From the IMG/VR virus record IMGVR_UViG_2541047926_000009, positions 1 to 10,439 of that record: a DNA stretch of 10,439 bases; one strand, 5' to 3'. Below are positions 1 through 10,439 of this stretch, one piece after another. How positions within the stretch are numbered: position 1 is the first letter of the stretch; each line of letters opens with the position of its first letter. Position numbers and translations under genes: made by a program. The notes beneath the pieces are model-generated. The model worked only from the letters and a program-made list of their open reading frames with translations. It made no database searches and was not told where the DNA came from. This DNA comes from a virus. Taxonomy: Duplodnaviria; Heunggongvirae; Uroviricota; Caudoviricetes.

Positions 1-678
1 TTAATCGTACGAGTCGAGTATGTTCTGAAACGCCCAGCCATCCTCCTTAGGAACACAAGACAGAATCGAATGAATTAGATCCCCTGCGGAAAGAAGTAAC
101 CCTTCTTGCCCTTCAAGAAAATAACGCCATTTAGGTCCATGAAACAGATTGTTCCGTAACCGGAAACAAACGAACAAGCACACTGCAAGCTGAGTCTCAG
201 GCTCGGTTGTCATAGCTTGCATGGCTGAAAAACAGTCATCTCTCGCCTTTTGAGAGGTGTGGTGTAATTCCCCGCATAGGCTTTCAAACTTGCTTTTATC
301 ATTTACATAGCGTTCTGAAAAAAAATCGTATGTACACTTGAGAACCCCCAGATCCACAACCTCCATTTGCAAAAGACGATTGGCATATTTCGCACTTTTG
401 CCTTGCCCCCCAGCGCAATTAAGAAGTAGAGACTCGAAGAAAGAGAAGTACAAAAAATAACGATTAACGGCGGTAAGGATAGATGGGGTAATCCTGCCTT
501 CTGCATTAATCAACTCGTCAAATTCTGATGAAAAATCCAACTGTTCATCCTTTTCCATTATATTCGGCCATTTATTGATATTGCACATCAGTCGCTCTTG
601 GCAATGACAGGTTTGCTCTCGGTAATGTCTCAAACGCCCCAAAAAGTAGTCTCGCAAATGCTCTAGTTGCTCGCGCAT
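1..678 (-). CDS. Hypothetical accessory (moron) protein, 225 aa; contains a HEPN-like Rx4H motif (FRLRNNLFHG); candidate abortive-infection/defence protein
   Basis: Complete ORF on - strand (ATG at 676-678, TAA at 1-3). Visibly AT-rich relative to the lambda-like core genes. Preceded upstream by a - strand intrinsic terminator (803..830), so it is probably its own transcription unit. Only a weak GAAG RBS. No recognised family beyond the short motif. Confidence 0.5.
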   Translation of the reverse strand: MREQLEHLRDYFLGRLRHYREQTCHCQERLMCNINKWPNIMEKDEQLDFSSEFDELINAEGRITPSILTAVNRYFLYFSFFESLLLNCAGGQGKSAKYANRLLQMEVVDLGVLKCTYDFFSERYVNDKSKFESLCGELHHTSQKARDDCFSAMQAMTTEPETQLAVCLFVCFRLRNNLFHGPKWRYFLEGQEGLLLSAGDLIHSILSCVPKEDGWAFQNILDSYD

Positions 679-802
679 AACAACTTCGGCGATAACCGGC
701 TATTCGGTCGTTCTTTATACGCTACGCTTGAAGGCGCAAGGCCAACGCTTACCTTGTCACGTTCCAATTGCGGTTTTGCTGCAATGTTCCTGTCAGTCTG
801 AC

Positions 803-830
803 ATAAAAAACCCCTCAATCATCTGAGGGG
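803..830 (-). terminator. Rho-independent terminator (- strand)
   Basis: Perfect 7-bp stem CCCCTCA (811-817) / TGAGGGG (824-830) with 6-nt loop; on the - strand it is followed by a U-run (complement of the A-run at 805-810). Lies just downstream of the stop of ORF 839..1039 (-). Confidence 0.55.
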
Positions 831-838
831 ATTAGACA

Positions 839-1039
839 TCATTGCTTCCAATACTTTTGAACCCGGATATTCATTGGCACACAAACATTTTCATAGATAG
901 GGCCGCTAACAGTCATGACTATATAAATACCATCAAGACCATCAATATTAAGCGAGAGTCTATCTCCGGCTCTAACCTCACGCTCTAGTTCAATATCTTC
1001 TACTCGTCCAGTATCATCAAAAGTCACTGAATACATCAT
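839..1039 (-). CDS. Hypothetical small protein, 66 aa
   Basis: ORF with ATG start and TGA stop immediately followed by the terminator at 803..830; weak RBS (GGAA); no recognisable domain. Confidence 0.35.
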   Translation of the reverse strand: MMYSVTFDDTGRVEDIELEREVRAGDRLSLNIDGLDGIYIVMTVSGPIYENVCVPMNIRVQKYWKQ

Positions 1040-1201
1040 TTCAAATTTCCATCTAAGTGCATGAGGTGTCTAACGAAAATACCATAAAGAGAATTTGATT
1101 ACATTGAACTTTTTCAGTGCTTACTTGGCTTATCTGAAGCCTTAATCATTGCCGCCCAGTGCGCTACCTGCTTGCATCCATTCAGCGCCTAATATGTAAA
1201 A

Positions 1202-1810
1202 CTATTGCAATCTAGCCTGACGCAAATGTGGCAATACCCTGCTCCACTTATTATCCTGCCAAGGCTGGAATTTTACATGTGCCGTTTTTCTGGCAAGGAT
1301 TTCGCGCGCCTTATGTAGTATCTGGGGATATTCTTGCTCGATAGAAGTAAAGCGACCGGCTTCGCGGTGTTCCGCAACCTGAAGAAGTGGAGTAACGTTC
1401 TGGCAGGCGGTTAACATCGTATCACTTGCTCGCCATAACCAAGCAAGTGTGCAAAGTTCGTTATCAGTGAATTGTTTTGTGATCGGGGATTGTTGAACTT
1501 CTCGATCGAGAATATCCAGAACCCAGCGGCGGAACTCTTTGGCTACAGGAGTTCGTGCAAACATGGCGATCAAATGGGCTCCGCGAAGGCTAAATACTCG
1601 AGACTCCTGCATTCCACGAGGGGTGGTCACTTTGACCACCCTTGTCATCATATCTGTAAATTCATCTGAGTGACGAGAGTAAATGCGCTGAACTGCTTTA
1701 TCGTCCGCATATTCCAGAGCTAAACCAACTTCAGTGGCAGTAAGCCAAATTCTGTTATTGTGGCAAATTGGGGTAAACGTCGTTTTGTGGAATGCTAATT
1801 GAGTAGTCAT
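1202..1810 (-). CDS. Bro-N / antirepressor-like (Roi-like) N-terminal domain protein, 202 aa
   Basis: ORF with a good RBS (GAGGTG about 6 nt upstream of ATG 1808-1810). The N-terminal ~100 aa follow the Bro-N/ANT pattern (W-L-x-A-x-E-V ... G-x-Q ... AK-E-F-x-x-W-V). Located in the nin-region position downstream of P. Domain call is from pattern recall only. Confidence 0.5.
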   Translation of the reverse strand: MTTQLAFHKTTFTPICHNNRIWLTATEVGLALEYADDKAVQRIYSRHSDEFTDMMTRVVKVTTPRGMQESRVFSLRGAHLIAMFARTPVAKEFRRWVLDILDREVQQSPITKQFTDNELCTLAWLWRASDTMLTACQNVTPLLQVAEHREAGRFTSIEQEYPQILHKAREILARKTAHVKFQPWQDNKWSRVLPHLRQARLQ

Positions 1811-1966
1811 AGTATCACCTCATCAGGTTAACCATCACCACCAACGACGCCAATCGACTGGTGGTGAACTGTGCAAGGTTGGCGTAACCGGCTACTCAAA
1901 CCCGGCGCTCCCGAAGAAGCCCTCACACAGCCCACCATAATTTGGGCGTAGCCGTGCTTAGCGCAT

Positions 1967-1987
1967 AAAAAAACCGCTTAACGCGGT
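1967..1987 (-). terminator. Putative tR2-like intrinsic terminator (- strand)
   Basis: Stem ACCGC (1973-1977) / GCGGT (1983-1987), 5-nt loop; on the - strand followed by a 7-nt U-run (complement of A-run 1967-1973). Sits downstream of the P operon and upstream of the Bro-N gene. Confidence 0.4.
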
Positions 1988-2476
1988 ATGCGTTGAGTAG
2001 TATTCCGGGACGCCAATCCCGTGTGCCGATTTTGCGGCAACGCACAGAATATAGCGCCGGATAAATAATGTCGTCAACCCTTGCAAATGGGGGGCGCGAT
2101 GATCACTACTACCACTATAACCGCTCCAACTGTTGCAACTACTTTAGGCCAAGACATCAAGATTTCCATATCACCTTTAGCTGCGAAACGAACAGAGGTT
2201 CCCATCTCTATACTGCCGAGGCCAAACACCGAATATAAAAAACCGCAGGTGCATCTCTGCATCTGTGAAGGGAGAAGAGAGTTTGGATTGTATGTGCGCA
2301 TAAACGTCCCCGTTTAGCGCAGAAGTCACCGGAGTTGTTCATATTCTGATGACATGATAATTTCCTATTGAATAGAAAAAATTAACACTACTCATTCTTA
2401 TGACTGGAAAAAGCAATCATGCTAATAATCATTGTTGTTCCAGTTCCAAATGCAGCGAAATAATCACTAATATTTT

Positions 2477-2506
2477 TTCTACCGGTTTCGACTTTGATGC
2501 TATATT
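2477..2506 (+). promoter_or_regulatory. Candidate sigma70 promoter for ORF 2560..2907
   Basis: -35 TTCTAC (2477-2482), 18-bp spacer, -10 TATATT (2501-2506) in a very AT-rich intergenic stretch about 55 bp upstream of the ATG. Confidence 0.3.
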
Positions 2507-2559
2507 CTGCTAACACCTAACTAACACTACGTTTCACACAGCAATTACATGGAAATAAC

Positions 2560-2907
2560 ATGACTATCAAAGCGACTGACATAGAGATTCTTCATCGTTA
2601 TGCTGAAGGGGTAATGGAACGTTCTAACCATCATGCAAAAAATGTTGGTGCAGCCGCTCTTACATTGCTAGGAGGTGTTATCTGGAAAGCCCTGCCCGGC
2701 TCAATCGAGATAAGAACGTATAACGGAAGTCTTGCAAATATGGTGTGGTGGCAAAGCGAAAGAACATTAAAAAATTATGCAATCTCATACAACCATAATT
2801 CATGTGAAATTGAAATGAGAGATGAATCAGTCAAAGGTGCTGTATTATTTAGCATTTCCAACGAAACCACTCCAGAAAAAATATTATCACAGCTTTCTGA
2901 GCTTTAA
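2560..2907 (+). CDS. Hypothetical moron protein, 115 aa, opposite strand to the flanking early-right operon
   Basis: Clean ORF with ATG at 2560 and TAA at 2905-2907; AT-rich; own candidate promoter upstream and a perfect hairpin (2913..2930) immediately after the stop; convergent with P. No recognised family. Confidence 0.5.
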   Translation: MTIKATDIEILHRYAEGVMERSNHHAKNVGAAALTLLGGVIWKALPGSIEIRTYNGSLANMVWWQSERTLKNYAISYNHNSCEIEMRDESVKGAVLFSISNETTPEKILSQLSEL

Positions 2908-2912
2908 TTAAA

Positions 2913-2930
2913 GGCGGTGCTAACACCGCC
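2913..2930. terminator. Hairpin between convergent genes (ORF 2560..2907 and P)
   Basis: Perfect 7-bp stem GGCGGTG (2913-2919) / CACCGCC (2924-2930) with 4-nt loop ctaa. No clean T-run on the + strand; a partial U-rich tract on the - strand (uuuaauu). Confidence 0.35.
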
Positions 2931-3111
2931 CATACCATTACTCCACATCTTACGCAACTTGATAATTATGCTCTATTAAATACCCACAATATTTCATCAA
3001 TGCATGGGTCAGCTATAAAATGTTTACCGTGGTAATTCCTGTTTTCGCAACATCTCAAAAGAACAATAAACACTGTATTTCTTCAAGTAACGAAGAATCT
3101 TTCTTTGCCCG

Positions 3112-3813
3112 TCATACACTTGCTCCTTTCAGCCCAAACTTAGCTTTGATTTCTGCGATCTTCGCCAGAGCCTGTGCACGATTTAGAGGTCTACCGCCCA
3201 TGACAGGAAGTTGTTTTACTGGTTCAGGTATCGCCTCACCACGGTTAATTCGCGCGGTCATACAGGTCAGCTCATCGGCAGCTTTACGCCGTAATTCCGC
3301 GTCAGTCAGCGCATTGGCCCGCATGTTCTGGTACAGGTTGGTAACCAACCAGTAGTGCGCGTTTGATTTCCATGGATAAGACTCTGCGTCCGGATACAGG
3401 CCACGCTTCCGGCAATACTCGTAAACCATATCAACCAGCTCGCTGACGTTTGGCAGCCCGGCGTTAACGGATGCTTCTTCCCGGCACCAGGCCACAAACT
3501 GCCCGGGTGATGGCAGGAATGGTCGATTCTGCCGACGGGCTACGCGCATTCCTGCGTTAACCTGTTCCATTGTGGTGATCCCGTTTTCCCGGAAAGCCAG
3601 CACCCACTGGCGGCGGATTTCGTTCAGTTCGTTCTGATCCCGGTTAGCCAGGCTCGCAGGGAAAGTTGCCAGTAACTGGCTGAACACACCGTTGATGATC
3701 TGCGCTACCTGCTGTACCTGCGGCTTTTCGTCGTACTGTTCCGGCATATTGTTGGCGATCCGGCGCATCTGCTCACGGTCAAAGTTAACCATCTGTGCGG
3801 CGATGTTTTTCAT
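3112..3813 (-). CDS. P: Replication protein P (DnaB helicase loader), lambda-type, 233 aa
   Basis: The 233-aa translation (MKNIAAQMVNFDREQMRRIANNMPEQYDEKPQVQQ ... KFGLKGASV) is near-identical to phage lambda P as recalled. The start ATG (3811-3813) overlaps the O stop (TGA 3810-3812) in an ATGA arrangement. Confidence 0.95.
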   Translation of the reverse strand: MKNIAAQMVNFDREQMRRIANNMPEQYDEKPQVQQVAQIINGVFSQLLATFPASLANRDQNELNEIRRQWVLAFRENGITTMEQVNAGMRVARRQNRPFLPSPGQFVAWCREEASVNAGLPNVSELVDMVYEYCRKRGLYPDAESYPWKSNAHYWLVTNLYQNMRANALTDAELRRKAADELTCMTARINRGEAIPEPVKQLPVMGGRPLNRAQALAKIAEIKAKFGLKGASV

Positions 3814-4739
3814 AAATCCACCCCGTAAATCCAGTCAGTGTTCGTCAGGTCGAGTTTTGGTTTGCCGGCTGTCACGCCAGCCTGTTGCTTGTTTCGGTTG
3901 ATTTCGAGCTGGGTCCACTTGTCGCGGAGTTTGGCCGGACTCAGCACGTTACCGGACCAGAAGTTGTCCTGGCATGCCCAGCGGAACAGCACGCACATGT
4001 CGCGGTGGTTATGTCCGTCACGTTCACGCATCAGGCGGATATCGTTAGCCCACCCTGCAAAATTCGGTTTTCTGGCTGATGGCGCGATGGTCTTCACCAT
4101 GTCAAACATCCACTCTGCGGCGGTCAGGTCTTCTGCTGTCCCCCACTTGCTGCCACTCTGAATTGCAGCATCTGGTTTCACCACAGGAAGATCGTTTTCT
4201 GGTTGGTCAGAGGATTCGCCAGAATTCTCGGACGAAAAAGGTTTTATATTGTCTTTTGTTAGTTTGTCTTTTGTGTTTACCTGATTCGGGTAAACGCCTT
4301 TACCTGATTTGGGTAAACTTTTCTTACCTGATTCAGGTAAATTTACCTCTTTCAGGTAAACTTTATTTTTCTTACCTGATTCGGGTAATGTTGACCATTC
4401 ACTGACCACATTATTAATACCGATATTCCGCCCGCTCTGAATCAAAATCCCACGCTTTACCAGAACACTTTTTGCAGCAGAACACTTGTGCGGCAATATC
4501 CCGGTCAATTCGGAAAGTTGCTCGTTGCTAACCCAATCCAGTTTTTTATTAAAGCCATATGTTTTGCGCATGACAGCCAGGAAGACCAGAAGCTGGTGCT
4601 GTGTTAATCCGGCCAGCATCACAGCTTCCAGCAACTCATTTGCAATGCGCGTATAACCATCATCGAGATCTGCCACGCGCGGCTCCTTTTGTGCCACATC
4701 CGGCACTGGAAAATTGAATATCTCAGCAGTGTTTGCCAT
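3810..4739 (-). CDS. O: Replication initiator O (lambdoid O protein) with divergent N-terminal iteron-binding domain and lambda-like C-terminal P-interaction domain
   Basis: C-terminus (ANDIRLMRERD ... KLRDKWTQLEINRNKQQAGVTAGKPKLDLTNTDWIYGVDL) closely matches lambda O; N-terminus (MANTAEIFNF ... VADLDDGYTRIANELLEA) is related but diverged. Start chosen at ATG 4737-4739 because GGGAGGAA lies 6 nt upstream; the ORF track's longer start at 4829 lacks this RBS. Iterons lie inside the gene. Confidence 0.9.
   Translation of the reverse strand: MANTAEIFNFPVPDVAQKEPRVADLDDGYTRIANELLEAVMLAGLTQHQLLVFLAVMRKTYGFNKKLDWVSNEQLSELTGILPHKCSAAKSVLVKRGILIQSGRNIGINNVVSEWSTLPESGKKNKVYLKEVNLPESGKKSLPKSGKGVYPNQVNTKDKLTKDNIKPFSSENSGESSDQPENDLPVVKPDAAIQSGSKWGTAEDLTAAEWMFDMVKTIAPSARKPNFAGWANDIRLMRERDGHNHRDMCVLFRWACQDNFWSGNVLSPAKLRDKWTQLEINRNKQQAGVTAGKPKLDLTNTDWIYGVDL
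4277..4388. repeat. Origin of replication: five 17-bp iterons (consensus TTACCTGATTCGGGTAA) with adjacent AT-rich tract
   Basis: Iterons at 4277-4293, 4300-4316, 4324-4340, 4343-4359 and 4372-4388, each with internal dyad symmetry (TTACC...GGTAA); they encode the LPESGKK repeats in O. An AT-rich tract (about 4237-4276) lies on the O-distal side, matching lambda ori architecture (iterons plus AT-rich region inside O). The iteron sequence differs from lambda. Confidence 0.75.
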
Positions 4740-4776
4740 AATTCCTCCCGCAATGAGTGTGTTACGATTTGCACCT

Positions 4777-4809
4777 GAAAGTCGGTTCTGTTCCCGCAGA
4801 CCGACTTTC
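4777..4809. other. Perfect 10-bp inverted repeat (hairpin) in the cII-O intergenic region
   Basis: GAAAGTCGGT (4777-4786) / ACCGACTTTC (4800-4809) with a 13-nt loop, between the cII-like stop (4826) and the O start (4739). No strong T-run on either side. Confidence 0.4.
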
Positions 4810-4825
4810 GCCATTTCTGAACCTG

Positions 4826-5371
4826 TCATATTGCCCCCAGCATGGTGGTCACCATCGCCATTAATGGACCAGCCAGATCCGGGTCCACACGAAACATCGA
4901 CACAATACCTTCACTCATTTCCTTCAGTTTCTGGTGGCGTGGTGCGTTGAGAATGACAGCCTGTTTTGCCTCACTGAGTTCCTTTTCCATTTCAGCCAAC
5001 CGAACCATGAAGCTATCCTGCTCAACCAGGTAACCGCGATATTCCAGCGGTAGTACCGCCAGAATTGCCGGGGTCAGTTCACGCACGTTATTTCGGTATT
5101 TTTCAGAATCGAATTTGTTATCGAGGAAGCGGAACAGCTTCTGGCGTGCACGGCTGACATCATCAGGGAAATCGATGGTGCCGCCGCCCTGCTCCCGATA
5201 CTCATTCACAATGAGTGTGGCAACGACATCCTGATTATCTACAGCCGACCAGGCGCGGACGGCATCACGGATTTTTTCGTGGCCTGGCACCTGTTTTGTT
5301 TGAGAACGATTTATCACCGCAGTCGGGCTAAATCCGCTAGTCTGTTGGTATGTAAGTGGTTGCATAGTCAT
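4826..5371 (-). CDS. cII-position lysogeny regulator (CII/YdaT-like), 181 aa
   Basis: ORF directly downstream of cro and upstream of O on the same strand, i.e. the cII position; RBS AAGG. Too long to be lambda-type CII. Family assignment is positional and tentative. Confidence 0.45.
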   Translation of the reverse strand: MTMQPLTYQQTSGFSPTAVINRSQTKQVPGHEKIRDAVRAWSAVDNQDVVATLIVNEYREQGGGTIDFPDDVSRARQKLFRFLDNKFDSEKYRNNVRELTPAILAVLPLEYRGYLVEQDSFMVRLAEMEKELSEAKQAVILNAPRHQKLKEMSEGIVSMFRVDPDLAGPLMAMVTTMLGAI

Positions 5372-5395
5372 TGCCTTATCAGTTAACGCCGCAGA

Positions 5396-5623
5396 TTAGG
5401 CGGCAGAATTACTCGCGTTAAACAATGGTGCGAGGTCGGGACGAATATCTGCTGGTTTAATCTTTCCACCAGTGGCTGAGACAATTTTCATTACATAGCG
5501 GGCATCAATTCCGCCACCGTGTAGCCAACGCCAAACAGTGGGTTGGGCTACACCGCATAGATCTGCCAGTCGTTTTTGACTACCTGTAATACTGATTGCG
5601 AGTTGAATGGTTTTATTTGTCAT
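5396..5623 (-). CDS. cro: Cro-like repressor (YdaS-type HTH), 75 aa
   Basis: Small HTH protein divergent from cI (MTNKTIQLAISITGSQKRLADLCGVAQPTVWRWL...). ATG at 5621-5623 with AGGAA 6 nt upstream; the track start at 5629 is a TTG. Shares the GVAQPT(I/V)WR recognition-helix motif with the cI N-terminus, consistent with binding the same operators. Confidence 0.75.
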   Translation of the reverse strand: MTNKTIQLAISITGSQKRLADLCGVAQPTVWRWLHGGGIDARYVMKIVSATGGKIKPADIRPDLAPLFNASNSAA

Positions 5624-5654
5624 TATCAATTCCTATTGGTATTGAAATGAATGA

Positions 5655-5684
5655 ATAATAGCAATGCGTATTAACCAAAATCAA
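5655..5684 (-). promoter_or_regulatory. pR-like promoter for cro
   Basis: On the - strand: -35 TTGATT (complement of 5679-5684), 18-bp spacer, -10 TATTAT (complement of 5655-5660); about 30 bp upstream of the cro ATG. Confidence 0.5.
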
Positions 5685-5722
5685 TAGCAAAACGTGTTTT
5701 GACCATCAATACGCAAGCGTAT
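5658..5722. promoter_or_regulatory. oR-like operator cluster: three 14-bp sites at 25-26 bp spacing
   Basis: ATAGCAATGCGTAT (5658-5671), ATAGCAAAACGTGT (5684-5697) and ATACGCAAGCGTAT (5709-5722, near-palindrome ATACGC/GCGTAT). They overlap the pR -10, the region between the two -35 elements, and the pRM -10 respectively, mirroring lambda OR1-OR2-OR3. Confidence 0.5.
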
Positions 5723-5725
5723 AAA
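5699..5725 (+). promoter_or_regulatory. pRM-like promoter for cI (leaderless or near-leaderless transcript)
   Basis: -35 TTGACC (5699-5704), -10 TATAAA (5720-5725). The cI ATG (5735) is only about 10 bp after the -10 and has no Shine-Dalgarno, as for lambda cI transcribed from pRM. Confidence 0.45.
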
Positions 5726-5734
5726 TTAAAACTT

Positions 5735-6427
5735 ATGAAAAAAGAAACTCTTGCTGATCGCTTAAACCTAGCGATGGAACAATCTGGAATGTCTCAAGGC
5801 GCTCTTGCAAAGGCGTCTGGCGTAGCTCAACCCACAATCTGGAGACTGACAAGCGGCAACGCGCGCGGCTCAACAAAAATTGTTGAAATAGCTAATGCAT
5901 TGGGTGTTCGAACAGAATGGCTCTCATCAGGCATAGGCCCGATGAGAAATGACGGTCAACAATCAGGGAAGCCTGCTGTCAGCCATTCCAAATACTTCAA
6001 AATTGACGTTCTTGATATAGAAGTCAGTGCCGGGCCGGGTGTAATCAACCGTGAGTTTGTAGAAGTTCTACGCTCGGTTGAGTACTCGTTTGACGATGCT
6101 CGTCACATGTTCGATGGCAGGAAGGCGGAAAATATCCGCATCATTAACGTGCGTGGTGACAGCATGTCAGGAACGATCGAACCAGGTGATCTTTTGTTCG
6201 TTGATATCACTGTTAAATCTTTCGACGGTGATGGTATCTATGCGTTTCTGTACGACGACACAGCCCATGTAAAGCGCCTGCAAATGATGAAGGATAAGCT
6301 ACTGGTTATCTCTGATAACAAGAGCTACTCACCGTGGGACCCGATCGAGAAAGACGAGATGAACCGGGTGTTCATCTTCGGTAAGGTTATTGGGAGCATG
6401 CCGCAGACATACAGGAAGCATGGTTGA
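5735..6427 (+). CDS. cI: cI-like prophage repressor (N-terminal HTH, C-terminal LexA/S24 autopeptidase domain), 230 aa
   Basis: HTH region (GMSQGALAKASGVAQPTIWRL), candidate Ala-Gly autocleavage site (EVSAGPG), S24 catalytic Ser motif (RGDSMSG) and downstream Lys (AHVKRL). Divergent from cro across the operator region. Start set at ATG 5735; the track start at 5699 is a TTG with no RBS. Not lambda, 434 or P22 immunity by recall. Confidence 0.85.
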   Translation: MKKETLADRLNLAMEQSGMSQGALAKASGVAQPTIWRLTSGNARGSTKIVEIANALGVRTEWLSSGIGPMRNDGQQSGKPAVSHSKYFKIDVLDIEVSAGPGVINREFVEVLRSVEYSFDDARHMFDGRKAENIRIINVRGDSMSGTIEPGDLLFVDITVKSFDGDGIYAFLYDDTAHVKRLQMMKDKLLVISDNKSYSPWDPIEKDEMNRVFIFGKVIGSMPQTYRKHG

Positions 6428-6542
6428 TTTAATGCTCATATTTTAGCCTTAGAAGGCCATTACAGACGAGTTAAATCTCAGCCCTTTAATTTATTAATAT
6501 ATTGAATTTTATGTGTTTTTTATGATTGCATTTTATGCCCTG

Positions 6543-6571
6543 TTGATATCGCCTCCGTGTGAGTGCATAAT
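6543..6571 (+). promoter_or_regulatory. Strong candidate sigma70 promoter for the rex-position cargo locus
   Basis: -35 TTGATA (6543-6548), 17-bp spacer, -10 CATAAT (6566-6571), in the AT-rich cI-distal intergenic region and about 30 bp upstream of ATG 6604. Confidence 0.5.
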
Positions 6572-6603
6572 TTAACCAAGGCATATTTTCAAGAGATTTC
6601 GTC

Positions 6604-6783
6604 ATGATTCGCAAATTATTAAAAATTATTGAATCTAAACCCCCTAGGGCCACTGATGCAGAGGTTCAGGAAGTTATTGACGAAATAAAGAAAAAACAAA
6701 ATGAAATTGCCGAAAAGAAGGAAGAGATAAAGAATGACCGTATCCGCGGCGCAAGAATCACAAACCACCGATTCATTGTATGA
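6604..6783 (+). CDS. Possible small Lys/Glu-rich protein, 59 aa, overlapping the start of the 283-aa ORF
   Basis: ATG 6604 to TGA 6781-6783 (MIRKLLKIIESKPPRATDAEVQEVIDEIKKKQNEIAEKKEEIKNDRIRGARITNHRFIV); not in the supplied track (below its size cutoff). Weak RBS (AAGAGA). Overlaps the downstream ORF by 50 bp in another frame. Could be spurious in AT-rich DNA. Confidence 0.25.
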   Translation: MIRKLLKIIESKPPRATDAEVQEVIDEIKKKQNEIAEKKEEIKNDRIRGARITNHRFIV

Positions 6784-7585
6784 TTTTCTATATGTTGATA
6801 ACAAGCGGGCATCATCGCTCTTGGCACAGATGCATGGGCCTGGTGTAATAACATCTATCAGACAGGTAACAGCTGAAGTTGACAAATCAGTAAGTGATGC
6901 CGGCTTTGACATTAAAATCATTAAGTCAAAACTTGGTGTTGAGGAAACTATCAATTACACCCATGAAAAAAGCTATGATGCTTCATGGACGCTTCCTATT
7001 AACCTCTTAGATAAACTTTCTGAAAATGATCTAATAAAAACAGAACTTAATGGTGAAAGACTTGGGAGTACTGTTTTATCTAAAGGCCATGTTCGTATTT
7101 TTGATATTTCCATGTTTCAAAAAAGCGTCCCGTTTGTAGCAAAAATGCTAAAGGCAGAACGCTCCAAGCTACCGCCAAAAGCAAAAAAAACGAATGATAG
7201 TATTGACGAAATCCCCGTCTCGCCCGGTGTCACTTTTGGCATGATGAAAGAAGTACTTAATATTGTCCCGAACACATTGCAGGTTGATTTTATTAATGAT
7301 TTTGGTCAAACCATTTGGATGACTATTAATCGTGATTACCTCACCATTAATCCAGACGATATGGTTCTAAAATATGGTGGGAGTATTCCAGGCGAATGGT
7401 ACGTACTTGGTTTTATCGATGCCCTTCCTGAATATGACCAAGAACTTTTCGATATGTCTGTGTTCCCGTCAAACCCTTTGAAAGATGGCATAACAGAAAT
7501 GCTTTCTGGGATAAAAGAATTAGCAGGCCGCAGTAGCACCGCATACGGAATGACTCCTCTTGTGATTTTCAGGAAAATTCAGTAA
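6734..7585 (+). CDS. Hypothetical protein, 283 aa, at the position occupied by rexA/rexB in lambda; candidate superinfection-exclusion/anti-phage defence protein
   Basis: Long ORF with RBS AAGGAAG about 10 nt upstream of ATG 6734 and TAA at 7583-7585; visibly AT-rich; own promoter upstream and a strong terminator right after. No Walker, nuclease or transmembrane motif recognised by eye. Function is inferred from genomic context only. Confidence 0.6.
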   Translation: MTVSAAQESQTTDSLYDFLYVDNKRASSLLAQMHGPGVITSIRQVTAEVDKSVSDAGFDIKIIKSKLGVEETINYTHEKSYDASWTLPINLLDKLSENDLIKTELNGERLGSTVLSKGHVRIFDISMFQKSVPFVAKMLKAERSKLPPKAKKTNDSIDEIPVSPGVTFGMMKEVLNIVPNTLQVDFINDFGQTIWMTINRDYLTINPDDMVLKYGGSIPGEWYVLGFIDALPEYDQELFDMSVFPSNPLKDGITEMLSGIKELAGRSSTAYGMTPLVIFRKIQ

Positions 7586-7592
7586 GTTCAGA

Positions 7593-7619
7593 CCCGGCCA
7601 CCGTGCTGGGTTTTCTTTT
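7593..7619 (+). terminator. Rho-independent terminator (tIMM-like) ending the cI-cargo transcription unit
   Basis: Stem CCCGGC (7593-7598) / GCTGGG (7605-7610) with one G-U pair, 6-nt loop, followed by TTTTCTTTT (7611-7619); 8 bp after the stop of the 283-aa ORF. Confidence 0.65.
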
Positions 7620-7745
7620 GCCCTCCCCTCATCACACACCGCTCAAAAAACCACCACATCCCTGCTTCAGTTATCGCTATGCGATGCAAGTCACAAAATT
7701 AATTCTTTTTGCTATCAAACATTTAATATCAAAACACATCAACCA

Positions 7746-7784
7746 ATAGCAATAAGTATTGATATCACCAATAGCAATAGTTAT
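7746..7784. promoter_or_regulatory. oL-like operator sites (two 14-bp sites, 25 bp apart)
   Basis: ATAGCAATAAGTAT (7746-7759) and ATAGCAATAGTTAT (7771-7784) share the ATAGCAA(T/A) half-site with the oR sites and overlap the -35 edge and the spacer/-10 of the pL candidate. Confidence 0.5.
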
Positions 7785-7787
7785 TAT
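7759..7787 (+). promoter_or_regulatory. pL-like early-left promoter
   Basis: -35 TTGATA (7759-7764), 17-bp spacer, -10 TATTAT (7782-7787); oriented toward gam-bet-exo and overlapped by the operator-like repeats. Confidence 0.55.
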
Positions 7788-7980
7788 CACCATATCGCAA
7801 CAACACAACGATACGGCAACCACCTGATTCACCGTTGCGATGACCGCTTAGATCCGCAGTTTGAATTTCAGCAGGCTTCGGGGAGTGCGAGGGGTGAAAC
7901 GGACGCGTGAACGTCGGTGTGACCAGCTGAAATTAACTCAACATTTCATACCTCAGTCGCTTCAACGAGGCGGTTTAGTT

Positions 7981-8271
7981 ATGACAACCGGCGGCCATCC
8001 ACCGCCTGAATACGCGCAGAAGTCTCTATATGTTCAGCAGCCCAGCTTACGGGCAGGAGTTTTTATGGTTCATCAACATTACGGAACACAGACCGTTAAT
8101 CGCGGTGCGGTCATGCCAGGAATGCTGGTCAAACACAAAGATAGTACCTGGACAGCATCAGCTAATTTACGCGGACGGCTTTATCTGCATCGCGGCATCG
8201 AGCGCACTTATACCCGTGACTTGCTCGTGGAAGTTTTTCTCGACGGACGCGGCAACGGCCTGAATCACTAA
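7981..8271 (+). CDS. Hypothetical protein (96 aa from ATG 7981; alternative start ATG 8065 gives 68 aa) occupying the N-to-kil interval
   Basis: ORF ending TAA 8269-8271. ATG 7981 has GAGG about 10 nt upstream; internal ATG 8065 has a stronger RBS (AGGAG, 5-nt spacer). The same frame is open from 7852 and encodes an arginine-rich stretch (RGVRGVKRTRERR) but with no ATG (only TTG/GTG). No similarity to lambda N, cIII or Kil recognised apart from the shared terminal His-stop. Confidence 0.4.
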
Positions 8272-8346
8272 CCCCCTTTCCTGTTTTCCTAATCAGCCTG
8301 GCATTTCGCGGGCGATATTTTCACAGCCATTTTCAGGAGTTCAGCC

Positions 8347-8643
8347 ATGAACGCTTATTACATTCAGGATCGTCTTGAGGCTCAGAGCTGGGCGCGTCAC
8401 TACCAGCAGATCGCCCGTGAAGAGAAAGAGGCAGAACTGGCAGACGACATGGAAAAAGGACTGCCCCAGCACCTGTTTGAATCGCTATGCATCGATCATT
8501 TGCAACGCCACGGGGTCAGCAAAAAAGCCATTACCCGTGCGTTCGATGACGATGTTGAGTTTCAGGAGCGCATGGCAGAACACATCCGGTACATGGTTGA
8601 AACCATTGCTCACCACCAGGTTGATATTGATTCAGAGGTATAA
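8347..8643 (+). CDS. gam: Gam (RecBCD inhibitor), short GamS-type form, 98 aa
   Basis: Translation ([56 protein letters not shown] ... [10 protein letters not shown]) is near-identical to the C-terminal 98 aa of lambda Gam. AGGAG lies 8 nt upstream of the ATG. The in-frame upstream region has a stop at 8290-8292 and no ATG. Confidence 0.9.
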
Positions 8644-8648
8644 AACGG

Positions 8649-9434
8649 ATGAGTACAGCACTCGCAACGCTGGCAGGGAAGCTGGCTGAACGTGTCGGCA
8701 TGGATTCTGTCGACCCACAGGAACTGATCACCACTCTTCGCCAGACGGCATTTAAAGGTGATGCCAGCGATGCGCAGTTCATCGCATTGTTGATCGTCGC
8801 CAACCAGTACGGCCTTAATCCGTGGACGAAAGAAATTTACGCCTTCCCTGACAAGCAGAACGGCATCGTTCCGGTGGTGGGCGTTGATGGCTGGTCCCGC
8901 ATCATCAATGAAAACCAGCAGTTTGATGGCATGGACTTTGAGCAGGACAATGAATCCTGTACATGCCGGATTTACCGCAAGGACCGTAATCATCCGATCT
9001 GCGTTACCGAATGGATGGATGAATGCAGCCGCGAACCATTCAAAACCCGCGAAGGCAGAGAAATCACGGGGCCGTGGCAGTCGCATCCCAAACGGATGTT
9101 ACGGCATAAAGCCATGATTCAGTGTGCCCGTCTGGCCTTCGGATTTGCTGGTATCTATGACAAGGATGAAGCCGAGCGCATTGTCGAAAATACTGCATAC
9201 ACTGCAGAACGTCAGCCAGAACGCGACATCACTCCGGTTAACGATGAAACCATGCAGGAGATTAACACTCTGCTGATCGCCCTGGATAAAACATGGGATG
9301 ACGACTTATTGCCGCTCTGTTCCCAGATATTTCGCCGCGACATTCGCGCATCGTCAGAACTGACACAGGCCGAAGCAGTGAAAGCTCTTGGATTCCTGAA
9401 ACAGAAAGCCACTGAGCAGAAGGTGGCAGCATGA
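8649..9434 (+). CDS. bet: Bet (Red-beta single-strand annealing recombinase), 261 aa
   Basis: Translation ([59 protein letters not shown] ...) is near-identical to lambda Bet. Its stop overlaps the exo start (ATGA at 9431-9434). Confidence 0.95.
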
Positions 9435-10111
9435 CACCGGACATTATCCTGCAGCGTACCGGGATCGACGTGAGAGCTGTCGAACAGGGGGATGATGCAT
9501 GGCACAAATTACGGCTCGGCGTCATCACCGCTTCAGAAGTTCACAACGTGATAGCAAAGCCCCGCTCAGGAAAGAAGTGGCCTGACATGAAAATGTCCTA
9601 CTTCCACACCCTGCTGGCTGAGGTTTGCACCGGTGTAGCTCCGGAAGTTAATGCTAAGGCGCTGGCCTGGGGAAAACAGTACGAGAACGACGCCAGAACC
9701 CTGTTTGAATTCACTTCCGGCGTGAATGTTACTGAATCCCCGATCATCTATCGCGACGAAAGTATGCGCACCGCCTGCTCTCCCGATGGTTTATGCAGTG
9801 ACGGCAACGGCCTTGAACTGAAATGCCCGTTTACCTCCCGGGATTTCATGAAGTTCCGGCTCGGTGGTTTCGAGGCCATAAAATCGGCTTACATGGCCCA
9901 GGTGCAGTACAGCATGTGGGTGACGCGAAAAGATGCCTGGTACTTTGCCAACTATGACCCGCGTATGAAGCGTGAAGGCCTGCATTATGTCGTGGTTGAG
10001 CGGGATGAAAAGTACATAGCGAGTTTTGACGAGATGGTGCCGGAGTTCATCGAAAAAATGGACGAGGCACTGGCTGAAATTGGTTTTGTATTTGGGGAGC
10101 AATGGCGATGA
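9431..10111 (+). CDS. exo: Exo (Red-alpha 5'-3' dsDNA exonuclease), 226 aa
   Basis: Translation ([65 protein letters not shown] ...) is near-identical to lambda exonuclease with a few substitutions. Confidence 0.95.
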
Positions 10112-10290
10112 CGCATCCTCACGATAATATCCGGGTAGGCGCGATCACTTTCGTCTACTCCGTTACAAAGCGAGGCTGGGTATTTCCCGGCCTTTCTGTT
10201 ATCAGAAATCCACTGAAAGCACAGCGGCTGGCTGAGAAGATAAATAATAAACGGGAGGCGGTATGCACAAAGCATCTCCTGTTGAGTTAA
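10102..10290 (+). CDS. Lambda orf60a-like small protein
   Basis: ORF overlapping the exo 3' end ([62 protein letters not shown]); matches the small lambda ORF found distal to exo, as recalled. Function unknown. Confidence 0.55.
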
Positions 10291-10439
10291 GAACGAGTAT
10301 TGAGATGGCACATAGCCTTGCTCAAATTGGAGTCAGGTTTGTGCCAATACCAGTAGAAACAGACGAAGAATTTCATACGTTAGCCATTAGGCGCAACGTT
10401 ATTCACCATACTGCTACCCATTGCGCTGATGTTGGTTAA
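10263..10439 (+). CDS. Lambda orf63-like small protein, 58 aa, ending with TAA at the window edge
   Basis: ATG 10263 to TAA 10437-10439 ([58 protein letters not shown]); the N-terminal ~40 aa match lambda Orf63 as recalled, the C-terminus diverges. Not in the supplied track (below its size cutoff). Confidence 0.4.
   Translation: MHKASPVELRTSIEMAHSLAQIGVRFVPIPVETDEEFHTLAIRRNVIHHTATHCADVG

Follow-up and report, generated by a model that had tools for sequence, protein, structure and literature searches.

A 225-codon open reading frame (ORF) in a lambdoid E. coli prophage raises the question of whether it encodes a phage-defence RNase or a protein of another kind. The first-pass annotation had described it as an AT-rich accessory gene, insulated by its own terminator in the manner of a lysogen-expressed moron, and had offered as a hypothesis that a short stretch of its product fits the Rx4-6H motif of HEPN RNases. 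The window, meaning the whole 10,439-nt stretch that was analysed, has the early-right operon of the prophage on its minus strand. In the order of transcription, this comprises a cro-like gene, a YdaT-domain gene, O, P, and the isrK and C4 small RNAs, followed by a Bro-N/P22AR antirepressor gene, a 66-aa ORF, a hairpin, the remnant of a DNA polymerase III theta gene and the ORF in question. The DNA of the window is also found in E. coli B1S11, which has an identical prophage (L001), and there the ORF is followed on its 3' side by a 33-aa ORF, ybcN, ninE, ybcO, rusA, ylcG and Q. These downstream genes, from ybcN to Q, place the ORF in the nin region, where it had been assigned at the outset.

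Rfam and tRNA scans found no RNA gene in positions 1-838. Farther upstream in the operon, the C4 antisense RNA (1857-1942, minus strand; Rfam, 72.7 bits) and the Hfq-binding isrK small RNA (1967-2039, minus strand; Rfam, 60.7 bits) lie directly upstream of the Bro-N/P22AR antirepressor gene (1202-1810, minus strand). This looks like an antirepressor module controlled by small RNAs of the P1/Gifsy type, situated within a lambdoid early operon.

The 838-nt segment with the ORF and the 66-aa ORF beside it contain four features, where X denotes the gene proper and its product:

1..558, minus strand: gene X, 185 aa from M41, with a start homologous to that of its relatives and a TAA stop codon at 1-3
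559..801, minus strand: DNA polymerase III theta (holE/HOT-like) pseudogene, recognised from three-frame translations, PF06440 and alignment with intact theta genes
803..830, minus strand: intrinsic-terminator-like hairpin (CCCCTCAG-ATGA-TTGAGGGG) followed by T6, from a scan and RNA folding
839..1039, minus strand: 66-aa ORF of unknown function (PHROG 38858), the conserved left flank in E. coli loci

The ORF at 1..678 on the minus strand was confirmed as an open frame of 225 aa with an ATG start. As a gene model it did not hold, its N-terminus being a remnant of the theta pseudogene. Homologues of X are 183-203 aa long and cover ~80% of the ORF, and in a DNA alignment their start codon coincides with M41 (nt 558); the real protein is therefore ~185-195 aa, encoded by window 1-558/588 on the minus strand. 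The longer form would begin at an alternative start, M31 (nt 588, 195 aa), which has a better Shine-Dalgarno-like sequence (AAGAG) than M41 and is used in one database entry (P0001). Residues 1-~30 of the ORF (MREQLEHLRDYFLGRLRHYREQ...) correspond to the C-terminal part of theta. The sole Pfam match to the 225-aa ORF is PF06440 (DNA_pol3_theta), which aligns profile positions 41-62 of 70 with residues 2-23 at E = 9.5e-4 and is below threshold (19.3 bits versus a cut-off of 34.6). The body of X is unrelated to theta and its phage P1 HOT-like relatives; the remnant has been fused to it by frameshifts and loss of a stop codon.

The course of this decay can be read from alignment with intact theta genes. 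The theta ATG is at 801-799, and codon 4 is a premature TGA (M-S-D-stop) that results from a +4 nt insertion at 788-791, directly after ATGTCAGACT. Farther on, one nucleotide is missing between 700 and 701 (-1 nt), and the net shift of +3 returns the 3' part of theta to the frame set by the ATG at 801. Because the theta stop codon is gone, the remnant reads into X and supplies residues 1-40 of the ORF, and the 225-aa reading is thus an artefact. With two frameshifts relative to intact copies, the window contains no intact theta ORF (~75 aa). In related prophages (L004, L007 and L011), an intact 75-85-aa theta lies between the same hairpin and an X homologue, and in L011 the two genes overlap; in L005, L006 and L008-L010 theta is degraded or missing. 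X itself is intact although the adjoining theta gene has decayed, which speaks for selection on X. The RefSeq 225-aa model, WP_024238538.1, is probably over-extended by the pseudogene remnant.

The hairpin and its T-run are real, with a stem at 811-830 of 8 pairs (5 GC) and the T-run at 805-810 on the minus strand, and the RNA folds at -16 kcal/mol (z = -2.35). The T-run abuts the theta ATG at 801, and the stem is conserved in all six loci aligned, from E. coli and Klebsiella, with a different loop in Klebsiella. Since it abuts the theta ATG and is conserved with theta, the hairpin forms the 5' edge of a theta module rather than a terminator of X's own. Its 3' arm, GAGGGG, doubles as the theta Shine-Dalgarno sequence, with the theta ATG 6 nt downstream of the stem, an arrangement kept in E. 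coli and Klebsiella loci. The hairpin could thus have two effects, ending transcription and blocking the translation of theta.

These results bear directly on the proposal that X is a moron. The supposed insulating terminator lies upstream and belongs to theta, and nothing of the kind directly follows X in B1S11, where the next terminator-like site is inside the downstream 33-aa ORF. A consensus scan of the minus strand from 558 to 810 found no sigma-70-like promoter, although a weak promoter could escape such a scan. X has a GC content of 43.0% (GC3 43%) versus 46.5% for the window, which is unremarkable: the other genes of the window range from 38.8% to 54.3% (Rha, 46.8%), and three of them, at 38.8-39.4%, are much more AT-rich. 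X is also co-oriented with the early-right (nin) operon and embedded within it. The moron reading was rejected on base composition, terminator position and the promoter scan. Two other genes of the window are of interest in this regard. A VCH_CASS14 (integron-cassette protein) family gene at 2560-2907 on the plus strand (PF18315, E = 5.7e-20) is a better moron candidate than X, because it is on the strand opposite to the early operon and has a GC content of 38.8% (GC3 31%). A DUF6414-family gene at 6734-7585 on the plus strand is AT-rich (39.4% GC) and lies just downstream of a cI-like S24 repressor gene (5699-6427), where lambda has rexAB; this may be a further accessory or defence gene that the lysogen expresses.

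The position of X was clarified by a prophage in which it is replaced. In E. coli 95-3322 both flanks are kept, namely the 66-aa ORF, the hairpin and the frameshifted theta before the cargo and the 33-aa ORF, ybcN and ninE after it, and a different gene of 210 aa stands exactly in the slot of X. The encoded protein matches HepS (PDB 9oij) with E = 6.9e-62. Homology between X-type and HepS-type prophages breaks within the 3' end of theta, at about window position 658, and resumes at most ~10 nt after the stop codon of the cargo gene, and hence exactly one gene has been exchanged. The 66-aa ORF is outside the cargo and flanks the hairpin-theta-cargo unit on the left in E. coli loci. In other strains the slot is filled by a second X allele, 68% identical. 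X is therefore the single-gene cargo of a nin-region swap slot in lambdoid enterobacterial prophages, bounded by the conserved hairpin and theta gene on one side and by the 33-aa-ORF/ybcN/ninE block on the other.

HepS is the 'HEPN solo' abortive-infection protein STM14_3211 of Gifsy-1, an experimentally proven anticodon nuclease (Sargen et al., Nature 2026, PMC13043305). It is made constitutively in lysogens from its native promoter as an inactive tetramer, which is activated to cut tRNA anticodon loops by the siphovirus tail-tip protein J (PMC13043305). In Salmonella, HepS occupies an equivalent, co-oriented position after the replication genes. The comparison with HepS suggests that X is its functional analogue, the shared slot being the strongest contextual argument. 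Both are stand-alone prophage proteins of ~200 aa with an RNxxxH motif, all-alpha in HepS and by prediction in X, and both are single-gene cargo of the post-replication accessory region of lambdoid prophages, without a conserved partner. However, there is no detectable sequence or profile similarity between them in searches of PDB or by hhalign (probability 0.1 for the X family versus the HepS family, with a shallow HepS alignment of 10 sequences at ≥50% identity). The motif is also in the middle of HepS (R100-H105 of ~210 aa), whereas in X it is near the C-terminal third (R135-H140 of 185 aa). By analogy with HepS, which is constitutively expressed although co-oriented at equivalent positions, X may still be expressed in the lysogen, and this is compatible with the promoter-less scan result.

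That X is an accessory gene was upheld. Neither lambda nor any of 50,697 phage records contains it (tblastn, E ≤ 1e-5), and its close relatives (56-86% identity) are confined to prophages of Enterobacteriaceae, where they are always in the nin region with theta or a theta remnant before them and ybcN/ninE after. DNA of window 1-1200 is present in 6 of 5,426 complete E. coli genomes, three of which have the X part. One of these three copies is truncated by an IS421 insertion (L003, E. coli 2022CK-00450, 2833-4298) and has lost the equivalent of window nt 1-260, including the RNNLFH codons. The wider family is large. When 1.84 billion cluster representatives were searched with a profile and no word index, 549 relatives emerged at E ≤ 1e-3, most of 160-180 aa; a word-indexed search gave 610 clusters, all annotated 'hypothetical protein' and none with a Pfam domain. 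Overall, the family comprises more than 600 clusters at 90% identity from Proteobacteria, Bacteroidota, Acidobacteriota and prophages, and members are present on 56 IMG/VR viral contigs. The only library family that matches both X and its remote relatives is PHROG 27260 (E = 5.6e-9 to 6.5e-14), which is without annotation and so gives membership and no function.

Conservation within this family was assessed in two alignments, A3, whose 47 sequences came from the profile search that used no word index, and A8 (137 sequences). The FRLRNNLFHG stretch that had drawn attention to the ORF is present at ORF residues 172-181 (nt 136-165), and three features relate to it:

127..165, minus strand: codons for FRLRNNLFHGPKW, ORF residues 172-184, from alignments A3 and A8 and both structural models
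139-156, minus strand: Rx4H, R175-H180, invariant in A3 and A8
433..435, minus strand: codon of the invariant Glu, E82 of the ORF and E42 of the 185-aa protein, in A3 and A8, within an FE motif in helix 25-46

The Rx4H motif is the best-conserved block of the X family. Neither A3 nor A8 has an exception at R135 and H140 (185-aa numbering; R175 and H180 in the ORF); the whole FRLRNNLFHGPKW block is invariant in A8, and its R, H, G and K are invariant in A3. At 20-30% identity, the residues that remain invariant in A3 are E42, R83, R135, N137, H140, G141 and K143. The residue after R135 is N136, which is replaced by H in some remote members (RLRHNLFHG). Further invariant residues, R83-Y84, R133, K143-W144 and Q151, lie outside the HEPN signature. 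Four cysteines (C48, C95, C127 and C131) are invariant in the enterobacterial subfamily but lack conservation beyond it, and might make up a metal or disulfide site peculiar to the subfamily. The motif as such is common by chance, occurring in 36% of shuffles of this protein and in two further copies in the ORF (at R2 and R20, in the theta-derived extension). The significance of R175-H180 therefore derives only from its invariance across the family and not from its presence.

AF2 models built with 37 and 137 sequences agree (pLDDT 88.2 and 91.7, pTM 0.85 and 0.88) and predict an all-alpha protein with helices at residues 9-16, 25-46, 52-64, 70-86, 88-95, 103-115, 120-140, 143-146 and 152-168. 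In both models RNNLFH ends the helix 120-139/140, with H140 as the helix end. G141-P142 then break the helix and are followed by a short helix (143-146) and helix 152-168, which together read as a kinked last helix. The HEPN domain has been defined as a four-helix up-down bundle in which helix 3 ends with the motif and the R is followed by a polar residue (N, D or H). Helix 2 bears an acidic residue, typically in an Ex3[KR] context and next to the motif in space; variable inserts occur between helices 2 and 3, and helix 4 is often kinked (Anantharaman et al. 2013, PMC3710099). At the level of conservation and predicted secondary structure, X fits the order of helices and key residues in this description. 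Its Rx4H is conserved, the R being followed by N or H, its motif is predicted to end the penultimate core helix before a kinked last helix, and its conserved acidic residue, E42, is in an earlier predicted helix (25-46) with a helical insert (52-115) between. The differences from HEPN proteins, such as the HepT/DUF86 toxins (1wwp, 1jog, 7ae2, 8xdj), AF0298 (2hsb) and the HEPN domain of AbiA (8oz7), are that the insert in X is unusually large (~65 residues), that E42 has the context FE-x-[KR] and not the usual Ex3[KR], and that X is without an MNT or other antitoxin neighbour. A search for HepT-like ORFs (regular expression RNx3HxY) found none in 149 loci.

Homology searches gave no tie to a known family. 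Pfam, including the HEPN clan, had no match to X, to 47 + 7 family members or to three consensus sequences, even at E ≤ 10. X had no match in PADLOC (PADLOC-DB v2) at E ≤ 1 and none in NCBIfam, profile searches of PDB sequences with three alignments gave noise only, and the best E-value from Foldseek against PDB was 1.0. The first-pass HEPN assignment thus survives in part. The motif is invariant in the family and is located where it should be in a confident AF2 model, but the Rx4H string by itself does not exceed chance, and Pfam, PDB, hhalign and Foldseek provided no match. We consider it plausible, with the chances roughly even, that X belongs to the HEPN superfamily.

The genes beside remote homologues provide a further view of the family. 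Among 75 co-directional immediate neighbours, PADLOC recognized pAgo class II (3), the PDC-S06 AAA_13 ATPase (3), PDC-S35 (2), DpdF (2) and TIR effectors (2), with single matches to PDC-S05, MzaB and mad2; these defence-gene neighbours were seen only beside X homologues at or below ~30% identity. Housekeeping genes, for instance those of topoisomerase and RecQ, are also among the neighbours. The overall pattern is that of defence-island and mobile-element cargo. In three loci (L081 59-4175, L082 1315-6642 and L085 1321-6648), a remote X homologue of ~174 aa is the middle gene of a tightly packed three-gene operon, between an upstream gene for an AAA_13 ATPase of ~860 aa (PADLOC PDC-S06; 459 aa in the contig-truncated L081) and a downstream gene for a 730-aa Piwi protein (pAgo class II, E = 8e-293). 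These pAgo-linked homologues were considered as Agap-HEPN proteins, an identity that was rejected because Agap is larger and has R262 and H267 as catalytic residues (PMC11162769). In 12 of 80 genome loci, mostly alphaproteobacterial (L015, L018, L027, L030, L034, L038, L040, L046, L047, L051, L061 and L071), a conserved soluble protein of ~230-290 aa without Pfam or PADLOC match is encoded directly downstream of the X homologue or overlapping it, and may be its partner in a two-gene system.

Several explanations of X have to be weighed. X might be an all-alpha protein that has nothing to do with HEPN in fold or function, whether an enzyme of another type or a protein with a binding or regulatory role; R-x-RNNLFHG-KW would then be an active or interaction site of another kind and the Rx4H spacing coincidental. 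The frequency of Rx4H in shuffled sequences and its two extra copies in the same ORF are in keeping with this, as are the failure of any profile or fold search to tie X significantly to a HEPN family and the invariance of R83-Y84, R133, K143-W144 and Q151, which are foreign to the HEPN signature. Yet the full local pattern agrees with HEPN, namely an R followed by N or H, an H at the end of a predicted helix, a Gly break and a predicted kinked final helix, and there is an invariant Glu in an earlier predicted helix, as in HEPN proteins (PMC3710099). Together with the slot that X has in common with HepS, this makes an unrelated protein unlikely. An association with the theta-like protein was also considered, for example one in which X modulates proofreading by the epsilon-theta module of host Pol III while the phage replicates. 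X directly follows theta in prophages of E. coli and Klebsiella, and the two genes overlap in L011, but theta is a pseudogene beside an intact X in the window and is lost or degraded in the five related loci mentioned above. Moreover, the same theta flank carries HepS and not X in 95-3322, and most remote homologues have no small co-directional gene immediately upstream. This idea was rejected on the decay of theta in the window and the presence of HepS beside the same flank elsewhere, and we regard it as highly improbable.

A separate matter, whether or not X is an RNase, is when it acts. X could be a delayed-early lytic gene that serves the phage and is transcribed from pR by N-antiterminated read-through of the hairpin, rather than a defence gene expressed in the lysogen; possible lytic roles are counter-defence, takeover of host RNA and control of superinfection during induction. 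Such a gene would have the orientation of X, which is that of O, P and the nin genes, and also its place, with the antirepressor/theta genes before it and ybcN-ninE-rusA-Q after it; there is neither a sigma-70-like promoter between the hairpin and X nor a terminator directly after it. By lambda biology, a terminator within the nin region is nothing unusual, since N overrides it. HepS, however, is in the same slot in 95-3322 and in the equivalent position in Salmonella and is nevertheless constitutive in lysogens. The remote homologues of X in chromosomal operons with pAgo, AAA_13 and TIR genes are likewise typical of defence and not of counter-defence. A purely lytic function seems rather unlikely.

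The invariance of RNNLFH, the predicted helices and the slot shared with HepS together suggest a HEPN-type RNase in phage defence. We tentatively propose, with slightly less than an even chance of being right, that X belongs to the HEPN-like RNases as a divergent member and that it is an effector of prophage defence or abortive infection which, in the manner of HepS, is self-contained. X would then be a metal-independent RNase with an active site composed of R175, N176 and H180 at the end of the third core helix and E82 from an earlier helix, probably completed by dimerization. It would be kept inactive, probably as an oligomer, until triggered by an infecting phage, whereupon it would cut tRNA or other RNA and phage growth would stop. 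A further reading, possible though on the unlikely side, is that X founds an unrecognized and widespread family of catalytic all-alpha proteins. This family could represent a new clade of HEPN that has diverged very far, or else a separate fold whose R-N-x3-H site arose by convergence. Its members would serve as solo anti-phage effectors in prophage swap slots, as the middle subunit of AAA_13(PDC-S06)-X-pAgo operons and as the partner of the ~250-aa alphaproteobacterial protein.

X is best regarded as a new, unannotated family with HEPN-like features, putatively one of solo defence or abortive-infection nucleases. If it is a HEPN-like solo nuclease, X would add a new single-gene defence family to those of E. 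coli prophages. The interval between hairpin-theta and ybcN would then be a position at which single genes for abortive-infection RNases are exchanged, X and HepS being alternative alleles, and could be mined for further unknown systems. Several hundred 'hypothetical proteins', the product of the middle gene in some pAgo operons among them, would likewise gain a pointer to their function.

Follow-up and report, generated by a model that had tools for sequence, protein, structure and literature searches.

A Vch_cass14-family gene, probably prophage cargo, at the P/nin junction of a lambdoid prophage

Gene content of the window and limits of the inserted block

The window analysed here, that is, the whole stretch of 10,439 nucleotides from IMG/VR record IMGVR_UViG_2541047926_000009, is part of a lambdoid prophage and is oriented inversely to the usual lambda map. 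The genes and signals that concern us are as follows.

1202-1810, - strand: Bro-N/P22AR_C antirepressor
2237-2341, - strand: remnant of a leader ORF (orf33 of phage 82), recognised by similarity; far flank of the insertion hotspot
2343-3101, no strand assigned: AT-rich inserted block from the end of P to the nin-leader remnant, delimited by composition and the edges of homology; holds the gene and its signals
2498-2506, + strand: candidate extended -10 element, TGcTATATT (TGCTATATT), from pattern and ortholog comparison
2551-2555, + strand: weak Shine-Dalgarno-like GGAAA, 5 nt before the ATG, read from the sequence
2560-2907, + strand: Vch_cass14-family coding sequence, 115 aa, ATG start, product identical to RefSeq WP_000152742.1
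2913-2930, no strand assigned: GC-rich hairpin GGCGGTG-CTAA-CACCGCC with a perfect 7-bp stem and a 4-nt loop, from folding
3112-3813, - strand: replication protein P (PF06992, E 8.8e-62), in the early-right operon and convergent with the 2560-2907 gene
3810-4829, - strand: O
4826-5371, - strand: YdaT-like gene
5396-5629, - strand: cro-like gene
5699-6427, + strand: cI-like S24 repressor
8649-9434, + strand: bet
9431-10111, + strand: exo

From P to the antirepressor, the reading frame at 2560-2907 is the only sizeable one on the + strand, and P, O and the antirepressor are all encoded on the strand opposite to it. DNA homology to lambda, 434 and 21 covers the end of P and ceases at about position 3102, which is the start of ren in those phages. 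A preliminary description of this DNA had placed the gene where lambda has ren, which agrees with this edge of homology, and had also placed it immediately next to P, which does not hold, since 204 bp separate the two. At its other side the block ends at the leader-ORF remnant, which is matched at 97-99% by phage 82 and by thousands of E. coli genomes; an ORF of this type precedes ybcN/ninB in DLP12-type prophages. The RefSeq annotation shows a pseudogene fragment near the remnant. We also considered a 42-aa ORF on the - strand (2388-2516) as a gene and rejected it as non-coding: it belongs to no family and has no protein similarity to the divergent neighbour in Citrobacter.

Coding status and conservation of the opposite-strand gene

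The 115-aa opposite-strand ORF proposed earlier at 2560-2907 is a true gene and is subject to strong purifying selection. It starts with ATG, its product matches PF18315, phrog_5959 and PDB entry 3IMO (see below), and its orthologs in related prophages are conserved as coding sequence, a point on which the preliminary description had made its reading depend. Orthologs at 63-78% identity were found in Citrobacter, Serratia and other enterobacterial sequences, and pairwise comparison of the enterobacterial orthologs gave pN values of 0.11-0.29 and pS values of 0.71-0.90, the latter saturated, with dN/dS between 0.05 and 0.11 in the five pairs for which dS could be computed. A purine-rich box (AGGGGA, GGAAA, AAGGAA or AGGAG) occurs in the orthologs at the site equivalent to that of the weak Shine-Dalgarno-like sequence. 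Within E. coli, the AT-rich block is almost identical (99.4%) in 181 of 5426 complete genomes, with O26 and O103 strains among the matches listed, and about 180 genomes keep the frame intact, all four of the copies checked having the same RefSeq protein accession. Because the E. coli copies are this similar, the signal of selection comes from the comparison between genera and not from within the species, and variation in the promoter region among these near-identical copies was not informative.

The AT-rich composition reported earlier was likewise confirmed. The block of about 760 bp at 2343-3101 has a GC content of 36.1%, falling to 31.8% in the 217 nt before the ATG, and the GC3 of the ORF is 31%; the corresponding values are 54.3% for P (GC3 60%) and 46.5% for the whole window.

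Candidate promoter and post-stop hairpin

The preliminary description also credited the gene with its own sigma70 promoter. A sigma-70 scan found at best 9 of 12 matches on the + strand, and the four sites in the region compare with 3.1 expected from shuffled sequences, so that scan matches do not rise above shuffles and what remains of the claim is the candidate extended -10 element at 2498-2506. From this element, transcription is predicted to start at about 2512-2514 and the 5' UTR to be some 47 nt long, and a T-rich stretch at 2468-2480 lies at the position expected for an UP element. Since the pattern TGNTAWAWT is unique in the window but at chance level (one occurrence versus 1.9 expected), TGCTATATT stays a candidate. 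A TGCTAT(A/G)TT box is found 47-66 nt before the ATG in three of the four other prophage orthologs that share this flank (L002, L058 and L060, not L059), or in four of five prophages when the window is counted, and the similarity between the E. coli and Citrobacter upstream regions is limited to a short stretch with TGCTATATT, the flanks otherwise diverging. These comparisons lead us to propose that an extended -10 promoter of the gene's own, at about 2498-2506, drives its transcription. DNA as AT-rich as the block at 2343-3101 is often silenced by H-NS.

The hairpin begins 5 nt past the stop codon and folds with an energy of -13.2 kcal/mol (z = -4.6 versus shuffled sequences). Hairpins of different stem sequence are found 5-9 nt past the stop codon in four of five prophage orthologs (L002, L058, L060 and L061). 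The perfect 7-bp hairpin noted earlier is thus well supported by its stability and its kept position, but read on the + strand it falls short of a canonical intrinsic terminator, as it is followed by CAUACC and not by a U-run, and a terminator scan made no call. On the - strand, the stem has 8 bp and is followed by UUUAAUUAAAG, so the hairpin may act also on transcripts leaving P. Judged from folding and position, the hairpin is likely a 3'-end or terminator element, possibly for both strands. Two repeats flank or overlap the gene, one direct (10 nt, 2508-2517 and 2918-2927) and one inverted and perfect (13 nt, 2468-2480 and 2874-2886). We rejected both as insertion scars: neither is conserved in the Citrobacter loci, and the direct repeat is roughly what chance would produce.

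The state of these signals and of the surrounding DNA bears on a sober alternative, namely that the gene is not expressed and is simply carried along in a decaying region or that the locus is only a source of RNA antisense to P. Gene remnants do lie between P and the antirepressor (the pseudogene fragment and the truncated nin-leader ORF), the promoter evidence is weak, and a poorly terminated + strand transcript would enter P in the antisense direction. In addition, a tblastn search of 50,697 GenBank phage records gave no match, so the gene is in no sequenced isolated phage and has no link to a studied one. Neither form of this alternative sits well with a frame that is intact in so many genomes and gives the same accession in every copy checked, with a strong protein-level constraint between genera, or with a ribosome-binding site and a hairpin that are kept in position, and a dN/dS near 0.1 makes an RNA-only role insufficient as an explanation. 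We regard both forms as very improbable.

Comparison with other cargo genes of lambdoid prophages

The P/nin junction carries different cargo in different phages: ren in lambda, 434 and 21, three small same-strand genes in a prophage of E. coli strain 133, and ybcL/ybcM in DLP12. In the window, the gene separates genes that are neighbours in related phages, and the composition of its block deviates from that of P (36% vs 54% GC); these are marks by which a moron is recognised. The arrangement recurs with orthologs of 72-78% identity in Citrobacter-type and other enterobacterial prophages, where the opposite-strand layout is kept. Both in the Citrobacter prophages and on three prophage contigs from IMG/VR, the ortholog has the replication genes on one side and the DinI/RusA/Q genes on the other, and almost all of its called neighbours are encoded on the opposite strand. 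The earlier designation of the gene as a moron therefore stands as far as its variable site, deviant GC content and kept layout are concerned, whereas the promoter and terminator signals that formed part of that designation remain candidates.

As an extra gene at a module junction, the gene resembles rexAB, sieB, bor, lom and ren of lambda and ybcL/ybcM of DLP12, and it shares with these classical lambdoid morons a deviant GC content, putative signals of its own and a site that varies between related prophages. Unlike them, it has no sequence or fold relation to any of the group, PF18315 being its only Pfam match, and unlike ren it reads against the early operon. A Ren homolog, which would be expected on the strand of P and overlapping its end, was rejected as an identification, given the opposite strand, the 204-bp distance from P and the single Pfam match. 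We also rejected an origin of the window copy as an integron cassette: the window contains no attC-like site, and the neighbours are prophage genes on the other strand.

Protein family, fold and ligand pocket

The preliminary description recognised no family for the protein and suggested a remote-homology search. That search returned a known family with a crystal structure and a RefSeq name already in use, so this claim has to be withdrawn. The protein matches Pfam PF18315 (Vch_cass14) with 71.7 bits against a gathering cut-off of 26.7, with residues 12-104 aligned to positions 2-92 of the 97-position profile; it further matches phrog_5959 over its full length (E 1e-80) and PDB entry 3IMO (E 1.3e-17). 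WP_000152742.1 is a "hypothetical protein" in older RefSeq annotation and a "Vch_cass14 family protein" in a recent record. The NCBIfam models gave no match to the protein, none of the families in PADLOC-DB 2.0 was matched at E values up to 0.1, and a search of plasmids gave three distant matches only. In full-text searches, the family turned up only in its structure paper (2013), and neither the Pfam nor the RefSeq accession turned up at all. Among 1.84 billion representatives it accounts for no more than 282 clusters at 50% identity, a small family in which nearly all members are single-domain proteins of about 113 aa. The second domains of the few fusion proteins (P0053, P0119, P0143, P0120 and P0159) were uninformative, the extra parts being low-complexity tails, a repeat of no known family and likely transposase read-through. 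Taken together, the gene, its family and its status as cargo form an assignment that we hold with high confidence.

3IMO is the structure, solved by structural genomics, of Vch_cass14, which is encoded by an integron cassette of Vibrio cholerae O139 Arg3. The protein is a dimer with an alpha+beta sandwich fold, and its hydrophobic pocket is deep and measures about 15 A in length (PMC3548836). The pocket is occupied by a linear aliphatic ligand whose identity was never established, and an acetate is bound at the polar pocket entrance by Tyr14, Arg21 and Asn60 (PMC3548836). The ligand could be an artefact of crystallisation or expression. Hydrophobic residues of the dimer interface on the helix face are conserved family-wide, the homodimer being formed via the helical faces, and the structure paper assigned no function to the protein (PMC3548836).

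Our structure model is of a monomer and was built from an alignment of 124 family sequences; the AF2 model from the single sequence reached a pLDDT of only 48.7. The model has the two-layer alpha+beta sandwich of 3IMO, in the order beta1-alpha1-alpha2-beta2..beta6-alpha3, with a 2-residue insertion after strand 3 in the enterobacterial clade. Among the 124 members, Y14, H24, H25, A26, G38, N60 and W63 are invariant and R21, Y77, N78 and H79 are more than 95% conserved (R21, 99%), and all 17 of the pocket-lining positions given in the structure paper are hydrophobic or small in this alignment, the window protein included. Alignment and model thus indicate that the deep pocket with its Tyr14/Arg21/Asn60 entrance is kept in the window protein.

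The window protein also differs from Vch_cass14 itself in its carrier and its charge. Its gene has a candidate promoter and a hairpin of its own and is carried by a lambdoid prophage and not by a promoterless attC cassette, and its net charge is -2, in contrast to the strongly basic sheet surface of 3IMO. The family as a whole has a median net charge of -1 and a median pI of 6.4, which rules out DNA or RNA binding via a basic surface as a family trait.

Genomic neighbourhoods of the family

The comparison of neighbourhoods covered about 130 distinct loci, taken from genomes, from viral contigs and from metagenomes, for which flanking ORFs were called, some of the metagenomic calls being crude. 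There is no fixed partner. About half of the 126 assessable loci lack a same-strand ORF within 80 nt downstream, and the downstream same-strand ORFs found within this distance belong to many unrelated families, 70 of them singletons. In Vibrio, the family occurs as a single-gene integron cassette (PMC3548836). We searched the loci for attC-like sites, defined as an imperfect palindrome of the form RYYYAAC ... GTTRRRY after the gene, and found such sites (GCCTAAC ... GTTAGGC) after the stop codon in five of 117 loci, compared with 0.25% of control windows; on this sequence criterion, some homologs are true integron cassettes. In at least four loci, a tyrosine recombinase overlaps the stop codon.

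Several loci have known conflict genes on the same strand. AbiU lies 34 nt upstream of the homolog in Serratia marcescens, and nucleases of the Shedu SduA_C type lie 1 and 30 nt downstream of homologs, the 1-nt case being a 214-aa minimal Shedu (L144). A full-length PD-lambda-3_B HEPN protein is encoded 52 nt downstream of another homolog (L111), which thereby takes the place of gene A, and a PD-lambda-3_A-like gene lies 26 nt upstream in a different locus; PD-lambda-3 is an abortive-infection system (PMC13190303). The R subunit of a type I restriction system lies 1 nt upstream of one homolog, and a GIY-YIG nuclease, HNH and DruA are also among the same-strand neighbours. The close neighbours (AbiU, Shedu, PD-lambda-3, type I restriction, GIY-YIG and DruA) fall within about 55 nt.

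Other neighbours are PDC-S31/DUF2971 and HEC-05/GmrSD-like proteins, DUF2513 proteins near some homologs, and, in Nostoc, toxin-antitoxin pairs. A 164-aa protein is encoded directly downstream in 11 loci, in five of which (L030 included) a SoFic-like Fic protein follows as the second gene downstream of the homolog. One Chitinophagales genome carries a module twice, in inverted orientation, that consists of an orphan toxin C-terminus, a 169-aa protein and the homolog; from its DPLGL motif we take the toxin tip to be of the Rhs type. Finally, several homologs have ordinary metabolic genes around them; L071, for one, lies between a peptidase gene and panBC.

Neighbours of this kind mark a family whose home is in defence or toxin islands and on mobile elements. 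Among the neighbours annotated in these loci, conflict and mobility genes predominate by raw tally, and adjacency in such islands is no proof of joint function.

Alternative functions of the prophage copy

The homologs in metabolic settings, together with the pocket, would fit a physiological conversion factor, unrelated to phage conflict, that binds or modifies a fatty-acid-like or other hydrophobic metabolite or signal to the benefit of the host. In its favour are the linear aliphatic ligand and the acetate at the entrance of the deep, conserved 3IMO pocket (PMC3548836), and the little or no variation that Arg21, Tyr14 and Asn60 as well as His24, His25 and His79 show within the family. However, no recurring metabolic neighbour gene was found across the family loci, and the neighbours that do recur are integrases, toxins and defence genes, which leaves this explanation distinctly unlikely in our estimate.

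A second explanation starts from the linkage to conflict genes and holds that the protein is an orphan neutraliser or regulator, a swappable small partner of diverse toxic effectors, comparable to an antitoxin, an immunity protein or a sensor subunit, whose solo copy would protect the lysogen or the phage, as anti-defence or immunity, through neutralising an effector of this sort encoded elsewhere. It draws on the tight same-strand linkage to effectors that are unlike one another (Shedu with a 1-nt gap, PD-lambda-3_B, AbiU and GIY-YIG), on the 164-aa protein that occurs with Fic in five loci and, as a partner alone, in 11 by our count, and on the duplicated inverted Chitinophagales module, in which the homolog follows an Rhs-type tip and the 169-aa protein. 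In addition, the Vibrio homolog was overproduced in E. coli with no trouble reported (PMC3548836), which indicates that the homolog is not itself toxic. In being a small non-toxic protein, the window protein resembles AbiU2 beside AbiU1, gene A of PD-lambda-3, antitoxins and immunity proteins, and its homologs elsewhere, as such accessory genes do, lie directly beside AbiU, PD-lambda-3_B, Shedu-type nucleases and Fic. Unlike those genes, the family is often found alone and the window encodes no coupled effector; since there was no PADLOC match, it is also not homologous to these accessory partners. About half of the loci are without a coupled partner, and integron cassettes carry the gene by itself. 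Where a partner exists, it is upstream in some loci and downstream in others, and neighbours in a defence island need not cooperate. Antitoxins and immunity proteins co-evolve with their toxins, and it is unusual for them that the most conserved residues line an internal pocket, as they do here, which argues somewhat against a classical antitoxin or immunity protein. Overall, we consider the neutraliser explanation unlikely.

In a third explanation, the protein is a stand-alone defence or superinfection-exclusion factor that is expressed from the prophage and blocks other phages on its own. Position, orientation and composition of the gene are typical of exclusion genes expressed in lysogens, and homologs are found inside defence islands and integron cassettes. 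Phage resistance was obtained from about 18% of the Vibrio cholerae cassettes without known function that were tested, and the cassettes that gave resistance are mostly single small genes (bioRxiv 10.1101/2024.07.02.601686). Yet the family is absent from the 16 active cassettes described in that screen (bioRxiv 10.1101/2024.07.02.601686), a result to be read with the caveat that strain N16961 may lack the gene. The lack of a PADLOC match also speaks against this explanation, as does the nature of the product, a soluble 115-aa protein, putatively a ligand-binding dimer, with no evident effector activity, and we judge it rather improbable.

Proposed role of the prophage gene

The explanation that we propose combines the locus, the pocket and the neighbourhoods. 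A gene of the moron type, probably self-contained, sits at the variable P/nin junction, reads against the early-right operon and encodes a small Vch_cass14-family protein of the cytoplasm. An extended -10 promoter of its own would drive transcription, mainly in the lysogen because the gene faces the repressed early-right operon, and the hairpin would define or stabilise the 3' end of the transcript and limit antisense read-through into P. The protein would act as a dimer that binds a linear amphipathic ligand, with the hydrophobic tail inside the pocket, while Tyr14, Arg21 and Asn60 would hold its carboxylate-like head close to His24, His25 and His79, which vary little or not at all. Its role would lie in phage-host or toxin conflict and not in phage replication, and it might be exerted alone or by modulating an effector encoded elsewhere.

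As a whole, this account of an autonomous cargo gene for a ligand-binding dimer with a role in conflict seems to us slightly on the probable side. The conflict-related function taken by itself is a tentative proposal to which we would give somewhat less than an even chance; because the homologs lie in defence and toxin islands and in integron cassettes, the support for it, as for the lysogenic-conversion or defence role suggested in the preliminary description, comes by association only. A bolder reading is that the Vch_cass14 family is a promiscuous and so far unrecognised small-ligand-binding component of microbial conflict systems, serving as a sensor, regulator or neutraliser, which we offer as a doubtful but interesting suggestion. 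It is just as speculative that the effectors in this scheme would be interchangeable and include Shedu-type and other PD-(D/E)xK nucleases, HEPN proteins (PD-lambda-3_B), AbiU, Fic proteins and Rhs tips. If the scheme is true, the solo copy in the prophage would serve the lysogen as a trans-acting factor of anti-defence or immunity.

Implications for the Vch_cass14 family

Much of what lies at this locus is already known: the Vch_cass14 family, its structure, the name of the gene in current annotation and the moron layout as a type. What is new is modest, namely that a family with an orphan fold is placed at a cargo hotspot of prophages and that its association with defence and toxin genes is documented. 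A known family with a solved structure and with relatives among defence and toxin genes makes the gene a lead rather than a surprise. Nevertheless, the structure of the family dates from 2009 and a function was never assigned, and the window puts a member of the family in an easily handled E. coli prophage. The defence and toxin setting could offer a route to the function of an orphan fold; failing that, the gene is another ordinary piece of prophage cargo.

Repeats and remnant sequence around the Vch_cass14 gene

The Vch_cass14 gene is mostly enclosed by the arms of a perfect inverted repeat, and a shorter direct repeat has its first copy just past the candidate -10 box and its second within the hairpin. 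Neither repeat is kept in the orthologous loci of Citrobacter prophages.

2468-2480 / 2874-2886: 13-nt perfect inverted repeat, TAATATTTTTTCT / AGAAAAAATATTA
2508-2517 / 2918-2927: 10-nt direct repeat, TGCTAACACC
2237-2341, minus strand: 105-bp leader-ORF remnant
2261-2244, minus strand: terminator-like hairpin with T-run, inside the remnant

Among 5426 complete E. coli genomes, thousands contain DNA with 97-99% identity to the 2237-2341 segment, which is a truncated remnant in the window; the segment also matches (97-99%) orf33 of phage 82 and the small ORF preceding ybcN in DLP12. RefSeq annotates a pseudogene fragment near it.

An apparent antirepressor control module

The Bro-N/P22AR_C antirepressor gene (1202-1810, minus strand) is closely preceded by Rfam matches to two regulatory RNAs, and just upstream of both, on the same strand, is the best sigma-70-like site of the region.

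1857-1942, minus strand: C4 antisense RNA, RF01695 (72.7 bits)
1967-2039, minus strand: isrK Hfq-binding RNA, RF01394 (60.7 bits)
2077-2048, minus strand: sigma-70-like site TTGACG-18-TATATT (10/12 matches)

As a set, these elements resemble an antirepressor control module of the P1 c4/ant or Gifsy-1 isrK type, inserted within the nin region.

Other candidate genes in the window

Two AT-rich ORFs (38.6% GC) share the strand of the cI-like repressor and follow immediately on its 3' side, in the position that rexAB takes in lambda; PADLOC and NCBIfam gave no credible match for them. They are a second candidate for lysogen-expressed cargo or an exclusion gene in the window.

6604-6783, plus strand: 59-aa ORF
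6734-7585, plus strand: 283-aa ORF
1-678, minus strand: 225-aa ORF with theta-like N-terminus and HEPN-type motif

Residues 1-23 of the 225-aa ORF are similar to DNA polymerase III theta (HOT-like), and a HEPN-type motif of the form Rx4H, RNNLFHG, is present in its C-terminal part. The ORF had no PADLOC matches; the equivalent region of strain E2865 is annotated in RefSeq as two genes, one for a hypothetical protein and one for a protein with a HEPN domain.

Homolog loci and cargo of the P/nin hotspot

In a metagenomic array (L111, 4444-7360) with all genes on the same strand, the Vch_cass14 homolog comes first, followed by a full-length PD-lambda-3_B (HEPN/Hypoth_Ymh) protein, a second Hypoth_Ymh protein and a CAP12/Pycsar-type TIR protein; a PD-lambda-3_A gene is absent from the array. 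A Chitinophagales chromosome (L036) carries a three-gene module twice, in inverted orientation (3266-5114, plus strand; 6643-8506, minus strand), consisting of an Rhs-like gene, a 169-aa lipoprotein-like protein and the Vch_cass14 homolog. The Rhs-like gene is an orphan fragment that ends in NNPIVFVDPLGL, with a putative toxin domain after it, and it gave no sequence match in PDB.

Further cargo is present at the hotspot in other prophages.

L002, 6929-11186: Citrobacter prophage cargo comprising an AraC-type regulator resembling ybcM, an 813-aa unknown protein and a LuxR/GerE-type protein
L003, 3119-4213: colicin-domain protein in another prophage

These contents show that the P/nin region gathers much cargo.

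Follow-up and report, generated by a model that had tools for sequence, protein, structure and literature searches.

Judging from the identities and the order of its genes (Table 1), the window (the whole stretch of DNA analysed here, 10,439 nucleotides in length) covers the early region of a lambdoid prophage. The divergent gene pair cro and cI flanks three 14-bp pseudo-palindromes, which overlap back-to-back promoter candidates. All ORFs of this module are intact. The two-gene cargo (6604-7585) located downstream of cI is AT-rich, the GC content of the cargo slot being 35-40%, and no match to its genes was obtained with the PADLOC defence models.

Table 1. Features of the immunity module and its surroundings (positions in the window; promoters and sites are candidates).
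Feature	Position	Strand	Sequence and remarks
Replication gene P	3813-3112	-	
Replication gene O	4829-3810	-	
YdaT-family CII analogue	4826..5371	-	second gene of pR operon
Immunity mosaic block 1	5368..5975		cro-ydaT intergenic stretch, cro, OR, cI codons 1-80
cro	5623-5396	-	first gene of pR operon
Weak additional site	5629-5642		matrix match
pR	5655..5684	-	TTGATT, 18 nt, TATTAT; TGn extended -10; consensus scan
OR1	5658..5671		ATAGCAATGCGTAT; covers pR spacer and first 3 nt of pR -10
OR2	5684..5697		ATAGCAAAACGTGT; overlaps pR -35 by 1 nt; 1 bp from pRM -35
pRM	5699..5727	+	TTGACC, 17 nt, TAAATT; consensus scan
OR3	5709..5722		ATACGCAAGCGTAT; within pRM spacer, reaching 1 nt into pRM -10
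cI	5735-6427	+	
Cargo ('moron') slot	6543..7613	+	downstream of cI, position of lambda rexAB
Cargo promoter	6543-6571	+	
Cargo 59-aa ORF	6604-6783	+	
Cargo 283-aa DUF6414 protein	6734-7585	+	
Terminator closing cargo slot	7590-7613		sequence kept in all aligned phages
Immunity mosaic block 2	7700..7794		OL and pL
Distal half-site	7702..7715		ATTCTTTTTGCTAT; exact TTGCTAT; 8.4 bits
Possible OL3	7726..7739		ATATCAAAACACAT; resembles OR2; tentative, weak matrix score
OL2	7746..7759		ATAGCAATAAGTAT; overlaps pL -35 by 1 nt
pL	7759..7787	+	TTGATA, 17 nt, TATTAT; towards kil-gam-bet-exo
OL1	7771..7784		ATAGCAATAGTTAT; between pL -35 and -10, overlapping -10 by 3 nt
kil	8065-8271	+	followed by gam, bet, exo

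DNA 96-99% identical to the module is present in the phages PhiR30_1, PhiR68_2, PhiR70_1, Perceval, 4A7, Lambda_4C10, D2, 1W and 3W. cI and Cro are the annotation of the module in these deposited phages (including 4A7, Perceval and PhiR30_1, whose Cro is annotated as such), and the near-identical modules reside in complete deposited genomes, several of which name a propagation host. Among 5,426 complete E. coli genomes, 723 (~13%) carry the module at an identity of 95% or more, and a cI protein 100% identical to that of the window occurs in at least 80 IMG/VR viral contigs. The specificity is unfamiliar, yet by sequence it is not new, as the same module is common in E. coli and is also present in Salmonella and Klebsiella phages sequenced before.

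Translated from its ATG, cI is a protein of 230 aa with an HTH domain at the N-terminus and an S24 autopeptidase domain at the C-terminus, matched in Pfam by HTH_3 (E = 1.8e-6, above the cut-off) and Peptidase_S24 (E = 1.3e-18), respectively. Comparison with the PDB reveals a distant match of the N-terminal domain to that of the 434 repressor (E about 1e-5) and a match of the C-terminal domain to UmuD'. No variation is seen across five relatives in the motifs VSAG (Ala99-Gly100), GDSM (Ser143) and VKRL (Lys180). We take Ala99-Gly100 to be the cleavage site and Ser143 and Lys180 to form the dyad, judging by the corresponding motifs of LexA, lambda cI and UmuD. Both features expected of a CI-type repressor of lambdoid phages are present, the HTH domain as well as an S24 domain that has the Ser-Lys dyad together with the Ala-Gly site. 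Some records annotate the start of cI at an upstream TTG (5699) instead of the ATG (5735), and the frame between the two is open in all three relatives. The ATG is located 7 nt past the -10 (TAAATT) of the pRM candidate and has no Shine-Dalgarno sequence. Because the same short -10-to-ATG geometry recurs in Salmonella phage BTP1, a Klebsiella phage and the heteroimmune phage Turner, a leaderless cI transcript is plausible.

Cro consists of 75 aa, and the Shine-Dalgarno sequence AGGA is located 7 nt before its ATG (5623); the ORF list offers an alternative start, TTG at 5629. The protein matches YdaS_toxin of Pfam (E = 1e-14, above the cut-off), P22_Cro weakly (below the cut-off) and the transcriptional repressor family PHROG 35 (E = 5.6e-24), and among solved structures it comes nearest to the Xylella prophage Cro 3bd1 (E = 1.2e-3). 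The Pfam matches of the two regulators bear out the description of the module in the sequence-only reading as a YdaS-type Cro with a LexA-like cI. As expected for a Cro, it is a small HTH protein encoded by the first gene of the pR operon, divergently from cI. It is 32% identical to the N-terminal part of cI (BLASTP, E = 5e-9). The motif GVAQPT(I/V)WR, which had been said to be common to both proteins, can indeed be read at the turn and recognition helix of both Cro (...LCGVAQPTVWRWLHGG...) and cI (...ASGVAQPTIWRLTSGN...). The product of the second gene matches YdaT_toxin of Pfam (E = 1.3e-29) and the CII-like activators of PHROG 163 (E = 9e-67), and a role as a CII equivalent has been described for YdaT of CP-933P, a member of this family (PMC9986795).

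The same sites as in the window are present in BTP1 and in the Klebsiella phage ST11-VIM1phi8.2, the DNA of the latter being about 75% identical around OR and that of BTP1 giving no megablast match at all. OR1 is the best match in the window (17.8 bits) to the matrix described below, and it is kept in both phages with variation at the central positions 9-10 only. OR2 (11.1 bits) is identical in both at all 14 positions. OR3 (14.0 bits) is a 6+2+6 palindrome of its own, made of a variant half-site; it is identical in the Klebsiella phage, reads ATACTCAAGCGTAT in BTP1 and is nearly invariant among 28 OR variants. The sequence-only reading had listed five sites sharing ATAGCAA, of which only four do so, because OR3 does not contain the word. 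The promoters given here are consensus matches only, and the scan behind them returned 8 promoter-like sites for the region that it covered, with 6.5 expected. The stretch from TTGACC of pRM through TATAAATT is conserved in BTP1 and Klebsiella, as is the distance to the ATG, and the counterpart in Turner reads TTGATG, 17 nt, TACATT, 6 nt, ATG. The -35 of pRM is close to the consensus, unlike that of lambda, and a dependence of pRM on activation by cI is therefore doubtful. The measured spacing of the sites is 26, 25 and 25 bp, in agreement with the periodicity of about 25 bp noted earlier, and the distance between OR1 and OR2 is 25 bp in most relatives. This spacing corresponds to about 2.5 helical turns, so cooperative binding as in lambda is not assured.

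The placement of the other sites over pL, as claimed earlier, is correct, but these sites lie about 1.3 kb beyond the segment (5396-6427) to which that claim had been assigned. pL matches the consensus at 10 of 12 positions and is a strong candidate. OL1 (14.6 bits) reads ATAGCAATAGCTAT in most relatives, with 13 of 14 positions as in the palindrome; the window departs from this majority form by a single, minor substitution (C to T at 7781). OL2 (15.7 bits) is kept among 35 OL variants, with the adjacent spacer 7740-7745 being hypervariable. The possible OL3 is conserved among relatives, reading ATAGCAAAACACAT in two of them, and the matching place in BTP1 reads ATAACAAAAACCAT. The distal half-site is invariant in the 35 variants and reads ATTCATTTTGCTAT in BTP1. 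With these two candidates and the weak one next to OR1, the number of sites is probably larger than the five originally counted. The geometry is the same in pR and pL, where one site falls between -35 and -10 and another abuts the -35. The lambda-like arrangement that had been suggested, with three OR sites over pR and pRM and a second set over pL, is thus found, OL being composed of two strong and two weaker sites. Downstream of pL, no homologue of the N gene was found, no Rfam or HK022 match to an HK022-like put RNA was obtained, and an Arg-rich in-frame extension of kil gave no family match and a weak codon-position bias.

The full operator is predicted to be a 14-bp palindrome of consensus ATAGCAATTGCTAT with the half-sites ATAGCAA and TTGCTAT. 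This palindrome is perfect in OR1 of Fraca, a distant E. coli phage, and OL sites of PhiR30_1 as well as of the Klebsiella phage follow it at 13 of 14 positions. Six exact copies of ATAGCAA are present in the window (1.67 expected), a number reached in 1 of 200 shuffles, and five of the six copies fall in two short regions (5658 and 5684 on the plus strand; 7709 on the minus strand, 7746 and 7771 on the plus strand). The sixth copy is located inside exo, at 9551. A 14-bp matrix built solely from the sites of BTP1, the Klebsiella phage and Fraca gave 4 matches of at least 12 bits in the window against 0.18 expected (maximum of 2 in 300 shuffles). Its six best matches are all in OR or OL (5658, 7746, 7771, 5709, 5629 and 5684); OR2 and the distal OL sites match the consensus weakly.

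Polymorphism among relatives avoids the sites and is concentrated in the spacers. In 28 OR and 35 OL sequence variants, taken from phages with identical or near-identical cI, 7 of 42 columns are variable within the OR sites vs 18 of 63 in the spacers, and 12 of 56 vs 20 of 39 in OL. The maxima of variation are the spacers 5675-5683, 7740-7745 and 7764-7769. In Turner and PhiR47_2, the OL flanks and the C-terminal domain of cI are near identical to those of the window; helices 1-3 of cI and the Cro protein are different. Comparison with PhiR47_2 gives the bounds of the first mosaic block, with 5368-5975 replaced between nearly identical flanks. Around the second block the flanks are nearly identical in five phages, and replacement is seen only in the two which have a different cI N-terminus and Cro. 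The replacement DNA of Turner and PhiR47_2 carries AACAAC/GTTGTT repeats, and no ATAGCAA-type matrix match of 10 bits or more is present in the retrieved stretches of either phage. The two blocks make up the classical 'imm' determinant. Conservation in Salmonella and Klebsiella, the polymorphism footprint and the co-replacement of the blocks support the 14-bp sites as predicted operators. With the corrections given in this text, the earlier observation is confirmed, and its reading as a coherent immunity region of a different specificity is supported.

A described type close to the module is that of Salmonella phage ST104. The HTH stretch of cI (GMSQGALAKASGVAQPTIWRLTSGNARG...) is identical to that of BTP1 and differs from that of the Klebsiella phage by two residues, neither of which falls in the recognition helix. 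The window, BTP1 and the Klebsiella phage have an identical recognition helix in Cro. Fraca retains ATAGCAA sites alongside a divergent Cro helix. ST104 represents a sequence type of its own among Salmonella repressors, unstudied and catalogued in 2008, and a repressor identity of at least 92% is the criterion used for predicting the same specificity (PMC2629481). cI stays below this value, being 87-88% identical to the ST104/BTP1 type in the N-terminal domain and 86% identical to BTP1 over the whole protein. The module is a close variant of the ST104/BTP1 type rather than a member by the 92% criterion, and it likely has the same DNA specificity as BTP1, because the HTH, the Cro recognition helix and OR2 are identical. 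The phages compared under this type (the Salmonella P22-like phages ST104, BTP1, ST160 and SE1, and Klebsiella ST11-VIM1phi8.2) share OR2 with the window exactly and OR1 and OR3 almost exactly, and their OL has the same layout. However, host genus and virion type are different, the linker region of cI is unlike that of the window, the CII of BTP1 and the Klebsiella phage is annotated as lambda type instead of YdaT type, and the cargo after cI in BTP1 is bstA whereas the window carries a different one. The immunity region of BTP1 was reported to be unlike that of P22 and to resemble ST104, with no operators described (PMC5322425, PMC7067206), and in the BTP1 lysogen cI and the downstream bstA are expressed as one operon from a single start site (PMC7067206). 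The specificity had been called unrecognised in the sequence-only reading. This holds with respect to lambda, 434 and P22, but not with respect to ST104 (PMC2629481) and to the many phages in which this cI and Cro are annotated.

Searches of 50,697 phage records with megablast and tblastn gave no match to lambda, 434, P22, 21, HK022, HK97, phi80 or 933W. The earlier exclusion of lambda, 434 and P22 holds for both DNA and protein matches, 434 appearing only as a distant match with another recognition helix, and no identity to a well-characterised immunity type, which had been named as a refuting observation, was found among these records. HK639 and the Stx1a phages, considered as characterised types, reach no more than about 57-59% identity over the N-terminal part of cI. 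The module resembles lambda in the divergent cI and cro, in three evenly spaced operators over back-to-back promoters, in a second operator set over pL past a cargo operon and its terminator, in an S24 self-cleaving repressor with the VSAG cleavage motif and in a probable leaderless cI transcript. It differs in having no detectable DNA similarity, operators of 14 bp instead of 17 bp, a site spacing of 25-26 bp instead of 23-24 bp, a near-consensus pRM -35, a Cro of the YdaS/P22-Cro-like family, a YdaT-family protein instead of CII and no N homologue found. For the cI N-terminus, no solved structure is closer in sequence than the 434 repressor, and operator length is 14 bp in both systems. However, its recognition helix is TQQSIEQLENGK in contrast to AQPTIWRLTSGN here, and the 434 half-site is ACAA in contrast to ATAGCAA. 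The sole experimentally studied YdaS-Cro/YdaT-CII switch that we found is that of CP-933P of E. coli O157:H7, with PaaR2, YdaS and YdaT (PMC8630535, PMC9986795). CP-933P has lambda-like pR, pRM and pL, operators at OR and OL and, as is plausible for cI here, a leaderless repressor mRNA, but its repressor PaaR2 heads a toxin-antitoxin operon and its repeats are 18-bp palindromes of consensus GTTTAGTAA. The CP-933P YdaT site TTGATTN6AATCAA occurs at chance level here (9 matches vs 9.1 expected).

Our analysis suggests that the region is very probably the immunity region of a lambdoid prophage, operating as a bistable switch of the lambda type. Directly seen are the sites themselves, which are positioned over promoter-like sequences, are conserved in relatives and are exchanged jointly with Cro and the N-terminal part of cI. 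In the proposed mechanism, cI, with its 434-like HTH and LexA-like self-cleaving domain, would bind as a dimer to the 14-bp pseudo-palindromes. Occupancy of OR1 and OR2 would block pR, the promoter of cro, ydaT, O and P; OR2, abutting the pRM -35, may stimulate pRM, and OR3, located inside pRM, may provide negative autoregulation. At OL, the two strong sites would lie over pL, the promoter of kil, gam, bet and exo, and one or two weaker ones would be located upstream. The pRM transcript from which cI would be translated is probably leaderless and continues into the variable cargo slot. Cro, having the same recognition-helix motif, is expected on the same sites in another order of preference, shutting pRM first, and RecA-stimulated self-cleavage at Ala99-Gly100 would induce the prophage.

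It could be argued that the repeats are not operators but reflect promoter architecture shared by paralogous copies of pR and pL, or chance repeats in AT-rich intergenic DNA. pR and pL do align over their whole length, -35 and -10 included, the outcome of the promoter scan is close to chance over the region as a whole, and one ATAGCAA falls inside exo. We regard this explanation as highly improbable, however, since a third site of the same family lies over the oppositely oriented pRM, which duplicates neither pR nor pL, the consensus is palindromic, perfectly so in Fraca, polymorphism spares the sites and strikes the spacers within the same promoters, and the repeats swap jointly with the recognition helices in heteroimmune relatives. 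Defective prophages are frequent in E. coli, and the window might represent a decayed cryptic remnant in which the sequence pattern is intact while the switch no longer works. This is improbable given the intact ORFs, the preserved catalytic Ser/Lys and Ala-Gly cleavage site of cI, the recurrence of the identical cI in viral contigs and the near identity of the DNA to complete deposited phage genomes, several naming a propagation host; the single base change in OL1 is minor.

The Pfam names of the products of the pR operon raise another alternative, that YdaS and YdaT are a toxin or toxin-antitoxin pair silenced by an XRE repressor and not a Cro/CII lysis-lysogeny circuit, and YdaS and YdaT of Rac are toxic when derepressed (PMC5700373). 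However, in CP-933P, YdaS footprints the divergent promoter region in a Cro-like manner and YdaT is the CII equivalent (PMC8630535, PMC9986795). The genes in the window are present exactly at the cro and cII positions, before O and P, and in BTP1 and the Klebsiella phage the gene combined with the same Cro carries the annotation of a lambda-type CII, not of YdaT. A toxin-antitoxin role in place of Cro and CII is therefore highly improbable. The module is a genuine but ordinary repressor/Cro genetic switch of lambda style, standard in mechanism.

Spontaneous induction of BTP1 is reported to be very high (PMC5322425). It is possible, though we hold this as a tentative and rather doubtful proposal, that the ATAGCAA-type switch represents one specificity across three host genera and two virion types, with an architecture that could be leakier than that of lambda. 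Such a shared specificity may unite siphoviruses of E. coli and Klebsiella with P22-like podoviruses of Salmonella, including BTP1. Features that could contribute to leakiness are the near-consensus pRM -35, the 25-26 bp spacing, the four-site OL and the two half-site classes ATAGCAA and ATACGCA, which could possibly set opposite preferences of cI and Cro. If true, the leakier architecture could explain the induction behaviour of BTP1.

Literature searches for the operator word, for BTP1 and ST104 operators and for the PhiR phages found no description of the operators, and no reports of binding, footprinting or transcription starts for the module or its close kin were found in the searchable literature. 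What is new is the operator consensus, which is well supported and applies to an immunity type that is very common. The module leaves our picture of the working of such switches unchanged, but a well-delimited, sequence-defined operator set is added to the catalogue of lambdoid immunity types. It belongs to a module present in about one in eight complete E. coli genomes, with recognition helices in common with the Salmonella ST313 prophage BTP1. The consensus can be used for predicting homo-immune prophages and phages, and the repressor and its operators as an orthogonal pair for synthetic circuits. Furthermore, the near-identical backbones carrying either ATAGCAA or AACAAC provide a natural heteroimmune pair for studying how specificity is exchanged.

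The slot between the repressor gene cI and OL, the operator set over the early promoter candidate pL, contains a 59-aa ORF and encodes a DUF6414 protein of 283 aa; it also has a promoter candidate of its own and a terminator that is conserved. This cargo is AT-rich (35-40% GC) and its search with PADLOC gave no match. In the Klebsiella phage ST11-VIM1phi8.2 a ParA-like gene occupies the equivalent slot, which carries bstA in the Salmonella phage BTP1 and GevT/GevA in PhiR47_2. The length of the slot varies from 700 to 1850 bp across the compared loci with identical cI. The slot is likely to be a hotspot for defence or exclusion genes.

The 270-nt leader between pL and kil (7795-8064, plus strand) is 97-99% conserved, including in the heteroimmune phages Turner and PhiR47_2, and no N homologue was found in it. 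An in-frame extension of kil from a GTG at 7885 has an arginine-rich start (MKRTRERR). However, the codon-position bias of this extension, which is without any family match, is weak (5, 2, 7) when compared with that of kil (1, 5, 18). A phi80 sequence annotated as terminator resembles window positions 7944-8005.

Near the start of the YdaS-family gene cro, a weak extra operator-like site overlaps the Shine-Dalgarno sequence, just downstream of the start of the early promoter candidate pR, and both BTP1 and the Klebsiella phage have ATAC-type half-sites at the matching position. Two inverted repeats are also present, namely a GCCGC-N7-GCGGC hairpin extending over the stop codon of cro, shortly before the CII analogue ydaT (5388-5405), and a 15-nt repeat (80% complementary) inside cro over the recognition-helix codons (5519-5553). 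Each of these may act as a terminator, as a site for YdaT or as a nut-like element, or may have arisen by chance.

Additional features of the prophage early region (bits for the operator-like site refer to a matrix built only from BTP1, Klebsiella phage and Fraca sites)
Feature	Position	Strand	Remarks
Weak operator-like site	5629-5642		ATTCCTATTGGTAT; 11.4 bits
Cargo slot	6543-7613	+	between cI and OL
225-aa ORF	1-678	-	nin region
115-aa ORF	2560-2907	+	nin region; matches integron-cassette protein family VCH_CASS14
Ant/Bro antirepressor ORF	1810-1202	-	
C4 antisense RNA	1857-1942	-	Rfam, 72.7 bits
isrK	1967-2039	-	Rfam, 60.7 bits

Residues 1-23 of the 225-aa ORF show a weak resemblance to DNA polymerase III theta that does not reach the Pfam cut-off. 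Elsewhere in the nin region, C4 antisense RNA and isrK lie directly 5' of the Ant/Bro antirepressor ORF (locus 1202-2039, minus strand). This locus appears to be an antirepressor under RNA control, similar to immI of P1/P7 and carried by the same prophage as cI, and the putative antirepressor could provide a second way to inactivate cI.

Follow-up and report, generated by a model that had tools for sequence, protein, structure and literature searches.

A lambdoid prophage carries, between its repressor gene and its oL/pL region, an exchangeable two-gene cassette which encodes a 283-aa protein of the DUF6414 (DolA) family together with a small basic partner of 59 aa. From sequence and comparative evidence we estimate a probability of about one half that this pair represents a self-contained two-protein moron, which would be expressed in the repressed prophage and would protect the lysogen by exclusion or abortive infection.

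Setting and borders of the cassette

The window, i.e., the whole stretch of 10,439 nucleotides analysed here, shows the gene order cro / cI / cargo / terminator / oL-pL / kil-gam-bet-exo, which identifies it as part of a lambdoid prophage and bears out the placement of the locus in the slot equivalent to that of rexAB, as proposed in an earlier note on this DNA. The features described below with their coordinates lie on the plus strand. The left anchor of the slot is a gene for a cI-like repressor (5735..6427) with HTH_3 (Pfam, E 1.5e-06) and Peptidase_S24 (E 1.5e-18) domains, which matches the transcriptional repressors of phrog_4 (E 9e-70) and appears as WP_001295669.1 in locus L001; the mechanically called open reading frame begins with a TTG at 5699, and the RefSeq start is the ATG at 5735. 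The right anchor is an oL/pL-like region (7680..7800), which contains a promoter-like TTGATA-17-TATTAT at 7759-7787 and visibly repeated operator-like motifs (caatagcaa) and is followed by kil (phrog_294, E 3.9e-38), gam (identified by a Pfam match), bet and exo, in agreement with the annotation of L001.

The cargo between these anchors extends over about 1.16 kb (about 6429..7589), as judged from homology breakpoints and base composition. Its GC content is 0.35-0.40 over positions 6450-7500, compared to 0.46-0.53 for the cI gene as well as for the kil/gam/bet region, as expected from the AT-rich character ascribed to it before. Homology to prophages with other cargo behind the same repressor breaks off at 6428-6456, immediately 3' of the cI stop codon, and starts again at 7589-7592 (a comparison including L075-L077); on either side of the slot, the identity of these prophages to the window amounts to 94-99%. 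The cassette is thus bordered by the repressor stop codon on the left and by the immunity terminator and pL on the right, and the same breakpoints accommodate unrelated cargo in related phages. Of 5426 complete E. coli genomes, 1602 contain the right flank and only 2 contain the cassette at an identity of at least 99%.

The interval from cI to pL has been described as a mosaic hotspot, where lambda carries rexAB and BTP1 carries bstA, and a survey of the same slot in related prophages confirms that cargo is exchanged there. In other E. coli strains, the identical repressor WP_001295669.1 is followed by PDC-M63A/B (PADLOC, E 7e-43 and 2e-42), by an unknown protein of 337 aa, or by an allele of the same cassette with an identity of 52% (52%/41% for the pair), while a near-identical repressor is followed by an unknown protein of 170 aa. 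With both repressors taken together, four or more alternative contents are seen in the slot. The occurrence of 52%-identical alleles beside identical repressors suggests a rapid turnover. PDC-M63 (DUF6932 plus a partner) occupies exactly the same slot, but consists of unrelated proteins and is itself only a PADLOC candidate.

Promoter and terminator

A sigma-70 promoter-like site (TTGATA-17-CATAAT, 6543..6571; 10 of 12 consensus matches) is present about 32 nt 5' of the ATG of the small ORF, where it had been reported as near-consensus. Its TTG, the 17-nt spacing and the CATAAT are kept at the same position in five of seven cassettes from different enteric genera, while the flanking bases diverge. 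Over the region as a whole, promoter-like sites are not enriched (8 found, 6.1 expected from shuffles). The interval from cI to this site showed no hairpin resembling a terminator, so that the cassette may additionally be transcribed by read-through from the repressor promoter.

The strong intrinsic terminator which the earlier note had included in the cassette is indeed present (7590..7621; 9-bp stem, 6-nt loop, then UUUUCUUUU as U-tract; -13.1 kcal/mol, z = -2.0), but it belongs to the prophage backbone as its tIMM equivalent, common to all cargo variants, since the homology with prophages containing other cargo resumes at 7589-7592. It falls within the flank shared by the 1602 E. coli genomes and by L075-L077. 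No known RNA was detected by Rfam in the cassette or its leader.

The two genes and their products

The larger gene (6734..7585) codes for a protein of 283 aa which matches Pfam DUF6414 (PF19952) with 38.1 bits (cutoff 25; E 2e-09), residues 15-231 aligning to positions 1-222 of the profile. Its relatives score between 26 and 45 bits, several of them across the full profile, and the RefSeq entry of an identical protein is labelled 'DUF6414 family protein'. The earlier description of this protein as lacking any recognisable motif therefore holds apart from the DUF6414 match, while the notion of a protein without relatives does not. The protein is taken to contain an OB-fold-like beta-barrel and has a set of invariant acidic residues; the positions invariant among its relatives include D17, Y20, D22, D124, D229 and R280. 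The best structural matches are the OB folds of RPA, Ten1 and the N-terminal domains of MCM; Foldseek searches of the structure against the PDB and the BFVD viral structures yielded nothing significant, and a sequence search of the PDB gave chance-level matches only. No confident match to a structural, replication or characterised exclusion protein was obtained for the 283-aa protein.

The smaller gene (6604..6783) had been proposed as a possible ORF of 59 aa overlapping the start of the larger one, and is a real gene under purifying selection. Its product (WP_021567498.1) matches phrog_29688 over 59 of 59 positions (E 7e-36), is basic (pI 9.7) and carries the C-terminal motif G-A-R-x-T-x-H-R-F-x-x-stop; AF2 predicts a short helix (residues 2-10) and a long one (residues 18-58) at a pLDDT of 76. 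The dN/dS values, calculated on the 45 codons outside the overlap, are below 0.45 (0.10-0.44) in 14 of 15 pairs unsaturated at synonymous sites, with a value of 0.80 for the remaining pair. The small ORF is present in all 51 assessable viral contigs, in 36 genome loci and upstream of every other related gene inspected, in loci spanning Proteobacteria, Clostridia, Myxococcota and Acidobacteria, with product lengths of 48-84 aa. Homologues of either ORF can be followed through several phyla to identities as low as about 25%, with certain residues remaining invariant.

The two reading frames overlap by 50 nt, the DUF6414 gene starting inside the small ORF and consistently in the +1 frame relative to it, and the stop codon of the small ORF falls within the Y-D codons of the invariant S-L-Y-D-F-L-Y motif of the DUF6414 protein. 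A fusion of both ORFs by frameshifting probably does not need to be invoked, because gene calling and annotation of the examined loci give the DUF6414 gene a start of its own.

Neither of the ORFs shows any match to RexA or RexB in Pfam, PHROGs, NCBIfam or PADLOC, confirming the dissimilarity to RexA noted before and leaving the genomic position as the sole common property. The pair and lambda RexA/RexB share the slot between cI and tIMM/pL, the number of two genes and the presumed expression in the lysogen, but differ in gene sizes and overlap, and no sequence similarity connects them, DUF6414 being the only family found. The RexB family represents a membrane-anchored ion channel, whereas no membrane protein is encoded in the cassette. 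BstA of the Salmonella prophage BTP1 resembles the pair in its strong association with prophages and in its place immediately 3' of varied prophage repressor genes in different genera, but is a single unrelated protein whose gene contains an anti-BstA DNA element, and no Pfam or PADLOC similarity to it was found here.

Distribution and mobile carriers

The pair is represented by 1374 cluster representatives at 50% identity and by 53 IMG/VR viral contigs, and occurs in 9 of 5426 complete E. coli genomes. It is located directly 3' of repressors of unrelated types in prophages of Klebsiella, Enterobacter, Salmonella and Citrobacter, and also follows the repressor in Bordetella phage IFTN4 and Clostridium phage HM T, while further positions correspond to classic moron sites beside tail genes and near the lysin and integrase genes. 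The family is essentially absent from plasmids, as a tblastn search of 72,556 records gave a single match to a record of 5.37 Mb, which is evidently a chromosome.

Among distant relatives, the pair is an integral passenger of IS1595-family elements of 2.05-2.13 kb, which encode a transposase with Zn_ribbon_IS1595 and DDE_Tnp_IS1595 domains and show inverted repeats of 23-38 nt and perfect 8-bp target duplications. Translational coupling of the pair to the transposase gene is seen in 11 of 35 distant loci: the end of the transposase gene and the start of the small ORF share 4 nt, and all three genes are enclosed by the terminal inverted repeats. The distant homologues at L025, L030, L039 and L049 are placed between IS1595-type inverted repeats together with DDE_Tnp_IS1595, the element of L025 (Nitratireductor) extending over 3845-5967. 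These are distant members of the same pair as that of the window, but the window contains neither a transposase nor any sequence resembling the repeats within 2 mismatches, and exchange of its cassette proceeds by recombination in the conserved phage sequences on either side. As judged from the occurrence in IS1595-family elements and at phage positions outside the immunity region, the function of the pair is not tied to the rexAB position.

Relation to Dodola

DUF6414 constitutes the DolA component of Dodola, an experimentally validated anti-phage system of DolA and DolB (Millman et al., 2022) which confers broad protection in Bacillus, Streptococcus and Lactococcus hosts. The family is listed in the DefensePredictor supplement as 'Dodola~DolA PF19952' and appears there solely as this known DolA. 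None of 51 clade members, including the window protein, 41 other members of A1 and seven large proteins from phages or distant bacteria, matches any PADLOC model, that of DolA included, at E values up to 10, so that the kinship to DolA is apparent at the level of the Pfam family only (26-45 bits); an NCBIfam scan of both ORFs and 50 relatives likewise returned nothing. No known defence model thus matches the cassette. Its presentation as a candidate for an undescribed function agrees with the lack of a PADLOC model but not with the affiliation of the large protein, and as judged from this affiliation, the cassette is a variant related to the known DolA kind rather than a wholly undescribed one.

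Both systems are compact two-gene operons in accessory DNA with a PF19952 protein, but the partner in Dodola is a ClpB-like AAA+ ATPase (DolB), whereas it is here a basic helical protein of 48-84 aa whose gene overlaps the start of the DUF6414 gene; moreover, the present clade, which lacks a PADLOC DolA match, is carried by prophages and IS1595-family elements. Canonical Dodola loci may, however, likewise hide a small upstream ORF. A DolB-like ATPase was found neither in the window nor in those enteric, Serratia, Acinetobacter, Clostridial and phage loci for which gene tables exist, nor among the conserved neighbours of 35 genome loci. A recurrent neighbour cluster of 600-990 aa was considered as DolB and rejected, as it consists of unrelated ABC/UvrA housekeeping ATPases. 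With DolB missing from these loci, knowledge of Dodola may not transfer to this clade. A bridging search from the protein of Clostridium phage HM T and a broad profile search returned only members of the clade with the small ORF and no canonical DolA; the examined papers mentioning Dodola give no DolA sequence, and a full-text search for the RefSeq accessions and PF19952 retrieved no paper.

Discussion

The proposed protection of the lysogen would start with transcription from the conserved promoter of the cassette, probably supplemented by read-through from the repressor promoter, and the transcript would end at the backbone terminator ahead of oL/pL. The 59-aa and DUF6414 proteins would be made in a fixed proportion by translational coupling, as suggested by the start of the DUF6414 gene inside the small ORF and by the position of the small-ORF stop within the S-L-Y-D-F-L-Y motif. 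The DUF6414 protein may then serve as sensor or effector engaging nucleic acid or a phage replication intermediate, and the small protein, presumably by interacting with it, as an obligate regulator or adaptor in the role held by DolB in canonical Dodola. Affiliation to the DolA family, position in the slot, swapping of cargo, location at repressor and moron sites, patchy yet wide distribution, constancy of a partner under selection and conservation of the promoter all point to a function in defence. On the other side, the kinship to DolA does not go beyond the Pfam family, no DolB-like ATPase accompanies the pair in the loci listed above, guilt by location is only suggestive, and a function serving the mobile element itself would explain the coupling to IS1595-family transposases (11 of 35 loci) equally well.

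Alternatively, the pair may act as an addiction module resembling toxin-antitoxin systems, in which the small protein neutralises a toxic DUF6414 protein and thereby stabilises the prophage or insertion sequence. Such a module would account for a small upstream gene which overlaps a larger downstream one and is inherited with it without exception, for the basic and helical nature of the small partner and for the confinement of the pair to mobile elements, i.e., prophages and insertion sequences. We nevertheless consider it rather unlikely. Searches of Pfam, NCBIfam and PADLOC assign neither protein to a family of toxins or antitoxins, which gives no support for placing the pair among the type II systems; the small protein, for which one long helix is predicted, shows no recognisable DNA-binding antitoxin fold; and plasmids, which are rich in addiction modules, are virtually free of the family. 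An addiction-like behaviour and a role in defence would be compatible with each other.

A somewhat improbable explanation of another kind is that an OB-fold nucleic-acid-binding factor and a small cofactor serve the element's own transposition, recombination, replication or lysogenic stability. The coupled set of transposase, small ORF and DUF6414 gene inside IS1595-family inverted repeats and the resemblance to the OB folds of RPA, Ten1 and MCM agree with this idea, as does the location of phage copies next to the repressor and the recombination region; yet the window and the other phage loci lack a transposase and IS ends, the varied positions in phages (behind the repressor, beside tail genes, near the lysin gene) fit cargo rather than a core function, close prophages with an identical repressor do without the pair and hold unrelated cargo instead, and the pair is rare in E. 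coli. A canonical Dodola system with DolB encoded elsewhere in the genome would have the DUF6414 family in common with the cassette, but appears very unlikely: no tested clade member matches DolA in PADLOC, a ClpB-like gene was found neither in the window nor in the loci for which gene tables exist nor among the conserved neighbours of the 35 genome loci, and the cassette moves as a unit of two genes, delimited by recombination breakpoints or IS ends. That the ORFs arose by chance in AT-rich filler DNA or are a remnant devoid of function, an idea with which the unenriched promoter scan would agree, is effectively refuted by the conservation of both ORFs across phyla with invariant residues, the purifying selection on the small ORF and the intact pairs in all 51 assessable viral contigs.

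Going beyond the probable defence function of the individual cassette, we tentatively propose that the pair represents an autonomous, AAA+-independent branch of DolA-type immunity outside the current catalogues, which would depend on an obligate, translationally coupled, basic helical partner of some 60 residues and would spread both as cargo of prophage immunity regions and as built-in passenger of IS1595-family elements. Tools for finding defence systems currently miss this module, which is carried by about 1,400 clusters (at 50% identity), and the cassette adds a defined type of cargo to the hotspot known from rexAB and bstA. Dodola has been validated with its mechanism left unexplained, DolA being the uncharacterised component, and the present clade shows the DolA fold without a ClpB-like ATPase and always with one tiny partner in a unit of 1.1 kb. 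It therefore offers a minimal and genetically tractable entry point, using E. coli K-12 and lambdoid phages, and, if the above proposal is true, could reveal the role of the DolA fold, possibly as an OB-like nucleic-acid sensor or effector. The link to the IS1595 family raises the question whether immunity genes are spread by insertion sequences or the pair serves more generally in maintaining mobile elements; in the former case, an ordinary insertion sequence would be carrying an anti-phage module.

Genomic Setting of the Locus

The window spans the immunity and early genes of an E. coli lambdoid prophage. Its minus strand carries P (3112-3813), O (3810-4829) and the genes of a YdaT-domain protein (4826-5371) and a YdaS/cro-like HTH protein (5396-5629), followed on the plus strand by a cI-like repressor gene with HTH and S24 domains (5735-6427), the locus under study (6428-7620) and an oL/pL-like region (about 7680-7800), after which come kil, gam, bet and exo. 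Given this gene order, the locus occupies the position of rexA-rexB in lambda. The RexAB and BstA identities were rejected, as the defining features of these systems were looked for and not found. The cassette is 99.9% identical to its counterpart in E. coli TUM9868, where the prophage adjoins tRNA-Thr/proA.

Some further features of the region should be mentioned. The interval 7800-8064, which separates the pL-like promoter (7759-7787) from kil (8065-8271), contains no annotated or otherwise recognizable N-like ORF, and Rfam indicates no known RNAs there; a mechanically called 136-aa ORF (7861-8271) matches only Kil, limited to its last 77 residues. An antirepressor gene with Bro-N and P22_AR_C domains belongs to a module at 1857-1942, 1967-2039, 2002-2054 and 1202-1810 (all minus strand). 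Directly upstream of this gene, Rfam identifies a C4 antisense RNA (72.7 bits), isrK (60.7 bits) and an a1/b1 target element which, at 40.6 bits, stays just under the gathering threshold of 46.7, and the set resembles the antisense-controlled antirepressor modules of P1/P7 type, here within a lambdoid prophage. A 115-aa ORF (2560-2907, plus strand), which runs against the direction of the adjacent genes in an AT-rich stretch (GC 0.35-0.40), matches VCH_CASS14, a family of integron-cassette proteins (E 5.7e-20), and is probably another moron, with the replication genes on one side and the antirepressor module on the other; the matching place in TUM9868 is occupied by different genes, including one for a 472-aa hypothetical protein. 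The 225-aa ORF at the window edge (1-678, minus strand) shows no family match except a sub-threshold one to DNA_pol3_theta over 22 residues.

Composition and Boundaries of the Cassette

Every element named for this locus in the earlier note was recovered, namely a promoter-like site (TTGATA-17-CATAAT, 6543-6571), a 59-aa ORF (6604-6783), a 283-aa ORF (6734-7585) overlapping the former by 50 nt, a hairpin with U-tract (7590-7621), all on the plus strand, and an AT-rich composition, with a GC content of 0.35-0.40 across the cassette compared to 0.46-0.53 on both flanks. A single promoter-like match is not above chance, since eight were found in the region where 6.1 are expected. A -35 TTG and a -10 CATAAT recur, with their spacing to the small-ORF start unchanged, in five of seven cassettes from different enteric genera, while the neighbouring bases vary, and this conservation is a phylogenetic footprint. 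Transcription by read-through from the repressor promoter also appears plausible, because there is no terminator-like hairpin between cI and the cassette.

The boundaries were determined by aligning the window with E. coli prophages whose repressor is the same or nearly so. Homology ends at 6428-6456 and restarts at 7589-7592, thus the exchanged cargo comprises about 6429-7589, including the promoter-like site and both ORFs. The terminator, which the earlier note had counted as part of the cassette, is indeed present, but belongs to the backbone and is common to 1602 genomes. The proposal that the slot is a hotspot for cargo is borne out for this backbone, as unrelated contents lie between the same flanks beside the same or near-identical repressors: three other E. 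coli prophages carry DUF6932 plus a 310-aa protein corresponding to the PADLOC phage-defence candidate PDC-M63A/B (L075 1111-2513; E 7e-43 and 2e-42), a 170-aa protein (L076 1320-1832) and a 337-aa protein (L077 1135-2148), respectively. The latter two are without Pfam or PADLOC match and represent further defence candidates. Seven genomes with the same flanks contain a divergent allele of the cassette (as at L136 2833-3832), whose DUF6414 and small proteins are 52% and 41% identical to those of the window; in 13TMH22, the one examined of the seven, it adjoins an identical repressor protein (WP_001295669.1). Together with the literature, in which the interval from cI to N is presented as a mosaic hotspot holding rexAB and bstA, the flank alignments and alternative cargo make the slot argument sound.

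The DUF6414 Protein and Its Constant Small Partner

Pfam places the 283-aa protein in DUF6414 (38.1 bits, cutoff 25), the family name that RefSeq also gives it; the protein matches phrog_9699 as well. Its clade comprises 1374 representatives at 50% identity, the best 150 of which are all single-domain proteins of about 257-350 aa. An AlphaFold model based on 42 sequences reached a pLDDT of 73.5 and a pTM of 0.68, with residues 1-12 and 36-81 at low confidence; neither Foldseek searches of this model against the PDB and viral structures nor a PDB sequence search gave significant relatives. Invariant residues in a broad alignment include D17, Y20 and D22 of an S-L-Y-D-F-L-Y-x-D motif as well as Q32, G111, G118, P179, G215, D229, P275 and R280.

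The small ORF matches the phage family phrog_29688 over its full length and is predicted to encode a short helix and one long helix, the protein being usually basic (pI 9-11.7). Of the 15 unsaturated enteric pairs, 14 give a dN/dS of 0.10-0.44 over the 45 codons outside the overlap, and the remaining one gives 0.80. A 48-84-aa ORF overlapping the DUF6414 start occurs in every enteric locus, in Serratia and Acinetobacter, in 36 genome loci from Alphaproteobacteria, Gammaproteobacteria, Myxococcota and Vicinamibacterales, in Clostridial prophages, in the most distant matches found and in all 51 assessable IMG/VR contigs. In Bordetella phage vB_BaM-IFTN4 (OM293953.1; L070 about 3340-3535), the ORF lies upstream of gene 51, ends in ...RGSRVTKHRFSL and is unannotated in the GenBank record. 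Outside the Clostridia, the small proteins share the C-terminal motif G-[AS]-R-x(3-7)-[RK]-F-x-[LIV]. The stop codon is located inside the Y-D codons of the S-L-Y-D-F-L-Y motif, so that the DUF6414 gene invariably occupies the +1 frame; the overlapping frame partly limits the final residues of the small protein, a constraint that does not extend to the G-A-R motif and the helix. This fixed overlap argues for translational coupling of the two genes and a stoichiometric partnership of their products.

DUF6414 is known as the DolA component of the anti-phage system Dodola (sources include the DefensePredictor supplement), whose partner is an AAA+ ATPase, whereas a small helical protein is found here. 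No ClpB-like gene is present in the window, in the loci with gene tables or among the conserved neighbours of 35 genome loci, and no PADLOC model matches the window protein, any of 41 relatives or any of seven additional large proteins encoded by phages and distant bacteria; canonical Dodola was therefore rejected. No paper characterising the pair was found, and DUF6414 is treated in one full text, as DolA alone. The pair represents the DUF6414 family in a new, invariant architecture undetected by current defence catalogues.

Distribution and Possible Function

The pair directly follows unrelated repressor types, namely S24-type and short HTH-type repressors in lambda-like and Rac-like enteric prophages, a repressor with S24 and HTH domains in Bordetella phage IFTN4 and an HTH_3 gene in Clostridium phage HM T. 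It adjoins tail-fibre or tail genes in Serratia and Moraxella, lies between tape-measure and baseplate genes in Acinetobacter and is found near lysin or integrase genes in Clostridial and sludge prophages. In E. coli it is rare (9 of 5426 complete genomes). Unexpectedly, 11 of 35 distant loci carry an IS1595-family transposase gene (Zn_ribbon_IS1595 and DDE_Tnp_IS1595) directly upstream, with its stop reaching 4 nt into the small ORF. In four loci (L025 3845-5967; L039 3854-5931; L049 265-2296; L030 147-2223), all three genes lie within terminal inverted repeats of 23-38 nt beginning GGGA(C/A)(C/T)TATATAC, flanked by perfect 8-bp target duplications (CTATTCAC, CTTTTAAT, AAACTTTT and ATTTGAAT), so that the pair forms an integral part, as passenger, of an insertion sequence of 2.05-2.13 kb. 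Right ends were recognized in two more loci (L033 5802-5814; L054 1146-1158). The three genes are one coupled operon in these elements; IS1595-type ends are absent from the window.

A defence function is the best-supported reading of the cassette, to which we assign a probability of roughly 0.5, because of the family-level homology to a validated defence protein, the recurrence of the pair, across phyla, at cargo sites that are expressed in lysogeny, the slot shared with a defence candidate and the divergence of alleles beside identical repressors. The DUF6414 protein would then act as a nucleic-acid-engaging effector or sensor, which the small helical protein may control or assemble with, in an arrangement possibly replacing the AAA+ partner of Dodola. 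The coupling to a transposase and the predicted OB fold would also suit a function in the mobile element's own DNA transactions, but this rival, still a live one, is less likely in view of the variable positions in phages and the dispensability of the pair in sibling prophages. A toxin-antitoxin-like addiction module is a live rival of similar probability, weakened in that the family is practically missing from 72,556 plasmids and there is no TA-family signal. The only 'plasmid' match (PLSDB CP125156.1, H46), from Klebsiella pneumoniae, is 5.37 Mb in size and evidently a chromosome. Overall, the observations fit an accessory module which is mobile, undergoes rapid exchange and confers a benefit in the prophage state.

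Follow-up and report, generated by a model that had tools for sequence, protein, structure and literature searches.

The early left region

The window analyzed here is the whole 10,439-nucleotide stretch of IMG/VR virus record IMGVR_UViG_2541047926_000009 (Caudoviricetes). Its early left region comprises the following features.

7590 to 7621, + strand: intrinsic terminator of the cI-moron (immunity) transcript, upstream of oL/pL; AGACCCGGCCACCGTGCTGGGTTT, then a T-run
7741 to 7787, + strand: oL operators and pL promoter, from a promoter scan and 16-mers shared with oR at 5657-5698
7794 to 7838, + strand: generic pL 5′ leader, E. coli "type A" variant, beginning AUCG at the predicted +1
7794 to 7841, + strand: 8-bp perfect inverted repeat, arms ATCGCAAC (7794-7801) and GTTGCGAT (7834-7841)
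7839 to 7935, + strand: module X, a conserved 97-nt structured RNA, from covariation and its place in the nutL/putL slot
7854 to 7881, + strand: hairpin P3, 7854-7863 pairing with 7872-7881, loop AAUUUCAG (7864-7871)
7880 to 7896, + strand: G-rich conserved core GGGGAGUGCGAGGGGUG, with hardly any variation among types A, B and C
7899 to 7918, + strand: hairpin P4, ACGGAC (7899-7904) pairing with GUCGGU (7913-7918), loop 7905-7912
7927 to 7934, + strand: candidate pseudoknot arm CUGAAAUU, complementary to the P3 loop (inverted repeat I1)
7946 to 7984, + strand: hairpin H1 of block 2, burying AUG 7981 and the GAGG upstream of it
7990 to 8006, + strand: hairpin H2 of block 2, GGCGG (7990-7994), loop CCAUCCA, CCGCC (8002-8006)
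8040 to 8059, + strand: hairpin H3, GCCC (8040-8043) with GGGC (8051-8054), and kil Shine-Dalgarno AGGAG (8055-8059)
8065 to 8271, + strand: kil, predicted 68-aa KilR-type FtsZ/cell-division inhibitor, from profile matches and a start conserved across genera
8263 to 8346, + strand: mosaic junction with lambda-type kil-gam intergenic DNA, starting at the last kil codons and stop

The terminator of the immunity transcript was found by a terminator scan and is conserved in relatives. The pL candidate (−35 TTGATA at 7759-7764, 17-nt spacer, −10 TATTAT at 7782-7787) scores 10/12 in the promoter scan, and the operator repeats AATAGCAATnnGTATT at 7745-7760 and 7770-7785 match the oR repeats in a repeat search. 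Given the positions of this promoter and these operators, the +1 is predicted at about A7794. Homology with heteroimmune phages breaks at 7794, just 3′ of the promoter. With its start at 8347, gam lies about 555 bp from pL, close to the 560 bp of the original prediction, and N, ral and cIII, which it described as missing from this region, are indeed not present. The 270-nt leader is modular, with a 5′ leader (7794-7838), module X (7839-7935) and block 2 (7946-8059). This N-less layout is shared by phages entered in databases as isolates, among them 4A7, Perceval, 1W/3W/D2, Turner and the PhiR series. This shared architecture gives no support to the suggestion that the prophage is defective. 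It is an intact-type, N-less lambdoid prophage that resembles Bievrevirus phages, and its closest relative is integrated next to icd.

The kil gene and its junction with lambda-type DNA

The region had also been thought to lack kil, which proved wrong. The product of the ORF preceding gam matches PHROG_294 (E 4e-38) and NF008465, "FtsZ inhibitor" (E 1e-17, residues 1-68 on profile positions 1-70 of 73), and PF27398 is recorded on its homologues. The conserved core of Kil across genera begins at ATG 8065 and PGAP calls the same 207-bp gene. Judging from these matches, the ORF would encode a KilR-type division inhibitor starting at ATG 8065. The homology search thus assigns a 68-aa protein to an ORF for which 96 or 125 residues had been proposed, and the longer versions are not supported. 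As to a 96-aa Kil starting at ATG 7981, its AUG is buried in the covarying hairpin H1, its extension is not conserved across genera, and the in-frame link from 7981 to 8065 is broken in some E. coli variants. A 77-aa ORF in an alternative frame (8030-8263, annotated in PhiR68_2) has no family match. The annotation can be corrected to a 68-aa KilR-type gene, the 96-, 125- and 136-aa and alternative-frame database calls being unsupported.

Like the KilR of the Rac prophage (NF008465/PRK11354, an FtsZ inhibitor), the product is matched over its full length (68 residues here, 73 in Rac) and its gene lies in a pL operon, upstream of recombination genes. However, at 63.6 bits it scores under the curated cut-off of 92, so that it is best described as a relative of Rac KilR belonging to another subfamily. 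The statement that the ORF is not Kil holds in one respect. Its product has no detectable sequence similarity to the 47-aa Kil of lambda (no BLASTP alignment at E≤100), even though both genes lie directly 5′ of gam and have their stop codon at the same place. Alignment with lambda confirms the recombination junction proposed at that stop, since the two sequences become homologous from the final codons of the ORF and its stop (TCACTAA) onwards. Matches of 100% identity in many lambdoid and Stx phages are confined to 8265-8350.

Structure of module X and of block 2

From 5′ to 3′, module X is made of GAUGACCGCUUAGAU, hairpin P3, the G-rich core, hairpin P4 and GUGACCAGCUGAAAUU. The G-rich core served as the search pattern for relatives. 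The 28 distinct variants contain no indels, and a second search pattern, applied to viral contigs for further diversity, returned only 8 additional close variants. The helices are paired in 96.8% of cells, vs 27-41% in slid controls. Compensatory changes are found at five pairs, three in P3 (GC/AU; AU/CG/GU; GC/AU/GU) and two in P4 (AU/GU/GC; AU/GC), and the covariation score, drawn from only three or four lineages, was reached by none of 500 shuffles. P4 is 100% paired. The fold is attributed to the + (pL-sense) strand because a U-G pair of P3 is kept in 27 of the 28 variants. The P3 loop is near-invariant, with an A-to-G change at one position in a few variants. The 6-bp core that this loop can form with 7927-7934 is 100% paired and all its changes are wobble-compatible, which may denote a pseudoknot or an alternative long hairpin; the pairing is unproven, since double changes are absent. 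The fold of module X is no more stable than that of shuffled sequence (z = −0.2), and the leader as a whole gives no thermodynamic signal either (z = +1.0). Rfam searches of the leader gave no match at the gathering threshold and only chance-level ones at E≤10; nine related loci likewise gave no match. Within E. coli type A, nucleotide diversity is 0.025 in module X, 0.021 at codon positions 1-2 of kil and 0.084 at position 3, and module X is under purifying selection.

The strongest covariation of the region is in H1 of block 2, where 7 of 16 pairs show compensatory changes among 20 variants (fold z = −2.4). H2 is found in all relatives collected, an invariance that is partly by construction since its motif was their search pattern, and its structure is unproven because covariation is absent. 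At the place of H3, relatives show by inspection GCC/GGC or CGCG/CGCG hairpins before the start codon. In phi80, HK225, HK639 and X-type phages, a homologue of block 2 comes immediately after the tL1 terminator. All seven X-type phages that have genes between module X and kil carry a terminator-like GC hairpin and T-run just before block 2, and both put and boxA are missing from these seven. Type A, to which the window belongs, has no terminator stem ahead of block 2. Consequently, no strong terminator stands between module X and kil-gam-bet-exo, and module X could be dispensable in the window. The junction, CAACATTTCATACC, has only three T left of the relatives' terminator T-run, CTTTTTTCATACC. 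In a closely related locus whose leader is 99.7% identical (L009), a terminator-like hairpin with a T6 run precedes traR-xis-int.

An exchangeable cassette behind a generic leader

Leaders homologous to 7794-7838 are found behind more than 10 different operator sets, and they precede nutL, put or X in phages of many immunity types. For phages with at least 8 unrelated operator/promoter sets, homology begins exactly at the predicted +1. Two small hairpins can form in the window's leader (7794-7797 with 7809-7812; ACGG 7813-7816 with CCGU 7832-7835), and such hairpins are kept, by inspection, with differing sequence (GCGGC/GCCGC, GCUG-GC/GC-CAGC, ACGG/CCGU). An anti-sRNA role of the AgvB type was considered for the CA-rich loop 7799-7809 and rejected: conservation of the motif does not extend to types B and C, and AgvB genes sit downstream of pR′.

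The slot that follows this leader holds one of three elements. These are boxA/nutL with the N gene (phi80, HK225 and many others), an HK022-type put RNA (HK639 and loci L039 and L041), or module X, which begins 45 nt past the predicted +1, its leader being the one found before put in HK639, L039 and L041. When HK639 is compared with four X-type loci (L075, L162, L046, L139), the left flank (nt 1-52) is near-identical and the right flank (beginning AACGAKUUACCAGCAGCUCUUUGCGAGGGGCUGACGG) closely similar; between the flanks, the difference is limited to the put or X cassette.

Among 5426 complete E. coli genomes, ~2030 carry the leader with module X. In the complete 4A7 phage genome there is a single copy, put and boxA are both missing, and Q is the sole annotated antiterminator. 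No second copy was found in the pR operon by a repeat search or by a covariance model (R2) run on the window, three related loci (L001, L002, L009) and the whole of 4A7. On their pR side, some X-type phages (L131, L102, L215) carry the RNA annotated "M3-like RNA" in the HK639 record, thereby mirroring the pairing of put with M3-like RNA in HK639; the window itself contains no copy of it. The genes 3′ of module X vary among phages (HNH, TerB-like, Cys-rich and others), and no gene was found that the examined X-type phages share and that nut and put types lack. In some Kil-carrying prophages, pL directly adjoins kil with no element between, indicating that antitermination is not obligatory for such operons.

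Possible function of module X

By analogy with the other occupants of the slot, it can be proposed that module X is a new cis-acting antiterminator RNA, a reading to which we give a probability of roughly one half. Transcription would start at about A7794 and the transcript would run through the 45-nt generic leader, module X, block 2 and kil to gam-bet-exo. The nascent X RNA would act in cis on the transcribing polymerase, presumably with no need for a phage protein, as with the put RNA of HK022 and HK639, and would make the enzyme resistant to later terminators of the pL operon. Both the activity and its independence from protein factors are what we infer from slot, structure and gene content. 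In its fullest form, the proposal is that of an undescribed class of processive antiterminators, unrelated to put in sequence and fold, acting in cis without phage protein, exchanged as a cassette with put and nutL and present in more than one third of sequenced E. coli genomes; we rate this version at slightly under even odds. The literature searched contained no description of module X, though an earlier account may exist. RNA-based, put-like antitermination, as originally proposed, survives in spirit through module X, but the 5′ stem to which it was attached is part of the generic leader.

Alternatively, module X and block 2 may form a post-transcriptional 5′ UTR controlling stability, RNase processing or translation of the toxic kil and of later genes, with no effect on termination. 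Several observations agree with this. The strongly covarying H1 encloses both an AUG and a GAGG, H3 lies directly next to the kil Shine-Dalgarno, the window has no strong terminator between module X and kil, and constraint extends across the whole leader. Yet unrelated genes follow module X in other phages, so that it is not specific to kil. Moreover, module X exchanges precisely with put between shared flanks, and in types B and C it lies upstream of intrinsic terminators. A purely post-transcriptional role is on balance unlikely.

Module X might also be a nut-like site recruiting a trans-acting factor, either a phage protein encoded elsewhere or host Nus proteins. It occupies the nutL slot and its layout is loosely nut-like, with a single-stranded CGCUUAGA, a hairpin and then GGUGUGA. 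However, the comparison with nutL that the original prediction called for turned up no boxA (CGCUCUUA / UGCUCUUUAACAA) in 7794-8064 or at a plausible nutR position, even with three mismatches allowed, and the P3 loop has 8 nt, unlike the pentaloop of boxB. Further points against recruitment are the lack of a gene specific to the examined X-type phages, an inventory of type A showing only Q, and the lack of a second site in the pR operon. We regard such recruitment as improbable.

A third possibility is that the segment between module X and tL1 was deleted, leaving module X as a non-functional relic in a lineage devoid of antitermination. The three T kept at the junction fit a deletion ending inside the T-tract, and pL-kil arrangements without any element exist. 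Nevertheless, module X matches non-synonymous kil sites in its low diversity, ~3.4-fold below that of third codon positions, its common polymorphisms are compatible with the structure, and the arrangement is found in the ~2030 E. coli genomes mentioned above as well as in phages deposited as isolates. This makes decay a rather poor explanation, a shade less probable than a nut-like site.

The stem-loop flagged at first, formed by the 8-bp perfect inverted repeat, was itself suggested to be a put-like or stabilizing element. The repeat is present and begins at the predicted +1, as stated; the stem appears in the centroid fold, an O157 variant retains 7 of its 8 pairs, and 5′-terminal hairpins protect E. 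coli mRNAs. But about 0.5 such repeats are expected by chance per 360-nt region (our own estimate), and 7794-7845 (z = −1.4) is equalled in folding by 24 of 200 shuffles. The stem is thus no better than chance, and it is conserved within one E. coli lineage only: the repeat is missing from the homologous leaders of types B and C, phi80 and HK639, which keep the two small local hairpins in its place, and single changes within type A produce one G-U pair and two mismatches. Since the same leader precedes nutL and put, the stem cannot be the antiterminator, and any put-like or stabilizing role for it is very unlikely.

Finally, an N-like antiterminator initiated at a non-ATG codon (GTG 7885/7894 or TTG 7861), possibly fused to Kil, is scarcely credible: the frame does stay open between 7852 and 8271, as had been noted, past an in-frame TAG (7849-7851), it encodes RLRGVRGVKRTRERR, whose KRTRERR resembles the arginine-rich motif of lambda N, and a GGAG lies 8 nt before GTG 7894, but homologous leaders have in-frame stops (TGA at X positions 38-40 in type C, TAA at 59-61 in types B and C), the conserved bases follow RNA covariation and form covarying helices in place of showing codon periodicity, 7944-8006 has its phi80 homologue in non-coding DNA past N, frame-breaking indels are found between X and kil in E. 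coli, and a boxA or boxB target is missing. The extension occurs in no other-genus homologue, only a few near-identical E. coli entries having upstream sequence, and the 136-aa translation has no Pfam match and PHROGs matches limited to its Kil part. The arginine-rich extension is best taken as non-coding, its conservation being explained by base pairing of the RNA.

If module X is an antiterminator, it would explain how the early left operon could be expressed in lambdoid prophages without N, which are very common in E. coli. A second RNA of different structure would offer an independent view of how nascent RNA makes polymerase resistant to terminators, and a compact new part for synthetic control of read-through.

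Comparison with known antitermination systems

In lambda and phi80, antitermination in the pL operon relies on nutL and N. In phi80, HK225 and many prophages, nutL sits behind the shared 5′ leader, where module X stands, and the same block 2 follows the tL1 terminator downstream, but X phages are devoid of boxA, of a boxB-type hairpin and of an N gene (none in the 4A7 genome).

Antiterminating leader RNAs are also known outside this group, such as EAR in the Bacillus eps operon and the Rho-antagonizing RARE motif in the Salmonella mgtCBR leader. The likeness to module X is one of concept, that of a leader RNA keeping polymerase elongating; the organisms and sequences are unrelated, and module X has no Rfam match. 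The studies of EAR and RARE are both among those cited in PMC8632103.

The closest parallel is with put. A covariance model (R1) was built from seven put sequences (HK022 putL and putR, HK639, phiEt88, CobraSix, S9-5 and PdC23). It found no match at E<0.5 in the window or its relatives and none in 4A7, and with filters off its best match in the leader was below 5 bits; the comparison with HK022 putL advised at the outset thus places module X outside the put family. To our knowledge, protein-independent antitermination by a phage RNA is known essentially from this one family, put of HK022 and relatives. The put RNAs act in cis without a phage protein and are blocked by mutations in the zinc-binding domain of β′. 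Module X differs from them by missing the signature motifs CGAACGGCGCG and GGCGGGUUCAGGAUGAACGGCAAU, and by having a G-rich core and a possible pseudoknot. HK022 also has a putR copy in its pR operon, whereas module X is single-copy; the HK639 record annotates a putL-like element only on the left. On the other hand, put and module X are alike in size (75-100 nt), in having several hairpins and in lying close to the promoter in the pL transcript of phages without N, with intrinsic terminators downstream. In HK639 and its relatives, put lies behind the same ~55-nt 5′ leader and before the same right flank as the type C module X, and this natural swap between shared flanks makes the antiterminator idea directly testable.

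The early region and pL

The window corresponds to the early region of a lambdoid prophage, its + strand being the leftward direction of lambda. The main features are as follows.

~5735-6427, + strand: cI, S24/HTH repressor
Minus strand: cro-like YdaS, cII-like YdaT, then O and P
6734-7585, + strand: DUF6414 cargo gene (PHROG_9699), followed 3' by a terminator (7590-7621)
8347, 8649 and 9431: gam, bet and exo, respectively, 3' of oL/pL and the leader region

A repeat search located the operator 16-mers AATAGCAATnnGTATT at both oR (5657-5698) and oL (7745-7785). In a promoter scan, pL reads TTGATA, a 17-nt spacer and TATTAT. Since the -10 element ends at 7787, the transcript is predicted to start around A7794; homology with heteroimmune relatives begins exactly at 7794.

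The cargo between cI and pL varies: a DUF6414 protein (PHROG_9699) in the window, a SIR2-family protein in an O157 strain, an ASCH-domain protein together with one of 353 aa in 4A7 and Es_ST80, and nothing in HUSEC2011. This slot may be a hot spot for cargo or defence genes. On the - strand, the Ant-like anti-repressor gene (1202-1810) has upstream of it two neighboring Rfam matches, the C4 antisense RNA (1857-1942, - strand, 72.7 bits) and the isrK Hfq-binding RNA (1967-2039, - strand, 60.7 bits). The O-like replication gene contains five direct repeats of ~20 nt each (TTTACCTGATTCGGGTAAAC, 4276-4390), probably origin iterons.

The first gene of the pL operon

The original prediction held that kil was missing. 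In fact, the ORF ahead of gam matches PHROG_294 'Kil' (E 4e-38) and, over its whole length, the KilR model NF008465 ('FtsZ inhibitor', E 1e-17), while no similarity to lambda Kil (47 aa) is detectable. The protein conserved across genera begins at ATG 8065, with AGGAG 5 nt upstream, and the same 207-bp kil is called by PGAP and in the 4A7 record. A KilR-type kil of 68 aa is well supported, with high confidence. Longer database versions of Kil were rejected as indicators of the true start, being gene-caller extensions or frameshifted assemblies; several (clusters P0034-P0042) are frameshifted. In PhiR68_2 (locus L002, 4439-4672), an overlapping alternative frame equivalent to 8030-8263 of the window is annotated in place of kil. 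The proposed recombination junction at the kil stop is borne out: homology with lambda sets in at the final codons of the ORF and its stop.

Structured RNAs in the leader

Two structured RNA modules, X and block 2, are well supported in the leader, with high confidence (L numbers denote the relatives' loci compared).

7794-7838: generic 5' leader, found at many loci (e.g. L003 2276-2321; L170 2941-2995)
7839-7935: module X, 97 nt
7854-7863/7872-7881: hairpin P3 of X, near-invariant loop AAUUUCAG, three covarying pairs
7899-7904/7913-7918: hairpin P4 of X, 100% pairing, two covarying pairs
7946-8059: block 2, three hairpins (also L003 3001-3100; L004 3001-3140)
7946-7984: hairpin H1, 16 pairs, 7 with compensatory changes; AUG 7981 and the GAGG ahead of it are buried within
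7990-8006: hairpin H2, GGCGG/CCGCC, invariant
8040-8054: hairpin H3, adjoining the kil Shine-Dalgarno sequence

X occurs in the window and in lineages from E. coli (type A), Scandinavium (type B) and Enterobacter (type C). Its 28 distinct variants, 97 nt each, align without any gap. As assessed by RNAalifold and explicit pair counting, pairing holds in 96.8% of cells, against 27-41% when the partners are slid, and none of 500 shuffles reached the covariation score, although the covariation is drawn from few lineages. Because of U-G pairs, one of which is retained in 27 of the 28 variants, the fold is assigned to the pL-sense strand. A pseudoknot, possible though unproven, could form between the P3 loop and its complement CUGAAAUU (7927-7934), where every change is wobble-compatible. 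Within type A, X is about as diverse (0.025) as kil at codon positions 1-2 (0.021), and ~3.4-fold less so than kil at position 3 (0.084). X matched neither an Rfam family nor the put covariance model, a motif search found no boxA, and no second copy of X was found in the pR operon.

Block 2 also lacks an Rfam family. It lies directly 3' of the tL1 terminator in N-, put- and X-type phages: in phi80 and HK225, the homologous DNA begins at the T-run of the terminator behind N or gp38, and in the phi80 records tL1 signals are annotated hereabouts. A role in processing, translation initiation or a Rho-related event is possible. An apparent upstream ORF, 'MTTGGHPPP', was discarded: it is conserved as nucleotide sequence alone, and each lineage continues it differently.

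The 5' stem, the arginine-rich frame and the state of the prophage

The locus singled out by the original prediction is real and interesting, but the reasons given were partly wrong. The 8-bp inverted repeat, suggested as a possible put-like or stability element, does exist but is not exceptional: the 7794-7845 fold has z = -1.4 and was matched by 24 of 200 shuffles. The stem pairs both ends of the type A leader; types B and C, phi80 and HK639 do not retain it and have two small local hairpins instead (diverged copies were drawn from a Kil-anchored sample of 40 species genomes and from two viral-contig scans). The first 45-55 nt (AUCGAAACGAAACAUCGACAGCUGAGCGAAGUUAGCCAGCGGCG; window variant 7794-7838) form a generic pL leader found behind more than 10 unrelated operator sets and common to nut, put and X phages alike. 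The loop of the 5' hairpin (7799-7809), AACAACACAAC, resembles the GcvB R1 target consensus CACAACA (PMC4104026), a likeness that is probably incidental, since type C leaders have not conserved the motif.

The arginine-rich frame, suspected of encoding an N-like protein, is indeed open from 7852 with RGVRGVKRTRERR, but it traverses P3, the G-rich core and P4 and is interrupted in homologues, by TGA at X positions 38-40 in type C and by TAA at 59-61 in types B and C. Because of these stops, its non-coding nature is well supported, with high confidence.

A defective prophage is contradicted by the same N-less layout (cI, cargo, pL, a ~270-nt leader, kil-gam-bet-exo ... xis-int) in phages deposited as isolates, at 90-97% identity, including 4A7 (Bievrevirus), Lambda_4C10, Perceval, 1W/3W/D2, Turner, IdasGreatGrand and the PhiR series. 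In the complete 4A7 genome, the sole annotated antiterminator is Q. Of 5426 complete E. coli genomes, 2225 carry the leader, 2030 of them with 80% or more of the query; at 99.7%, the closest relative is a prophage sitting beside icd. That the lambdoid pL operon is N-less yet of intact type is well supported, with high confidence.

Comparison with nut and put leaders

From sequence comparison, we would give about an even chance (0.5) to X being an antiterminator RNA that acts in cis, functionally analogous to put but outside the put family. This best guess relies on the cassette swap, downstream terminators, a pR-side partner, selection and a barrier before traR-xis-int. All X-type phages having genes between X and kil (L029, L046, L075, L131, L139, L142, L162) carry an intrinsic terminator-like GC hairpin and T-run immediately 5' of block 2, the same arrangement as in N- and put-type phages. 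The intervening genes are mutually unrelated and none is N-like. In the window, this terminator stem is absent, and the junction CAACATTTCATACC has three T left from the T-run. The barrier before traR-xis-int is a terminator-like hairpin with a T6 run, seen in a close relative. On the pR side, the 'M3-like RNA' annotated in the HK639 pR operon recurs as close copies in three X-type phages (L131 8508-8581; L102 7209-7282; L215 2601-2676), where it lies on the other strand from X, which fits a pR-side position. It also occurs at one nut-type locus (further coordinates for this RNA: L256 37910-37969 and L044 494-548); none was found in the window. In L029 (~1430-1740), as in L102, L131, L138, L142 and L166, X is separated from the first sizeable gene by 300-400 conserved nt that appear to be non-coding.

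The right flank following put or X folds into a hairpin, CAGC-AG-CUC / GAG-GG-GCUG (L170 3081-3133; L075, L139, L046, L162), containing GCGAGGGG, an octamer identical to one in the X core; the 126-nt 'putL-like' feature of HK639 encloses this shared hairpin. Leclercia and Citrobacter prophages (L012 ~3340-3440; L020 ~3265-3370) have a different conserved post-pL sequence (...CCCACGAAGUAGCC...GGCAUA.GAA....CGGA.UGAGGUGG...), which may represent a further leader element occupying this slot. In certain prophages, pL abuts kil without any element between; this calls for caution over the antiterminator reading, as do the missing terminator stem in the window, the lack of a second X copy in the pR operon and the few lineages behind the covariation.

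The leader is modular: depending on the phage, one of three elements follows the generic part. Where the window has X, phi80, HK225 and many prophages have boxA/nutL and N, and HK639, L039 and L041 have an HK022-type put RNA. Between HK639 and the X-type L075, L162, L046 and L139, the left flank (nt 1-52) is near-identical, the right flank (AACGAKUUACCAGCAGCUCUUUGCGAGGGGCUGACGG...) is closely similar, and the central cassette alone differs, put in the former and X in the latter.
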